DNA from: Leptospiraceae bacterium
Lineage (GTDB): Bacteria; Spirochaetota; Leptospiria; Leptospirales; Leptospiraceae
NCBI GenBank assembly: GCA_015075105.1
Contig: JABTUZ010000002.1
Coordinates: 784,313-848,312, forward strand
Direction of reading: 5' to 3'
DNA: 64,000 nucleotides
A model generated the notes under the pieces. The model did no database searches, had not been told where the DNA came from, and worked only from the letters and a program-made list of their open reading frames with translations. The translations under genes were made by a program, and so were the position numbers. The stretch's first letter is position 1, and every line of letters begins with the position of its first letter. Below are positions 1-64,000 of this stretch, piece after piece.

Positions 1-32
1 CTAAAAAATAAAGAAATTGTATTTTTACTTTT

Positions 33-818
33 CTATACTTCATCGAGTATTTTCCAAATATCGTTTGAGCTATTCTTTATATCATTTATTCCCTTTTCAA
101 TTAAAATCTTTTCAGTTAATAATTTTAGAGAAACTACATCGGCTGCACAGTATCTGATTAATCTGTTTTTTGATATTTCATCTCCATACCGATTCCAGTT
201 GTCCCACAAAATAACTGCTTCAAACCCATCTACTCCTTTTAAGTCGTAAGGTCTCTGAATCCCGATTTTATATTCTATCGACTTCAGTCCTCCTTTGTAA
301 CCTAAGTGATAACACACCCAACGAAGATCAACATGAGGACAGGAAATTTCTCCTATTCTAAAAAAATTCTGAATCACGGGTAAATCGAAAGAGCTGCCGT
401 TGAAAGTTGACAACAATTGTATTTTCGGTAATAGCTCTAAAAATTCGTCTAAGTTTTCATTTCTCAAAAATCTATAAAGTTTTCCTTCGTGTAAGCAAAC
501 AATCAATGAAATCCCTGAATTTGAATCCAAGCCTTCTGTCTCTATGTCTAAAAAAGTTATCTTATCAAAATATCTTTCTAATAGCCTCCACTTATCTTGA
601 GATAGAAGATTTTTTGCAAAAAAATAAATATCTTCTCTTTTTAAAGCCTTAGAATTTTCTTCTGCTTCAGAGATAAGTTTTTTAGAAAAATTTTTTGAAA
701 AAGGCATCTCTTCTTGTTTAGATATCACCTTCGACCAATTGTCAAACCCGGCAGATTCTAACTTTTCTAAATTTTTTTTTCCGACTCCTTTAAAATGCAA
801 AAATGCTTTATCTATCAT
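33..818 (-). CDS. RNase H-fold 3'-5' exonuclease, YprB/MrfB-like, with N-terminal helix-hairpin-helix
   Basis: 261-aa ORF; 'FLDIETEGLD' exonuclease motif; N-terminal 'GVGKKNLEKLESAGF' HhH-like segment; its start abuts the stop of the upstream helicase ORF (818/819), suggesting an operon. Confidence 0.6.
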   Translation of the reverse strand: MIDKAFLHFKGVGKKNLEKLESAGFDNWSKVISKQEEMPFSKNFSKKLISEAEENSKALKREDIYFFAKNLLSQDKWRLLERYFDKITFLDIETEGLDSNSGISLIVCLHEGKLYRFLRNENLDEFLELLPKIQLLSTFNGSSFDLPVIQNFFRIGEISCPHVDLRWVCYHLGYKGGLKSIEYKIGIQRPYDLKGVDGFEAVILWDNWNRYGDEISKNRLIRYCAADVVSLKLLTEKILIEKGINDIKNSSNDIWKILDEV

Positions 819-3275
819 TTAGTGTACTTTTTCTCTTTTACGAATCAGTGAATTGGCAGCTCTTTCCAATCGGTTTTCTGATTTTTTTCTATTTTCGTAA
901 TCTTCGTTGTATTGACTGTAGTTGTGAGATATTGAATACACTTTCTTTTTAATTTTTGGAATATAGATTTCATTTTTTAGAATGGAAAGAATGATGCTTT
1001 TTGTGCATTCTATGGCTGCATTTGTTTCAGTCAAAAAGTCTTCTGTTTCTCTATCACTAATTCCAGGGGGAAGTGGTGGAACACAAGAAGGGCACCCCGA
1101 GTCGCATTCACACTCTTCTAAGATTGTATAACACAAATTCATTGCATCGATTATTTTTTCGTAAATTTTTTCTGAGTACCCTGCGCCCCCTTCTTGCGCA
1201 TCATACACAAATATAGAGGTTCTGAATTGTGCGTTAGGCGAAGCTGGTAGCCCTACATCGGTTTCAATATCTCTCGAATCTGCCATACACAAAACAGGAG
1301 AAATCCTCTTTAGTATATAGCTCAAACCAAAAAGAGCCGAGTCAATGTACCTTCTGTCTGTCACATTCATTTTTTCTACCCAGTTCATAGAAGGGGTGAG
1401 TGTAAAACCCGTAGTCTCGTAATCAAAAGAATCGAGAGTGATCGGTCCATACCCTATATTCTCGTGAGTTTTTTCTTTAATTTTTTTGTATAGTTTGGGT
1501 TGCTTTTTTACTTCTATATAGCCAAATTTTAATTCACTTTCGTTTAAAACTTTTGATTCATCTTCGTCTATCATCTGAATCATGTTTTCCCAAACTGCCT
1601 CGGTAAAATAATCAACCTCTGTCCATTCTACCTTGCAAAGTTTTTTCTCTAAATCCAAATCCAAAGACATATATTTTTTTCCAAGGTGTTGATAGATCGC
1701 ATCTTTGTATAAGGCACCCCTCGCACCTATTGGATCGATCTCTCCTATTACTTCAGTCCCACAGTATATGTCTATATTGTAATCTGTCATCCCTCTTAGG
1801 TTAACCCCTCTTGCAGGGTAATCTCCCGCAGAGTAACGAAAACTCTCTCCATAAGGAGAAAGCATTTTCTTTTTTAGCAAAGTGTCTATCGCAATAGATG
1901 CTATTTCTCCGTGAAAGTATTTGTTTTTAGAAGTCAGCGGGTATTCATAAGCAGCGCAAGGAAGGTGTTGCAATAAAATGTAAGGATTTTCCGGGTTTAA
2001 CCAAGCCTCTTCAGAAGGAGTACTTGTAATGAAATCGGGGTGATTTACGATGTATTGATCTATTGGTGTATCTTTTGCAATAAATACTATAAAAGAGTGG
2101 TTTCCTTTTCTTCCTACCCTTCCTGCTTGTTGCCAAAAACTTGCTACTGTTCCAGGGTGACCACTCAAAATACACAAAGACATGTCCCCAATATCAATTC
2201 CTAGTTCAAGTGCGTTAGTTGTAATGATAGTATTGATTTTTCCAGAAAATAGGTCTTTTTCTAATTGCCTTCTTTCGTTTGGAAGCAGTCCACCTCTATA
2301 GGGTTTAATCTTTTCCCGGAGATCTTCATTTCTATCGGTAACTGCTCTGTATAGTCTTTCTACTTCTTGTCTTCCTTTACAAAAACAAATAGTCCGAATT
2401 CCAAACTTTGTCGCATAACGCATGAGTGGGATAGAAATAGAGCCGGTTCCTTTTCTGTATAAAGTTTCTCCTTGACTTTTTACCAAAGACGGATTGATAA
2501 GAAATATTTCTCTATTAGGTCTTGGAGAGCCGTCTTTTTCTATTACTTCAAATTTTCTTTGAAACAGTAATTCTACGTGTTCTTTCGGATTTCCAATTGT
2601 CGCAGAAGAGCAAACAAAAATGGGCTTACTACCATAAATTTCACAAACCCTCAAAAGCCTTTTGAATACGTTGGATACATGTGATCCGAAAGAGCCTCTA
2701 TAGGTATGAACCTCGTCAACAACAATATATTTTAATCTGGATAAAATATTTTTCCACTTTCTATTGTGATTAGGTAAAATCCCGGAATGAAGCATATCGG
2801 GATTTGTAATTATAAAGTCTGCACTTTTTAAAATTTTTTCTCTTTCTTCTCTGGAAGTGTCCCCGTCAAAAGTGCCAATTTTTCTTGAGTCGGTTGCAGC
2901 TTGTAATAATTTTCCGAGCGTTCCTTCTTGATCACGAGATAAGGCTTTCGTAGGGTACATCATCATTACGCTAAAGGGTGGGTCTTTTTGGATATAGTCA
3001 TTTAAAATAGGCAACAAAAAAGATAAAGTTTTACCGCTTGCAGTTCTTGAAACAAGCACTGTATCTTTCTCGCGAGAAATAGAATGAAATGCTTCTTTTT
3101 GGTGAGAGTAAAGCGAGTGAAAACCTTGCTCTATTAAAACATTTTTTAACTTTTCGTTCAACTCTTTTGGAAAATCAGAAAAATCTCCATGTTCTTTATC
3201 AATCAATTTGTGAAATCGAATTTCCTTTTCAAAAAAAGTTTTGATATAGGAAGAAATTTTTCTATTATCTGACAT
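819..3275 (-). CDS. DEAD/DEAH-box helicase with C-terminal DUF1998 zinc module (YprA/MrfA-like)
   Basis: Motif I 'TASGKT', motif II 'VVDEVH', motif III 'SSAT', motif VI 'QQAGRVGRKG', C-terminal Cys cluster 'CECDSGCPSCV'. The ORF track extends to 3461, but that extension is hydrophobic junk overlapping prfB. The likely start is the ATG at 3275 (MSDNRK...) or at 3302. Confidence 0.85.
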   Translation of the reverse strand: MSDNRKISSYIKTFFEKEIRFHKLIDKEHGDFSDFPKELNEKLKNVLIEQGFHSLYSHQKEAFHSISREKDTVLVSRTASGKTLSFLLPILNDYIQKDPPFSVMMMYPTKALSRDQEGTLGKLLQAATDSRKIGTFDGDTSREEREKILKSADFIITNPDMLHSGILPNHNRKWKNILSRLKYIVVDEVHTYRGSFGSHVSNVFKRLLRVCEIYGSKPIFVCSSATIGNPKEHVELLFQRKFEVIEKDGSPRPNREIFLINPSLVKSQGETLYRKGTGSISIPLMRYATKFGIRTICFCKGRQEVERLYRAVTDRNEDLREKIKPYRGGLLPNERRQLEKDLFSGKINTIITTNALELGIDIGDMSLCILSGHPGTVASFWQQAGRVGRKGNHSFIVFIAKDTPIDQYIVNHPDFITSTPSEEAWLNPENPYILLQHLPCAAYEYPLTSKNKYFHGEIASIAIDTLLKKKMLSPYGESFRYSAGDYPARGVNLRGMTDYNIDIYCGTEVIGEIDPIGARGALYKDAIYQHLGKKYMSLDLDLEKKLCKVEWTEVDYFTEAVWENMIQMIDEDESKVLNESELKFGYIEVKKQPKLYKKIKEKTHENIGYGPITLDSFDYETTGFTLTPSMNWVEKMNVTDRRYIDSALFGLSYILKRISPVLCMADSRDIETDVGLPASPNAQFRTSIFVYDAQEGGAGYSEKIYEKIIDAMNLCYTILEECECDSGCPSCVPPLPPGISDRETEDFLTETNAAIECTKSIILSILKNEIYIPKIKKKVYSISHNYSQYNEDYENRKKSENRLERAANSLIRKREKVH

Positions 3276-3396
3276 AATCAAGATAAGAAAAGCATTTATC
3301 ATTTGTTTAGTCAAGAAAAAAGTTTCGGGGTTAGATTGAATAAGATTATGAATGACAGTGAAAATGGTTTTAAAATACTGCAAAATCAATAAGAAA

Positions 3397-4503
3397 ATGG
3401 ACTTAAAGCCGGCAAAAGAATTAAAAAAATCAACATCAGAGCTTATCGAGAGTTTTAACACTCGTTGGGAAAAATTAAATTTGCAAACTAATTATGATAG
3501 GCTTATTTCCTACAACGAACAAGTAAAAGACCCTAAGCTGTGGGACAATCCAGAAAATGCCCAAAGAATCACTAAGGAAAAAAATAGCTTAGAGAAAAAA
3601 TTGGAGCCTTGGCTAAATTTAAAAAAAGAATTATTTGATTTTCCGGATTTGATCGATTTGACTATGGAAGAGTTCGGTGAAGATGGTTTAGAAAGTTTAA
3701 ACGAAGACTATAGGAAATTATCGAAAGAGTTAGAAGAGCTTGAACTACTTGGGGCGTTAAGCGGAGAAGACGATAGAAGAGGAGCATTTTTCAATATTCA
3801 TCCGGGTGCCGGTGGAACAGAAAGCCAAGACTGGGCAGAGATGCTGCTTAGAATGTACACTCGTTACTTTGAAAAAAAGGGGTTTCACGTAGATTTAGTT
3901 GATCACCAAGAGGGAGAAGGTGCAGGTATAAAAAATGCAACTCTATTGGTGCAAGGGGAAAATGTTTTTGGTTATTTAAAAGGAGAAAATGGGATTCACA
4001 GGCTTGTTAGGATTTCACCCTTTGATTCCAATAAAAGAAGACATACATCATTTGTATCGGTGCACGTTACCCCGGAAGTGGACGACGATATAAATATTGT
4101 AATTGATGAAAAAGATCTAAGAATAGATACCTATAGGTCTTCTGGTGCAGGCGGCCAACACGTAAACAAAACTGATTCAGCAGTTCGCATGACGCATATA
4201 CCGACAGGAATAGTAGTTCAGTGTCAAAACGAGAGATCACAAATTAAAAATCGCGCAACCGCCATGAAGATGTTAAAAGCAAGACTATATGAAATGGAGC
4301 AAGAAAAAAATAAAGAAGAGCTTCAAAAGAAATCAGGAGAAAAAAAAGACATTGCATGGGGTTCCCAAATCAGAAGCTACGTATTTCATCCCTATAATTT
4401 AATCAAAGACCATAGAACAGACTACGAAACTGCAAATATTTCTCCAGTCATGGACGGAGACCTAGACCAATTTATTTTTTCTTATTTAAAATATATTTCT
4501 TAA
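3397..4503 (+). CDS. prfB: peptide chain release factor 2
   Basis: 'SPF' tripeptide (RISPFDS) and 'GGQ' ([16 protein letters not shown]); single uninterrupted frame. Start at ATG 3397 (MDLKPAKEL...) is preferred over 3352 by alignment to the usual RF2 N-terminus. Confidence 0.95.
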
Positions 4504-4985
4504 TGAACACAATTTACTCAGATTACTTAAAAGAAAAAAGATTGTACCGATATCTGAATTATTTTTTTAAAATTTTTGGCTATGGGAGCATTGCTCTATT
4601 TTTCTACCTTCTCTGGGGATTAAAATACACAGAGCCTCACTATGTTATCTTGCCCTATTTTGGTTTGTACGTAAACTTATCTACCTTAGTACTTCATAAA
4701 TATTTTGAAATTCCAAGAATTTTTTTTCTGCTCCAATCCGAAAATACTACAATTTCAGATGAATGCTATTCTGTAATTGATAAAAATAGAGAAGAAATAT
4801 TAAAGCCAGTTATCGTAGATCTATTTGGTTGGAGTAATTTGGATACATATATCTCATCCAACAAAGAAGAAATTATTTCTTTTTTAAATAATCCAAAAAG
4901 AATAGATTGGAAAAAAATAGGGAAATGGTATTTTACAAAATTTACCATCATCTCTCTATTCTCTTACTGGTTTGCTTTTTCTTAA
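4503..4985 (+). CDS. hypothetical membrane protein
   Basis: 160-aa ORF with hydrophobic helices; start overlaps the prfB stop (TAATG). Confidence 0.5.
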   Translation: MNTIYSDYLKEKRLYRYLNYFFKIFGYGSIALFFYLLWGLKYTEPHYVILPYFGLYVNLSTLVLHKYFEIPRIFFLLQSENTTISDECYSVIDKNREEILKPVIVDLFGWSNLDTYISSNKEEIISFLNNPKRIDWKKIGKWYFTKFTIISLFSYWFAFS

Positions 4986-5032
4986 AAAAACCTCTTGACT
5001 TATTCAGTTGTTTAACCTGAAATAGTTTTGTC

Positions 5033-6388
5033 TTGAGCACCCACCATAAAATAATAAATGGAGATAGTCGAGTTATGACTGAATTGCCTGACAACTCGAT
5101 GCATTTGGCTATAACTTCACCACCCTATTGGCAACTCAAGGACTACGGGACTGACAACCAAATTGGTTTTCACGACAGCTACGAAAATTACATCAACAAC
5201 CTGAATTTAGTTTGGAAGGAATGCTACCGTACTCTTCAAAACGGTTGCAGGTTGTGTGTAAACATTGGCGACCAATTCGCAAGAGCAGTTTATTACGGGC
5301 GATATAAAGTCATTCCTATTCGTGAGGAGATTATCAAATTCTGTGAGAACATCGGATTTGACTATATGGGTGCAATCATCTGGCAAAAAGTTACGACTTC
5401 CAACACCACAGGTGGTGGCGTTCAAATGGGTTCGTATCCCTATCCAAGAAATGGAATTTTGAAATTGGATTATGAATTTATTCTTGTTTTCAAAAAATTA
5501 GGCGATGCTCCCAAACCGACAAAAGAGCAAAAAGAACTTTCCAAAATGACTGCCGAAGAATGGAACACCTATTTTGCAGGGCATTGGAATTTCGCAGGAG
5601 CAAGACAAAGCGGACATATTGCAATGTTCCCGGAAGAACTTCCGAGACGACTGATAAAAATGTTTTCGTTTGTTGGAGAAACCGTTCTTGACCCATTCGC
5701 AGGAAGCGGAACAACTGCATTAGCAGCAAAAAACACAAATAGGAATTCCGTTGGCTTTGAAATCAATCCTGAATTTATTCCAATCATCAAAGAAAAGTTG
5801 GAAGTCCATCAAAAGGATTTGAACGGAACGACTTATGAGTTTGTAAAGCAACAATATATAAAGACAAACTTTGAAAGTGAGATAAAAATGCTTCCATACA
5901 TTTTTAAAGACCCTCATATCCTTGACAAAAGAATTGACATTAAGAAACTTCAATTCGGCTCTAGGATTGATAAAGACAGTTCTACGAAACGAGAAGAACT
6001 ATTCACTGTAAAAGAAGTCATTAGCCCCGAAAAAATAAAATTGAATAATGGTTTGGTAGTAAAGCTAATTGGCATAGAATCATACCCAAAAGGCTTAAAA
6101 GTTTTGGGAGAATATGTCTATCAAGAGGCAATCAAATTTATTATTGATAAAACAAATGGAAAGAAAGTATTTATGAAATTTGATACAATTAAGTATGAGA
6201 ATCACAACGAACTGTTAGCTTATTTATACTTAGAAAATAAAACTTTTATCAATGCTCACTTACTAAAAAATGGATTGGTCAAAGTTGACGAAAATCAAGA
6301 GTTTAAATATTTATCAAAATTTAAATCGCTTTATAAAGATCGTGGTGAAGTAATAAGTGATAATTTAAAAAAATACCGGTATGCTTAG
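5033..6388 (+). CDS. beta-class N4-cytosine/N6-adenine DNA methyltransferase fused to a C-terminal SNase-like (OB-fold) domain
   Basis: Motif IV 'TSPPY' precedes motif I 'DPFAGSGTT' (beta-class order). The C-terminal ~130 aa 'VVKLIGIE...GKKVFMKFD...LLAYLYLENKTFINAHLLKNGLVKV' resembles thermonuclease. TTG start at 5033, because the conserved 'IINGDS' lies before the first ATG. Confidence 0.88.
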   Translation: MSTHHKIINGDSRVMTELPDNSMHLAITSPPYWQLKDYGTDNQIGFHDSYENYINNLNLVWKECYRTLQNGCRLCVNIGDQFARAVYYGRYKVIPIREEIIKFCENIGFDYMGAIIWQKVTTSNTTGGGVQMGSYPYPRNGILKLDYEFILVFKKLGDAPKPTKEQKELSKMTAEEWNTYFAGHWNFAGARQSGHIAMFPEELPRRLIKMFSFVGETVLDPFAGSGTTALAAKNTNRNSVGFEINPEFIPIIKEKLEVHQKDLNGTTYEFVKQQYIKTNFESEIKMLPYIFKDPHILDKRIDIKKLQFGSRIDKDSSTKREELFTVKEVISPEKIKLNNGLVVKLIGIESYPKGLKVLGEYVYQEAIKFIIDKTNGKKVFMKFDTIKYENHNELLAYLYLENKTFINAHLLKNGLVKVDENQEFKYLSKFKSLYKDRGEVISDNLKKYRYA

Positions 6389-7069
6389 TATAAAATACTC
6401 AAAAGAATTCGGTAAAAAAGAGAAAGTTCTCAATTACGCAACGCAAACCTATCAACTTTCACGACCAAACAAAGTTGGGACAGTAATGGCTCTCATTCGT
6501 GAATGTCAGCCGAAAACTATTGAAGAATGGGAAAAGTGGTATTTCCAAAATGCAAATACGGACGGCAAAACACCAACAAAAATTACAAAAGAAAGTTTGA
6601 CTGAATTGGGTGAACGACTTTATGAAAAATTAAAGTAACCGTCATTCCTGAATGGACAGAAGCGTTTAATCAACTAACTTTACAAGACTGCATTGATTAC
6701 ATTCATAATCTAACAATCAACAGAACTTTTGACGGTTTTATTCGTGAAAAATCTGTTATTGAAGATAATTTGGCAAAAGAATTTCCGAACGTAAAATTTG
6801 AAGAAAGCGACCCCGAACTTGACCACGCAGGCGACATTGATTATTTGGGTTGGGTTGGCGACAAAGCGTTTGGAATACAAATCAAACCCGTAACAGCAAA
6901 AGCAAATTTCGGCAACTATTCAGCGACAGAACGAATGAAAGCAAGTTTTGCGGACTTCACTAAAAAATTCGGTGGACAAGTTTTCGTTGTTTTCAGCATT
7001 GACGACAAAATTAAAAACGAAGAAGTAGTAGGGCAGATTGTCCAAGAAATCAAACGATTGATCAAGTAA
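6381..7069 (+). pseudogene. type II restriction endonuclease (PD-(D/E)xK-like), split by a 1-nt frameshift in an A5 run
   Basis: ORFs 6381-6638 and 6770-7069 belong together. The frame of the second ORF is open back to 6626. Adding one A to the run at 6625-6629 gives a continuous ~230-aa product (...LYEKIKVTVIPEWTEAFNQ...). 'DIDY...GIQIKP' is nuclease-core-like. The ATG overlaps the methylase stop (ATGCTTAG). Confidence 0.55.
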
Positions 7070-7167
7070 GGACAAGACATAAGAACATATTATTGAACTC
7101 GGCAAAAAAAAACTTTACACTAAGGAGAGGGATGGATACACCACCCTATTAAGTAATAACTTCTTAT

Positions 7168-9312
7168 ATGTTTAAAAAAACTTTTTGGCAAATGACATGG
7201 CGGTTAGAATCTTTTACCAGCCTTATTCCTATACCTACATTTGTGTATTTTGTAATGGTTACTGGTGCATTTGTTGGACAGGAAAGAATTATAGCTGTAG
7301 CCGTGGCGGGCTTACTTGTCGGTTCAGGTACTGTTGTTTGGGGAATTTTATTTAGGTGGTTTGCCTTAAAAAAATTATTCAGTGAACTCGACCGTTTAGA
7401 GTCTGTGAATACTCCTGAAACTGCAGAACGTGAATTGTTGCGTAATAAATTTTTGATGTATCCCTACCGTGAAGGCCGAACTATTATTGCACGTTGGAGT
7501 GTTGGTATTTTAGCAGGCGCATTTGTTTATATTGTACAAATAAAAGAAATTCCATTTTATTCGATATTTGTAGAATTTTATTCTCTATTGTTTGTATTAC
7601 CTATATCTTATGTGATGTATATTTTCATGCCTGAAAGTGTAATCCGACCCATTTTGGCTTGTCCTGTATTTTCAGATTTGCCTCCAGCCGGAAAAAAAAT
7701 AAGAGAGATTAGTTATTTTTCACGGATGTTACTTGCTATAATCTCAGTAACCATTACGCCGGTTGCTATTTTTGGATTTATTTTATACGCTACCTTAGCA
7801 GGAAAAATGTCATTTAAGAATCCCGAAATTCATATTGTGTTGTTGGCGCTTGAAGGATTTGCAGCAATAATCATAGTATCGTATAGAACAGCGAAATCTG
7901 TGAAGTTTAACATTAATGATACTAATGAGATTTTGCAACAATTAGGCAAGGGCAATTTTTCTATTACCAGCAATCGTGTGACCACTGATGAGTTTGGCAG
8001 ACAATCTGAATTATTGACCGTGGTGACAAACGATCTATCCAAAATGTATAACGAAGTAAGGGAGTTAAATGAAAATCTTGAACAGAAGGTCATTGATCGC
8101 ACAGAAGAATTGAATAAAACTCTTGAAGAAGTTCGCAAACTAAAATTAGCTCAAGATGGAGATTATTTCCTTACATCTCTTATCATTAAGCCTCTTAATC
8201 GCAATTATGTTAAAAGTGAAAAATTATCAATAGAATTTTTGCAAAAACAAAAAAAGAAATTTGAATTCAAAGGAAAGCAACATGATATTGGCGGAGATAT
8301 TTGCAGTGCTTATACTATAAGACTGAGAAATAAAAATTATACCGCATTCATGAACGCGGACGCTATGGGTAAATCGATGCAAGGAGCCGGTGGTGCATTG
8401 GTTCTTGGTTCAGTCTATTTTTCAATTATAGAAAGAACTCAAGTTCTTGAATCTATAGGTCGTCTTGCACCGGAGAGATGGCTCAAAAATACTTTCTTAG
8501 AATTGCATAAAGTATTTGAGAGTTTCGATGGTTCCATGCTTATTTCTGTAGCTACGGGGCTTGTGGACGATGAAACCGGAATACTCTATTATATTAATGC
8601 GGAGCACCCTTGGACAATTTTATATCGAGATAAACAAGCAAAATTTATTGAGAATGAACTGTACTTTAGAAAATTAGGAATGTCAGCGGTTTCTGGAAAT
8701 ATTTTTATTCGAGTTTTTCAGCTTGAACCGGACGACATGCTTATTTGTGGCTCAGATGGTCGTGATGATATTCTCATACGAAATTATGACGGTAGTGTAA
8801 AAATGAATGAAGACCCTGATTTGATTTTACAAACAGTCACAGAGGCATCCGGTGAATTGAATGAGATCTATGCACTCACTTCTAAAATTGGTGAGATTAC
8901 TGATGATTTCTCGCTTTTAAAAATTTTCTACAAAGGGGCACAAGAACAAAACACAGTTGCAAACATTCATAAAGCAGAATCAGGGAAATTATACAAAGAA
9001 AAAGAATATCGTCGAGCAGCAGAAAAAGGAGAATCCTATTTTAATAAACGTCCGTCTGATACTGACTTTATGCGTTACCTTTCAAGGTGTCACCGCCTTG
9101 CAGGCAATACAGATGTTGCAATAGATTTGTGTGAAAGGCTTCGATTAAGAATACCTACAGATGTGCGTAACTTAGTTGTGCTTACGAGTTTATACATAAA
9201 TATTGGAAACAGTGCCAGAGCAGCAGAATTGGCGCAAGAAATTAAATCTCTTGACCCACAAAATCACTCATTAATAAAAATCGAAGAATTTCTGCAAAAG
9301 AAAAACAAGTAG
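7168..9312 (+). CDS. membrane-bound HAMP-domain PP2C/SpoIIE-family serine phosphatase with C-terminal TPR-like region (RsbU-like)
   Basis: Multiple N-terminal TM helices, a HAMP-like linker with coiled coil (NEVRELNENLEQKVIDRTEELN), PP2C motifs 'IGGDICSAY' and 'ICGSDGRDD'. Confidence 0.8.
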   Translation: MFKKTFWQMTWRLESFTSLIPIPTFVYFVMVTGAFVGQERIIAVAVAGLLVGSGTVVWGILFRWFALKKLFSELDRLESVNTPETAERELLRNKFLMYPYREGRTIIARWSVGILAGAFVYIVQIKEIPFYSIFVEFYSLLFVLPISYVMYIFMPESVIRPILACPVFSDLPPAGKKIREISYFSRMLLAIISVTITPVAIFGFILYATLAGKMSFKNPEIHIVLLALEGFAAIIIVSYRTAKSVKFNINDTNEILQQLGKGNFSITSNRVTTDEFGRQSELLTVVTNDLSKMYNEVRELNENLEQKVIDRTEELNKTLEEVRKLKLAQDGDYFLTSLIIKPLNRNYVKSEKLSIEFLQKQKKKFEFKGKQHDIGGDICSAYTIRLRNKNYTAFMNADAMGKSMQGAGGALVLGSVYFSIIERTQVLESIGRLAPERWLKNTFLELHKVFESFDGSMLISVATGLVDDETGILYYINAEHPWTILYRDKQAKFIENELYFRKLGMSAVSGNIFIRVFQLEPDDMLICGSDGRDDILIRNYDGSVKMNEDPDLILQTVTEASGELNEIYALTSKIGEITDDFSLLKIFYKGAQEQNTVANIHKAESGKLYKEKEYRRAAEKGESYFNKRPSDTDFMRYLSRCHRLAGNTDVAIDLCERLRLRIPTDVRNLVVLTSLYINIGNSARAAELAQEIKSLDPQNHSLIKIEEFLQKKNK

Positions 9313-9600
9313 AATAAAAAAATGAATCTAACATATAAAAAAGAAAGTGGATTGGTTCCGAAATCTCAAAAGAGTATGTTGCAATTGCAGAAGAAAGGCA
9401 TAAAAGATTATGCAGACGAGAAATGTATGCAAATGAATTTTCTGTAACCGAGTAGGAAATTCTTTTAAACCAATTTTCAAAGCTGAATTTTTCTTAAAAA
9501 AATCTTGGCTAATGTAAAGAATGCTAAATTTTTCTTCCTTGAAAAATAGTAGAAATTTCAAAATCCTGTAAAAAGGAAAGAGAATCCTCAGGAAAAATTT

Positions 9601-10905
9601 ATGAGAAGAAATATTGTTCATATTGGAGCTGATGAATTAAATTATGAAATCAGACAAATCGTTGCTATTGGTAAAAAATTAGAAGCTCTTGGTGTGCCAA
9701 TCACTTGGGAAAATATAGGAGATCCAATTCAAAAAGGAGAGCTTGTCGCTCCTTGGATTAAACAAATTGTTACGGACTTAGTTCAAGAAAATAAATCTTG
9801 GGGCTATACCGCAACCCAAGGAGACGAAAATACTAGAATTTTTCTTGCAAACAAAGTAAACGAAAGAGGTGGAGCAAAAATTACCCCTGAGGATATTTTA
9901 TTTTTTAATGGGCTTGGAGATGCAGTTGCAAAAATTTTTGGGTTTATGAGAAAAGAAGCTAGGATTTTAGGACCCAGTCCTGCTTACTCAACTCTTTCAT
10001 CTGCCGAAGCTGCTCATAGCGGGTATGACCACCTAACGTATGATTTAAATCCTGATCAAAATTGGATGCCTGACTTAGAGGATATAGAAAATAAAGTAAA
10101 GTATAATGATTCTATTACCGGTATTTTACTTATCAACCCGGACAATCCTACGGGAGCTGTATATAATAAAGATTTACTAAAAAAAATTGTTCGTATTTGT
10201 GAGAAGTACGACTGCATGTTGATCTGCGATGAAACGTATTCTCACATAAATTACTCTGAAACAGGAAGTATTCACCTGTCTGAAGTAATAGGAGATAAAG
10301 TTTGTGGAATTGCGCTTCGATCTATTTCTAAAGAATTTCCTTGGCCCGGTGCAAGGTGTGGCTGGCTTGAAATTTTTAATAGGCAAAACGATCCGATTTT
10401 TCAAAGATATATTAAAAGCCTTTTGGATGCAAAGATGCTCGAAGTTTGCTCAACTACTCTCCCTCAGCTTGCAATCCCAAAAATATATTCTTCTAAAGAA
10501 TTCATTCCTCACTTAAAAAGAAGAAATGAAATTTATAAACAAAGAGCAGAAAAAGCTGTAGCTATTTTAAGTGGGGTCAAGGGGGTAAAAGTTATAGAAC
10601 CTAAAGGTGCATTTTATCTTACAGTGTATTTTGAACAAGGTACATTAAACTCATCTATGAGCCTTTCTATATCCAATAGAAATGCTTTTGAATATATTAA
10701 TTCCATTATTCAAGGAAGTGCAAATGATAGAAGATTTGTTTTGAATTTGCTTGCTTCTACAGGAATTTGTGTAGTACCGCTTTCTTCGTTCTGTTGCAAA
10801 AAAGATGGGTTTCGCATAACGCTCTTAGAAGAAGATTCAAAAAAGTTTGATTGGATTTTCAACACGGTCCGTAAGTCGATTGAAGAGTATTTGCAATCCG
10901 CATAG
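9601..10905 (+). CDS. class I/II PLP-dependent aminotransferase (alanine/aspartate aminotransferase-like)
   Basis: 'INPDNPTG' and the PLP-lysine region 'SISKEFPWPGARCGW'. Confidence 0.85.
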   Translation: MRRNIVHIGADELNYEIRQIVAIGKKLEALGVPITWENIGDPIQKGELVAPWIKQIVTDLVQENKSWGYTATQGDENTRIFLANKVNERGGAKITPEDILFFNGLGDAVAKIFGFMRKEARILGPSPAYSTLSSAEAAHSGYDHLTYDLNPDQNWMPDLEDIENKVKYNDSITGILLINPDNPTGAVYNKDLLKKIVRICEKYDCMLICDETYSHINYSETGSIHLSEVIGDKVCGIALRSISKEFPWPGARCGWLEIFNRQNDPIFQRYIKSLLDAKMLEVCSTTLPQLAIPKIYSSKEFIPHLKRRNEIYKQRAEKAVAILSGVKGVKVIEPKGAFYLTVYFEQGTLNSSMSLSISNRNAFEYINSIIQGSANDRRFVLNLLASTGICVVPLSSFCCKKDGFRITLLEEDSKKFDWIFNTVRKSIEEYLQSA

Positions 10906-10923
10906 ATAAACTAATTTTTTCCA

Positions 10924-11697
10924 ATGAGTGAAAAACTTTCAACCTATCAAAAAAAAATTGGTGTTTTTGATTCAGGCATGGGAGGAATTTCTGTTCTTAG
11001 AGAAATGAATCAAAATCTTAAGGGGATAGATTTTTTTTATTATGGTGATATTGCCAATAGCCCTTATGGAAATAAATCCAAAGAAGAAATTACAAAACTT
11101 ACTAAAACTGCATGTGAATATTTTTTGGAAAAAAAAGTAGATGCAATTCTTCTTGCGTGCAATACGGCTACATCTGCCAGTGCGAAAATTTTACGGGAAG
11201 AATTTTCTATTCCAATATTTGGAATGGAGCCGGCATTAAAACCTGCCTTAATGGAAAACCCGGGACAAAAAATCGCAGTTCTTGCAACCCAATTCACAAT
11301 TTCAGAGGATAAATTTTTAGAATTAGAAAAAAATCTTAATGCAGTTGGAAGACTTTCTGTTTTTTCTTGTGAAGGCCTTGCATCTCTTGTAGATCAAAAA
11401 AATTTTGAAAAGTCTAAAGCTTTTCTAGAGCCTATTTTAGAAAAAGTTCGACAAGAAAAGATTCAGGCAATCGTGCTTGGTTGCACTCACTATGTTCTAT
11501 TAAAAAAAATTTTCCACTCTCTCTACCCTAATGTAAGGTTATACGATGGGAATAAAGGAACATATACACATGTTCAAAAATCTTTAAATCTTCAAATAGG
11601 TCATTCTACCAAGAATCATATAAACCTTTTCTTAAATGGAGGCTCCGATTATGATTATTCAACTGCAAATTATTATTTACAAGAGCCTTTTTCATGA
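10924..11697 (+). CDS. murI: glutamate racemase
   Basis: 'GVFDSGMGGISVL', catalytic Cys motifs 'ACNTAT' and 'GCTHY'. Confidence 0.9.
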   Translation: MSEKLSTYQKKIGVFDSGMGGISVLREMNQNLKGIDFFYYGDIANSPYGNKSKEEITKLTKTACEYFLEKKVDAILLACNTATSASAKILREEFSIPIFGMEPALKPALMENPGQKIAVLATQFTISEDKFLELEKNLNAVGRLSVFSCEGLASLVDQKNFEKSKAFLEPILEKVRQEKIQAIVLGCTHYVLLKKIFHSLYPNVRLYDGNKGTYTHVQKSLNLQIGHSTKNHINLFLNGGSDYDYSTANYYLQEPFS

Positions 11698-11854
11698 TTC
11701 CAATCTACAAAATATTTTTCTGTAGTTTTAAACATTCGATCCAAGGTGCTTTACAGTATAGTAGGCTTTGATTATGTAATTTCTATTACGTGTAGATATG
11801 CCTCACCTTTGATTTTTTTTGGTAGGTTTTGATTCAAAAGCAGATCTTTCTTTT

Positions 11855-12343
11855 TTAGTATATTTTTTTGCTTTTTTTGGTTTTTCGCCACTTCTTATGT
11901 CGTATCAGCCTATTGTATCGTGTGGTTTTTCTCTTGGAGAGATAGACTCCTACCGCAATCGAACTGACCTTGGGTGGAACTCCAAAGTCATAGAACTTGG
12001 CAGGGATGATTATGTCCCATCCGGCAATGTCAAGCAGCAAAAGAAGAGTAAAAAGAGCCGTTCGGGAAATACCAAGCCATTGAGCAAACTCACCAAGCTC
12101 AATCCAATCTGCGTTCTCAGGACGAAAATTCTTCTTCTGAAGATTCTGCCCTTCTTCCTGATACACCGTTTTAACACAATCCAACTTTTTCAAAGTCCAA
12201 AGTAACACATTCCTGTATCTCTCCAACAATTCGTGCAAGTAATCCTCTCTCGAAATAGTTTCAGTCCTCGAGGTAAACTCATCCATATATTTTTCTGGAA
12301 TAAGCAGACTTGACTGCGTTCGTTCAAATTTTTCTGGATTCAA
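11855..12343 (-). CDS. DUF1564-type hypothetical protein (Leptospira-restricted family)
   Basis: 162-aa ORF. 'SSLLIPE...' and 'W..LG..A...GISRTALFTLLLLLD' match my recollection of DUF1564 proteins. TTG start preceded by AGGAG at 6 nt. Confidence 0.5.
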   Translation of the reverse strand: MNPEKFERTQSSLLIPEKYMDEFTSRTETISREDYLHELLERYRNVLLWTLKKLDCVKTVYQEEGQNLQKKNFRPENADWIELGEFAQWLGISRTALFTLLLLLDIAGWDIIIPAKFYDFGVPPKVSSIAVGVYLSKRKTTRYNRLIRHKKWRKTKKSKKIY

Positions 12344-12495
12344 AGTATTCTCCTAATATAAAATTTTTCTTTCCTCTAGTTTCTGTCCCCAGCCACTATT
12401 TCTTGCCTCTTGATATAAGGTAAAATAATATCGTGATAGAAATAAAATTTTTACAATTTTAGAAAAAATTTTTTAGTTTTTACAGAAAAAATCCC

Positions 12496-12642
12496 AAATC
12501 TACACTAAATGCGTAATCTCTTGAAATCCCCCAAAAAAGTGGAGTTCCCTCATTTTTGCCTAAAAGGTGAACAATTGGTATAAAACATGCACTTTACTGA
12601 AAAGAGTGGAGATCCCACATTTTTGCACGAAAAGTACAAAAT
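12496..12642 (+). repeat. degenerate copy of the dispersed TIR element, with an internal ~66-bp tandem duplication
   Basis: 'AAATCTACACTAAATGCG' matches the left block. Two units 12535-12568 and 12601-12635 (AAAAGTGGAGTTCCCTCATTTTTGCC / AAAGAGTGGAGATCCCACATTTTTGCAC) match the central block. 'TTTTTGCACGAAAAGTACAAAAT' matches the right block. Confidence 0.45.
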
Positions 12643-12825
12643 CTGTACTAAAAGTAAAATCTTCAAAACTCTACTAAAGTGAAAAACCTCGATCTAAAAA
12701 GAAAAATCTAATGGAATAAGATTTTAGCTCTACTATTTCCGTCCTTAGACCTCAGTCTTTTCGTCCTCCGAATAGTTCTTTAGAAAGAAGTTGCTATGAT
12801 AGAATATTTCACTTAAGATAATTTA

Positions 12826-13872
12826 TCATGAAGTCTTTTTTTCAAATGCGGAAAATAAAAAATGCAAAAATGCAAGAATACTTAGTGCAAGCACAATACC
12901 CAGTATAGACTTTTGCCAATTAATAAAAATTGTTCCATTAGAAATAATTCTATCTTGTCTATTTTCTTCAGGAACAAAAGGAGTTCCCCCGGATACTTGA
13001 AATTTTACTTCTTCATTAATTTTCGAGTACGTAACTTTATACGCCTTCATCTTTTTTGGAACGCCATTCTCAAGAAGTGAGAATTCTTTTGCTCCAATTA
13101 TTCTTAGTTGTATATCTTCGGGCTTTAAAAAAACTATCTGTCCATTTTTACTTTGATCAAACAACAATTTATCTTCAAATTCAATATCAGATAAATCTGG
13201 AGCAGAAATAGAATACGTTAGTTGCAATTCGTTTACACCCGGTAGGATAGCCCTATCTAAAATACGTCCATTTTTTCCCTGAGCTAGCGTTAAAGGAATT
13301 CCCATTTTAGATTCATTTTGTGAAATTTGGCCAAATACCTCTGTTGCTGACTTTGGAACATAAATTTCTAATTGCTTGTCAGGATCTAAAAAACTAACAG
13401 GTGGGTTGGAAGTGTTTGAAAATATATAAATTTTGTTAATAATAATCTCATTTTTTGTTCGAACGATTTGTAATAGTCCCCTAATTTCAGTTGAGTGAAA
13501 ATTTTTTTCTGAGTCAAAAACAGTAATCTCCTGCGGTTTATTGAAACTATTAGGGTCCAATGAAACTACCTTATTATAATTGACTCCCATATATTTTGCT
13601 TGAAGTAATAGTGAGGACGATTCAGAAATAGAGATTTTAGAAAACGTAAATTTCCCCTGAACATTAGTGATTTCAGAGAGTATTTTCATTTGACTATTTA
13701 AGTCAATGAGTCTAAGGGTTTCGGCAAATCCAGTTACCTTTCTTGTCCCGTTGTGAATAGAAACAGAAATATCTACTTCTATTCCAAATACTTGGGTAGA
13801 AAAAAATAGAGATAGTAGTAAAAATAGTTTAAGCCGAAACAGATGAACTGACTTTATAGTAAATATTTCCAA
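12826..13872 (-). CDS. hypothetical secreted/membrane-anchored protein
   Basis: 348 aa; N-terminal signal peptide, C-terminal TM helix; start abuts the stop of the usp gene. Confidence 0.5.
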   Translation of the reverse strand: MEIFTIKSVHLFRLKLFLLLSLFFSTQVFGIEVDISVSIHNGTRKVTGFAETLRLIDLNSQMKILSEITNVQGKFTFSKISISESSSLLLQAKYMGVNYNKVVSLDPNSFNKPQEITVFDSEKNFHSTEIRGLLQIVRTKNEIIINKIYIFSNTSNPPVSFLDPDKQLEIYVPKSATEVFGQISQNESKMGIPLTLAQGKNGRILDRAILPGVNELQLTYSISAPDLSDIEFEDKLLFDQSKNGQIVFLKPEDIQLRIIGAKEFSLLENGVPKKMKAYKVTYSKINEEVKFQVSGGTPFVPEENRQDRIISNGTIFINWQKSILGIVLALSILAFLHFLFSAFEKKTS

Positions 13873-14304
13873 TTATCGAACAACAGTCACACTGCATGGA
13901 GCATGATGAACGACTCTATCCGAAACAGAACCTACTAAAAATCTTGCAAATGCAGAGTTTCCTCTGCTACCGATTACAATTTGATCAATTTTTTCTTTCG
14001 AGGCAACTTCACAAATCTTTTCGGCAGGGTATCCTTCCTCAACAAGGCGTTTCCATTTAATATCTGATGAATCTAAAATAGTATGAACTTTTTCGAGTCT
14101 TTGATCGGATATCCACTTTACACGTTCTTTTCCGGCAGGAGGATTTTCATAATAGCCCGGAAGAGGTCCAAATTCTTCGACCACCTCTAAAACAAAAACT
14201 TCTGCTTTTGCAGCTTTTGCAATCGAGATTCCTAATTCAAGGGCTTTCTTAGAGCTGGCAGATCCATCAATCGGAATCAAAATTCTTTTAATATGTTTAT
14301 CCAT
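13873..14304 (-). CDS. universal stress protein (UspA family)
   Basis: '[11 protein letters not shown]' and '[31 protein letters not shown]'. Confidence 0.85.
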
Positions 14305-14407
14305 AAAAATATTTTTGAAGAGTAAGGTTTTCTGTAAACAAACTTTTCTTATTCAAAAAACTTGCAAAAGACAAGCTAAGATTTAATCAAGTCTTAGGAG
14401 TAAAAAA

Positions 14408-14881
14408 ATGCGACCTTTTAAAGTGTTAGGAATTCAACAAATTGCAATTGGTGGAGACAGCAAAGATCGTCTTTCACATTTCTGGATAGATATTATGGGG
14501 TTGACAAAGGTAGGTCAATTCAGAAGCGAAAAAGAAAATGTGGACGAAGACATTGTGAGAATTGGTGAAGGCCCTTTTTCCGTGGAAGTAGATTTGATGA
14601 TGCCGATTGATTCGAATAAAAGTCCCAAGGTTCATGATCCTAAATTAAATCATTTCGGGTTGTGGATTGATGACTTGCAAAAGTGCGTAGAGTATCTTAC
14701 TGAAAAAAAAGTTCGGTTTACTCCCGGAGGAATTCGCAAAGGTGCTGCCGGTTATGATGTGTGTTTTATTCATCCTAAGGGAAATGATGAGTTCCCATTT
14801 TGTGGCGAAGGCGTTTTGATTGAATTGATACAAGCACCCAAGGAAGTGATCGAGGCGTTTCGTAAGTATTTCCATAAATAA
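14408..14881 (+). CDS. VOC/glyoxalase-family protein (methylmalonyl-CoA epimerase-like)
   Basis: 157 aa; paired beta-alpha-beta-beta-beta pattern with 'IQQIAIG' and '[11 protein letters not shown]'. Confidence 0.65.
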
Positions 14882-14927
14882 TTTTTGCAATTAGTACAAT
14901 TTAAGAAAAGGCAGTAAAACAAGTTCT

Positions 14928-15905
14928 TTAACAAGTATTGTTGTGGTTTACGTGAGAATGTCTTCTTGTCCAAATCCAGCTTACATAAATGATTAGTGCA
15001 AAAAAACCGTAAAAAATAAATTGAGCTAAATGTAAAATTGTCGCATAAACAAGACCGTTTGCTGAAGTTTTTCCCAATAATACAAAACCAGAGATTATAG
15101 AAGCATGAAAAACACCTATCCCGGAAGGAGCTGATGGAATAGCGACACCCATAGCCCCACAAAATATTAAAAAAATAATTTCTATATATGAAATTTGCAT
15201 TCCGAGTAAGCCAAAAATTCCAAGATAAATTGTTGAATATGCACACAACCACATAAAAAGAGATATTAACGCTGGTTTTAAAAAAGCTCTTAAAGTAAGA
15301 AACTCTCCTAAATCCACAATATGCTCTTTAACTTTAGAATGAAAAAATTCTTCCTTTCTTATTAACATAAATGGAAGAGAAAGTATTCTTATGAAAGATT
15401 GATTTTTGTATCGAAGGTAAAGCAAAACTGCAATAAGTCCAAGTACCAAAATTCCCGAAAAAGTAAAAATTGCCAAATTAGAGGACTTCTGTTGATTGAT
15501 TCCTAAGAGAAAAAAAGAAACTAAACCAATGAGGATTACAGTGATAAAATCCACTACTTTCTCAATAAAAATTTTTGAAAGAAGGGTTGGATAAAGAATA
15601 TGAGATTCTTTTTTACAATAAAAAATTCTAAGTATATCTCCACCTCTGGCCGGTAGAATCATATTCGCTCCACCACCTAAAATAACCGAGGCCAAAGCGA
15701 GTTTGTATTTCATTTTTTTTTCAAGAAGAATGTACCATCTTGCACCAAATAGAATAAGACCAAAGATACTACCAAGAATAAATGGTATTAAATAAAAATA
15801 ATTTATTCTCTCTTTGATCTTATAAAATTCATAGAACTCGATTTTACTGATTAAGAAACTAACTGCAAGAAGACTCGTGACAACTCCTACAAGAAGTTTT
15901 TTCAA
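14928..15905 (-). CDS. polytopic membrane protein, flippase-like/LPG-synthase TM-domain family (UPF0104)
   Basis: 325 aa, ~8 TM helices, 'GARWYILL' motif near TM2. Confidence 0.55.
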   Translation of the reverse strand: MKKLLVGVVTSLLAVSFLISKIEFYEFYKIKERINYFYLIPFILGSIFGLILFGARWYILLEKKMKYKLALASVILGGGANMILPARGGDILRIFYCKKESHILYPTLLSKIFIEKVVDFITVILIGLVSFFLLGINQQKSSNLAIFTFSGILVLGLIAVLLYLRYKNQSFIRILSLPFMLIRKEEFFHSKVKEHIVDLGEFLTLRAFLKPALISLFMWLCAYSTIYLGIFGLLGMQISYIEIIFLIFCGAMGVAIPSAPSGIGVFHASIISGFVLLGKTSANGLVYATILHLAQFIFYGFFALIIYVSWIWTRRHSHVNHNNTC

Positions 15906-15941
15906 TTATCCACCTACAATTAGTTTGTTTTGAAGATGATA

Positions 15942-17330
15942 TTAATCTTCATCATCTTCGCTTTTTACTTCTTCTTTTTTCTCTTTTTTATTCACCGCAG
16001 AGTTATCAAATTCATCTTCATCGTCATCGGTTTCTCTTTCTCTAAGGTCAGAACCGGTAGTTTTGGAAATATTGATTACATCGATCTTTGCACCGTAAAC
16101 CCAACCTTCAAGATAATTTTTCTTTACGATTCCATCGTCATAAGCTAACTGAACTAAATAGTAGTAATCTTCTAAGATCTTCCCTGCAATTCTTGCTTTA
16201 TAAAGTTTGGGAGCTACTCTTTTAATTTTAACTATTTCTCCTTTAGACAAGGTGATGATTCTGTCACCTCTGGCGTTTGGACTTCTCTTAATCGTAGCTT
16301 GGTTGGATTTGATTATCGCATAACGTCCGGTAGCATTCCTTCTATACGCTAAAACTTTTTCGATATATTTTTTTGTGTCATCGTCTTTAGTCATAAGATA
16401 GAGTTTTACGAGAACAAGTGTAGCTCCAAATGTTTGGTTGTTGCTTGCCAAGTTATAAGCAATATAACGAATGAAAGGAGCAAGATTTGGTTTAATTTCG
16501 AGAGTTTTATAAATAAGGTCTAAACTTTCTTTGGATCGATGGTGGCTAAGACCGATTAGTGCTTGCATTACAAGCTCGATTTGACTAGACTCAATATATT
16601 TTTTGAATGTAGTCCTATCTTCAGCTACATTATAATATCCTAGTCCTTCTAATGCAGCACCAAGCACTTTTACGTCTTCCGATTTAAGTCCTTCTGAAAC
16701 AATTATTTCTCTTCCAGTCGATGAACGAAGTTTTCCAAGTCCTTTGTATGATGCAGCTCTGATTTCCGGGTATTTTGATTTTGTTCCTCTCAGGAAATAT
16801 TTAAAGGAGCTTTGTGATCCGATAATCGCAATCGAATTGTATGCCGCCTGACGCACTAAATACCCATCTGTTTCAATCGCTCTGTGTAAAGTTTTAAGAC
16901 CTGTTCGCATTCTCCCGAGGGCATCTGCTGCTTCAGCACGAACTTCAGGGATCGGGTGTTTTTGCAATAGTCTGATAATTGCATTTTCACCGGATCTGTT
17001 TCTGCGTGACTCGTAACGCAAGATAAGACTTTTTGCTTCTTCTATTCTGGCTTTTTCGGTTTTAGTTTCCGGTGCAGCTTTTTTGTCTCCTTCTTTTGGT
17101 GCTGACTCATCTTTTTTATTTGAGTCATCATCATCCGTTGAATCATCACCATCATCTTTCACTGTGATTAGCGTAGTGTTGGAATTTTTGGAAAAATCTT
17201 GCATTGTGTTTGTTTCAAGAAAATTTTTCTCGTTGAGTTTTTCAGAGAAATACCCTTTTTCAACTGAATAGACAGTTGAAGCAAAAAAGAATAGGAGTGT
17301 TGCTATGAGCGATGTTTTCAAGGAAGTCAC
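15942..17330 (-). CDS. secreted HEAT-repeat protein with acidic low-complexity segments
   Basis: Signal peptide; HEAT-like repeats 'PEVRAEAADALGRM' and 'PEIRAASYKGLGKL'; D/E-rich stretches near both ends. Confidence 0.6.
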   Translation of the reverse strand: MTSLKTSLIATLLFFFASTVYSVEKGYFSEKLNEKNFLETNTMQDFSKNSNTTLITVKDDGDDSTDDDDSNKKDESAPKEGDKKAAPETKTEKARIEEAKSLILRYESRRNRSGENAIIRLLQKHPIPEVRAEAADALGRMRTGLKTLHRAIETDGYLVRQAAYNSIAIIGSQSSFKYFLRGTKSKYPEIRAASYKGLGKLRSSTGREIIVSEGLKSEDVKVLGAALEGLGYYNVAEDRTTFKKYIESSQIELVMQALIGLSHHRSKESLDLIYKTLEIKPNLAPFIRYIAYNLASNNQTFGATLVLVKLYLMTKDDDTKKYIEKVLAYRRNATGRYAIIKSNQATIKRSPNARGDRIITLSKGEIVKIKRVAPKLYKARIAGKILEDYYYLVQLAYDDGIVKKNYLEGWVYGAKIDVINISKTTGSDLRERETDDDEDEFDNSAVNKKEKKEEVKSEDDED

Positions 17331-17457
17331 CTTTATATAAAAAAAGTTTCAAGAATAGTATGAATATTAATCTTGACTTAATTTTCAATCTATTTATATT
17401 CTTACTTAAAATTATCGGTAAAAGACTATCAGTAAATTAAGCGGTATTTTAGGAGGA

Positions 17458-19092
17458 TTGAAGGCAGGACAACTCCAAAAGCTAAAAAATCTTGCCGAAA
17501 AGCGTCTAAAAGAAGATGTATTGATTTCCAAAGATTTGGCTAAGTCAATTTGTGAGATTTCTTTTGAGATTAGAAGGCAGGTTGGTCTCCTCATAGATCG
17601 AAAAGGTTATGTCACACACGTAATTATAGGGAATGACAATTCCATCGAAATTCCCTATCTCGATAGGATTCGCACCTCAGAGACTCGTCTTCGGGGAATT
17701 CGGCTCGTACATACCCATTTAAAGAAAGAGCCTCTATCCATGGATGATCTTACAGACTTGGTGTTATTGAGGTTGGACTACATTACTGCAATCACTATGG
17801 ACTTAAATGGATTTCCTGAGAACTTTTATTCATCTCATATCAACGCTGAAGAAAATTCTGAAAAACTTTGGACTGTATTAGAAAAAGAGTACCCCGGTCA
17901 ACTAAAAGAAGGAATGCTGTCTGAAATCATTGAAATAGAAAATAGCCTTGCTAAGAGAAGAGACAACTTAAAAGCAGCACAAAAATTGAATCGCGCGATC
18001 CTTGTTGGAGTCTATTTGAATAATAAATTTTCCAGAAATCCAGAAAGCTCAATGGCAGAATTGAAAGAGCTTTGTCGAACTGCCGGAATTTATGTAGTGG
18101 ATACGTTTTCTCAAAAGAGAAGTGCATTGGATGCAAGTACGGTTTTGGGAAAGGGAAAGATTCAAGAAATTATCCTGAACTCGATTCAAAAAGATGTTGA
18201 ACTACTCGTATTTGATTTAGAGCTTTCCAGTTCTCAAGCAAAGAAAATTTCAGATTTTTCAGATTTGAAGGTAATAGACAGGACTCAACTCATACTCGAT
18301 ATTTTTGCAAGAAATGCAAAAAGTAGAGACGGTAAATTGCAGGTAGAGCTTGCACAATTAAAATATTTAAAAGGGCGACTATCTGAACTCGATGACAATA
18401 TGTCGAGACTGACCGGAGGAATCGGAGGAAGGGGGCCCGGAGAAACAAAACTTGAAATTGGAAAAAGACGAGTAGAAGAAAAAATTCACAGATTGGAAAA
18501 TGAAATAAAAAGTTTAAGAACAAGAAGAGAATTGAATAGAAAAAGAAGAGGAAGAAATGAAATTCCTGTAGTCGGGATTGTTGGCTATACCAATGCCGGT
18601 AAGTCAACCCTATTGAATTCTTTAACAAACTCAGAAGTGATAGCAGAAGATAAATTATTTGCTACCTTAGACCCTACTACTCGAAGAATTCGTTTTCCCT
18701 CTGTAAGAGAAATAATTATTTCTGATACAGTGGGATTTATCCATGACCTGCCTCCGGACTTGTCTAACGCATTCAAAGCAACCTTGGAAGAATTATCTGA
18801 TGCAGACTTGCTTCTTCATGTAATTGACTCCTCGAATCCGGATTATGAAGAGCACATTAAAGCAGTCGAAAAAATATTGATTGAACTTAAATTAATTGAT
18901 ATTCCGAGAATTCAAGTTTTTAATAAAATAGATTCTTGTCCGAGAGATTTTCCTAAAAACAATCAAAACGATATGTATGTATCTGCTTTGCAAAAAATAG
19001 GGTTAGAAGAGCTTTTGGATCGAATAGAAAAAGAAATCTGGTTAAATAAAAATCAAGACCAAGCAGACTTAGCTTTGTCTTTGGATTCATAA
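17458..19092 (+). CDS. hflX: GTPase HflX
   Basis: HflX N-domain, G1 '[12 protein letters not shown]', 'DTVGF', 'NKID'; ~100-aa N-terminal extension. TTG start as in the ORF track; the start is uncertain. Confidence 0.9.
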
Positions 19093-19424
19093 ATTACAAC
19101 ATCTTTTGGAATTTCGATCAGATTGAGTATGGTTTCTAAAAAAGGATGGATCCCACCGATTACGATTTTTCCATTTTTCTGTGCGACTGTTCGAATAATG
19201 GTCAACAACATAGCAATCCCGGTGCTATTGATATATTCAAGCGAAGATAAATCTAATATTAGATTATAAATTTTATCTTCAAAGACGATACTGATTTTCT
19301 TGGAAATCTCAAATGCGTTGTTATTAGAAATTTTTCCGCATAGTTCTACAAGCATTACAGGCAGCTCGCCTATGTGCAAAACATCAGTTTCAAAATAAAA
19401 AGAATCGAAGTCTGTCCTTACCAT
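19053..19424 (-). CDS. STAS-domain anti-sigma-factor antagonist (SpoIIAA/RsbV-like)
   Basis: '[18 protein letters not shown]' with the phosphorylatable Ser context; its 3' end overlaps the hflX 3' end by 40 nt. Confidence 0.8.
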
Positions 19425-19437
19425 ACAATCTAATCCT

Positions 19438-19776
19438 TTATTTTACTATTAGGGTTAAATTTTCAAGATTTATTCTAATTTTTTCCTTGAGTATATATTT
19501 TTTTTCATCATAAAACCCCTTCCACACAATTGCAATTTTTCCCCTATTGCGTGAAAGCTCTCCTTCATAATTTAAATATATATTTCTATGGTTTGGCTTC
19601 TTTGTGCAAGTTACCTCTTCCCCGCTTTGGAATCTTCCCCAGTCTTTTCTCTGAAACTCATAAGTTAGTAATTCCGAGTTTTCTTCTGTTTCAAAAAATA
19701 TATCGTAGTGCGATTCATTATGGAAGTTGAAAACTTGCTTAGGGAAATCGTGAAAAGAAATAGTAACCCTTTTCAG
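19438..19776 (-). CDS. LigD_N-type (DNA ligase D 3'-phosphoesterase-like) small protein; start codon non-canonical or lost
   Basis: 112-codon open frame absent from the ORF track: (L)KRVTISFHDFPKQVFNFHNESHYDIFFETEENSELLTYEFQRKDWGRFQSGEEVTCTKKPNHRNIYLNYEGELSRNRGKIAIVWKGFYDEKKYILKEKIRINLENLTLIVK*. 'H.ESHYD..FE' and 'NHR..YL.YEGE.S..RG....W.G.Y' fit the family pattern. No in-frame ATG/GTG/TTG before codon ~85. AGGAG lies 5 nt upstream of CTG 19776. Confidence 0.5.
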   Translation of the reverse strand: MKRVTISFHDFPKQVFNFHNESHYDIFFETEENSELLTYEFQRKDWGRFQSGEEVTCTKKPNHRNIYLNYEGELSRNRGKIAIVWKGFYDEKKYILKEKIRINLENLTLIVK

Positions 19777-21050
19777 AGGGACTCCTGCAACCTGACTAAA
19801 ATAGTTTTTTCTTTTATAATATCTGTCATCTCGTCGATTTCTTTTAAGGATTTCAGTATATCCCTCTCTTTGGATTTATGGGTAATTACGATTACCTCGA
19901 TAGGCTCTTTATTGGACTCGTTTTGTCTGACTGTGGAAATTGAAATATTATTATTGCCGAGAACATCTGTAATATGTCCAAGTACTCCAGGTTTATCTAC
20001 AGTATTAAACCTCAAGTAAAACTTAAGAACGCTTTCTTCAGGATTCATCATTTCTGCGGGAGAAAACAGATTTTTTTCTAGGGAGTTTTTATCTTTTCCG
20101 ATTCGAGAAGAATAAAAAACTAAATCAGAAACAACTGCGCTTGCAGTAGGAAGTGAGCCTGCGCCCTTCCCCATTAGAATTGTAGGACCGGAAAACTCAG
20201 AATGAAAATACACTGCGTTCATTTCGTTCATTACGTTGGCTATCGGGTGAGAGAGAGGAATCATGGCAGGATGGACTCTGGCTTCAATCAAATCTCCGTG
20301 TTTTCTGCAAATCCCCAGAAGTTTAATTCTATATCCTAATTGCTTTGCAAACAGAATTTCTGTTTTCGTGATTTTTGAAATTCCTTTGGTAAATATTTTA
20401 CTGCTTGGAATTTTTCTATCAAATACAAGTCCACCGAGTATAGAAAGCTTTTGTGCCGCATCAATTCCCTCTACGTCAAACGTCGGGTCTTTTTCTGCAA
20501 ATCCAAGCTCTTGAGCTTTTTTTAGAGCATCTGAATATTCTAAATTATCCTCTTCCATTTTAGATAAGATGAAATTTGTAGTTCCGTTTAGTATTCCATA
20601 CACAGATTCAAACTGGTTGGATACAAGTCCTGTCTTTACAGTCCGAATCACAGGGATAGCTCCACCGACTGAAGCCTCGTAACCGATTTCTACTCCATTA
20701 TCAGATGCGAGTTGGAAAAGCTCTTCTCCTTTTTCAGCTATGAGTGCCTTATTCGCAGTAATGACTGTTTTTTTTGAGAGTAAAGATTTTTTTACAATTT
20801 CGTAAGCTATAGTAGTTCCACCTATTAGCTCTACTACAATATCAATATCTTTTTTGGACAGAACATCTTCAAAATTATCGGTGACTGGAATAGAAGTGAG
20901 TTTTTTAATCTTTTCAGTATCTTTATCACAAATTAGTGCTAAGTTTAGCTCAATTCCTGATCTATCTTGGATTAGCTTTTTTCTTTTTTCAAGAATTGAA
21001 ATAAGCCCTGAGCCTACAGTTCCGCCACCCACCAACGCTACATTAAACAT
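19773..21050 (-). CDS. hom: homoserine dehydrogenase with C-terminal ACT domain
   Basis: 'VALVGGGTVGSG' NAD-binding fold, catalytic domain '...GILNGTTNFILS...', ACT tail. Confidence 0.92.
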   Translation of the reverse strand: MFNVALVGGGTVGSGLISILEKRKKLIQDRSGIELNLALICDKDTEKIKKLTSIPVTDNFEDVLSKKDIDIVVELIGGTTIAYEIVKKSLLSKKTVITANKALIAEKGEELFQLASDNGVEIGYEASVGGAIPVIRTVKTGLVSNQFESVYGILNGTTNFILSKMEEDNLEYSDALKKAQELGFAEKDPTFDVEGIDAAQKLSILGGLVFDRKIPSSKIFTKGISKITKTEILFAKQLGYRIKLLGICRKHGDLIEARVHPAMIPLSHPIANVMNEMNAVYFHSEFSGPTILMGKGAGSLPTASAVVSDLVFYSSRIGKDKNSLEKNLFSPAEMMNPEESVLKFYLRFNTVDKPGVLGHITDVLGNNNISISTVRQNESNKEPIEVIVITHKSKERDILKSLKEIDEMTDIIKEKTILVRLQESL

Positions 21051-21167
21051 TTTTTACTCCGATAGTTTTAATCGTTCAAATTACACAAATAAAACATTTT
21101 TATCTCTTTATGCAAAATGTAGCTATTATTGAAAGTTGATTTTCCTCTTCTACACTAAAAAATTCTT

Positions 21168-22640
21168 TTAATTAGCCCCCGTTATCGCTATCCCCGAAGG
21201 TGTCGTACCTGTGGCTCCAGAGGAAGAAACTGTCGGGACTCCCGTACTTTGATCAATTGCGCTAACATAGAAAGTGTTTGTAACAGAATTGATTGAATAT
21301 AAAAATTTTCCGGAAGGGTCAATTATTAGTCCAGTTGGTAAATCGCCACTGGTAGTAACTGTTCCTCCAGAAGTTAAAACTCCAGTAGTAGAATTTATAG
21401 TATAACCTGCAATTGTACCTGTTCCACTACCATTATAGCCAAGATATACAAACCTGCCGAGAGGATCCATCGCAACTGATTGAGAAGATGTACCAGTTAC
21501 AGAAGCAGATGCTATATAGCTCAAAGCACCCGTCGAACCTATTGAGCTGTAGTCAATTTGTTGTGGTGCAGCTGAAGCTGAATAAAGGAATTTACTATCC
21601 GGGGATATTTCTATTGCTCTGGAATTATTCCCGGTGTTGTATGAATTGATAAGACTAAGTGCTCCTGAAGTTGGATTGATCGAATAAGAATATATTGAAG
21701 ATGTAGGAGATTGACACGCTACAAATAGAAATTTTCCGTAAGGGTCGATCTTGATCCAAGCCCCATCCAACCCCGTTGGAAATGATCCGGATGAGGTAAG
21801 TGCCCCCGTGCTTAGATCGGCTGTGTATTGATAGATAGTTGAAGACTGATCTACTGAATACACAAATTTACCTGTAGGGTGGATAGCAACCGATTGGGGA
21901 CCTGTTCCGGTAGATAAAGTAGAAGTAGCAGAATTTAACGATCCGTCAGTTTGATTAATTGTATGAAGTGAGATTGTACTTGTAGAAGGGTAAACAACAT
22001 ATAAAAATTTTCCGGTTGGGTCTATAGTTAGTCCCGTGGGACCGGATCCCGAAACTGGAGTAGAAGTATTTGATAAAGAGCCGTCTGTAGAATTTACAGT
22101 AAAAACAGAAATTGTAGTTGCACCACCATTTGTGACGTATAAATACTTAGGTACACTAAACAAGGTTTGAATTGTAACGCTTCCAGTAGCAGAGCCACCA
22201 CTATTGGATCCGGTGATTGTGTAAGTAGTCATTGCCGTGCCAGTGGTAGGTGTTCCGCTAAGCACACAGTTGCTGCTTAAAACTAATCCGGTAGGTAAGG
22301 TCGGACTTGAGGTGCAAGAAGTTGGAGTTCCACCTGTTATAGTAGGGGTTACGCTCGTAATGACAGAATTTTGCCTAAAAAGATAGGGAGTAGGTGAGTA
22401 GGTTATCGAATTTGGTTTACTGCCTAAAAGAGAGCAATACGCAGAGCTATCTCCCGTAAACGCTTTAGAAAAGAGGGTATTCTGGTAGGTTTTAGAATTT
22501 GGATCGCATGGATTTTCAAATCTAGGATTCTTGCAAGAAAAGTGCAATAGGATAAATGAAATAGCTGCAGTAATCTGAAAAGGCAATAAAACTCTTCTAA
22601 AATCAAAAATAAAATTTTTAATATTATGTCTTATAAACAT
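21168..22640 (-). CDS. lipoprotein with Ig-like segment and lactonase-type beta-propeller repeats
   Basis: Lipobox 'LLHFSC'. Six repeats of 'D/HP.GKF.Y' (DPTGKFLYV, HPTGKFVYS, DPYGKFLFV, SPDSKFLYS, DPLGRFVYL, DPSGKFLYS). T/S/G-rich. Confidence 0.7.
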   Translation of the reverse strand: MFIRHNIKNFIFDFRRVLLPFQITAAISFILLHFSCKNPRFENPCDPNSKTYQNTLFSKAFTGDSSAYCSLLGSKPNSITYSPTPYLFRQNSVITSVTPTITGGTPTSCTSSPTLPTGLVLSSNCVLSGTPTTGTAMTTYTITGSNSGGSATGSVTIQTLFSVPKYLYVTNGGATTISVFTVNSTDGSLSNTSTPVSGSGPTGLTIDPTGKFLYVVYPSTSTISLHTINQTDGSLNSATSTLSTGTGPQSVAIHPTGKFVYSVDQSSTIYQYTADLSTGALTSSGSFPTGLDGAWIKIDPYGKFLFVACQSPTSSIYSYSINPTSGALSLINSYNTGNNSRAIEISPDSKFLYSASAAPQQIDYSSIGSTGALSYIASASVTGTSSQSVAMDPLGRFVYLGYNGSGTGTIAGYTINSTTGVLTSGGTVTTSGDLPTGLIIDPSGKFLYSINSVTNTFYVSAIDQSTGVPTVSSSGATGTTPSGIAITGAN

Positions 22641-22728
22641 AGACTCCTCCGTAAAGGGATGATACTCCCTTTATATATTATATAAAGATAATTATTTGAA
22701 AAGGACAAAAAAAAGAATTTTTTTTAAA

Positions 22729-22847
22729 ATTTATGACACTTCTACAAAAACTCTAAATGAGTTTTGTATCGCTATGAATGGCAATTTCCCTGAGTTTTTG
22801 AGCATATATTTCCAAGAAAGACTTTTTGCAGGTACGCTATTTTTATA
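22729..22847 (+). repeat. dispersed TIR element, copy A
   Basis: ATTTATGACACTTCTACAAAAACTC ... TGAATGGCAATTTCCC ... TTTTTGCAGGTACGCTATTTTTATA. Alignable over its full length with copy B; ends exactly at the stop codon of the 22843-23448 gene. Confidence 0.75.
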
Positions 22848-23448
22848 GACCATACTGCTCTATTTTAGTAGTTTTTAAGAACTTTTTATTGTCTTGCCAT
22901 ACTATTATTCCTGTAGATAGCCTTAAAAGCCTTAGAGTGACTACTAAATATTGGACTTTTTTACCATCAAAATACCTAACGTTATCAGAAATTTCTCCAC
23001 TCAATTTGTAATTGGGAGATTTTAGATTGCCCAAGGGGATTCGAGTTTCGGAGTCTATGAGCCCCGATTTTCCAAGAATAGCTTCTTGAATAGAATCTAA
23101 TCTTTGGGCTCTGTCTATGAAATGGATTTGCCTTTTGATTAAGTTTGTAGAAATTTCATTGGAAAGTAATTTTGTGTCTATATGCTCTGAGGAGCGGTTT
23201 TCTATTTTTTGAAGTTCCAAAAAGGTTGGCTCATTTTTTGATTTTAAAAAATCATAAATTAAGTCAACCATTGCAGTTACTGTTTTTTGAATTTCAACCG
23301 GACCCCATTCGATACTACCTTCAGTTTGTGTCGGGTCGCTGTAACGAGTCCCTCCCGATGCACAAGCAATTGGAAGAAAGATGAAGCAGAATAGAAATGC
23401 GACCCTTATTGCAATTGATCGAATCTCAGAAATTACGCAAAGCCTCAT
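22843..23448 (-). CDS. lipoprotein, LpoB-like (penicillin-binding-protein activator family)
   Basis: Lipobox 'PIACAS'; overall pattern incl. 'IENRSSEHID' and 'YKLSGEISD...TGIIVW' resembles LpoB/COG3417. Confidence 0.5.
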   Translation of the reverse strand: MRLCVISEIRSIAIRVAFLFCFIFLPIACASGGTRYSDPTQTEGSIEWGPVEIQKTVTAMVDLIYDFLKSKNEPTFLELQKIENRSSEHIDTKLLSNEISTNLIKRQIHFIDRAQRLDSIQEAILGKSGLIDSETRIPLGNLKSPNYKLSGEISDNVRYFDGKKVQYLVVTLRLLRLSTGIIVWQDNKKFLKTTKIEQYGL

Positions 23449-24632
23449 TGAATTTGTTTTGTGTTTTGCGAGTTGTGTTTCTTGCTTAGTTTGATTATGA
23501 TCTGATACTCATTTTTTCCATAACCAAAACGAAAGTCCAATCTTTTTGGACGCTGTTCGTGAAAAAGTTTTTCTAAAGGTTTTTGGTATTTGTCTTTAAA
23601 TGCCTTTATAGGTTGACCATAAGTTCCAAAAACCCGTATATCCCAATTCTTATCGAATGAATTGATTTTTGGTCCGGTATCGTCCATTACGATGACTTCT
23701 GCATTTTTTTGAACATAGTCTTTTAAGTTGCTAAAATTTTTTCCATGCGGTAGGTACGACGCTGCTTTAAACGAGACTGCTACATCTCCCTTATTTTTTA
23801 AAAATTTCTCAATCCCTGAATTGCTTGTGAATCCTTTATTAGACACATCCGCAGTGAAATAGTAAATTGTCTTTATATTCTCTTCTGCCAGTAGCTTATC
23901 TTTTTCTATAAATTGAATTTTAATTCCATTTAGATTTTTGTCTGCTTGCAATGACTCATTGTTTGAAAGAGGCTCTACTTGACCCGAAGAATTAATTTTT
24001 ACATATTGAATGCTTAGAGGAGTCAGATCTAAAAAACCAAGATAGGTTAAAAATATCGGGATGGTTCCTTTGATTTTAGATCGATTGATATCTTTACTCA
24101 TGGACTTTGTTACAAAAAAATTTCTTCGAGAAATAGATTCCAAGGCAACCTGTATTTCGTTGAGACCGGCAGAAAGCTCAGTATCCGAATATTTTTCAAA
24201 ATTTGGGATTTCTCCGATAGTTTCTAAACCAATCATAATGTATTGTTTTGCATTTGGATAAATCGAATAGATATTAAGAAAATCGGGACCGGAAAAAGGA
24301 TAGAATACGCTTTCTGCTTTTACATTGGTCACATTTTCGTCGCTCCATTTTCGAATTGGAGTGATCGTTTTCGTTTGAAAATAATTTAAGTATCTTCTTA
24401 AAATATCTTTGTATTTTCCGTAATTCCCTTTTTTTATAAATTCAGCTAAGCGGTTATCTTGTAAATCAGTATGACCGGAAAGAAATTTTGATTTCTCGGA
24501 AAGCATTTTACTTTCTTCGATTTGTGACTTTGTAAAAGCTCCTCCACCAAAACAAGAGAAGAAGAAAAGTATCCCTGAAAGTAGGAATAGAATTTTTAGT
24601 TGTCTGTTTATTTTTTTATTATCAAAAAACAT
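23445..24632 (-). CDS. hypothetical lipoprotein
   Basis: 395 aa; lipobox 'FFFSC'; 4-nt overlap with the downstream gene; no family recognised. Confidence 0.5.
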   Translation of the reverse strand: MFFDNKKINRQLKILFLLSGILFFFSCFGGGAFTKSQIEESKMLSEKSKFLSGHTDLQDNRLAEFIKKGNYGKYKDILRRYLNYFQTKTITPIRKWSDENVTNVKAESVFYPFSGPDFLNIYSIYPNAKQYIMIGLETIGEIPNFEKYSDTELSAGLNEIQVALESISRRNFFVTKSMSKDINRSKIKGTIPIFLTYLGFLDLTPLSIQYVKINSSGQVEPLSNNESLQADKNLNGIKIQFIEKDKLLAEENIKTIYYFTADVSNKGFTSNSGIEKFLKNKGDVAVSFKAASYLPHGKNFSNLKDYVQKNAEVIVMDDTGPKINSFDKNWDIRVFGTYGQPIKAFKDKYQKPLEKLFHEQRPKRLDFRFGYGKNEYQIIIKLSKKHNSQNTKQIQ

Positions 24633-24633
24633 T

Positions 24634-25641
24634 TTAGTGGTGAACTCCTTCTCTTTTTAGATCCCTACCCATTAAATCTCTCACTACATCTTTTGGAGGT
24701 TTATTTTCGTACAACATTTTATAGACTTCTTCTGTAATCGGCATATCTAAACTCATTTTTTTTGCAAGGTCATAAGTACTCTTTGTAGTCTTTACACCCT
24801 CTGCAACTTCACTCATACTGTTTAATATATCGGTGAGGGTGCGTCCCTTCCCTAATTCAAAACCTACTGTTCTGTTTCTGGATTGCTCTCCACAACAGGT
24901 CAATACCAAATCTCCCATTCCAGAAGGTCCGAGAAAAGTCAGAGGGTCAGCCCCTTTTTTAATTCCCATCTTGGTGATTTCGTGAAGACCTCTTGTAATA
25001 AGGGCAGCTCTGGTGTTTTGTCCAAACCCAAGTCCGTCGCTCACACCCGCGGCTATTGCAATTACGTTTTTTAAAGCACCACCTATTTCAACTCCTACTA
25101 CATCGGGAGTCCAATACGTTCTAAAGTAAGTAAAGCTAAAAATAGATTGTACATTTTTTGCATTGGCTTCATTCTTAGATGCAATGCTTACGATAGTTGG
25201 AACTTTACTTACAATTTCTTTTGCAAAGCTGGGGCCGGAAATATAGGATAGATAAGGGTGGTATTTTCCTGGTAATTCTGTTTCAAATATTTCAGAAACT
25301 AGTCTCAGAGTGTCGTTTTCTATTCCCTTGGTCGCAGACACAATCGGGATCTTTTCAGGGATAATGTTTTTTATGTCTCGTAGAATGGAACTTAAAACAT
25401 GGGAAGGAGGAACTGATAAAAGTAAATTCTTGTCTTTTACGACTTCTTCGAGATCGGTAGAGGCTTTTAATTTTTCAGGAAGAGTGTATTTTGGGAGGTA
25501 TTTAGCGTTTATATGGTTAGAATTAATACTATCAGCTTGCTCTTTGGATCTTGTCCACATCAAGACTTCATAACCCTTGTCTGCCAATAAACTGCCGAGT
25601 GCAGTGCCAAAACTTCCGGAACCAATAATTCCAATTTTCAT
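24634..25641 (-). CDS. gpsA: NAD(P)H-dependent glycerol-3-phosphate dehydrogenase
   Basis: '[15 protein letters not shown]' Rossmann motif; '[12 protein letters not shown]'. Confidence 0.93.
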
Positions 25642-25713
25642 CTTAGCCTCCTGAATTTAAAAAATTTTTACAAAAGATTGCAATAAAATGAATATTCTTT
25701 TTTCTATTCTTGT

Positions 25714-25800
25714 CTTGTCAAATTCTACAATTTTTTCATTTAGAAAAAATTTCCTTTTTTAGACGTTTTTCACAAAAGAGTCTTTGGATCGTCTTATAAA
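25714..25800 (+). repeat. short degenerate copy of the dispersed TIR element
   Basis: 'TGTCAAATTCTACAA' (left block), 'AATTTCCTTTTTT' (central), 'TTTGGATCGTCTTATAAA' (right block), in the same order as in A/B. Confidence 0.35.
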
Positions 25801-25836
25801 AACTAAAAAAAGAGAGACATAAAGAGTAAAAAATAT

Positions 25837-25884
25837 TTGACTAAAATTTTATAAAAATATCATAAGGGGTATGGTATATGATAT
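25837..25884 (+). promoter_or_regulatory. candidate promoter plus CsoR-type operator: 8-bp perfect inverted repeat around a G-tract
   Basis: TTGACT (25837-25842), with TATCAT ~15-16 nt downstream. ATATCATA (25857-25864) - AGGGGTATGGTA - TATGATAT (25877-25884), ending at the ATG at 25883. Confidence 0.45.
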
Positions 25885-26140
25885 GGATGAGAAAAAAGCT
25901 TTAATAAATCGCTTGAGTAGAATTGAAGGACAAATCGCTGCAATCAAAAGAGATCTAATGACTGAAAAGAAAGATTGCGAAAAAACTCTCCACCTCTTAA
26001 AAGCAGCAAATCATGCCATGAAAAAATTTGGAGAAGCCTATATTTCTCACCATATTGATGTTTGTATCAGGTCAGGCTCAAATAAAAAAGAAGTAGAGAA
26101 CGACATTCGTAAAGCAATAACCGCAGCATTCTCGTTTTAA
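25883..26140 (+). CDS. CsoR/RcnR-family metal-sensing transcriptional repressor
   Basis: 'LINRLSRIEGQIAAIKRDL'; candidate ligands C-H-C (CEKT...H...HHIDVC). An alternative start at 25871 lies inside the palindrome. Confidence 0.8.
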   Translation: MDEKKALINRLSRIEGQIAAIKRDLMTEKKDCEKTLHLLKAANHAMKKFGEAYISHHIDVCIRSGSNKKEVENDIRKAITAAFSF

Positions 26141-26154
26141 AAAATTTTGAGAAA

Positions 26155-27204
26155 TTATTTTTGAATTAATAAAGCCCTTTCTTTCATTGTTAGGCTTTTT
26201 AATTTTTCTATTTCAATGTGAAACTTTTTAAAATCCTTTCCACACCGATGAAAGACATCTCTAAAATACCTTCCACCGGAATTGTATCTTAGATAACCTA
26301 TAAAATCTTCATTATTGAATTTTCTTTCTAAAAATTTTTTCCTATTCATTTCCGAAAATGAAATATTGTCTAAGATAGATTTTTTAAACTCTTCAATAAG
26401 AATATTTTTTTGTTGAAGTTTCTCTGCATCGGAAATATTTTTATCATACATTTCATTCAATTGATTTGCAGTTTTTTTTACTAACTCGGAGAATATTTTA
26501 TTTTCAGATTTTCTCTTTTCGTTTTCTTTTAGTATCTCCTCTTTATTCAAAGAAGTAAAAAAAATTTTCAACCCTTCCTCTTCTACAAAACTTGCATAAG
26601 ACTCATTAAACACACCATCTCCGTTTATGTAAATTGTAGAGTGTGCCATCTCGTGAAAAATAAGACCCGCTAAATAAAATTCATCTGTCTTTAATTGAGT
26701 AGAGAAAATCGGATCGGAAAACCAACCGAGTGTAGAATACCCTCCGGTGATTCTAATTTTCGTATCAAAACCTTTTTCTATTAAAATTTTTTCTTCTTCC
26801 TTCGCTTTTTCCAAATCAAAAAAACCTTTATAGGGCACACTCCCTACAATCGGAAACCACCATTGATACGATTCTAATTTCAAAGGGTAAGATGCACTTA
26901 CATTCCAGCCAATTTCATCTCGATCTAAATGTATGTAATATACAAACCCTCCCTTTGGATTTAAGCCCAATTTTTCTATTGCAAAAATTCTAGTTTGTGT
27001 TACGAAATCTAATTTTTCTTTTATTTGGAGGTCTTTTGTTTCATGTATGACATTTTCGATTTTTTCTTTTTTGAGTACGATCCGAATTTGTTCCTTCCCT
27101 ACGTGGTACAAATAAGGGATACAAGTTTGAAATATAATTGAAAACACGATAATTGCAATAATTCGATAAGGTACGGCTGAATAAAAAAATTTTTTCTTTT
27201 TCAT
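26155..27204 (-). CDS. predicted zinc aminopeptidase (DUF2265/COG4324-like)
   Basis: N-terminal TM/signal; 'HEMAH' zinc motif in 'LIFHEMAHSTIY'. Confidence 0.6.
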   Translation of the reverse strand: MKKKKFFYSAVPYRIIAIIVFSIIFQTCIPYLYHVGKEQIRIVLKKEKIENVIHETKDLQIKEKLDFVTQTRIFAIEKLGLNPKGGFVYYIHLDRDEIGWNVSASYPLKLESYQWWFPIVGSVPYKGFFDLEKAKEEEKILIEKGFDTKIRITGGYSTLGWFSDPIFSTQLKTDEFYLAGLIFHEMAHSTIYINGDGVFNESYASFVEEEGLKIFFTSLNKEEILKENEKRKSENKIFSELVKKTANQLNEMYDKNISDAEKLQQKNILIEEFKKSILDNISFSEMNRKKFLERKFNNEDFIGYLRYNSGGRYFRDVFHRCGKDFKKFHIEIEKLKSLTMKERALLIQK

Positions 27205-27211
27205 ATATTGT

Positions 27212-27886
27212 CTATTGTTTCGTTCTTTCCAAATAGTAAATTCTCTTTCCTTCTCTGATTTTCATACTTTCAAATTTGGATACAGGAAATATTTTTCTTG
27301 AAAATGAATATTCTTCCGTAAAAGAAAATTTCTGGTTCATTTTTCTAAATATCGATATGACTTGCCTTGCGTAAGGGCCATAGTCTGTAGCAAATTGAAA
27401 TTTACCGTTAGGCTTTAAAATACTCCAAATCAAATTTAAGAAATCTTCGGAGATCGTTCTATTTTTTTTGTGCTTTTTTTTGGGCCATGGATCTGGAAAA
27501 TTTAGAATTATCCAATCAAACGTTAAAGGAGAGAATATTTCCTTTAGAAACCAATTAAAATTCACAGAAATAATTCTAATATTGATTAAATTTTTTTGTT
27601 GTATCTTACGAAGTGTATTTTGAATTCTATCCTTTTTCTTTTCCATTAAAACAAAACCGATGTTCGGATTTTCAAGTGCGAGGCGAATTGCAACTTCTCC
27701 CCAACCTGAGCCTAACTCTAAACAATACGATTGAATTTCACCAGAAAAATATTTTTTTATATCGCAAGGAGTTTTCCATTCAGGAACAATTAAAAATTCT
27801 GAAATCAAGGGAGGTTTTGCCGCTATAGACCATAGTTTTTTTTGCAATTGAATATTCAGTAATGATTTGTCTTGTGACTTTGCCAA
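27212..27886 (-). CDS. trmB: tRNA (guanine-N7)-methyltransferase
   Basis: 'LELGSGWGE' SAM motif and 'NFPDPWPKKKHKKNR'. Confidence 0.85.
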   Translation of the reverse strand: MAKSQDKSLLNIQLQKKLWSIAAKPPLISEFLIVPEWKTPCDIKKYFSGEIQSYCLELGSGWGEVAIRLALENPNIGFVLMEKKKDRIQNTLRKIQQKNLINIRIISVNFNWFLKEIFSPLTFDWIILNFPDPWPKKKHKKNRTISEDFLNLIWSILKPNGKFQFATDYGPYARQVISIFRKMNQKFSFTEEYSFSRKIFPVSKFESMKIREGKRIYYLERTKQ

Positions 27887-27941
27887 AGTGTACCTGATTT
27901 TTTTTAATTAAGTATCAAGTTTTCAAATTAGTTTGAAAAGT

Positions 27942-29054
27942 CTATTTTCTTTCTATTTTTACCAAGGTCTCAAAATAGTGGGTTCTCGGAAAAAAATCAA
28001 ACAGAGAAATATCGGTAATTTTATACCCCAATTGAAAAAAAAATTTTAGGTCTCTTGCAAGGGTAACATAATTACAACTCGAATAAATCAAAAGTTCTGG
28101 TTTGCATTTTTCAAATAATCGAAAAATTTCTCTTCCTAAACCGTTTCTGGGTGGGTTGACAATCCAGTGTTTTGCAGAAAAATTTTCTACATTATTTTGA
28201 GAAGAGTATAGATCGCTTTGGATAAATTTTAGATTTTTCTTTTCATTTCGTATCGAATTTTTCTTGGAAAACTCAATAGATTTTTTATCTATTTCCATGC
28301 AAGTAGATTTTAAAATTAAATCAGAAATTGAAATAGAAATCAAACCACACCCTGAAAAAAGCTCTACGAATTCTACTTTTGTTTTTGGAAGAAGAGATCG
28401 GATTTCTTTGATCCAATTGGAAATCAAAAATCTATTCACTTGAAAAAACCCGTTTATCGGAATTTCAAAAACATATTCTCCAATCCTAAGCATAGAAATT
28501 TTTTTAGAATAATCTACAACACCTGTTTCGCTCAATCTTAGTTTGAACTCCTTAGAAAAAGTCGTATTTTTGGGATTTAAGATAAATGAATTTAACTCGT
28601 TTGATAAATTTTTGCAACCGTATTTTGGAAAATCTACTAAGGTGTTGGAGCCGGATTGAAAAAATCCGATTCTATTCCCTTGAGTTTTTAGCTGAACATT
28701 ATTTCTGTAATTCTCAGATTCACTTGAAACTATTTTTATATCCTTTTTGTAATACAATTCCTTCCTGAGTAAATCTTCCTTCACCTTCAACTCTTCCAAA
28801 TAACTTATGTGGCGAAATTGACAACCCCCACACTTTAAGAAAATTTCGCAGTCGTTGGAAACTCGTATCTCTGACGGAAAAACAACTTCTCTCACACTTA
28901 GGAGCTTCAACTTTGAAGTATTTTTTACTAATTCACACTTAACCTCTTCGTTTGGGATGGCACCTGCAATAAAATAGGTTTCTCCTTGGTAATAGCCTAT
29001 ACATAGACCGTTGTTCACCCATTTTTCGGCTTTGATTTTTATTAGCTCTGTCAT
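27942..29054 (-). CDS. RNA (uracil-5)-methyltransferase, RlmD/TrmA family
   Basis: Fe-S Cys cluster 'CGGCQFRH', 'FSGCGL' SAM motif, 'NPPRNG', catalytic 'YSSCN'. Confidence 0.8.
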   Translation of the reverse strand: MTELIKIKAEKWVNNGLCIGYYQGETYFIAGAIPNEEVKCELVKNTSKLKLLSVREVVFPSEIRVSNDCEIFLKCGGCQFRHISYLEELKVKEDLLRKELYYKKDIKIVSSESENYRNNVQLKTQGNRIGFFQSGSNTLVDFPKYGCKNLSNELNSFILNPKNTTFSKEFKLRLSETGVVDYSKKISMLRIGEYVFEIPINGFFQVNRFLISNWIKEIRSLLPKTKVEFVELFSGCGLISISISDLILKSTCMEIDKKSIEFSKKNSIRNEKKNLKFIQSDLYSSQNNVENFSAKHWIVNPPRNGLGREIFRLFEKCKPELLIYSSCNYVTLARDLKFFFQLGYKITDISLFDFFPRTHYFETLVKIERK

Positions 29055-29126
29055 GTAAATTTAACTGCAAAGTTCAACTTAAAAAAAATGGATACTCTTT
29101 CATATATGATTCTTTTAGGAAATCTG

Positions 29127-29246
29127 ATTTGCCCACTTCTACAAAAACCCTTAAATAGAATTTTTCGTTGTTTACAAGTTGTCGATTTACAATATTTTTT
29201 CTATATGTTTGTTTGTAACAATAATTTTCGCAGGCGTATCTTTAAG
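29127..29246 (+). repeat. dispersed TIR element, copy D
   Basis: GATTTGCCCACTTCTACAAAAACCCTTAAATAGAATTTTTCG ... AATTTTCGCAGGCGTATCTTTAAG; the first ~35 nt are nearly identical to copy A. Confidence 0.65.
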
Positions 29247-29322
29247 ATATCAATGTAGAAAACGTGCAAAACAAGAATAAAATTGAAAAATTCACAGAAA
29301 TCAAAAGCGAATAGAAATATAC

Positions 29323-29351
29323 TTGACAATATAGGGTATTTTTGTTATACA
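29323..29351 (+). promoter_or_regulatory. sigma70-like promoter of the tRNA-Ser pair
   Basis: TTGACA (29323-29328), 17-nt spacer, TATACA (29346-29351), 13 nt before the tRNA 5' end. Confidence 0.5.
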
Positions 29352-29364
29352 GTCATTACATTTT

Positions 29365-29447
<83 letters not shown>

Positions 29448-29448
29448 A

Positions 29449-29539
<91 letters not shown>

Positions 29540-29644
29540 AAATTTGGGATTCGAAAATATTTTCTTTTTTATGAAAAATGAATTGCCCTTCCGATAAATT
29601 TCTATATAGTTACCTAAGCAAACAAATTTAAAAAGAAATTACTT

Positions 29645-30094
29645 ATGTCATCAGGAAAATTTTCAGTCAGCGATGTAGTGAAGTCCATAGAAAAAGCTCG
29701 GGATCACGTTAAAGGTGACGAGTCTCCGGAAATTTACGCAGCACTTGCCTATATCCCATTCATTGGATGGATTTTACCATTTGCTTTTCGTAAGCATCAA
29801 AAATTGTGCGACTTTCACGCCACTCAAGCCTTTAAGCTAAACCTTGGAATAGCAGCGATTATGTGCATAGTATGGATTTTAAAATACTTCCCTATCATTA
29901 GTTGGATTCTGACTGCAATAAAATTCAATCCGATTGTGACAGATTTTTTAAATTATTTGGCATGGGTTGTTTTGATTGCGTTTAGTGCAATGGGAGCAAT
30001 CAAAGCCTATAAAAAAGAAATGTATGAATTGCCTCTTATAGCTGAGGTTGAGGAGAAAATTAAGGAAATATCACGTGCTTCAAAAAATAAATGA
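29645..30094 (+). CDS. DUF4870-like small membrane protein
   Basis: 149 aa; 'YIPFIGWILPF...HATQAFKLNLG' and 3-4 TM helices. Confidence 0.55.
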   Translation: MSSGKFSVSDVVKSIEKARDHVKGDESPEIYAALAYIPFIGWILPFAFRKHQKLCDFHATQAFKLNLGIAAIMCIVWILKYFPIISWILTAIKFNPIVTDFLNYLAWVVLIAFSAMGAIKAYKKEMYELPLIAEVEEKIKEISRASKNK

Positions 30095-30455
30095 TTTGAC
30101 TCACCAAATCAAATCAACCGATTCGGAAAGGCTTCTGAATTACATTGCCTTACTGCCGCTTTTCTTTAATTGGCTGATCATTTTTTCCATGAAAGGAATA
30201 TCTGAAAATTGTAAGAAATCCTGTTTAAGATCCGGTGTATTTTCTTCTATATTTTTTATATTGTTGCTAATTAGTTTTCTTTTTTCTTTAGTGCCTATAG
30301 TCGGTCCATACATCGGAAGTGCAATACATACAGCTGCAGTTTTACTATACCTTGGTTTATCCGGGTTTTTTATTTATGCAGTAAAAAAAGAAAAAAACGT
30401 AAAAATTCATTATATTGATAAGTTTGTTTATAAATTAGAAGAGATACTGCAATAA
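30075..30455 (+). CDS. small membrane protein, distant paralogue of the preceding gene
   Basis: Same topology ('YIALLPLFFNWLIIF...'). The start is ambiguous (TTG 30048, GTG 30075 or TTG 30096) and overlaps or abuts the previous gene. Confidence 0.4.
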   Translation: MLQKINDLTHQIKSTDSERLLNYIALLPLFFNWLIIFSMKGISENCKKSCLRSGVFSSIFFILLLISFLFSLVPIVGPYIGSAIHTAAVLLYLGLSGFFIYAVKKEKNVKIHYIDKFVYKLEEILQ

Positions 30456-30459
30456 ACAA

Positions 30460-30533
30460 GCGCCCATAGCTCAACTGGATAGAGCATTTGACTACGGATC
30501 AAAAGGTTAGGGGTTCAAATCCCTTTGGGCGCA
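30460..30533 (+). tRNA. tRNA-Arg (anticodon ACG)
   Basis: Acceptor GCGCCCA/TGGGCGC, anticodon loop CUACGGA, GGTTCAAATCC. Confidence 0.9.
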
Positions 30534-30620
30534 TAATTTTTCAAAAAAGGGAACTACAATTTTAAGGTTGGCACACAAAAAATTATCCGAATACGGGCAT
30601 TTTACAAAATTTAGAATATT

Positions 30621-31046
30621 ATGGAAGAAGTATTTCTAAAAAAATTTTTTCACAGGTATCCACACGTTTTAGAAGAGATTCCTTCTTTTACTCAGATTTA
30701 CGATAAGGATGAATTGATTGCAGAAAAATTCAATTCTACGGTGGCAGAAAAAAGTTTTATACAGCATAGTGAAATTTTAGCGATTCAAGAAGCCAATTCT
30801 ATAAAAACGTATTTTGAAAATGCAACTCTTCTTACAACTCTTGAGCCTTGTATTATGTGTGCGGGTGCAATCATTAAGTCAAGAATTCAAACAGTGATTT
30901 ATTTCGTTGAAGCTACAAAATATGAAGGTATCTCGTCCTTGCAGCCAGAGTTTATTTACAACCTAAACTTTTTTCCAAAGATTATTTATAATAAAAATGC
31001 GAAGATTCAAGAAATATTTAAAAGTTTTTTTTTAGCCAAAAGATAG
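30621..31046 (+). CDS. tadA: tRNA-specific adenosine deaminase (CDA-fold)
   Basis: Zinc motifs 'HSE' (IQHSEILAIQEA) and 'PCIMCAGA'; conserved position upstream of dnaX-ybaB-recR. Confidence 0.75.
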   Translation: MEEVFLKKFFHRYPHVLEEIPSFTQIYDKDELIAEKFNSTVAEKSFIQHSEILAIQEANSIKTYFENATLLTTLEPCIMCAGAIIKSRIQTVIYFVEATKYEGISSLQPEFIYNLNFFPKIIYNKNAKIQEIFKSFFLAKR

Positions 31047-31094
31047 TTTTCAGTTGACTGTAGTCGGTGAATATTTTTCATTCTAAGCTGGTAG

Positions 31095-31179
<85 letters not shown>

Positions 31180-31191
31180 TAGAAAAATTCT

Positions 31192-32508
31192 ATGACTGAA
31201 CCTCACTTAGTATTATCTCGAAAATATCGCCCTCAAAAATTTAGCGAAGTGATTTATCAAGATGTAGCCGTGAATGCACTTCAAAATGCTCTGAAATCAG
31301 GGAGAGTCGGGCATGCCTATATATTTTTTGGACCGAGAGGAGTCGGGAAAACTACAATTGCAAGAATCTTGGCAAAAAGGGTTAATTGTGATTCTCCTGT
31401 CGATAACGAGCCTTGCAACCAATGTACCTCATGTGTCGAAATCACTAAAGGTATTACAAACGATGTTTTAGAAATAGATGCTGCGAGCCACAGAGGAATT
31501 GACTATATTCTCCAACTTCGCGAAAATGTAAAATTTTCTGCAATGGGAGGGAAGTATAAAATCTATATTATAGACGAAGTTCACATGTTGACTGACGTAT
31601 CTTTTAATGCTCTACTGAAAACTTTGGAAGAGCCTCCACCTCATGTAATATTTATCATGGCCACTACCGAATACCACAAGATTCCTAAAACCATTCTTTC
31701 GAGATGTCAGGATTTTGTATTCAAAAAAGTACCATTGGTTCATCTTCAGGCATTTATAGAAAAAATTTGTAAGTTAGAAAATTATGAATATGATTCGGAA
31801 GGTATTTTTTGGATTGCAAAAAAGGGAGATGGCTCTGTAAGAGACGCTCTTTCTTTTATGGAGCAAGTCATAACTTATTCTGATTCCAAAATTTTCGGAA
31901 AAATTTTGCGAGATCTAATCGGATATCATGGAATTGAAACCCATGAAAAATTTTTGAACAATATTCTAAATAGCGATAATTATGCAGATGCGATCACCAC
32001 AATTCAAAATCTTTTTCAGGAAGGAGAAGATTTGCAGAAATTTCTTTGGGATTTTCTTGAATTTGTACATATTATCGTTCTCACAAAAGAAAATCTGGGG
32101 GATAGAGAAAATATCGATTTTCCTATAGAAGACGTACAAAAGATCAAAGATAAATTTCACCAAATACCAATGGAAGTAGTTATTTTGATTTCTGAAAGAA
32201 TCTATGGTCTTTTTGAAAAAATTAATTTGCTTAGGCTTAGAAACTCCTATGAAATCAAAATATTTATAGAAATTCAAATACGGAAATTAATTTTTGATTT
32301 AGCAAAACCAACTGTATCCGGTGTTGTAGAAAAAATTTCTGAATTGACAAAGCTATTATCGACTGAAGGAGATTTTATTTCCAGTTCGATAACTCAACCC
32401 AAAAAAGAAAATCCAAAACCTTCTTCAGTAGAAGATGTTGAATCTCTACTAAAAGAAAAATTTTCAGCAACTGATGTGGATGCAAATAAATTACCAAAAT
32501 TGGAGTAG
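31192..32508 (+). CDS. dnaX: DNA polymerase III subunit gamma/tau (short form, 438 aa)
   Basis: 'GPRGVGKTT' Walker A, Zn module '[16 protein letters not shown]', 'IIDEVHML', 'GSVRDALS'. Confidence 0.92.
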
Positions 32509-32510
32509 AT

Positions 32511-32861
32511 ATGAGCGAAGGGAATTTAAAATTTACGGAAATTTTCGCGAAAGTAAGCGAAATGAAAAAGCAAATGGAAGAAGTACAAGGCAGAGTTTCT
32601 AAGTTAAGGATTACTTCTACCGCCGGAGCCGGAATGGTAAATGTCACTATAAGTGGAGACGGAGTAATTAAAAACATCGAAATCAACAAAGGCCTATTTG
32701 AAGGTGAAGATGTGAAAATGCTGGAAGACTTGATTCTTTCTGCGGTAAATGACGCTTATAAAAAATCTAAGGAAGCAACTGAGCACGAACTAAAATCAAT
32801 TACAGGCGGTCTTGGGAATCTACCGGATTTTTTAAAACCATTCGGAGGTTTTAATGGTTGA
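32511..32861 (+). CDS. ybaB: YbaB/EbfC nucleoid-associated protein
   Basis: 116 aa; 'MKKQMEEVQ...[21 protein letters not shown]...[10 protein letters not shown]'. Confidence 0.9.
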
Positions 32862-33447
32862 TGAGGCATTTCAAAATTTAATTGAAGCCTTTGTATCTCT
32901 TCCAGGAATCGGGAAAAAAAGTGCCTATAGAATTGCATTTCATATACTTCGCCAAGATGCTAATGAATTTGACTCGTTCATAAAAAACATTCAAGAAGCA
33001 AAAAAAAATCTGAAGTTCTGCACAGTGTGCGGCGCTATATCTCAAAACGAGATATGCTCTATTTGTACTTCTTCAAATCGAAATATAGGTATAGTTTGTG
33101 TTGTAGAAGAGCCGGAAGATATTTTCTTTATTGAAAATACGGGTGAGTTTCGGGGGAAATACCATGTATTGAATGGGGCTATTTCACCGTTAGACGGAAT
33201 AGGACCCGATGAGATTAGAATTAAAGAGTTGTTGAATCGTGTTCAAAATGAAAATTTGAATGAGATTCTAATGGCGACCAATCCTACTTTGGAAGGGGAT
33301 GCAACTGCGACCTATATCGCAAGTTTACTGAAAAATTCTTCTATAAAAATTACTCGCATAGCTCATGGAGTTGCAGTCGGTAGCAATATCGAATATGCTG
33401 ATCAATACACTCTGGGAAAAGCAATCCGATCCAGACTAACCCTTTAA
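32854..33447 (+). CDS. recR: recombination protein RecR
   Basis: HhH 'LPGIGKKSA', Zn finger 'CTVCGAIS...CSIC', Toprim '[10 protein letters not shown]'. Confidence 0.95.
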
Positions 33448-34976
33448 AATTTATGCTCTAAGGTAAAAAAGGCCTCATAGATTTTTTTACCATAAGGCGC
33501 ATCAAATAAAACTTTCAGTCCATCTCCGGCAATAAATACGCCCGATCTAAATAGCAATTGTAAATCTCTAAACATGTTCCATCTAATATTAAAATTGTAT
33601 TCGTGTCCCATATAGTTACTCGTTTTTTTCCCCGCGTCTAAATTGAATTCACGATTGTTTTCGATTTCGGGAGATTTGCTCGAATAGAGTCTATAATAAC
33701 CGAACGTTAGTTGCAGAGGACCATAAACCAATATATTAGAAAATGCTCCGTATTCAATTAATCCACTCATGGATTTCCCTGAAAATAAAGCGTAACCTCC
33801 AGTGAAGTCGATTCCTATATTGGAGATAGCGAAGCCCGGAGAAAGAGTTCTGTAGCCGTTACCTTTATTTGCAGATAGAACCCCGTCTTTTTCATAACCA
33901 GGTCTTCCTGTAGTTCCAATACCAACTAACCCCAATGTGATTTTATCTGTATAATTATAATTCAATTGAAAATCAAAAAGTGCTCCTTTGATTTTGTGCC
34001 TGTCGTATTTTTCGTAAACTTCAGTTCCTGAACTGATACGGTAAGGGTTAGAAGTTTTTAGCGTTCCTGTGTTGAATATCCCGTGGATAGAAAAGCTAAG
34101 CCGTGTAAATGTAAATTCATTGAACAAGCCGTGCCAGAATAAATTGCCGGTTTCTTTAGCAGGGTCAGTTCGATCCGTATCGTTTAAGAGATACGAGTAA
34201 ATTTCATTTTTAATATTTCTTACCGGGTTGAGTTTTAATTTTATGAAATAGATATTTGTATTCACATAATTTTTTGTATTGAATCCATTCCCATCCGGGT
34301 AGGGGATGCTTCTGTCTCTGGCGCGAATCCAACCTCCTTCAAAAGTTGCATTCTTGTTACGAAGGTCTTTTGTAATTTGAACACCGGCTCCATTGGTGTA
34401 TAGCACTCTACCTTGTGCAGAAGAAAATAACTGAATTCCTGTCCTGATGTTGAAACTTTGTGAAGGTAGTTTAAAATTAATATATAAAAAGTTTGTCTGG
34501 ACGTTAGTTCCGGAGGATTGACCCATTTCTCCTCCACTCCCCGGCCCAGTTGTATAAGGATCATTTTTTGTAGGAGAAATTCCCTTCCCTCCAAACGGAA
34601 TATCCCCTACCTGCATCCCCCAAAGTCCATCTAAATATTTTGATGTGATAAAATTCAAATTTAAGAGGACTCTGGTGTCGTAATATCTGATTGATTCGTC
34701 CTGTCTTTGAATTGTGGAGGGCTTTCCTTTTAGTCTTGCATCAACTTCTGTGTTGAAAGCATTTTGAGCATTTACAGACCTTGCATCACTTTCGGCTTGT
34801 TTATCATAAATTGGAAGAGTCGAATTTTTTCGATAGAGTAGCATATCTCTTCCCATGTTAAAAGCTCTTGTACGAAAAGAGCCACTAAATTCAAATAGAG
34901 TTCTTTGCTCCGAGTCATCAGCTCTAATTGATGAAGAAAGCAATATTAAAAATAAAAAATATTTCAGTTTCTTCAA
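33444..34976 (-). CDS. putative outer-membrane beta-barrel protein (porin-like)
   Basis: Signal peptide, alternating amphipathic strands, aromatic-rich, C-terminal '...TLEHKF'; 4-nt overlap with the upstream SBP gene. Confidence 0.5.
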
Positions 34977-35815
34977 TTTTTCTTAACCCAGCCATTGTTG
35001 TTAAAATATTTGGCTTTGAGTTCTTTGATGTTCCCGTTTCTTTTCATTTCTTTAATAAAAAAATTCATACTTTGAGTCAAATACACATCATTCTTTGGAA
35101 GTGCAACACTGATATGCTCTTCAGATACAGGGTTTAATAAGGGAAGGTAATTTGCTTTCAGCTCAGGTTTTTTTTGTAATAAAGCCTCAATTAATAAACC
35201 GTCAGCCACAAAACAATTTACGTTGTTCCGTAAGAGGGAATCCAAAGACAGGTTGTTTGAAAGATAAGAATACGTTTTTGAATTCTCAAAATTTTTCTTT
35301 AAGAAAAAATAACTGGAAGAATCAGACTTTACCGAAAAAGAAATTCCTGATTGAAATTTTAAATCAAGAAGATCCTTAAATGGTTTTACTACTACGATTT
35401 GCCCTTCTGGTTCAGGGGGTAAACTTTGTTTATTGACAAGACCGGCAGGAGTAGTGATTAAATACGGATCGGAAAAATTTACTTCTTTTGCTCGAGCTAA
35501 ATGAGAAGATATACCTGCTACTGCAATATCAACTTTTCCGGACACAATTGCCCTCGCCTGATCTTCAAAGTCTCCAAGAGGAATAATTTTGATATTCACA
35601 TCTAAAAACTTGGCGTATTTTTTGGCAAAGTCTACATCAAATCCGGGAAACCCTTCATTAGGATCCTCTATATAAAAAGGCTCATAGGTCTTGGCTACAG
35701 ATACGACTATTTCTTTTTTCTTTAGGATTGAAAAAAGGCGAGTTTCCTGTGAAAATACAGATTCAAAATATACGAATATAAATATAAAAAAAATTATTAT
35801 TTTTTTATTGTGCAT
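34973..35815 (-). CDS. family-3 solute-binding protein (amino-acid ABC-type SBP)
   Basis: Signal peptide; 'GFDVDFAKKYAKFL', 'GKVDIAVAGIS'. Confidence 0.75.
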   Translation of the reverse strand: MHNKKIIIFFIFIFVYFESVFSQETRLFSILKKKEIVVSVAKTYEPFYIEDPNEGFPGFDVDFAKKYAKFLDVNIKIIPLGDFEDQARAIVSGKVDIAVAGISSHLARAKEVNFSDPYLITTPAGLVNKQSLPPEPEGQIVVVKPFKDLLDLKFQSGISFSVKSDSSSYFFLKKNFENSKTYSYLSNNLSLDSLLRNNVNCFVADGLLIEALLQKKPELKANYLPLLNPVSEEHISVALPKNDVYLTQSMNFFIKEMKRNGNIKELKAKYFNNNGWVKKN

Positions 35816-35835
35816 TGTTCTACTCTCAAAAATTT

Positions 35836-35875
35836 ATGACTAGTCTGTGAGTAGGTAGCTTCACAAGTGAGTCAT
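35836..35875 (-). terminator. hairpin / bidirectional terminator downstream of the OmpA-family gene
   Basis: ATGACTAGTCTGTGAG - taggtag - CTTCACAAGTGAGTCAT, flanked by an A-run and a T-run. Confidence 0.5.
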
Positions 35876-35917
35876 TTTTTCTAAACAAATTATTTCAAAA
35901 CTACAATGTCAATCTGA

Positions 35918-37156
35918 TTATTTCAGAATCTCAAATTCTGTACGCCTGTTTTTCTTACTGGCAAAGTCATCGTCTGAATTAATCAGAGGAAGGCTCGAGC
36001 CTTTTCCTTCCGTAAAAATTCGATTGGAGTCAATTTTTTTCTGAATCATGTACTCTTTTACGGCGATTGCACGGTTTTCGGAAAGAATTTTATTTGCGTC
36101 TAAATCTCCTGTAAGGTCTGTATGCCCGGTGATCTTTACCTTTTTGTCCGGGTTTTTTCGTAAAAATTCCACTACCTTGTCTAAGGCAGGCTCTGATTCT
36201 GCTAAAATTTTACTCGAGTTTCTCTCAAAATAGATGTTATTTAGGGTGATTTTATTTCTAATTTTCAACATCTCTGAAATGTCTTTTTCAGAGATTTCAG
36301 TTCCCTCGTAGATGTCATAACTTTTCCCGGGCTCTTTTCTGCAAAAAATGAAACTATTGTTGGAGTGGTTCTGGATAATATAGGCTTCGTCTCCAACTGT
36401 ATTAATCTCCGGACCAAGATTTTCTATCGTAATATTATTATCTGAATGGATTTTAGCCCTGTATATATCGTAACCTCCATAACCTTTTTCACGATTGGAA
36501 GAAAATAAAATTTCTTTTCCATCGTCTGACACTATAGCAGCGATATTAGAGCTGTCGTCGTTTATAGGAAAAGGAAGAGGTTTTGGCTCGCTCCAATTTC
36601 TCCCATCATAAACAGAAGAGTAAATTTTTGCTTTTTGAAGCTCACCAAAAGGGTACCTTGTAAAGTACAATGTGTTTCCTGATAGAAAAGGATTTTCTTC
36701 AATAGCAGAAGTATTGATTCTACCAGAAAGGGATTTTGGTTCAGTCCAAACATTATTTTTGAAATCAGAAAAATAAATATCTCTGGATACTCCAATTTTT
36801 CCATTTGGAAAAATGAATTCTTTGGATCCATCTCGATTAGAAGAAAACAAAATACTTTTAGAACTTTTATTCTCAAAAATAAAAGGGCTCCCATCGTCAT
36901 AAGGGGAATTTAACTCTTCAAGAGGCATCGGAATAGACCACTTGTTTTCTTTTCGGATAGCCTTATACAAATCTGTGTAATTGGCACCTTTTCTTTTTGA
37001 ATAAAAATACAATTCAAGCCCGTCTTTGGAAATAGATGGACCAAACTCCTGAAACTCTGTATTGATATTTCCAGAGATAGGCTCTACTTTAAATATAGGT
37101 TGAGCTGAAATTGGAAATATGAATAAACACAATAGAATTAGTATGAATTTTTTCAT
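35918..37156 (-). CDS. OmpA-family protein with TolB-like (PD40) beta-propeller repeats
   Basis: Signal peptide; repeated 'E..P.IS.DG..LYF.S.R'; C-terminal OmpA domain 'ITGHTDLTGDLDANKILSENRA...NRRTEFEI'. Confidence 0.85.
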   Translation of the reverse strand: MKKFILILLCLFIFPISAQPIFKVEPISGNINTEFQEFGPSISKDGLELYFYSKRKGANYTDLYKAIRKENKWSIPMPLEELNSPYDDGSPFIFENKSSKSILFSSNRDGSKEFIFPNGKIGVSRDIYFSDFKNNVWTEPKSLSGRINTSAIEENPFLSGNTLYFTRYPFGELQKAKIYSSVYDGRNWSEPKPLPFPINDDSSNIAAIVSDDGKEILFSSNREKGYGGYDIYRAKIHSDNNITIENLGPEINTVGDEAYIIQNHSNNSFIFCRKEPGKSYDIYEGTEISEKDISEMLKIRNKITLNNIYFERNSSKILAESEPALDKVVEFLRKNPDKKVKITGHTDLTGDLDANKILSENRAIAVKEYMIQKKIDSNRIFTEGKGSSLPLINSDDDFASKKNRRTEFEILK

Positions 37157-37168
37157 AATCGAATTTAT

Positions 37169-37534
37169 TTAAGTAGAAAGAATAGATTTTACAACTTCAA
37201 GTATTTTTTTTGGTGAAAAAGGTTTTGTTATAAATTCATTCCCACCAACTTCTATAGCTTTTTCTCTGTCAGAGGATTGTCCTTTTGCAGTTAAGAAAAC
37301 AATGGGTGTTGATTCAAACTCTTTGATATTGCGAATTTCTCTCGTGGCTTCAAATCCGTCTTTTACGGGCATCATTATATCCATAAAAATTAAATCAGGT
37401 TTTATTTCGATAGTTTTGGCAACTCCTATCGCTCCATTTCTTGCAACTTCAACTTGAAATCCTTCGCTGACTAAAATATCTGTGAGTATTCTGGAAATTT
37501 GAGGTTGGTCATCTACGATCAGAATTTTCTTCAC
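37169..37534 (-). CDS. single-domain response regulator (CheY-like receiver)
   Basis: 'KILIVDDQ', phospho-acceptor 'DIMMPVKDG', 'LTAKG'. Confidence 0.9.
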   Translation of the reverse strand: MKKILIVDDQPQISRILTDILVSEGFQVEVARNGAIGVAKTIEIKPDLIFMDIMMPVKDGFEATREIRNIKEFESTPIVFLTAKGQSSDREKAIEVGGNEFITKPFSPKKILEVVKSILST

Positions 37535-37602
37535 TTTATCCCCTAAAAAGCATATAAAATATATAGAAAATATTATTCAGTAAACGTAAACATATTTTAG
37601 AT

Positions 37603-37727
37603 ATTTATGACGCTACTGCAAAAACCCATTTCAGGGCTTTTTACAACGCTAGAAAATGGCACTTTTATTGGCTTTTTGAACAATTGCTTTTTCAAAAACA
37701 GTTTTTTGCAGGTACGCCATTTATAAA
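37603..37727 (+). repeat. dispersed TIR element, copy B (best-preserved TIRs)
   Basis: ATTTATGACGCTACTGCAAAAACCC ... GCTAGAAAATGGCAC ... TTTTTTGCAGGTACGCCATTTATAAA; the ends are imperfect reverse complements. Lies between divergent genes. Confidence 0.75.
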
Positions 37728-37812
37728 AGGAATCTAAATATTTATTGCTTAACCGGTATAAGATATTATTCTCAGTAAACAATAAATTAAGTTCAGGTCA
37801 AAGGGAATTTCC

Positions 37813-38493
37813 ATGCAGAATGAAAAGTTTGAAGCAGTCCAAAAGGTTATAAACTCCAGAATTAGCTGTAGAGGTTTTCTTGATAAACCTGTCTCAGAAG
37901 AAATTCTGAAAGAAATTGTAGAGCTTTCTGAAAGGTCTCCTACTTGGAAAAATGCACAGAGCTATGAACTCATCGCTGTAAGCGGGAACTTAAAAAATAC
38001 GATTTGTGAAGAGCTTATCGAAAAAGCAAAAACAGGGGCTTTACCAAATTCTGATTTTCCGTACGAGACAAACTATCCTTCTAAAATTAAAAAAAGAATC
38101 ATGGAGCTCGCAATGGAATTTTATGGTCATCTAAAAATTGAAAGAAAAGATAAACCAAAAAGAGAAATCCAAATGCTTAAAAATTTTTCTGGGTTTGGGT
38201 CGCCTACGATTGTATTTTGCTTAATTCCTTCTAGTTTAAGAGAATGGGCAATTTTAGATTTAGGAATTTTTCTCGGTCATGTAGTTATTGCAGCAGAATC
38301 AAAAGGTCTTTCAACTTGTTTGCAGGCAGCTTTAGTATCGTATCCCGATATTATACGGAAATATTTGAATATCGGGATAGACAAATCTATTGCAGTTGGT
38401 TTTTCAATAGGGTACAAAGACGACTCAGAATTAGCAAATTCATTCTATTCAAAAAGAGTACCGATTGATGAAATCCTTCGGTTTGCAAGATGA
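37813..38493 (+). CDS. nitroreductase-family oxidoreductase
   Basis: 'RISCRGF', 'SPTWKNAQ', and size/fold typical of NfsB-like enzymes. Confidence 0.8.
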   Translation: MQNEKFEAVQKVINSRISCRGFLDKPVSEEILKEIVELSERSPTWKNAQSYELIAVSGNLKNTICEELIEKAKTGALPNSDFPYETNYPSKIKKRIMELAMEFYGHLKIERKDKPKREIQMLKNFSGFGSPTIVFCLIPSSLREWAILDLGIFLGHVVIAAESKGLSTCLQAALVSYPDIIRKYLNIGIDKSIAVGFSIGYKDDSELANSFYSKRVPIDEILRFAR

Positions 38494-38514
38494 TTTTATA
38501 TAAATGGAAAAAAA

Positions 38515-39771
38515 ATGGATATTGATATAGAAAAAATTTCAGGTAGGATCGTAACACACGAAAAAGATTTTTTTGGAACTATTTTTTTTAGCAATAAGAT
38601 AGGTCTTATTCAAGATGTGGTTTCGGCTGAGTCTGAAAGTTTACAGAGAAGTTATTCACTTACCGATTGTGTGATTTTTCCCGGATTTGGGGATATCCAC
38701 ATTCACGCAAGAGAGGACGAGTCACAAAAACAAATCTATAAAGAAGATTTTCAAAGCGTTTCGCATGCAGCCCTAAACGGTGGAGTAGTCCATATAGCTG
38801 ATATGCCAAATAACCCAATACCACCTATTGACGATGATAGTTACAAAAAAAAAGACAGCCTTGCACAAAAAAAATCACCGATTTTGATTACTCTATACGC
38901 TGGGATTGGACCTAACACTAAACCACTTTCCAGAAAAGTTCCCTATAAAGTTTTTATGGGCCCTTCGATTGGCGAATTGTATTTTAAGACAAACGAAGAG
39001 CTTGAGGACGTTATGCGCCACTATAGAGGAGAAAATGTTAGCTTCCACTGTGAAGACCCTATTATTTTAGAAAACCATAAGGGTGAAAAATTGCACGAAG
39101 ATAGAAGACCTCCATTAGCAGAAATAACTGCAACTGAGTTTGCTATTTACTTAATTGAAAAATACGATCTAAAAGGAAAACTCTGCCATTACTCTACAAA
39201 AGAAGGATTAAAAAAAATTATCGAAGCAAAAAAAAGACACTTATCTGTCACTTGTGAGGTTACGCCCACCCATTTGTTTTTTGACAGATCTATGATTACA
39301 AGTGAGAATTTTTTTTGGTTTCAGATGAATCCCCCTTTAAGAGAAAAAGAAGACAAAGAGGCTTTACTAAATTCTCTGATTCAAGGTGATATAGACTACC
39401 TTGCTACAGATCATGCTCCTCACACAATTGAAGAAAAGAAAAAAGGAATTAGTGGGATTTCTCAATTAGACACGTATTCGCTATTCGTAACTTGGCTCAT
39501 CAACGAAAAAAAAGTACCCTTAAAAAGAATAGCAGAGGTCTGTGCTAAAAATCCGGGAGATTTTGTAAATGGATTTTTACCAGAAAAATACGGTAAAGGA
39601 TTTGGTAGAATTGAAAAAGGATATTCTGCGAGTTTCACAATTTTAAATTTACGAGAAAAAACTATATTTCAAAAAGAAATGATAAAAAGCAAAAGCGGCT
39701 GGTCTCCTTATGAAGGGTTTTCATTTCCAGGAAAATTAGAAGCGGTATATTTCCACGGAAGAAAAGTTTAA
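38515..39771 (+). CDS. dihydroorotase-like cyclic amidohydrolase
   Basis: Metal ligands 'DIHIHARED', 'FHCEDP', 'TDHAPH'. Confidence 0.75.
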   Translation: MDIDIEKISGRIVTHEKDFFGTIFFSNKIGLIQDVVSAESESLQRSYSLTDCVIFPGFGDIHIHAREDESQKQIYKEDFQSVSHAALNGGVVHIADMPNNPIPPIDDDSYKKKDSLAQKKSPILITLYAGIGPNTKPLSRKVPYKVFMGPSIGELYFKTNEELEDVMRHYRGENVSFHCEDPIILENHKGEKLHEDRRPPLAEITATEFAIYLIEKYDLKGKLCHYSTKEGLKKIIEAKKRHLSVTCEVTPTHLFFDRSMITSENFFWFQMNPPLREKEDKEALLNSLIQGDIDYLATDHAPHTIEEKKKGISGISQLDTYSLFVTWLINEKKVPLKRIAEVCAKNPGDFVNGFLPEKYGKGFGRIEKGYSASFTILNLREKTIFQKEMIKSKSGWSPYEGFSFPGKLEAVYFHGRKV

Positions 39772-41846
39772 TTTGGAAACAAAATTCTGCCTTCACTAAA
39801 TCTTGTCCTAATTTCATATTTTTCTAAATCGCTGATCTTCCCAGATTTCTCTGCATCTTCTCTTGCCTCAATCGCAATAGATTCATCTTTTTGTAAGTCT
39901 GCAATTTTAAAATCGGGAAGCCCACTCTGACGAAGCCCTAGTAATTCCCCCGGCCCACGTATTTTTAAATCTGTTTCTGCAAGAGAAAACCCGTCCTCTG
40001 TAGAAACTATTGCATCCAATCTCATGTTAGCGTCTTCACTAACCTTATTTGGAGTGATCAATATACAAAAACTTTCCTTATCTCCCCTTCCCACTCTCCC
40101 TCTAAGCTGGTGAAGCTGTGAAATTCCAAACCGGTCTGCATTTTCGACTATAAGCATTGTTGCATTTGGAATATCTATACCTACTTCTATTACTGTTGTT
40201 GTTACTAAAATATGGATTTCATTTTTTTTAAACTTCTCCATGACTAAGTTTTTCTCTTCAGATTTCATTTTTCCGTGAAGTAGTCCTACAGAATATTCTT
40301 TGAAAATAGTTTTGCGTAGCTCTTCATAAGCGTCGATGCAAGACTGTAGGTCTAATTTTTCTGATTCTTCTATTAAAGGATAAACGATAAAGCACTGTCT
40401 TTTCTCGTTTAAATATTTTTTTATAGAATTGTAAACTGAGGCTCTTTTTTCTTCCCGAACCCATTTAGTTGTAATTGGTTTTCTACCGATTGGTTTATTT
40501 TTAATTAAAACTAATTTTAAGTCCCCGTAAATTGTAAGAGTTAGAGATCTCGGAATTGGAGTCGCAGTCATTGCTATGATGTCGGGATTTTTTCCTTTTG
40601 CTCGAATAGATTCTCTTTGCTCTACTCCAAACTTATGTTGCTCATCAATTATGACTAAGCCAAGGTCTTTAAACTCTACATCGTCTTGAAAAAGTGTATG
40701 AGTTCCAACAACCATAGAAATCCCACCGGTTTTTAAATCGTGCAATTTTTCTTTTCTTGTTTTTTCTTTTTCTTTACCTACCAATAACTCAATTCCCAAA
40801 AATGGAAAGTTACCGAGTAAGTTCAAAATAGATAGGTAGTGTTGCCTCGCTAAAATCTCAGTAGGTGCAACAAAACATACTTGAATAGAATTTTCAATAT
40901 AGTGTAGGGCAATTAAAAGTGCAGTGATAGTTTTTCCTGAGCCTACATCTCCTTGGAGTAAAACAGCCATAGGCTTTTCTACTTTTGCAAGGTCTAAGAT
41001 TTGACTGACTGCACCTTCTTGGTCTTCTGTTAATTTGAAAGGTAGATTTCTTTTTAGCTTATCTGCTGTAGATGAGTTTGGAAGAGGCCATAAAATTCTT
41101 TTTATTTCATTTCTTTTTTCTTGTTTAAATAACATAAGCAAGTGAAAAAAATAAAACTCTTCGTAAATAAACCTTCTTCTTGCTTCCTGCAAAGACTCAT
41201 CACTTGAAGGAAAATGGATTTCAGTAAAAGATTTTTTTCTGTCATACATTTTTCTTTTCTTTAAAATCTCTTTTGGCAGAATTTCTTCTACAGAAATAGA
41301 ACTACTCTCCATAAAAATAATTACTTGCTTGATTAGTCTTCTAAACCCTCTGGAGTCTAATCCATCGGATTTCAGAGTTTCTGTGGAATGATAAAGTGGA
41401 ATAATTCTTCCTGAATGAAGTAAGTCCTCAGGGTCATCAGAAGAAACTATTTCAATTTCAGGGTGAACGATTTGTAAACCTCTAAAATAGTCGAGCTTTC
41501 CTGATACTGCTACAACCATTCCTTCTTTGAATAAATTTTTGTAATAGGGGAGACCTTTGAAAAATATCAGTGAAATTCTTTCGTTTCTGGAAGTTACAAC
41601 ACCTACAACAAGTCTGGATTTTTTCCCGTGTGCAAGATAGAAATCTTGTACGGTTACAAGTAGTGTTACGTTAGTTGCCGTCGTAAGCACTACAGAAGAA
41701 GTTAAGTTTCTGTCAAGATAACGTCTTGGAAAATAATAGAGTAGATCAGAAAAATTTTCTATATTTATAGACTTTAGCGATTCTTTTTTTTTGGGACCCA
41801 CACCTTTCAACAACTCAACAGAATCTGTTAAAGAAAATTCTTTCAT
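39768..41846 (-). CDS. recG: ATP-dependent DNA helicase RecG
   Basis: Wedge/OB N-domain, 'GDVGSGKT', 'IIDEQHKFG', 'MTATPIPR', 'QLHQLRGRVGRG'. Confidence 0.93.
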   Translation of the reverse strand: MKEFSLTDSVELLKGVGPKKKESLKSINIENFSDLLYYFPRRYLDRNLTSSVVLTTATNVTLLVTVQDFYLAHGKKSRLVVGVVTSRNERISLIFFKGLPYYKNLFKEGMVVAVSGKLDYFRGLQIVHPEIEIVSSDDPEDLLHSGRIIPLYHSTETLKSDGLDSRGFRRLIKQVIIFMESSSISVEEILPKEILKKRKMYDRKKSFTEIHFPSSDESLQEARRRFIYEEFYFFHLLMLFKQEKRNEIKRILWPLPNSSTADKLKRNLPFKLTEDQEGAVSQILDLAKVEKPMAVLLQGDVGSGKTITALLIALHYIENSIQVCFVAPTEILARQHYLSILNLLGNFPFLGIELLVGKEKEKTRKEKLHDLKTGGISMVVGTHTLFQDDVEFKDLGLVIIDEQHKFGVEQRESIRAKGKNPDIIAMTATPIPRSLTLTIYGDLKLVLIKNKPIGRKPITTKWVREEKRASVYNSIKKYLNEKRQCFIVYPLIEESEKLDLQSCIDAYEELRKTIFKEYSVGLLHGKMKSEEKNLVMEKFKKNEIHILVTTTVIEVGIDIPNATMLIVENADRFGISQLHQLRGRVGRGDKESFCILITPNKVSEDANMRLDAIVSTEDGFSLAETDLKIRGPGELLGLRQSGLPDFKIADLQKDESIAIEAREDAEKSGKISDLEKYEIRTRFSEGRILFPN

Positions 41847-42214
41847 TAGAAATCTAAATTTTCCTCATGTGTTTCTGAATTTTCTTCTTCAAATAAACCA
41901 AGGTAGCAATACCTACATCCATAAATATGAACTTGTTTTTTTCCGTTGGATTGAATTTCTTTACTCATGGCTGCATACAAAAATTCTGTTTTCTTTAGAG
42001 CCTTACCGCAACAAGGACAAATTCTTGGGCGTTGGACTTCCGGGTTCCAGTTCTTGCCATATACATGTCTTGGGTCTATTCCATCAAAGTCTTCTTCTTT
42101 TTTTTCTCTAATCTTTTGTATTTTGTCAAGTTTAGATTTTTCATAAGTAGAAAGCAAATACAAGAAAAGTCCACCTGTTCCTACGATTGCACAAAGTGTT
42201 AGAAATGTTACCAT
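41846..42214 (-). CDS. single-pass membrane protein with cytoplasmic CxxC...CxxC zinc ribbon
   Basis: 122 aa; N-terminal TM 'FLTLCAIVGTGGLFLYLL'; 'CPCCGK...CRYC'; 1-nt overlap with the recG start. Confidence 0.45.
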   Translation of the reverse strand: MVTFLTLCAIVGTGGLFLYLLSTYEKSKLDKIQKIREKKEEDFDGIDPRHVYGKNWNPEVQRPRICPCCGKALKKTEFLYAAMSKEIQSNGKKQVHIYGCRYCYLGLFEEENSETHEENLDF

Positions 42215-42215
42215 T

Positions 42216-42893
42216 TTATGTGTTTAAGTAGGAGCTAATTTTTTTTGCCATAGATTCAGGAACTTTAAAACCTTCGTCTTGCAATCTTTCTACATATTTT
42301 TTGAAAGAGTAAGAATGTTGAGAAGAGTGGATTAGACCGTAAAAACAATCGGCAAGAGAAGTTTCAATCGAAATGCAAAGCTCTTCATTTGCACTTAAGC
42401 GATTTTCGTATTTACGTAAAAGTTTTCTATTCACACTTCTGCAAATAGATCTATAAAAACCAAATTTTACTAAATGAATCGAGTTTTGGTTTCCAGTCTC
42501 TAAATCATAGTCCAATTGATTTAAGTTTATACAATCTACGATTTGAACAGGATAAGAGTGGCTTGTATATTCATAGACTAATGTATTAATAAGTAGATTT
42601 TTATACAAATTTAACCGCGAACAATTTTCAGGGTCGCACTCTCCGAGACGGTTGTTGTCGCACCTCATATAGATCACAACATCTGTGTCAGAGTGCTCTC
42701 TTGCTTGTCCGAAATTTACAGATCCCATCAAATCAAACGCTACCTCGTCTCCCGATTTACTGATCATTTCTGAAAATTTTTTAAAATCCCTTGTCCTTTG
42801 TCTGGACACAGTTGTTTCGTGAGACCTGAAAAATCGCTTCAGCCCATTGAATTCTTTTATAATCGGGTGGTTTCTGAATCTTTTTAGTCCCAT
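42216..42893 (-). CDS. pol-beta-superfamily nucleotidyltransferase-domain protein
   Basis: 'LMGSVNFGQAREHSDTDVVIY' fits hG[GS]-x10-DxD; a later 'VQIVDCI' is a candidate third acidic residue. Confidence 0.55.
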   Translation of the reverse strand: MGLKRFRNHPIIKEFNGLKRFFRSHETTVSRQRTRDFKKFSEMISKSGDEVAFDLMGSVNFGQAREHSDTDVVIYMRCDNNRLGECDPENCSRLNLYKNLLINTLVYEYTSHSYPVQIVDCINLNQLDYDLETGNQNSIHLVKFGFYRSICRSVNRKLLRKYENRLSANEELCISIETSLADCFYGLIHSSQHSYSFKKYVERLQDEGFKVPESMAKKISSYLNT

Positions 42894-43894
42894 TATTTCC
42901 TTATAAAATTTTCCGGTGGTACTTCCGAATTTTCCATAACAAAAGCTGCCTTTAGCTCATCACCTGTGCAATCTACTTCAATCAAAGTTACCGCTTTATT
43001 TGACACTAAACGATTTAGTTTTATACTCTGAACTTGGCGATTTTCTAAAATAATTTCAGAAAAAAATCCACCTTCTTGGTATCCGTAGATCGAATCTACC
43101 CCCCCGAAATTAGAAGGATTCAAAAAAATAGACTTATTCTTTTTCAAAACCCCTTGGTCTTCGTGGACATGCCCGGATAAAACCAATAAAGGGGAATGCT
43201 CGTCTAAATATCTGCGAATTCCTTGTGATCCGATATGACCAAATCCTGGGATAGTATCTAAATATCCGTAAGCCGGGTTGTGTATCACCACTACATCGGG
43301 CAATTCTTCCATAAAAAATTCTTCAGGCTCGCTATAATTTGACCCATTTCTATTGTATTCATGAAACTTAACCGCTAGTTTTTCCGGTATTCCTGATGTT
43401 GTAATCGGTGCTCCTCCGTAACCGGCGAATTTTATATCTTCAAATTCAAAAGTTTTTCTGTGCAGGTCTCTTTCAAATAGAGCCGTATATTGTAAGTCTA
43501 TGTCGTAATTCCCAGGCAAAAGCCAAGTAGGAGACTTGGCGTATTTGTTTAGGAGTTTTTCTATGATTTCATATTTCTCTTTCATAGTCTTTGCAGCAAG
43601 ATTAAAAAGAACTCTGTACTCTACAGATTTATTATAAACTTTTTCAGAATATTTTTCCGGAAAGCGAATCACCCTTGTAGCAAAATCATAAGCAGTAAGA
43701 TCAGACTGAGTTTCTTTTAGAATTATAGAAAGCTCTTCCTGGGATGAGCAAAACTCTATAATTTTTTCGGGATTAAAAAAAGCTTTATAAATAATATCCC
43801 CGGAAAGTAAATATAGATCGGGAGATGTTTCTAATAGAATTTGTTTTAAATTCTGAAGTCCATCGTGTATATCTGTGATATATACGATTTTCAT
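42893..43894 (-). CDS. calcineurin-like metallophosphoesterase
   Basis: 'YITDIHDG', 'LSGDI', 'LPGNYD', 'VIHNP', 'SGHVHED'. Confidence 0.8.
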   Translation of the reverse strand: MKIVYITDIHDGLQNLKQILLETSPDLYLLSGDIIYKAFFNPEKIIEFCSSQEELSIILKETQSDLTAYDFATRVIRFPEKYSEKVYNKSVEYRVLFNLAAKTMKEKYEIIEKLLNKYAKSPTWLLPGNYDIDLQYTALFERDLHRKTFEFEDIKFAGYGGAPITTSGIPEKLAVKFHEYNRNGSNYSEPEEFFMEELPDVVVIHNPAYGYLDTIPGFGHIGSQGIRRYLDEHSPLLVLSGHVHEDQGVLKKNKSIFLNPSNFGGVDSIYGYQEGGFFSEIILENRQVQSIKLNRLVSNKAVTLIEVDCTGDELKAAFVMENSEVPPENFIRK

Positions 43895-43900
43895 AATCGC

Positions 43901-44599
43901 TTAACGCCTCCAAAGCAATTTTAAAGAATCGCTTCCCTCGTCAATTTCATCCAATCGGATAAACTCAGGACCAAAAAAATCCAATAGCGCTCTAAGAATT
44001 GTGCTGGAACGAACATAGAAAAAAATTTCTCCCTTATAGGGATATATTCTGGAAATAGAAATTTTTCCTGCAATAGATGGAATTTTTTCTAAAAAATAAT
44101 TAATATTGAATTTGATCTCATTGTTTAGCCTTGTAGAAGATAGAACCTCAGGAATCACTTCCACAATAGATTCCAATATCATTCTACGATGGAAAAAATC
44201 AAATCTGGAAAGAAGTCTGATCAAATCAAATTTTTTCTTTTTATGATTTTCAAGACGAAAACTTACTACTTTAAATCGAATGATATTATTTTTTACCCAA
44301 ACAGGATCTAAAATAGCATAAAAATTCAGGGCAGATACCCTCCAAAGTCTGGCAAGCGGGTAATGAAGTACGCTATAGTATCCTTCTAAATTCAATTTTC
44401 CATTTTCAGAATCGAATGTGAGCTTTTTTAAATTATCTGTCTTTTCTACAACTTCGGTTTGAATTACTTTATTCAGAGAGTTCAGATTAAGAGTGACCCT
44501 ATAGTTATCTTTTTCTAAGTGGTGGGTTGGGATTTTTTTTAAAAATAAATCAAAAGGATTTATACTGAAAAAATCTGGTAATTTTTCAGGGAAAAGCAT
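43901..44599 (-). CDS. hypothetical protein
   Basis: 232-aa ORF, first gene of the cassette after yebC; no family recognised. Confidence 0.45.
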   Translation of the reverse strand: MLFPEKLPDFFSINPFDLFLKKIPTHHLEKDNYRVTLNLNSLNKVIQTEVVEKTDNLKKLTFDSENGKLNLEGYYSVLHYPLARLWRVSALNFYAILDPVWVKNNIIRFKVVSFRLENHKKKKFDLIRLLSRFDFFHRRMILESIVEVIPEVLSSTRLNNEIKFNINYFLEKIPSIAGKISISRIYPYKGEIFFYVRSSTILRALLDFFGPEFIRLDEIDEGSDSLKLLWRR

Positions 44600-44610
44600 G
44601 GCGAAAAAAA

Positions 44611-45357
44611 TTACATTTCCTTTGCCAGATCCGGGTGAAGATCAAAATTAGAATGTACCCCTTGAACGTCATCTTGGGTTTCAAAGGACTCTATGATTTT
44701 CATAACCTTTTCTGCGTTGATCTTATCTGATACTTCTACGGTCACACTTGGAATATATCGAATTTCAGATTCCTCTACCTGTATTCCGGCAGTGTTGATT
44801 GCAATTTGTACTTTTTCATAACTCTCAGGTGTAGTAGTTACCTGAAAATGATCCTCTACCAACACTACATCGTCAGCGCCTGCTTCTACTGCGAGATCTA
44901 CAAGAGTGTCTTCTTTTGTAGAGTTACTTGGAATGCTTATAAACCCTTTTCTTTCAAATAGCCTACTTACACTTCCCGGATTTCCTAGTGAGCCACCTGA
45001 TTTTGTTAAAATATTTTTGATTTCGGGGGTTGTTCTGGACTTTTTATCGGTTAATACCTCTACCATAATTGCGATCCCTCCCGGTGCATAGCACTCATAG
45101 ACACATTCTTCGTACACAACGCCTTCCAACTCTCCAGCACCTTTTTTGATTGCTCTCTCAATATTGTCTTTTGGCATATTTTGAGATTTTGCTTTTAGAA
45201 TAGCAAGCCTTAATCTTGGATTTGAATCCGGGTCAGAGCCACCCATTTTTGCGGCTACTGAAAGCTCTTTTGCAAATCTTGTAAAAATTGCCCCTCTTTT
45301 GGAATCAATTGCTTCTTTTTTTCTTTTAATAGTTGCCCATTTGGAATGTCCTGACAC
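44611..45357 (-). CDS. yebC: YebC/PmpR-family transcriptional regulator
   Basis: '[22 protein letters not shown]'. Confidence 0.93.
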
Positions 45358-45589
45358 TTTAAATTCTCCCGTAGTGAAATACTTTTTCCTTAAAATCCTT
45401 GTTTTCGCAAGAATTTTTCAAATTACAATCTATAATTATTCTGGAATATGTCTAAAAAACTAAAAAAAATACGAAAATACGAAATAAAAAAATTTAAAAA
45501 ATACTATTTAGCTTGAAGAAAAAAAAACAACGGCATAAATGTGGTCTTTACGTGCAATGTATTGCAAAAAAGTAGTCAAGGAGAACAAA

Positions 45590-46075
45590 ATGAAAAAGTA
45601 TTTGGTAATAGCTATTATGGGAATTTCCCTAATATTAACGATTCCTGTATTTGCTGATGATGCAGATGCGGTTATTGGAAAGTGGAGCACAGAAGGTGCA
45701 GAGGCAACTGTAGAAATGTATAAGTGTGGTAGTGCTTACTGTGGAAAAATAATCGGGCTAAAAGCTCCTAATTATACCGCAGACTCTGAAGCTGTAAAAA
45801 ACGGTAAAGCAAAAGCAGGCGAGCCTAAAAGAGATACAGAAAATCCTGATCCTTCTCAGCACTCTAAGCCGATTATCGGGATGAATCTTGCAAAAAACTT
45901 CAAGTGGAATGCAGATGATAAAGAATGGCAAGGTGGAGAAATATACAAAGCAAGTAACGGAAAAACCTATGCAGGTTACATGAAACTTGAAAGCCCAACC
46001 AGACTACTCGTAAAAGGTCACTTAAAGATTAGCAAATGGATTGGAGCAAAACAATACTGGACAAAGGTAAATTAA
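45590..46075 (+). CDS. secreted DUF2147-domain protein
   Basis: AAGGAG 7 nt before ATG 45590; signal peptide; 'GKWSTE...VEMYKCGSAYCGKI'. Confidence 0.65.
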   Translation: MKKYLVIAIMGISLILTIPVFADDADAVIGKWSTEGAEATVEMYKCGSAYCGKIIGLKAPNYTADSEAVKNGKAKAGEPKRDTENPDPSQHSKPIIGMNLAKNFKWNADDKEWQGGEIYKASNGKTYAGYMKLESPTRLLVKGHLKISKWIGAKQYWTKVN

Positions 46076-46090
46076 TTTCCCTAAGTACAA

Positions 46091-46118
46091 AAAAAGCCGG
46101 TATATTTCCGGCTTTTTT
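46091..46118 (+). terminator. rho-independent terminator
   Basis: AAAAAGCCGG-tatattt-CCGGCTTTTTT, 15 nt after the stop codon. Confidence 0.8.
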
Positions 46119-46160
46119 CACCCTATCTGAATATTTCAAAAATAAACCACTGAAACGAAA

Positions 46161-46267
46161 CTATTTACGAGGACTTCAAAAATTAAATCCCTTAGAGCTT
46201 TTTCGATAGTGTCATTCACTATCAATACAAAACCCGTTTTATGGTTTTTGCAGTAGTGTCATAAAAA
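46161..46267 (-). repeat. dispersed TIR element, copy C (reverse orientation)
   Basis: Reverse complement reads TTTTATGACACTACTGCAAAAACC...GGGTTTTGTATTGATAGTGAATGACAC...ATTTTTGAAGTCCTCGTAAATAG; the first ~55 nt closely match copy A. Confidence 0.65.
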
Positions 46268-46377
46268 TTCATTTTTTAAATAAGCGTGTCCAAAACTTTA
46301 GTAAAATTATCATCGTAAGAAGAGTGAAACTATATTTTCAAATTTTGTGGGAGTTGGGAGTATCCTAATTTATAACA

Positions 46378-47958
46378 ATGAGCCTAAGTATTCAAGAAGA
46401 AACTAATAGAAGAAGAACCTTTGCAATTATTGCTCACCCTGACGCAGGAAAAACAACTCTAACAGAAAAGTTACTTCTTTATGGAGGAGCAATTCAGTTA
46501 GCCGGCGCAGTGAAGGCACGCAAAGACAGAAAATCGGCTACATCTGACTGGATGGCTATGGAAAAAGAAAGAGGGATTTCCATTACATCAGCCGCGCTTC
46601 AATTTGAATATAAAGGCTATGTTTTGAATCTCTTAGATACTCCCGGACACGAAGATTTTTCAGAAGATACCTACAGAACTCTTATGGCAGCAGATACGGC
46701 GGTTATGGTAATCGATGCTGCAAAGGGAGTCGAGCCGCAGACAAGAAAACTTTTCAAGGTTTGTAGAGACAGGGGAATCCCAATTATTACTTTTATAAAC
46801 AAGATGGACAGACCTACCAAAAATTTATTTTCTCTTTTAGATGAAATCGAAGAAGTATTAGGAATCACAGCAGTTCCTTTTGTTTGGCCGGTTGGAACAG
46901 GTGTTGATTTTAAAGGAGTGTTTGACCGATCATTAAAAACTATTCACTTATTCGAGAAAACTTCCGGTGGAATACAAAAAGCACCCGTTCAAGTTTCCGG
47001 GATAAACGACACTCATCTTGAAAGTCAAATAGACCCTGATATTTTAAAGCAATGCAGAGATGAAATTGATCTTGTTGAGAACGGGATCGAAGCGTTTGAG
47101 ATGAAAAATTTTCTTAATGGAAAAATCTCACCTGTATTTTTTGGCTCTGCGGTAAATAACTTTGGGATCGAAATTTTCCTGAATCATTTTTTAAACTTAG
47201 CGCCATCACCATACCATATTCCTTTAATAGACGGCTCCTTCTTAGACCCTGCGAATTCTTCTTTTAGCGGTTTCATTTTCAAGGTTCAAGCAAATATGAA
47301 TCGTGCACATAGAGATAGAATTGCATTTGTTAGAATTTGTTCCGGAAAATTTGAAAGAGGTCTTACTGTAAACCACGACAGATTGGAAAAACAAGTTAAG
47401 TTGTCTTCTTCTTTTGCATTTTTTGGACAAGACAGAAATACTATTGATGAAGCGTTCCCCGGTGATATAATAGGGCTAATCAATCCGGGAACATTCCGAA
47501 TAGGTGATGTATTATTTTCTGGAAAAAATCCGGGGCTTAGGCCACTTCCTGTATTTGCACCGGAGCTTTTTGCAACTATATCTTCTCCTGAAAGTGCTTC
47601 ACTAAAAGGTTTTAAAAAAGGTATAGAGCAATTATCGGAAGAGGGTATTTTGCACTCGTTTACTTCTCGTACTATTGGAGCCGGTAGTCCGATTATCGGC
47701 GCTCTCGGCAGGTTGCAATTTGAGGTGTTCCAAAGAAGATTACAAGATGAATACAATGTAAACACAAATATTACTATGTTGCCATATTCTTTTTCAAGAT
47801 GGATCCGACAAGATGAAATTCACCTTGTCCCAAAGTCTGCCAATCAAGTAACAGACAAAGAAGGAAGGACTGCGCTTTTGTTTGAATCGGAGTGGGATAT
47901 GAATTATTTTCAAAAGAATAATCCTGAGTTAAAATTATTGGATGCTCCTATAGAATAA
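46378..47958 (+). CDS. prfC: peptide chain release factor 3
   Basis: 'AIIAHPDAGKTTLTEKLL', 'DTPGHEDF', 'NKMD'. Confidence 0.93.
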   Translation: MSLSIQEETNRRRTFAIIAHPDAGKTTLTEKLLLYGGAIQLAGAVKARKDRKSATSDWMAMEKERGISITSAALQFEYKGYVLNLLDTPGHEDFSEDTYRTLMAADTAVMVIDAAKGVEPQTRKLFKVCRDRGIPIITFINKMDRPTKNLFSLLDEIEEVLGITAVPFVWPVGTGVDFKGVFDRSLKTIHLFEKTSGGIQKAPVQVSGINDTHLESQIDPDILKQCRDEIDLVENGIEAFEMKNFLNGKISPVFFGSAVNNFGIEIFLNHFLNLAPSPYHIPLIDGSFLDPANSSFSGFIFKVQANMNRAHRDRIAFVRICSGKFERGLTVNHDRLEKQVKLSSSFAFFGQDRNTIDEAFPGDIIGLINPGTFRIGDVLFSGKNPGLRPLPVFAPELFATISSPESASLKGFKKGIEQLSEEGILHSFTSRTIGAGSPIIGALGRLQFEVFQRRLQDEYNVNTNITMLPYSFSRWIRQDEIHLVPKSANQVTDKEGRTALLFESEWDMNYFQKNNPELKLLDAPIE

Positions 47959-47974
47959 AAATCATGAACTTATT

Positions 47975-48490
47975 TTAAAATGAATTCGTCGGCTCGTTTA
48001 GAATATAGTCCGGAGAAAGAATCCAGATAATTTGCCCTTTGATAAAATTTTCTTTTGCTATGTTCATAGCGACTGAAGTACCCGGGCTAAATGCAAAAGC
48101 TGGAAAACAAGAAGAAGAGCAGCTACCAGTACCGATTAATTTTGAACAGAAGTAACTAACGTCCGGGCTATGCCCTACAATAAGCACTGTATCGGAATTT
48201 GAAAAATGATTTAAGTCATTACAAATTTCCCCATAATCCTCTGAAGGGAGTAATTTATCACTTGGTTGGATTTGTGTAACCCCAAATTCATTTGCAAAAA
48301 TCTCTGCGGTCATTTCTGTTCTTTTGTATGGGCTATAAAAAATATAATTTATTTTTAAGGGAGTTTTCTTGATAAATTCAGCCATCTTTTTTATATCATG
48401 GACTCCTTTTTCAGTTAAAACTCTATCTTTATCGCGACCGGTTGGAGAATCTTTTTCTGCCTCTCCATGCCTTACAATGATCATCTTCAT
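47975..48490 (-). CDS. sixA: phosphohistidine phosphatase SixA
   Basis: 'MIIVRHGEAE' and 'LIVGHSP'; start trimmed to ATG 48490 (the ORF track extends to 48583). Confidence 0.75.
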   Translation of the reverse strand: MKMIIVRHGEAEKDSPTGRDKDRVLTEKGVHDIKKMAEFIKKTPLKINYIFYSPYKRTEMTAEIFANEFGVTQIQPSDKLLPSEDYGEICNDLNHFSNSDTVLIVGHSPDVSYFCSKLIGTGSCSSSCFPAFAFSPGTSVAMNIAKENFIKGQIIWILSPDYILNEPTNSF

Positions 48491-48574
48491 ACTATTTAGA
48501 CATGTTCTAAAAATTAAAAATTTTTTCACTATTAAAAATAGACTATTTTTATAAATTTGTAATAGGAACTGGAT

Positions 48575-49495
48575 ATGACTCAATTTGCAATAGAAACTAA
48601 AGATATTAAAAAAAATTATGAAAATGTAGCTGCTTTGAAAGGGATAGACCTAAAAATTCCACAAAGAGAAATTTTTGGGTTTTTAGGTCCGAATGGAGCC
48701 GGCAAAACTACTCTAATCAAATCTATTCTTGGTTTTACAAAACCCGACTTTGGAACTATTCGAATTTTTGGTGAAGAAATTTCAGTAAAACTAAAAAAAA
48801 GAATTGGTTATCTTCCAGAAAAAGTAAGCATTCATCCATTTCTATCTGCAATAGAATTTTTAAGGCTTTGTGGTAATTTGTATGAAATGGATCCTAAAAC
48901 AATTGAATCTCGTTCAAATACTATGTTGGAAAAAGTAGGGCTAAGCGATAAAAAAAATATAAAGGTTGGAACTTTTTCAAAAGGAATGATGCAAAGGCTT
49001 GGTTTTGCACAAGCACTTTTGCACGAACCGGAATTGCTTTTATTGGATGAGCCGGGCAGTGGTCTGGACCCGATTGGTATGAAAGAAATGAGAGAATTGA
49101 TTCAATCAGAAAAAATCGAAAGAAATGTAACTGTATTCATCAACACTCACAGGTTGTCTGAAATTGAAAAATTCTGTGATAGGGTGGCAATTCTCAATTT
49201 TGGAAAATTAGTAGCGAGTGGCTCTGTTACCGATTTGACAACAAATAAAAATCAAATCGAGCTTGTTTTGGAAGAAGAAAAGCCTTCCGTAGAAAATTAT
49301 TTAAAAGAAATATCAACAGAAATTACCATAGAGAAAAATTTTTATCGGTTTATTCCAAAGCCTGAATTAGAAATTATTTCAATTCCTAAGTCTATCGTAG
49401 AAAAAGGCGGGAATATTTTGAGATACGAAAAATTAAGCGAAAATTTAGAAGAAATATTTATTCGTTTAACAGGAGAGAAAAAAAATGCTGAATAA
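48575..49495 (+). CDS. ABC transporter ATP-binding protein
   Basis: Walker A 'GPNGAGKTT', signature 'FSKGMMQRL', Walker B 'LLLDEP'. Confidence 0.9.
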   Translation: MTQFAIETKDIKKNYENVAALKGIDLKIPQREIFGFLGPNGAGKTTLIKSILGFTKPDFGTIRIFGEEISVKLKKRIGYLPEKVSIHPFLSAIEFLRLCGNLYEMDPKTIESRSNTMLEKVGLSDKKNIKVGTFSKGMMQRLGFAQALLHEPELLLLDEPGSGLDPIGMKEMRELIQSEKIERNVTVFINTHRLSEIEKFCDRVAILNFGKLVASGSVTDLTTNKNQIELVLEEEKPSVENYLKEISTEITIEKNFYRFIPKPELEIISIPKSIVEKGGNILRYEKLSENLEEIFIRLTGEKKNAE

Positions 49496-50318
49496 TTTTT
49501 CGATTTCTATTAGAGGGATTTTTACGATCTCAGTTTTAACTCTTAAAGAAGCGCTTAGAAAAAAATTTGTATTAGTGATAATATTTACTTCAGGAATTTT
49601 TTTGCTATTGAATTTTCTTTGCGAACCTTCGTCGATAAAAGTAAACTCCAATGGAGAGGAAAAGAATGTTTCTTCTATCGGTTCTTACATAGTCTTTATA
49701 CTAATTTCTTTTTGGAGTATGGCGATTTCAGGACTAATGACTGCTGGTCTTATTTCTGATGAACTTGAAAACAAAAATTATATAATGGTTTTATCTAAGC
49801 CTGTATCTCGACTAACGTATCTTCTTGGAAAATTTTTCGGAGTATTTTTTTTAGTGTTGTGCAATGCAGTAATTTTTCTTATCATTCAAAATGTATTAAC
49901 TATTGCAAAGTCAGGGAAGTTTGAAATAAATCTCTGGCTAAGCCTATTCATAATGCTTTTAGATTTTGTGCTTTTGATTAGCATCGTGATGTTTCTTACA
50001 ATCCAAGTGAATAAAATTGCAGGAATATTTTTGTCTCTTGCACTCGTGGTCATTACTACACTTATCAATATCCCTATTTATGATTCATCCATTAGTCAAT
50101 CGCTTGAGCTTGCACCTACTAAAAAAGCAATCTTAGAAATTTTGTATTGGGTTTTACCTCAGTTTGGAACTGTTTTTTTCCAAGCCAGCACACACGTTGC
50201 AAAATCAGTTACTCAGACTCACTACCTTGGCTACTATTCCATGATTCAAGTGTCAGTTTGGATTTTCATTGTTTGGGTATTTCTATCAGTACTTTTTGAA
50301 AAGAAAGAATTAGATTAA
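49485..50318 (+). CDS. ABC-2-type permease
   Basis: 277 aa, ~6 TM helices; overlaps the ATPase gene by 11 nt. Confidence 0.6.
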
Positions 50319-50319
50319 G

Positions 50320-50796
50320 ATGAAGCTCTATAGAAAAAATGTGGGTATGGTCGTTTTCAATTCCAAGGGAGAAGTGTTGGCAGGAGAAAGAATTCAATTC
50401 AAAAATTCTTGGCAATTTCCACAAGGTGGTATTGATGAGTCTGAAAAACCTGAAGAAGCAGCAATACGAGAACTTTACGAAGAAGTTGGAATTGAAAACG
50501 GAAAAATTATTTTTGAATATCCAGATTGGATAAGCTACGATTTTCCTAAAGAACTCACTCTACACGCTTCCCTTAAAAAATATAGTGGTCAAATTCAAAA
50601 ATGGTATTTGATTTTTTGGGATGGAAAAATCTCTGAATGTAATTTGGAATTATTTGAAAGAGAATTTCTTTGTGTATGTTTTATGCCTTTTCAGAAATGC
50701 CTTGAAAAAATTGTATATTTCAAAAAACCAATATACGAGAAACTTTTACTACAATTTCAACCCAAAATAGACGACTTTCTAAATAGCAATAAATGA
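50320..50796 (+). CDS. NUDIX hydrolase (RNA pyrophosphohydrolase-like)
   Basis: Nudix box '[23 protein letters not shown]'; '[11 protein letters not shown]' N-terminus as in RppH. Confidence 0.8.
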
Positions 50797-51878
50797 ATTA
50801 TTTAAATCAAGAGCAAGTTCAATTCTTAGTAGATAAATCAGAGCTAATTCTACTCGAAGTAGATTTGAATTTTACAGTCATTAGTTTCAATCCATTTTTT
50901 GCAGAACTTTTCAATCTTTCTGAAGAGCATAATGTAAAGCTCAATCTATTCAACAATGTTTTTTCTAAACCAATTGACTTGTCTTTCATATCTTCTGTTT
51001 ACGATCCTATTCTAACCGGAAAAAAAAATGAGATTGATTTTTCTTCACAAGTACAAGGACAGAAAGAAAGTGTTCAGGTAGAGTGGAAGGTAAAGCGAGT
51101 TCAAGATCCAACAAGCAAAGAAATTGTGTTGTTTCATATCGGTAAAATAATTATAAATAGCGAGCTAAATCAAAATGCAATTCTTTTATTACAAAATGAA
51201 ATCCTAGAAAAAAATCATTCTCTAGGTTTAATTACAAAACAATCTGAAATATTGAGTAGAATTATACAACAGTATACTCCAAAAGCCATCTGGGAAAGAG
51301 CTATACTTTTTATGGAAACAAATGAATTGGATATTCCTAATGCAGTAATGGAGTTGACTTTTTTATTTTTAGATATTAAAGATTTTACTTCTTTTGCAGA
51401 AAAGCATAGCCCTGAAAGAGTCATACTTGCCTTGCACGATATTTTTTCTGTAGCGATGGAAATTATTGATCGGAATTCAGGCGACGTGGATAAATTTATC
51501 GGAGACGCTATTTTTTCCGTATTTGACAATCCTTTGAATGCTTGCAAGGCGGCATTAGAAATTCAAAAAGCAGTCGGTGAAATCAATGAATCCAGAATTA
51601 ATTTAAAAGAAGAGACTCTACATTTACGAGCAGGGATCAATTCAGGAAAAGCGATACGTGGAAATGTTGGCAACTCAAGAAGAAAAGACAACACTTTGAT
51701 AGGGGACTCTGTAAATGTAGCAAGTAGGTTAGAAAAACTTTGTGATCCGGATAAAGTTTTAATCAGCGAAAATACTTACCAACTTGTGAAAAATGACATA
51801 AAAATTACGTCCGGCGAAAAAGTGAATATTCGTGGAAGAGAGTCAGAGCTTACGGTTTACTATATCGAAGAGGCTTAA
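50793..51878 (+). CDS. class III adenylate/guanylate cyclase with N-terminal PAS-like sensor
   Basis: '[14 protein letters not shown]', '[11 protein letters not shown]', '[14 protein letters not shown]'. Confidence 0.8.
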
Positions 51879-51885
51879 AAAAAAG

Positions 51886-53022
51886 TTAATCTGCTTTTCT
51901 TCTTAAATAAGCCGGAATATCATAATCCTCAGTGTAACCGGTACTAATTCTTGGAGAGGACTTAATACTTCTCGATGAGTCAACCAAGTCAGAGTCATTC
52001 AAGCCTACTACTTTGGCTTGCACTGATTTTTGGATTTCTAAATCATCTTTCTTTATTGGTTTAATTTTCTTATTGAATCCGGTTGCAATTACTGTAACCC
52101 GAATTTTTTGATTTAAAGAAATATCTTCATTTAATCCAATGATTATATTTGCATTTTGATCTACTTGAGATGTAATGATTTGTGATACTTCGTTCCAATC
52201 ATGGATAGTCAAATCATTTCCGCCACTTACATTGATGAGTAATGAGCTTGCACCATTGATAGAGCTGTCTTCCAATAATGCGTTATTGATTGCGTGCTCT
52301 ACAGCTTCGCTGACACGATTTTCACCTATTCCTTCTCCTACTCCCATGATTGCATCACCCGTATCTTTCATTATAGTTTTCACATCAGCAAAATCTACAT
52401 TGATAATTCCCGGGTGATTGATAATGTCACTCAAGCCTTTTACTGCATTGAGCAAAATATCGTCTATAACTCGAAAAGCTAAATCAATCGGGCTATTTTT
52501 ATCTACTACTTTAAATATAGAATCGTTGCGAATTGTAATCAGTGTGTCCACATTTGCACGTAAGGCATTCAATCCAGAGTTCGCAAGCTCAGCTCTTCTT
52601 TTCCCTTCAAATGTAAAAGGCATAGTAACTACACCTACAACAAGGCATTTCAACTCTTTTGCAATTTCTGCAATGACGGGAGCTGCACCAGTTCCTGTGC
52701 CTCCACCCATTCCGGCAGTAACAAAAATCATATCAGCTCCTTTTAGAGCTTGAACAATTTTGTCTTTGTCTTCTGCTGCGGACTTACTGCCCAATTCAGG
52801 ATCCCCGCCTGCTCCCATCCCGCGAGTGACTTTGCTGCCAATTTGAACTTTATTTTCAACAATAGATTTTTTTAATACTTGTTCGTCTGTGTTGATTACT
52901 AAAAATTCTACTCCTTTTAAATTGGAGTTTGCCATTCTACTGACTGCATTCATTCCACCGCCACCTACACCTACCACTTTGATTACTGCGGGGCTTGTTT
53001 TCTCTTCTTCTAAATATAACAT
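51886..53022 (-). CDS. ftsZ: cell division protein FtsZ
   Basis: '[12 protein letters not shown]', tubulin signature '[13 protein letters not shown]'. Confidence 0.96.
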
Positions 53023-53032
53023 CTGATTCCCT

Positions 53033-54268
53033 CTATAAATTATTTTCCATCCATCTACGGATTTTTTTTGTCCAACTTCCCTTCTCTGTGTACCCAGTGG
53101 AAATATTCTCTTCTGTATTTACTAACCTTGATGCGTATTTTATTAATCCTATTGCGGTAGAAAATTCTGGGGTAGATACTTTTTCGGTTAACCCGGACAA
53201 AGCTGCGGGTCTTGCCCTTCCCACAGACAATCCAAAAACGTCCTCTGCCAATTGCTCTATTCCAGGCAAAAGACTTCCCCCTCCGGTCAGAATAACCCCT
53301 CCTGCAAGCGATGATTTTTTTCCTGAACGAACAATTTCTGCATCGATGAGCTCTAAAATTTCTTTCATCCTTGGCTCAATAATTCTTACCAAATCTTGTC
53401 TAAGGATAGTTCGAGCCGGCCTTCCACTGATTGCAGGTATATCTATTTTTTCAGTAGGATCCATTTCGTCTGCAAGTGTGTGTCCAAATCTTTTCTTAAT
53501 TATTTCTGCTGCATCAATCGGTGTTTTCAATCCAATCGAAACATCGCTTGTAATATGGTAACCACCAAGCGGGATAATGGAAGAAAACGTAACTCCTCCG
53601 TCAATATAAATTATCAGATCACAAATCCCAGCTCCAATATCTATTACCGCAGTTCCAAGATCTTTTTCTCCAGATGTTAAAACTGTTTCAGATGAAGCAA
53701 GGCTTGACAAAACTCGATCCATTTCAGATAGACCTGCAGACTCTAAACAGCGATTCAAATTGTGGATAGTAGTGTTTCCAATAGTAACAATGTGTACTTC
53801 GGCTTCGAGTCTGACTCCTGTCATTCCAATCGGGTCTTTGATGTTTGTCTGATCATCCACTGCAAACTCTTTTGAAAGAACGTGAAGAATCTGCTGGTCT
53901 GCCGGAATTCTAATAGCTTGGGCTGCATCAATAACACGAATAACGTCTTGTTCGGAGACAGTTCTTTCTTTGTTTGTAATAGCCACAACCCCTTTTGAGT
54001 TGTCTGCTCGAATTGTTCTTCCGGTAACATTTACGATTACTTGGTTGATTTCTTGTCCACTCATTAACTCGGCGTCGCCTATCGCATCTACAATGGATTT
54101 TATTGTAGTGTCGATATTGATAATTCCACCATTCTTAATACCTGTTGAAGGAGATGTTCCGACTCCTATGATTTCAATTTCTTCATTACCCAAAGCTCTA
54201 CCCACTACAACTTTTGTCAGTGAAGAACCAAGATCTAAAGCTACAATGGAATTTGATAAATCGTTCAT
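53033..54268 (-). CDS. ftsA: cell division protein FtsA
   Basis: Actin-fold motifs 'VALDLGSS', 'IDIGAG', 'ILTGGGS'. Confidence 0.95.
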
Positions 54269-54271
54269 AGT

Positions 54272-55021
54272 CTAATGGTAAACCGCATCCTCTCCACGAA
54301 GATCAAGAAAATTAACTTCCTTGTTTTGATTTTCAAAATACGCTAACGAAGCATAAAGTTTTCTGATTTGCTTTCGATCAAGGGTAGTACCGATTTGTAC
54401 TTTTATGGGTTTAGGATAATGAATATAAAAAAATATTTCTCCGTCTTTGTTTTTTAAAATTTCAGAAGTGCGATCATGAATAGAAGGGTAGGCTTCAAAA
54501 GAATCGGATATGGTAGTAATAAATTCACTGATTACAGAATTTTTAATTTTATCGTCTTGAAAAGAAATATCACCGGAAATAACAGGAATAGAAAATTCTC
54601 GAATATCGTTTGTTGACATTACATTGAATTCATCGTCTATTTCATGAAGATGATCTTTTGTGCGAATGATAAATTTAGCTCTTCTTTCAACAATGGAAAT
54701 CAGCAACTGGTCTTTAGATTTACGAGTGATGCTCACTGATTTAATTCTTGGATGTCCCTTTAATATTTTTTCTAAATTATTAATATCATAATTTTTAAAT
54801 GATACTCCAGGCTGAATTCCTAAAAAATTTATGATTTCTTGAGAACTTAGCTTATTGTGCCCCATTACTATCAACTTATTTGCTAAAGTTGGAATTTTCT
54901 GTCCTTCCGAAAAAAATAAACTAAATAGGAAGACGAAAACTGCAAGACTAATCGCAAATACATAAATCCTAATCCTTTTATTGAGGAATAGCTGTGAAAT
55001 GTCAATAATATTATGTCTCAT
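54272..55021 (-). CDS. ftsQ: cell division protein FtsQ-like (POTRA domain)
   Basis: N-terminal TM, POTRA-like region 'LIVMGHNKLSSQEIINFLGI'; position immediately upstream of ftsA. Confidence 0.7.
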   Translation of the reverse strand: MRHNIIDISQLFLNKRIRIYVFAISLAVFVFLFSLFFSEGQKIPTLANKLIVMGHNKLSSQEIINFLGIQPGVSFKNYDINNLEKILKGHPRIKSVSITRKSKDQLLISIVERRAKFIIRTKDHLHEIDDEFNVMSTNDIREFSIPVISGDISFQDDKIKNSVISEFITTISDSFEAYPSIHDRTSEILKNKDGEIFFYIHYPKPIKVQIGTTLDRKQIRKLYASLAYFENQNKEVNFLDLRGEDAVYH

Positions 55022-55102
55022 TATTGAAAACCTTTTAATTTTTTTAAAAAGCCCTATGATTCAGTTTCGGTGAATTCTGAAAAGTTCACAATCAATTTTA
55101 TG

Positions 55103-55228
55103 TCTATAAAATGCCCTTTTGTAGAAGATCTTCTCTAAAAAGGTACTTTAAAATACTGACAAATCGCCATTTTCCAGAAACGTGAAAAACTAATTATAGG
55201 GTTCTTGTCAGAGTATATTAAAAATATC
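55103..55228 (-). repeat. dispersed TIR element, copy E (reverse orientation, more diverged)
   Basis: Reverse complement reads GATATTT..CTCTGACAAGAACCC...TTTTTCACGTTTCTGGAAAATGGCG...CTACAAAAGGGCATTTTATAGA, with blocks in the same order as copy B. Confidence 0.55.
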
Positions 55229-55293
55229 TTGACTCTGCCTGTTTCATTGTTAAAGCTACTATATAGTCTTTAAAATCCGAAAGAAAGGTTAAA

Positions 55294-56094
55294 ATGAATA
55301 AAATCCTTTTTATATTAGTTATTAGTTTTTCTTTATTTCAGTTCAATTGCTCCACTACTGAAGAAGTTCAGCAGCCACAACAGCAAGTCACTCCACCTCC
55401 CCCGCCACCGGAAAAAACTCCTGAAGAATTAAAAGCTGCTGCTAAGACTCTTAGAACTGCACTAAAAAAAGGCAACTCTGAGTATTTTACAAATGTGAAG
55501 TTTGATGAATTAGAGCCTGCCTTAGCTTATACAGATTCCAAGGGAAAAAAAGTCATTCCAAAATTTGGTTTTAGAGGAATCTCTATACTAATTTCTGCTT
55601 TCAAAAACCAAGATGCACAGGTAAGAAAGGCGATCTATTTAGAGTTGGGGTTCTCTGACCTACCTGCTATCGAAGGTGGAACGATTGCAGATTCGATGGA
55701 AAAAGATGAAGAGTCTAAGTTGCAATTAGAAATTTTAAGAAATTCGCTCATTCTCCAAGCAGAAAGTGATCCGATAGCCCAAGGCGAATTCCAAGAGTTA
55801 TTGAAAAAATATTTTGTTTCTTCTTCGCCTCAAAAAACTTACAAGTCTATTTTGAAAATTGTGAATGATTCTAACGCTAATCCTGAAACCGCAAAATTTT
55901 TATTGCAACAATTAGAATTTACAGATGCCGGAGGACCTGTGGCGGTTTTTCCTGAATTTAAAAAAAGAAAAGCAAAATCAAAGAAATTTGCAAAACTCGC
56001 AGAAATAGTTCAAAATTCAGAAATCAAAGAGAGCTTAGAAAAATTATCAGAATTGTACAAAACTCCTCCAGATAACGCCGGAGAAACAAAATAG
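55294..56094 (+). CDS. hypothetical lipoprotein with Q/P-rich linker
   Basis: Lipobox 'LFQFNC'; 'QQPQQQVTPPPPPPEK'. Confidence 0.5.
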   Translation: MNKILFILVISFSLFQFNCSTTEEVQQPQQQVTPPPPPPEKTPEELKAAAKTLRTALKKGNSEYFTNVKFDELEPALAYTDSKGKKVIPKFGFRGISILISAFKNQDAQVRKAIYLELGFSDLPAIEGGTIADSMEKDEESKLQLEILRNSLILQAESDPIAQGEFQELLKKYFVSSSPQKTYKSILKIVNDSNANPETAKFLLQQLEFTDAGGPVAVFPEFKKRKAKSKKFAKLAEIVQNSEIKESLEKLSELYKTPPDNAGETK

Positions 56095-56095
56095 A

Positions 56096-57070
56096 CTATT
56101 GTCTATAATTTTTGTAAATTTTCCACATAGTTTCAAGTAGAGATTTTGAATCGCTCATAACTGGACTCCAATTTAAAAGCTCTTTTGCTTTTTTAGAAGA
56201 TGCAAGTAGTTTCACAGGGTCTCCTTTTCTTCTTCCGGAAATTTTATGAGGAATTTTTTTTCCTGTAATTTCTTCTGCCATAGATAAAATTTCTTTCACT
56301 GAATATCCACTTTCAGAGCCGAGGTTTACTGTAATTGAAGTGTTATTTTGTGAAATGTAGTCAAGACTTAAAATATGAGCATGGGCTAAGTCGGATACAT
56401 GAATATAATCTCGAATGCAAGTTCCGTCCATAGTATTATAATCATCTCCAAAAATCTCAAATTCTTTTTTCATTCCATTAGCTGTTTCCATGATAATAGG
56501 CAATAGATTTGCAGGAGTTTGCTCTAAGCCTTGAATTGCGCCATCGGGATCGTAACCGGCTGCGTTAAAATATCTCAATGCCGCATAACGTAAATTTTTT
56601 AGTTTATCATACCATTGTAAGTTTTCTTCTATACATAGTTTAGTATAACCGTAATAATTTTCTGGCTGCAATGGATGGTTCTCATCAATTGGAAGATATT
56701 TGGGTGCTCCGTAAACTGCAGCAGAAGAAGAAAATATAAAATACCTACAGCCATTTTTTACCATAGTAGTAATTAATTTTAGAGTGTTGTTTAAATTATT
56801 TAAGGAATATTTTTCAGGGTGAGTCATAGACTCACCTGCCGCTTTCCATGCTGCGAAGTGAAAAACAGCGTCTATATTTTTGTAGAAAATTTTTTTTAGT
56901 AATGTGTCGTCACCGACATCTCCAAGAATAAATTCATTTTGTGAAAATAAATTTTGGCGAGTACCTTTTTCAAGATTGTCTAAAACTATTATTTTGTGGT
57001 TTTTCTTATTCAGCTCATGTACGATATGACTGCCGATATAACCTGCGCCACCTGTAACAAGAATCCTCAA
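56096..57070 (-). CDS. galE: UDP-glucose 4-epimerase
   Basis: 'ILVTGGAGYIGSH', catalytic 'YGYTK'. Confidence 0.9.
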   Translation of the reverse strand: MRILVTGGAGYIGSHIVHELNKKNHKIIVLDNLEKGTRQNLFSQNEFILGDVGDDTLLKKIFYKNIDAVFHFAAWKAAGESMTHPEKYSLNNLNNTLKLITTMVKNGCRYFIFSSSAAVYGAPKYLPIDENHPLQPENYYGYTKLCIEENLQWYDKLKNLRYAALRYFNAAGYDPDGAIQGLEQTPANLLPIIMETANGMKKEFEIFGDDYNTMDGTCIRDYIHVSDLAHAHILSLDYISQNNTSITVNLGSESGYSVKEILSMAEEITGKKIPHKISGRRKGDPVKLLASSKKAKELLNWSPVMSDSKSLLETMWKIYKNYRQ

Positions 57071-57862
57071 TCATCCACCCACTTCTCTGTGTGCAGTAAC
57101 GCCTCTGTCGCTTTCTTCAAAAAATTTCACAATGCTTTTGGCTTCTGCACTTTTAAAATCAGCCTTTTGGATTTCGGCTAAAGCTTGAGAAGTGTTCAAC
57201 TTTGAATGATAGATTAGCTTATAGACTTTTTTTATTTCGTCGCGGATTTCAGGTTTAAACCCAGCTCTTTTCAACCCTACAGTATTTAGTCCGATAACCG
57301 AAGCAGGATTTCCATCGGCTGTACTGTATGGAGGTATATCTTTCACGAGTTTGGCACATCCCGCAATCATTGCATATTCACCAATACGAACAAACTGATG
57401 AACTGCAACTAAACCGGATAAAAATGCCTTTCTCATCACTTGCGAGTAACCCCCAACTACAGTTCCGGGGACTACAATGATTTCATCTGCAAATTGGCAA
57501 TCGTGACCGACATGAACTTGATTCATAAAAAAGTTTGAATCCCCTATTTTAGTAATTGCTCCTTCTTTAGAGCCTCGATGAAAGACGCAGTTTTCACGAA
57601 AAATATTATTGTCCCCGATTTCCAAATAAGACTTGGTTTCGGGTTTGAAGCTGGTGTCCTGCGGAATACCACCGAGTGCAGCTCCGTGAAAAATTCTGTT
57701 AAATTTTCCGATTTTTGTGCCAGAATAGATTCGGATAGAGCTTTCCAAAATACTGCCTTCTCCGATTTTAACGTCTTTCTCTATAACTGTATAGGGACCG
57801 ATTTCGACTGACTCGTGCAGTTCTGCACCCGGGTCAATTATTGCTGTAGGATGTATCTTCAT
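57071..57862 (-). CDS. lpxA: acyl-ACP--UDP-N-acetylglucosamine O-acyltransferase
   Basis: 'MKIHPTAIIDPGAELH', hexapeptide repeats, C-terminal helical domain. The ORF-track extension to 58051 was rejected. Confidence 0.9.
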   Translation of the reverse strand: MKIHPTAIIDPGAELHESVEIGPYTVIEKDVKIGEGSILESSIRIYSGTKIGKFNRIFHGAALGGIPQDTSFKPETKSYLEIGDNNIFRENCVFHRGSKEGAITKIGDSNFFMNQVHVGHDCQFADEIIVVPGTVVGGYSQVMRKAFLSGLVAVHQFVRIGEYAMIAGCAKLVKDIPPYSTADGNPASVIGLNTVGLKRAGFKPEIRDEIKKVYKLIYHSKLNTSQALAEIQKADFKSAEAKSIVKFFEESDRGVTAHREVGG

Positions 57863-57965
57863 AGAATATAGAAAATTTTGGGTGGTTGAAAATTCAAGTA
57901 TTTTGTAAAATAGGAAAATAAAAGAATTGTTTGCTATGGCAGAGGCTTTCAAAAATTCTACTTTT

Positions 57966-58538
57966 ATGAAAAATTTTTTCTTTCTTATCCTTGCTATTTC
58001 TCTATTTTGCAAACCTAATTCTGAAAAGAAAATCGAAAAAATCCTGTCCAACTCTACTATTACAGATGAATCTGCGTTAGTTTTGATTGCAAGAGAGGTC
58101 TGGGGAGAGGAGTTTAAAAGTGCAGAAACAGAAAGACTAAAAAATTCTAAGATTTTGATAAAAGTAGTTTCCGGTTACAAAACAGCTCTGACTTTTTATA
58201 GCCAAGAAGACTATGCCAAGAATACAATAACTCAAATCTCTATAAGAATTTTACAGATGCTTCAATCCGGAAAATCAAGAAATTTAGACTCACTTGTAGT
58301 TGTTTTCAGTAAACCTTTTTATATTAAAGGTACGGAAGAGATGCAGGATGAGTTTGAAATTTTTAGAGCTCGGGTGGATATGTCTGATATAAAAAATCCG
58401 GATGAAATATTTTCGATAAACTATTTTGATGAATTCGTAAAAGGCAAACCTTCTAAAAAAGCCATCCAAAACGCAGAGCAAATCCGTAAAATTTGGAAAG
58501 TAGAATTGAACGACTTTGGCAGAATAGAAGTTAAGTAA
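57966..58538 (+). CDS. hypothetical lipoprotein
   Basis: 'MKNFFFLILAISLFC' signal and lipobox from ATG 57966. Confidence 0.45.
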   Translation: MKNFFFLILAISLFCKPNSEKKIEKILSNSTITDESALVLIAREVWGEEFKSAETERLKNSKILIKVVSGYKTALTFYSQEDYAKNTITQISIRILQMLQSGKSRNLDSLVVVFSKPFYIKGTEEMQDEFEIFRARVDMSDIKNPDEIFSINYFDEFVKGKPSKKAIQNAEQIRKIWKVELNDFGRIEVK

Positions 58539-58557
58539 TTCTGAAAATTTTTAGTAT

Positions 58558-59736
58558 TTACCCACCATAAATTGCTTTCAAATCATTTGCTATATTTTTT
58601 TGCATAGCTTCATTTGTACCGCCACCTATAGATAAAAGAATTGCGTCTCTGTGCAGTCTCTCTACAGGATATTCCCTGCAATACCCATATCCGCCAAGAA
58701 CTTGGATAGCGTTACGAGAAACCCTCTCTCCCATTTGAGTAGCTACTAACTTCGCAGATGCAGCTCCAAGAGAATTTCTATTTTCAGGATGAATTTCTGA
58801 TGCCACTTGATAAACGAGTGCTCTTGCAGCAGAATAATCTGAGTATGACTCAGCTATGAGTCTTTGAACTTGTCCGAATTCGATTAGCTTTTTTTCAAAA
58901 GCCTCTCTATGCCGAATAGAGTATTCACACATAATATCTATGCTACGTTTTGCGATTCCGAGAGACTGAGCAGCGAGAGTGACTCTTTCAATTTCCAAAT
59001 TTCTCATCATGTGCCCGATTGCACCATTCTCTTCACCGACTAAATTTTCTTCGGGGACTTCCATATCCTCAAAAATTAATTGAGAAGTAGGAGATCCTCT
59101 CATTCCCATTTTCTCTTCTTTGTTCCCTACTTTAAAACCTTTGAAAGAAGACTCTACAATAAAAGAAGTAGTTCTTCTGGAAGTTTTAGATAGCTTGCAA
59201 TACACTAAAAATACTTTTCCTGTAGTCCCATTTGTGATGAATTGTTTTGTACCGTTTACAATATAATGCTTCCCTTTTTTTTCAGCCATAGTTGACATCC
59301 CGAGAACGTCAGTACCTGCTCCCGGCTCTGTCATACCCATTCCTGCAATCCATTCACCGGACAAAACTTTGTCTAAATATTTTGCTCTTTGTTTTTCATT
59401 TGAGCTATAATAAAAATTATTTACAAATAAAACTTCATGCGCTAAATACGATAAGGTAAATCCGGGATCGTACTTTGACATTTCTTCATGGATAATAACT
59501 GCTGCTACCGCATCTAAACCAAGTCCTCCGTCTTTTTCGGGAATTGTAATTCCAAAAAGCCCCAATTCAGATCCAAGTCTCTGAAAAACAGATACGTTAA
59601 ACCCTTCGGATTCATCAAAACTTTTTGCTTGAGAGTCTAACTCTCTTTTAGCAAATTTTGAAATATTCTCTCTAAGTTCTTTATGCGCTTCAGTTGGTTG
59701 AAAAAGTCCTATTTTTGATGATTCATTAGAATTCAT
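58558..59736 (-). CDS. acyl-CoA dehydrogenase (isovaleryl/short-chain type)
   Basis: 'GMTEPGAGTD', 'QVLGGYGY', catalytic Glu context 'IGGGTNE'. Confidence 0.9.
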   Translation of the reverse strand: MNSNESSKIGLFQPTEAHKELRENISKFAKRELDSQAKSFDESEGFNVSVFQRLGSELGLFGITIPEKDGGLGLDAVAAVIIHEEMSKYDPGFTLSYLAHEVLFVNNFYYSSNEKQRAKYLDKVLSGEWIAGMGMTEPGAGTDVLGMSTMAEKKGKHYIVNGTKQFITNGTTGKVFLVYCKLSKTSRRTTSFIVESSFKGFKVGNKEEKMGMRGSPTSQLIFEDMEVPEENLVGEENGAIGHMMRNLEIERVTLAAQSLGIAKRSIDIMCEYSIRHREAFEKKLIEFGQVQRLIAESYSDYSAARALVYQVASEIHPENRNSLGAASAKLVATQMGERVSRNAIQVLGGYGYCREYPVERLHRDAILLSIGGGTNEAMQKNIANDLKAIYGG

Positions 59737-59924
59737 GTAGTTTCCTTAGTTTATTTGTTTACTATCTATGTTATTTTCAAGGTCAATTATGAATGCCACT
59801 TGTAAAGTAAAAACTTTCATTTTATATTTAAACTGAGAATATTTTGTAAAAAAATAATTTCACCTTTTTAAAAAAGATTTACTTTGAAAGTGTTTGATTT
59901 GATAATTGCCACTTTGGGGGATAT

Positions 59925-60956
59925 ATGTTTCAAAAATTTATACTAAAATTTTTTAGCCTTTTTGTAATTATTTTATTTGTGGGGTGCTCTTCACAAATTG
60001 TAGAGAAACCTTTAAAAGAGTGCAAAAGAATTCATGGATCACCCGGCCCTGAAGATATAATTATTCACAGACCTTCAAAAAAACTATATATATCGAGTCA
60101 CAATAGAAGAAACTTTGAAGAAACAGGAAAAATATTTTTCATTGATTTGAATAAGGAATCGAAAGATTGGAAAACTCTCCCTATTGAAGGGAATTATCCA
60201 AAAAAATTCAGACCTCACGGAATCAGTTTAGTAGAGAAAGACGGGAAGTTAATCTTGTATGTAATCTCTCATGCAATGGAAGAAAACAAGAAGAATACGA
60301 TCGAAGTATTTGAAATTATCGGCGATAAAATAAAACATTTAAAAACCTATAGCGATCCAAGTCTGACTTCACCGAATGATTTGATTGCACTTCCTGACGG
60401 AAGAATTTTTGTATCTAATGATCACGGTACCGGCGGCAAGTTCAGGAATCTTTTTGATGACGCTTTTAAATTAAAGAGATCGAAGATTGCTTTCTTTGAC
60501 AACGAGAAATGGAATGATTTAGGAGAAGGCGTTGCATTTGGAAACGGAATTTATTATAGAGTAGAAGACGGGAAAGAAATAATTTACCGAGCCGTTTTTA
60601 TGTCCGGCACAATTTTAAAATATCAATTAGTTAAAACTGAAAAAAGTTATGACTTAAAAATGATTTCAGAAATTCATATTCAAAGCGGAGTGGATAATAT
60701 CGAACCGGATGAGAACGGAAATCTATATGTTGCAGCCCACCCATCTACATGGAAATTTTTACAACATGCAAAAAATAAAGAAAACTTTTCTCCCTCTGAA
60801 GTTTACAAGATTTCCAAGGATTTAAAATTTACAAAAATATACGCAAACTCAGGAAAAGAAATATCGGCTGCAAGCACAGCGATTCCTTTTGAGAATAAGC
60901 TAATCATCAGCCAAGTATTTGAAGACTTTCTTTTAGTTTGCGATCTGGATAATTGA
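59925..60956 (+). CDS. paraoxonase/arylesterase (PON)-like beta-propeller lipoprotein
   Basis: Lipobox 'LFVGCSS'; 'GPEDI', 'FRPHGISL', 'SPNDL', 'VSNDHG' mirror PON-family blocks. Confidence 0.6.
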   Translation: MFQKFILKFFSLFVIILFVGCSSQIVEKPLKECKRIHGSPGPEDIIIHRPSKKLYISSHNRRNFEETGKIFFIDLNKESKDWKTLPIEGNYPKKFRPHGISLVEKDGKLILYVISHAMEENKKNTIEVFEIIGDKIKHLKTYSDPSLTSPNDLIALPDGRIFVSNDHGTGGKFRNLFDDAFKLKRSKIAFFDNEKWNDLGEGVAFGNGIYYRVEDGKEIIYRAVFMSGTILKYQLVKTEKSYDLKMISEIHIQSGVDNIEPDENGNLYVAAHPSTWKFLQHAKNKENFSPSEVYKISKDLKFTKIYANSGKEISAASTAIPFENKLIISQVFEDFLLVCDLDN

Positions 60957-60957
60957 A

Positions 60958-61566
60958 ATGTCAATACTGAAACAAAATCTACCTGTTCAAATTGTGCCTA
61001 TCGAAGATAATGAAGAAGGATTAAAATATCAAGGTATTCTAGAAAATTTAGAAGCTCAATATATTCAGATCAAGATGGGAGAAGATTTTTTTAGGTTTAA
61101 TTCATCTGATAGTATTCAAGTTGAATTTACAATGGGGAATTATAATTTTCGATTTGATTCACAGGTTCTTATGAAAGCCAATCCGATCATACAAGTAAAA
61201 AAACCAAGTACAATCCATAAAAAACAAATACGAAAATCTCACAGACTAAAAACAGATCAAAGGATTTCTTTTACGATGTGGACAGAGGGTGGACGTTATG
61301 AAGCTACCATGACCGATTTGAGTACAGTTGGAATAAAAATGATCTCTGAAAAGCAATTACAAAAAAATACCTTGATTAGTTTGAATGTTTTTTTTCCGGG
61401 AGAGTCTTTGCGTTTTATTTGTCAAGGGCTTGTAATGTGGTGTCGCACAACCCAAGAAAGCGATTTGTTTTTTGAATCTGGAGTGAAATTTACAACTCTA
61501 TCTATAGAGACCATGAAAAAGGTAGATAGGTATATCAAGGAAAAAATACATTTGAATAAATCGTAA
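60958..61566 (+). CDS. PilZ-domain c-di-GMP-binding protein
   Basis: 'RKSHR' (RxxxR) followed by 'DLSTVG' (DxSxxG). Confidence 0.75.
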   Translation: MSILKQNLPVQIVPIEDNEEGLKYQGILENLEAQYIQIKMGEDFFRFNSSDSIQVEFTMGNYNFRFDSQVLMKANPIIQVKKPSTIHKKQIRKSHRLKTDQRISFTMWTEGGRYEATMTDLSTVGIKMISEKQLQKNTLISLNVFFPGESLRFICQGLVMWCRTTQESDLFFESGVKFTTLSIETMKKVDRYIKEKIHLNKS

Positions 61567-61627
61567 CCATAAGTTTTTCCAATCTAAAAAAAATTGTTGT
61601 ATAGATAGTGCTAAAACTTAGACAAGT

Positions 61628-64000
61628 TTATTTATCTCTTAATAATTCGATTCCCCTTTTTTTAGAAATATATTTAACGATTTCAAACCATATAATACTT
61701 AAAAACGCAAGGCATAAACCAATAAGTAAATGTTCCCATTTTGGAAATGAGAACTTAAAAATTTCTTGAATAAAGGGAATAGACATTGTTAGTGTAAGGA
61801 AAAATATTGTTGAGCCGATTACCCATTTTAGTGCAGGGTTATTTCGTTTTAATGATTCAAATATAGTCAATGACCAATGTCTGTTTGTAAAAATCAAAAA
61901 TAGATTTGACAAAACCAATGTATAAAAAGTCAAACTTCTGGATTCGGCTTCTGAGTTTCCTGAATAGATTGAAAAAATATAAATAGAAATAACTGTAATT
62001 GTAGAAATCAACCCCTGAAGTATACTCAATATCAAAGATCGCTTTCCGAACAAAGGCTCATTTGGATTTTTGGGATTTCTATTCATTAGATTTTCTTCTT
62101 CATCTTCTGACTCAAAAACAATTGAGCAAGCAGGGTCGATTAGCATTTCTAAAAAAACAATATGAATAGGAAAAAGTACTTTTGGCAAATTGAATATCAC
62201 AGGTATTAAAGAAATTCCAGCGATTGGTATGTGAACACTGATTAAATAGGCAAATGTTTTCTTTAAATTATCAAATATTTTTCTTCCAAGTCTGACTGCG
62301 TTTACAATCGAAGAAAAATCATCGTTCAATACAACTAAGTCGGCACTTTCACGAGCTACGTCAGTCCCTCTTTCTCCCATTGCAACTCCGATATGAGACG
62401 CTTTCAATGCGGGAGAATCATTTACTCCGTCCCCGGTCATAGACACAATCTCTCCATCTTGTTTAAGAGCCTTGACTAAAGATAGTTTTCCTTCCGGTCT
62501 CATTCTGCAAAAAATATTCACGGACTTAATTTTTTCGGAAATTTCAATCTCGGTCATTTTTTCTAATTCTTGCCCGGTAATAAATTCATTTGAATTCTTT
62601 AGTCCGATTTGAGAAGCTATACTTTTTGCAGTTGCAGGGTAGTCACCTGTTATCATAATTACTCGGATCCCTGCATTGTAAGAATCTTGAATAGCTTGAA
62701 GGACTCCTTGCCTTACAGGGTCTTCCCATCCTACAAAACCTAAAAATTCAAAATCAAAATCGTGCTGGTTTTTTGGTAGCTCTGCTTTGTTGTAAGTAGA
62801 TTTTGCGATACCGAGTATTCTTAAACCTTCACTACCAAGTTTATCTACAACTTTTCCAAGTTCCATTCTCTCACTTTGAGGAAGATGACACAGATCCATA
62901 ATGTCTTCTGGTGCACCTTTAGCTGAAATTATATAGGCAGCATTATCTGAAGTTTTATAAGCATGAGACAAAGCTAAAAGCTCTTTTGAAATAGCATACT
63001 CTTCTTCAATTTCCCAGCTTTCGTGAAGATGTTCCGTGTTAAATAATTTTGCTTCTCCGAGTTCTTTAAGAGCTTTCTCCATCGGATCAAACGGGTCTTT
63101 GCTACTTGCTAAAATTCCATACTCTATAATTTCATGAAATTCTTCCGGTAGAGGGTCATTTTTTTTTCGAGTAACGTCATAATACTCTCGACCAACAAAG
63201 ATTTTTTTAATTTGCATTTTGTTTTCGGTGAGTGTTCCTGTTTTATCTACACACAAAACTGTAGCTGAGCCTAAGACTTCAAGTGAAGATACTTTCCGTG
63301 TAAGAATTTTTTTTTGTGACATTCTCCATGCACCGATTGCAAAAAAAATTGTAACGACTATTGGCATTTCTTCGGGAAGAATTCCCATAGCAAGAGTCAA
63401 CCCGGTGAGTATTCCTTCTTGCCAATCATTTCTAAAAAATCCGTAAATCCCAACTACCAAAGTACACAAAACTATTGCTATAAGTAAAATTACTTTTACA
63501 ATTTTTTTGGTTTCCTTACTAATCTTAGTTTCAGTTTTTTCGACATCTTCTAAAGACTTTCCGATTTTACCCATTTCGGTATGAACACCGATAGAGGTTA
63601 CTTTCACGACCCCTTCACCTTTTACGATAAGGCATCCCGCATACAAGCAATTGTCACTAACGTATTCACTTTCTGTTTGAGGGTGCTTATCTACTGCAAT
63701 AGACTCTCCTGTCAGAAGTGACTCATCTACTTTCACGCTTCTTGCCCAAAGTAAAACACAGTCTGCCGCTACTCGATCCCCTTCTGCAACGATCATAACG
63801 TCCCCATACACAACATCTTTTCCGGGGATTCTTTTCTTTACTCCATCTCTTATCACTAAAGCTCTGGGGCTTGCGAGATCGCGTAACGCATCTATAGCTT
63901 TTTCTGTTTTATTCTCTTGATAGATAGTAATTATTGCTATTACAAACATGAAAACTGTTAGGGTGATTGCCTCTGAAAGGTCACCCAAGATAAGATAAAT
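61628..64000 (-). CDS. cation-transporting P-type ATPase (type II, Ca2+/Mg2+-like), N-terminus beyond window
   Basis: 'CVDKTGTLT', 'MITGD', 'TGDGVNDSPALK'; the frame is still open at the window edge. Confidence 0.9.
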   Translation of the reverse strand: MYLILGDLSEAITLTVFMFVIAIITIYQENKTEKAIDALRDLASPRALVIRDGVKKRIPGKDVVYGDVMIVAEGDRVAADCVLLWARSVKVDESLLTGESIAVDKHPQTESEYVSDNCLYAGCLIVKGEGVVKVTSIGVHTEMGKIGKSLEDVEKTETKISKETKKIVKVILLIAIVLCTLVVGIYGFFRNDWQEGILTGLTLAMGILPEEMPIVVTIFFAIGAWRMSQKKILTRKVSSLEVLGSATVLCVDKTGTLTENKMQIKKIFVGREYYDVTRKKNDPLPEEFHEIIEYGILASSKDPFDPMEKALKELGEAKLFNTEHLHESWEIEEEYAISKELLALSHAYKTSDNAAYIISAKGAPEDIMDLCHLPQSERMELGKVVDKLGSEGLRILGIAKSTYNKAELPKNQHDFDFEFLGFVGWEDPVRQGVLQAIQDSYNAGIRVIMITGDYPATAKSIASQIGLKNSNEFITGQELEKMTEIEISEKIKSVNIFCRMRPEGKLSLVKALKQDGEIVSMTGDGVNDSPALKASHIGVAMGERGTDVARESADLVVLNDDFSSIVNAVRLGRKIFDNLKKTFAYLISVHIPIAGISLIPVIFNLPKVLFPIHIVFLEMLIDPACSIVFESEDEEENLMNRNPKNPNEPLFGKRSLILSILQGLISTITVISIYIFSIYSGNSEAESRSLTFYTLVLSNLFLIFTNRHWSLTIFESLKRNNPALKWVIGSTIFFLTLTMSIPFIQEIFKFSFPKWEHLLIGLCLAFLSIIWFEIVKYISKKRGIELLRDK

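Follow-up and report, generated by a model that had tools for sequence, protein, structure and literature searches.

A CTG codon overlapping the hom stop as the probable start of a conserved, unannotated gene for a small phosphoesterase-like protein in Leptospiraceae

In a 64,000-nucleotide stretch of a Leptospiraceae genome (hereafter the window, meaning the whole stretch of DNA that was analysed), the minus strand between hom and a STAS-domain gene, from 19776 to 19438, probably holds a functional and unannotated gene, the middle member of an operon with the order hom, small gene and STAS gene. The comparison with orthologous loci established the small gene as a genuine one that is conserved and subject to selection, and showed that a CTG codon overlapping the hom stop is positionally homologous to the canonical start codons found in its relatives. 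It is quite likely, on these comparisons, that translation of the small gene starts at this CTG (19776-19774), whose use would be coupled to the termination of hom. The features on which this reading is based are as follows.

19438..19776, minus strand: unannotated coding sequence for a small protein resembling the LigD 3′-phosphoesterase (PE) domain (LigD_N superfamily), with 112 codons plus TAA, based on orthologues, dN/dS and an AF2 model
19774..19776, minus strand: proposed CTG start, overlapping the hom stop as CTGA, at a position matching the TTG or GTG of relatives
19782..19786, minus strand: Shine-Dalgarno-like AGGAG, within the hom codons Gln-Glu-Ser, 5 nt upstream of the CTG
19773..21050, minus strand: hom (homoserine dehydrogenase, 425 aa), whose TGA stop (19775-19773) is shared with the CTG
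19759..19761, minus strand: alternative near-cognate ATT start, disfavoured, at codon 6, which specifies Ile in the conserved motif T-I-S-x-H
19525..19527, minus strand: GTG at codon 84, the first canonical in-frame start, from the reading of the ORF
19696..19752, minus strand: codons H9, H23 and D25 (equivalents of the Mn-binding triad of PE) and F27 (position of the phosphate-binding Arg of PE), invariant in 31 family members
19576..19590, minus strand: codons H63-R64-x-x-Y67 (H63 and Y67 equivalent to His84 and Tyr88 of PE, R64 specific to the family), invariant, aligned to 3P4H/3P43
19053..19424, minus strand: downstream STAS-domain gene of the anti-sigma-factor-antagonist type, 13 nt past the stop of the small gene, identified by Pfam STAS on orthologous contigs

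According to the stop-to-stop ORF list and to a reading of the reverse complement of positions 19300-19900, the minus strand is open over 145 codons, beginning at 19875 and closed by the TAA at 19440-19438, and 112 sense codons are counted from the CTG to this stop. The 3′ end of hom reads CAG GAG TCC CTC TGA, with the TG of its TGA shared with the CTG. The GTG at 19527-19525 is the sole canonical start in the entire open frame and lies 29 codons from its end, and the product that would be initiated from it has 29 aa and lacks any conserved motif. Downstream, 13 nt separate the stop of the small gene from the ATG of the STAS gene (19424), and upstream, hom was assigned on orthologous contigs by the Pfam families NAD_binding_3, Homoserine_dh and ACT. 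The small gene was never called at full length by gene callers, which reported only a 78-aa piece on a Logan contig. Most of these observations agree with the original prediction, which had described a minus-strand frame of 112 sense codons between hom and the STAS gene, as the ORF listing confirmed, and had quoted from its product the peptides FHNESHYDIFFE and NHRNIYLNYEGELSRNRGKIAIVWKGFYD, both of which were found in the translation. The CTG at 19776 overlapping the hom stop with an AGGAG 5 nt upstream (at 19786-19782), as well as the ATT at 19761 with an AAGGG 5 nt upstream, were also recovered in the sequence read as they had been described. The absence of ATG, GTG and TTG from most of the frame was likewise verified, but the first such codon is found 29 codons from the end instead of about 25, and the gap to the STAS gene, previously given as 14 nt, was measured as 13 nt.

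In a six-frame search with the 112-aa translation, 20 of 41 relatives yielded one orthologue free of interruptions, as did, using the same single sequence as the query, 54 of 114 Leptospiraceae genomes. A profile built from 31 orthologues identified the small gene, as a single copy, in 58 of these 114 genomes, distributed over 11 of 14 genera. The order hom, small gene and STAS gene was observed in all the fetched loci that carry the small gene and reach both flanks. The Leptospira orthologues deposited in NCBI are hypothetical proteins of 100–111 aa, for which Pfam domains are not recorded.

The genus to which the window belongs was represented by three sequences: the window itself (L001), L002 from genome G001, with 57% amino acid identity, and L021 on a 979-nt Logan contig, with 86%. 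No further members of the genus were found in two metagenome scans, one of them based on protein-derived patterns and the other on a DNA pattern spanning the junction. In all three sequences the frame is intact, with one in-frame codon indel, and all the 14 invariant residues of the family are kept. The pairwise dN/dS values within the genus were 0.32, 0.27 and 0.21, at dS of 0.24, 1.2 and 1.5 (Nei-Gojobori, three sequences), and when non-synonymous changes were compared with synonymous ones by Fisher tests, p=1.8e-6 and p=0.003 were obtained.

Among the 114 genomes, the small gene is absent from genera g7, g13 and g14 and has decayed in some g3 species. In g7 and g14 the STAS gene is found directly after hom, and relics with 1–3 stops plus truncation were identified in genomes G053, G048, G050 and G057. 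In genus g3, locus L043 (G053) has a remnant of about 360 nt between hom and the STAS gene, with a weak match broken by stops, and locus L044 (G062) has about 270 nt at the same place, with undetectable similarity. Together, the g3 remnants and the adjacency of hom and the STAS gene in g7 and g14 indicate that the small gene was lost several times; therefore, it is dispensable in those Leptospiraceae lineages. It is conceivable that the small gene is very weakly expressed and heading for loss.

Concerning the start codon, all 33 start regions compared outside the genus carry an ATG, GTG or TTG located 3–7 codons before the invariant Thr of the T-(I/L/V)-S-x-H motif. In ten loci (L006, L007, L008, L010, L015, L023, L025, L026, L027 and L029), a TTG overlaps the TGA of hom as TTGA, and for five loci of g10 this TTG lies exactly 4 codons, and the TGA 11 nt, before the Thr, which corresponds to the geometry of the CTGA reported here. 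A relative present on three metagenome contigs reads TGA TTG AAA AGA ATC ACT, as compared with CTG AAA AGG GTT ACT in the window. The lineage L003 (genus g11) carries a GTG at the codon position of the CTG; in the Hom tree, it was recovered as the sister lineage with support of 92/88, and the CTG clade itself received support of 100/99. Within the genus, L001, L002 and L021 all show the CTGA overlap.

An additional constraint was provided by L021, which has an in-frame TAG 6 codons upstream of the CTG. Therefore, only the CTG or the ATT can start the protein in that genome, and no significance attaches to the long stretch over which the frame stays open within hom in L001 (33 codons) and in L002 (47 codons). 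An upstream non-canonical start within the 33-codon open overlap was also considered and is ruled out by the same TAG. Just upstream of the CTG, the differences between L001 and L002 leave Hom unchanged but alter the residues read in the ORF frame; in codons 2–5 (AGG/AGA, ACT/ACG), the differences are silent in the ORF frame. The AGGAG is identical in L002 and L021, and the AGGA or GGA that relatives have at this position is found there because the hom C-terminus, R-L-Q/E-E/D, encodes it. In the AF2 model, residues 2–10 form strand 1, with a mean pLDDT of 95 over residues 1–10, and the whole of this strand, together with the invariant T5, S7 and H9, is located before the first canonical start at codon 84. 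The use of CTG as the start codon would also explain why gene finders miss the gene in this genus. The original prediction had left two readings side by side, a non-canonical initiator coupled to hom and a recent start-loss pseudogene. The first is strongly favoured by the presence of CTG, in three diverged species of the genus, at the site where relatives have TTG or GTG and by the purifying selection on the gene, and the orthologue alignment showed a conserved ORF for which relatives use ATG, GTG or TTG and the genus has CTG with the frame intact.

Another reading accepts the gene as real and places its start at the ATT in codon 6 (19761-19759), with AAGGG as the ribosome-binding sequence, resulting in a product of 107 aa. 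ATT is a documented bacterial initiator, about as strong as CTG (10.1101/063800), and it occurs in all three sequences of the genus, in two of them with AAGGG 5 nt upstream. However, this ATT is the codon for Ile in the T-I/L/V-S-x-H motif found throughout the family, so that its conservation is explained by the protein, and the SD-like AAGGG is replaced by AAGAG in L002. Additionally, all orthologues outside the genus start 3–7 codons before the Thr, upstream of the ATT, and residues 2–5 (K-R-V-T) show silent changes only and are part of the confidently modelled strand 1, half of which would be deleted by an ATT start according to the AF2 model. Initiation at the ATT is therefore unlikely, and initiation at the CTG is preferred.

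The pseudogene reading, in which the change from TTG or GTG to CTG silenced the gene and the frame has not yet been broken, is considerably less probable still. The missing canonical start, the loss or decay of the gene in other Leptospiraceae lineages and the fact that no gene caller annotates it at full length are all compatible with it. Nevertheless, the CTG was already in place before three species diverged from one another, with dS of 1.2–1.5, and the frame is intact in all of them, and the dN/dS values of 0.2–0.3 (p=1.8e-6) and the complete set of invariant residues point to purifying selection. The true relics of G053, G048, G050 and G057, by comparison, show 1–3 stops and truncation, and the chance of a random 112-codon frame of this base composition remaining open, calculated by us from the GC content, is only about 2.5e-4. 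Finally, a C-terminal extension of Hom synthesized by −1 ribosomal frameshifting near the hom stop can practically be dismissed, since, although the ORF lies in the −1 frame of hom and is unusually open upstream of the CTG, for 33 codons in the window and 47 in G001, the third genome (L021) has the TAG 6 codons before the CTG, the final 20 codons contain no slippery X XXY YYZ heptamer in the hom frame, no slippery element is common to L001 and L002, RNA structure after the site is insignificant (z=+0.3 to +0.6), and all the other genera have separate canonical starts, several of them after a gap.

Regarding the origin of the preferred CTG start, the first base of an NTG start codon, TTG or GTG in relatives, would have changed to C in the ancestor of the genus. 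CTN codons always specify leucine and, for this reason, a change of this base to C is silent in hom. This C occupies the third position of the final Leu codon in hom, where any substitution is silent and gives rise to TTG, ATG or GTG. The CTG would be read as fMet, and ribosomes terminating on hom would be retained through the AGGAG and resume translation at the CUG that overlaps the stop; alternatively, ribosomes finishing hom may keep the site open for fresh initiation. Initiation at CUG reaches about 1–2% of that at AUG in E. coli reporters (10.1101/063800), and coupling to hom would offset the weakness of the codon. Termination-reinitiation at 4-nt overlaps, usually aided by an intragenic SD, was demonstrated in E. 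coli and Haloferax (PMC6728339; review PMC12548453).

CTC accounts for 16% of the CTN codons, versus 46% for CTT. Given an ancestral C, its persistence has a p of about 0.3, according to our own estimate from dS in three sequences, which is not significant and does not set it apart from neutrality. Three species separated by dS>1 retain the C, and it is possible, but rather doubtful, that the weak CTG has been selected, with CTGA determining a very low and strictly hom-dependent expression of an NHEJ-independent branch of the PE fold tied to the STAS protein.

Overlaps of the NTGA type are common in this genome, and they were counted at junctions between an ORF of 150 codons or more and a following frame of 80 codons or more. 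It was verified that long downstream frames follow 207 ATGA, 62 TTGA and 18 GTGA overlaps, and that 12 CTGA cases exist, six of which are TGATG junctions and five of which have a canonical start within 30 codons. The junction between hom and the small gene is the only one of the 12 CTGA cases without a nearby canonical start; thus, the use of CTG is not habitual in this genome. At three other CTGA junctions of the genome (G000), all outside the window and located at C2:35351 (−), C2:1222612 (−) and C1:1282194 (+), the open frames have 630, 370 and 170 codons, and the first canonical start is found 23–30 codons downstream. These junctions may correspond to ordinary genes following a gap of 70–90 nt or to more CTG-coupled starts. 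Between hom, the ORF and the STAS gene, promoter- and terminator-like matches occurred at chance level, which is compatible with a single operon. RNA folding at the junction, evaluated over 96 nt in three species, revealed no structure beyond that of shuffled controls (z=+0.3 to +0.6) and, therefore, no sign of a coupling hairpin or of a frameshift stimulator.

As for the encoded product, structure prediction showed that the small protein is a 112-aa β-barrel and a divergent member of the LigD PE superfamily, with a predicted PE-like fold. Against PF13298 (LigD_N), the window protein reached 15.1 bits (E=0.026), below the gathering cut-off of 31.1, in a match spanning profile positions 5–94 of 107, and it had no match in an NCBIfam search. 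Among the 31 family members, 16 matched LigD_N at E<=0.1, with a best E-value of 1.8e-7. When the family profile was searched against the PDB, it retrieved two archaeal PE proteins of the stand-alone type, 3P4H at E=0.002 and 3P43 at E=0.011, aligned over about 90 residues. [quoted passage not shown] The loop between the first two conserved His residues is about 6–8 residues longer in the genus than in other genera (window 19711-19749, residues 10–22), and it is the only part of the model with low confidence, with a pLDDT of about 59.

Over the 31 sequences, the invariant residues are T5, S7, H9, H23, D25, F27, L36, H63, R64, Y67, L68, G72, G79 and G87. In the P. aeruginosa LigD PE, His42, His48 and Asp50 bind Mn2+, Arg52 contacts the phosphate, and His84 and Tyr88 are catalytic (PMC8656161). 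H9, H23 and D25 were aligned to the H..HWDLRLE and H..HYDFRLE segments of 3P4H and 3P43, that is, to the positions of the Mn2+ triad, and H63 and Y67 were aligned to DHDLSY and DHPLAY, at the positions of His84 and Tyr88. However, the phosphate-contacting Arg of HxDxRxE (Arg52) is replaced by the invariant Phe27. The original description of a LigD_N-type protein was supported, with the qualification that one defining feature of PE, the Arg of HxDxRxE, is absent; matches to LigD_N were obtained for a part of the family, the window protein itself remaining below the cut-off.

A profile search detected neither Ku (PF02735) nor a canonical LigD_N in the genome of the window and in 15 other Leptospiraceae. 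As a positive control, two genomes of a neighbouring family that have Ku and LigD were scored at 109–151 bits, indicating that the search works. Considering the replacement of the Arg and the failure to find Ku and LigD, the term LigD-like names here a fold and not a pathway. In an exhaustive search, the family profile also retrieved 2506 representative proteins at E<=1e-3, most of them with 100–130 aa, which share the pattern HxD(L/I)(M/F/L)xE ... DHRxxYLxYEGxxSxxRG. The LigD_N cut-off was passed by four of the eight stand-alone members scanned, and distant stand-alone relatives scored 32.7–57.6 bits. By its motifs, the window protein is placed in a large, unstudied and Arg-less stand-alone branch of the PE fold, and it may be regarded as a putative metal-dependent phosphoesterase that would act outside Ku/LigD end joining.

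With respect to the genomic context, lineages without the small gene still keep hom followed by the STAS gene, which weakens the case for a functional dependence on STAS. For three distant stand-alone members of the family, the neighbourhoods have nothing in common (YidC, an acetyltransferase and none, respectively). A functional link of the small protein to STAS or Hom is thus a matter of speculation. In a related Leptospiraceae lineage (L039:2501-3190, and also L040 and L041), the small PE-like gene and the STAS gene are joined, without an intervening stop, in one ORF of 229 aa, which was found on three JGI metagenome contigs from three samples and whose start is a TTG directly after the hom TGA. 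Another composite protein, P0047 (362 aa), combines an N-terminal TruA-type pseudouridine synthase domain with a C-terminal small PE-like domain (residues 256–358), and it could be either a real fusion or a gene-calling artefact. At the other end of the STAS gene, its 3′ end and that of the convergent hflX overlap by 40 nt (window 19053-19092), and the same is seen in L021, L022 and L039.

CTG start codons were proven by N-terminal proteomics in Deinococcus-Thermus, for rpsL and Deide_03051, and a CTG start was also reported for the plasmid RepA in E. coli (PMC2830850). The present case resembles those of Deinococcus-Thermus in that a near-cognate CTG takes the place of a canonical start and is conserved in relatives, in that the next canonical start would drop conserved N-terminal residues, and in that annotation misses or truncates the gene. 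On the other hand, the CTG start proposed here is part of a 4-nt CTGA overlap, in which coupling to hom is a likely aid, and it concerns a single gene in the genome. The -4 overlap, the SD within the upstream gene and the TTGA found across the family are features shared with the NTGA junctions at which termination-reinitiation was studied (PMC6728339, PMC12548453), but in those studies C was not treated as the N of a start, as it is here. Ribosomes that reinitiate would presumably tolerate CUG more readily than 30S complexes that start de novo.

The small protein has in common with the LigD PE domain (PF13298; 3N9B, 3P4H, 3P43) the β-barrel and the H...HxD and DHxxxY...EG...G motifs, which align over nearly the full length. 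It differs from that domain by the invariable Phe at the position equivalent to Arg52, with an invariant Arg found instead after the catalytic His, and by its small size of about 110 aa without the disordered N-terminal arm. The length, the motifs and the loss of the Arg are shared with the wide stand-alone family of about 100–130 aa; however, divergence is greater in the branch of the Leptospiraceae, where the gene is found in a constant context of its own, between hom and the STAS gene.

On this reading, the case adds a new example to a type of start codon that is rare but already known, and it concerns an uncharacterised branch of a known fold. For annotation, it means that the gene lists of a Leptospiraceae genus lack a conserved gene or give it in truncated form, as gene finders do not allow CTG. 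Since sister genera have TTGA where this genus has CTGA, with the upstream protein unchanged, the junction constitutes a clean natural case, which bears on whether termination-reinitiation at -4 overlaps relaxes the choice of start codon. For enzymology, it draws attention to a large and unstudied branch of the LigD phosphoesterase fold, which has lost the phosphate-binding Arg and is found in bacteria without Ku and LigD.

Follow-up and report, generated by a model that had tools for sequence, protein, structure and literature searches.

The window, a stretch of 64,000 nucleotides of a Leptospiraceae genome, has a G+C content of 34.6% and is filled with ordinary core genes: genes for OmpA-, LpoB- and DUF2147-type envelope proteins, ftsQ-ftsA-ftsZ, prfC, recR and recG. 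Four tRNA genes are also present, three for tRNA-Ser and one for tRNA-Arg. The prfC product is 78% identical to that of the next relative and approximately 70-73% identical to those of Leptospira species. All other assemblies carrying the window genes were of the same strain (99.99-100% identity), and the window's own species was represented by this one strain among the assemblies examined.

Intergenic repeat copies in the window

A short repeat recurs in the gaps between these genes. An earlier note on this DNA had listed five clear copies, here designated A to E. Family membership was assessed with leave-one-out nhmmer profile searches and with blastn between copies. Three of the five (A, B and C) were firm, whereas D and E were marginal, with E-values of about 1e-3. 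The copies and their parts are as follows.

Copy A, 22729..22844, + strand: body 22735-22838 (104 bp, GACAC...ACGCT)
Copy A flanks, + strand: ATTTAT at 22729-22734 and ATTTTT at 22839-22844
Copy A subterminal hairpin, 22743..22768, + strand: TACAAAA(A)CTC-TAAAT-GAGTTTTGTA, -7.7 kcal/mol (ViennaRNA)
Copy D, 29127..29246, + strand: marginal, strongly decayed
Copy B, 37603..37724, + strand: body 37609-37718 (110 bp, GACGC...ACGCC), the best-preserved copy
Copy B flanks, + strand: perfect 6-bp ATTTAT direct repeats at 37603-37608 and 37719-37724
Copy B subterminal hairpin, 37617..37645, + strand: TGCAAAAACCC-ATTTCA-GGGCTTTTTACA, -5.9 kcal/mol (ViennaRNA)
Copy C, 46155..46266, - strand: left end and hairpin well kept (46207-46266)
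Copy E, 55104..55213, - strand: marginal, strongly decayed

Strictly intergenic placement and the occurrence of both orientations were confirmed, as were the named neighbours, i.e. the tRNA-Ser operon, the FtsQ-type POTRA gene, prfC and the divergent response-regulator/nitroreductase pair. The right flanking repeat of copy A holds the stop codon (22843-22845) of the LpoB-like gene. Copy B is located between the divergent response-regulator and nitroreductase genes, and copy C between the terminator of the DUF2147 gene and prfC. Copy D is bordered by a tRNA U5-methyltransferase-like gene and by the tRNA-Ser operon, whose sigma-70-like promoter (TTGACA-17-TATACA, ~29324-29352) is outside the copy. 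Copy E separates the ftsQ-like gene from a divergent gene of unknown function. The density is thus three firm and two marginal copies per 64 kb. The five copies occupy 5 of the 8 intergenic gaps of at least 200 bp, only three of them firmly, and the claim that nearly every gap over 200 bp carries an element was overstated.

Copies A and B were aligned over their full length with 69% identity (blastn E 2e-12), and the left half of copy C matched A with 79% identity over 61 nt (E 4e-8). Copy D was 65% identical to A (E 3e-4), and copy E gave no convincing pairwise blastn match to the other window copies. In the leave-one-out nhmmer searches, A was recovered at E 4e-16, B at 2e-17, C at 3e-8 over its left half, and D at 2e-3 over 29134-29235, which is nearly full length. 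Copy E, which was never used as a seed, was found nearly full length by every model (E 2e-4 to 9e-4). The left-end 21-mer TTATGACRCTWCTRCAAAAAC occurs exactly three times in the window against 0.01 expected, and a right-end 20-mer occurs twice against 0.03 expected. Mutual identity among the window copies is 53-68%.

Two more loci, 25714-25800 and 12496-12642, had been taken for degenerate copies; neither was matched by blastn or by any profile model. The absence of these two from the family, the weak matches of D and E and the 34.6% G+C of the genome are what could be expected if the whole pattern were chance similarity of A+T-rich intergenic DNA. This explanation is nevertheless highly improbable, given E-values between 1e-8 and 1e-17 for the three firm copies, cross-genome E-values reaching 1e-16, and an exact 21-mer found three times where 0.01 was expected. 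Chance is excluded for A, B and C, and could apply only to D and E taken individually. The repeat family, with A, B and C as firm and D and E as marginal members, is real.

Two other repeats or matches were noticed in the course of these searches. Positions 12537-12773 constitute one unit of a different repeat of ~231 nt, upstream of a DUF1564 gene (11855-12343, - strand). Another DUF1564 gene, some kb beyond the left edge of the window, also has this repeat upstream, there as 2.3 tandem units with 86% matches (positions 15754-16284 of the L130 stretch). Within a HEAT-repeat gene, positions 16958-16978 match the left-end 21-mer with three mismatches; this was taken as chance because nothing element-like extends beyond the 21-mer.

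Copies in related Leptospiraceae

Exact matches to the left end were sought in 185,579 genomes, one per species. Two sites were found in the metagenome-assembled genome (MAG) GCA_964436695.1 and one in Nitrosopumilus, the latter being taken as chance. GCA_964436695.1 is an uncultured Leptospiraceae with ~76% nucleotide identity to the window genome in shared syntenic genes; the Crp-family regulators of the two genomes are 95% identical at the protein level. Its two copies, L2 and L3, lie at unrelated loci and share 99% identity over 111-112 bp. When the two 8-kb loci were compared by blastn, the sole match was the 130-bp element, and the similarity ended sharply.

The relationship to the window copies was evident in both directions. 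A profile built from the window copies alone detected L2 and L3 at E ~1e-16, and L2 as the only query detected copy B at E 8e-13. Copy B is nearer to L2 and L3 (74% identity) than to the copies of its own genome (at most 68%). A third lineage, GCA_964362895.1, has only the left end with its hairpin, at another locus and upstream of an unrelated gene. Apart from this fragment (L136), no solo ends were found with sub-models of the left end and of the right end. Matches of 19 nt to the left end in metagenomes (97 stretches) and viruses (12 stretches) were rejected as chance, the nhmmer matches in them covering only the searched word. By blastn, plasmids gave no match and phages only two short ones, covering less than 30% of the query (E 9e-3).

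A further ~24 kb of the window's genome, consisting of a 10-kb extension and an unlinked 13.8 kb, contained no additional copies. With only two exact left ends in the related MAG and none in the extra ~24 kb, the copy number of the family may be modest.

Comparison of orthologous loci in relatives, which the earlier note had proposed, gave a partial answer at dcd. In the GCA_964436695.1 lineage, dcd and a convergent gene are separated by 383 nt, and this gap contains L3. The two genes overlap by 4-8 nt and no element is present in two relatives (L136/L137 and L149), which have dcd proteins of 89% and 93% identity to that of the MAG. The absence in relatives is shown, but the empty site is not clean, since only the central 137 nt of the 377-nt spacer at the occupied site (L133 10520-10896) are the element, which leaves ~240 nt extra. 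A short common direct repeat, TTCTTGCGTTNGATNT, was observed in the ~240 nt around the element, and these may be the remains of another insertion. At the prfC loci of five relatives (75-78% protein identity, ~55 kb in all) no family member was found. Synteny is not conserved among these nearest relatives, and for this reason the prfC region yields no orthologous empty site.

Contig ends coincide with two of the copies. Four independent Logan contigs start at window position 37669, inside copy B, and a JGI contig breaks off within L3 (L135 10755). These ends may reflect repeat-induced assembly breaks, of which they are a weak sign. Contigs from other strains of the related MAG end short of the L2 insertion.

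Ends, subterminal hairpin and flanking repeats

The body of the element is 104-112 bp long and has the form GAC...G(T/C)C; in L2 and L3 it reads GACGCTACTGCAAAAA...TTTTTACAGGATGGTC. Within it, the order is constant: a left end, then the central block GCTAGAAAATGGCA, then a T-rich block. This agrees with the three common blocks described earlier, and the central block is kept across genomes. The alignments revealed no conserved ORF shared among copies.

Terminal inverted repeats (TIRs) were scored by comparing the first 16 nt of the body with the reverse complement of the last 16 nt. B, L2 and L3 each scored 12/16 (P ~1.5e-4 per pair against composition-matched random 16-mers), A scored 9/16 and E 8/16. 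In copy C the right end has diverged and neither a TIR (3/16) nor a flanking repeat is recognisable; no TIR could be recognised in D. The terminal inverted repeats reported earlier are therefore present, as in B, but they are short and imperfect and cannot be recognised in C and D. Their perfect core, CTGCAAAAA, is only ~9 nt. The same core is repeated in inverted orientation just inside the left end, in the arrangement TGCAAAAA-stem top-loop-TTTTTGCA. The resulting subterminal hairpin has an energy of -6 to -9 kcal/mol in A, B, C and L2 (ViennaRNA) and is lost in D, where no hairpin was found, and in E. The stem tops of A, B, C and L2 differ (CTC/GAG, CCC/GGG, CC/GG and CCT/AGG), and the stem base is TAC/GTA in A versus TGC/GCA in L2.

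Matching 6-mers flank the body on both sides in three of the four intact copies: AATTAT in L2, ATTTAT in L3 and ATTTAT in B. The fourth, copy A, scores 5/6 (ATTTAT versus ATTTTT). The 6-mer was read as a target-site duplication in an A+T-rich target because the nearly identical copies L2 and L3 differ in the same way on both sides. This reading rests on one covarying position. ATTTAT, which is found on both sides of B and L3 and on the left of A, could instead be part of the element.

A hairpin-recognised mobile element of the IS200/IS605 or REP/RAYT type, which would use a fixed ATTTAT-like target and produce no duplication, would account for several of these features. A, B, C, L2 and the solo fragment L136 all retain the subterminal hairpin, with differing stem tops, and the stem base TGC...GCA of L2 has become TAC...GTA in A. 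ATTTAT recurs at the left junction of A, B and L3, and the terminal inverted repeats are poor. In the conserved subterminal hairpin and the recurring left-junction sequence the family resembles the IS200/IS605-derived palindrome-associated elements and REP/RAYT. However, the 6-mers match on both sides and vary among insertions (AATTAT on both sides of L2, ATTTAT on both sides of L3), which is not predicted without duplication. The right end has no conserved hairpin comparable to the left one, and no gene for a Y1-transposase or TnpB was found in the window. REP units are ~20-40 nt, much shorter than the element. We regard an origin of this type as unlikely.

The copies had also been proposed to fold into a long stem. 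The + strands of A and B folded no better than shuffled sequences (z-scores -0.65 and -1.3), and no consensus structure was obtained with RNAalifold. The z-scores of the element strand of A, B, D and E and of the opposite strand of A were unremarkable (-1.6 to +1.2); those of copy C and of the minus strand of B were about -3.4 to -3.5. A search of the window with Rfam 15 at the gathering threshold returned only the four tRNAs, and nothing was found around A and B at E-values up to 1. In the promoter/terminator scan of B, a single hybrid -35/-10 came up at the left end, no more than in shuffled sequences, and no convincing promoter reading outward was seen.

These results bear on a reading of the copies as functional cis-regulatory or small-RNA modules under selection in front of core genes, such as a weak bidirectional terminator, a stability hairpin or a protein-binding site. 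The hairpin comprises an A-run, a short G+C stem and a T-run, and has been retained despite the changes in the stem; the central block is also kept across genomes. Copy B is closer to the copies of another genus-level lineage than to those of its own genome, and at each of the seven loci the left end is turned towards a start codon at a distance of 60-112 nt. Yet the orientation is informative at only three of the seven loci (chance 1/8), and the gene context varies among divergent promoters, tandem genes and, for L3, convergent genes. The folding, Rfam and promoter/terminator results described above also speak against such modules, as does the absence of the element from the prfC and dcd loci of relatives. 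Moreover, selection of this kind leaves the sharp-edged, 99%-identical copies with their flanking direct repeats unexplained. A purely regulatory origin is accordingly judged improbable.

A related proposal is that copies were co-opted to regulate core genes, and that selection has for this reason kept the hairpin and central block. The genes concerned would be prfC, the promoter region on the ftsQ side, the tRNA operon and the response regulator, and a co-opted copy could act as a weak bidirectional terminator, an RNA-stability hairpin or an outward signal from the left end. If true, co-option would explain why the block order is kept in copies 55-70% diverged and why in every case the left end points to a start codon at 60-112 nt. 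We hold this, too, to be an unlikely explanation.

A probable MITE family

We consider it likely that the family is a non-autonomous DNA transposon, i.e. a miniature inverted-repeat transposable element (MITE), of 104-112 bp. The size falls in the range of 50-800 bp, the element has no coding capacity, and dispersed copies are found at unrelated loci. The MITE reading is supported by the flanks of L2 and L3, which match at each insertion, as target-site duplication predicts. The suggestion of a dispersed, non-autonomous, MITE-like family was strengthened by the occurrence of L2 and L3 at unrelated loci, with sharp ends and matching 6-bp flanks. A transposase encoded elsewhere, whose existence and type we infer, would bind both ends of the element and cut it out or copy it. 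Insertion would then take place in A+T-rich intergenic DNA of the ATTTAT/AATTAT type, presumably with duplication of 6 bp.

No transposase domain was detected in any gene of the window, as the earlier note had also stated. The left-end scan of the 185,579 species genomes found no autonomous IS with matching ends; since exact matches were demanded, a diverged parent IS may escape it. A DDE_Tnp_1 fragment on a related contig (L134 1-402) was tried as parent and rejected, its end being unrelated.

The family appears to be old in the window genome, where the copies are 53-68% identical and some ends have been lost. The window copies are probably immobile fossils that are tolerated in the promoter and terminator gaps of core genes. 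In the related Leptospiraceae lineage, two copies with 99% identity suggest recent activity, and the two genomes would therefore differ in the age of their copies. It is possible that copies affect neighbouring genes via the hairpin or outward-reading signals.

A 2024 census reported Leptospirales to be richer in MITEs than any other order, the median being 154 per genome (PMC11602168). Its definition of a MITE asks for a length of 50-800 bp, inverted repeats no shorter than 10-15 bp and a duplication of 2-10 bp (PMC11602168). The family is similar to the Leptospirales cMITEs of that census in size, in having TIRs of 10-16 bp and short flanking repeats within the 2-10 bp range, and in its lack of a transposase, intergenic location and host order (PMC11602168). 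Unlike the census MITEs, it has imperfect TIRs, and the copies in the window are strongly decayed. Programs requiring intact TIRs and flanking duplications would probably miss most of the window copies. We found no named Leptospiraceae MITE family in the literature, the census sequences not being part of this comparison, and no match in Rfam, in agreement with the earlier view that the repeat is not a recognised family. The particular family is unnamed, yet it is an ordinary kind of element for Leptospirales.

The Correia elements of Neisseria and the RUP elements of Streptococcus pneumoniae, to which the repeat had been likened, are non-coding intergenic elements of ~100-150 bp with inverted ends that occur in both orientations. 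Their inverted repeats are long and well matched, and their duplication is TA or otherwise short. The general architecture is alike and nothing else links the families: the element has 6-bp A+T-rich flanking repeats and an imperfect 16-bp TIR, and the host phyla are unrelated. Judged by phylum and by the features of the ends and duplications, membership in the Correia or RUP families is very unlikely.

If the MITE reading is correct, the family would be one more unnamed MITE family, in uncultured Leptospiraceae outside Leptospira, and its copies would account for several oversized intergenic gaps. The practical value is modest. The copies would serve as a marker for insertion-site typing and for tracing an active transposase in the related lineage, and may flag candidate sites at which the expression of core genes was rewired by a mobile element.

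Three further observations concern other parts of the window. The tRNA-Arg(ACG) gene (30460-30533) is located 87 nt upstream of a gene of the cytidine/adenosine-deaminase family (30621-31046; dCMP_cyt_deam_1 / MafB19-deam, TadA-like). The TadA-like deaminase family edits tRNA-Arg(ACG) in other bacteria, and the adjacency is probably ordinary. The region 5033-7069 contains an N6/N4 DNA methyltransferase gene (5033-6388) and, after it, two short ORFs (6381-6638 and 6770-7069). Both ORFs match RE_MjaI in a sister assembly, which suggests that a restriction endonuclease next to the intact methylase has been split and probably inactivated. Within a lactonase/beta-propeller gene (21168-22640), direct repeats of 29-40 nt at 21295-22126 probably reflect the blades of the propeller rather than mobile DNA.
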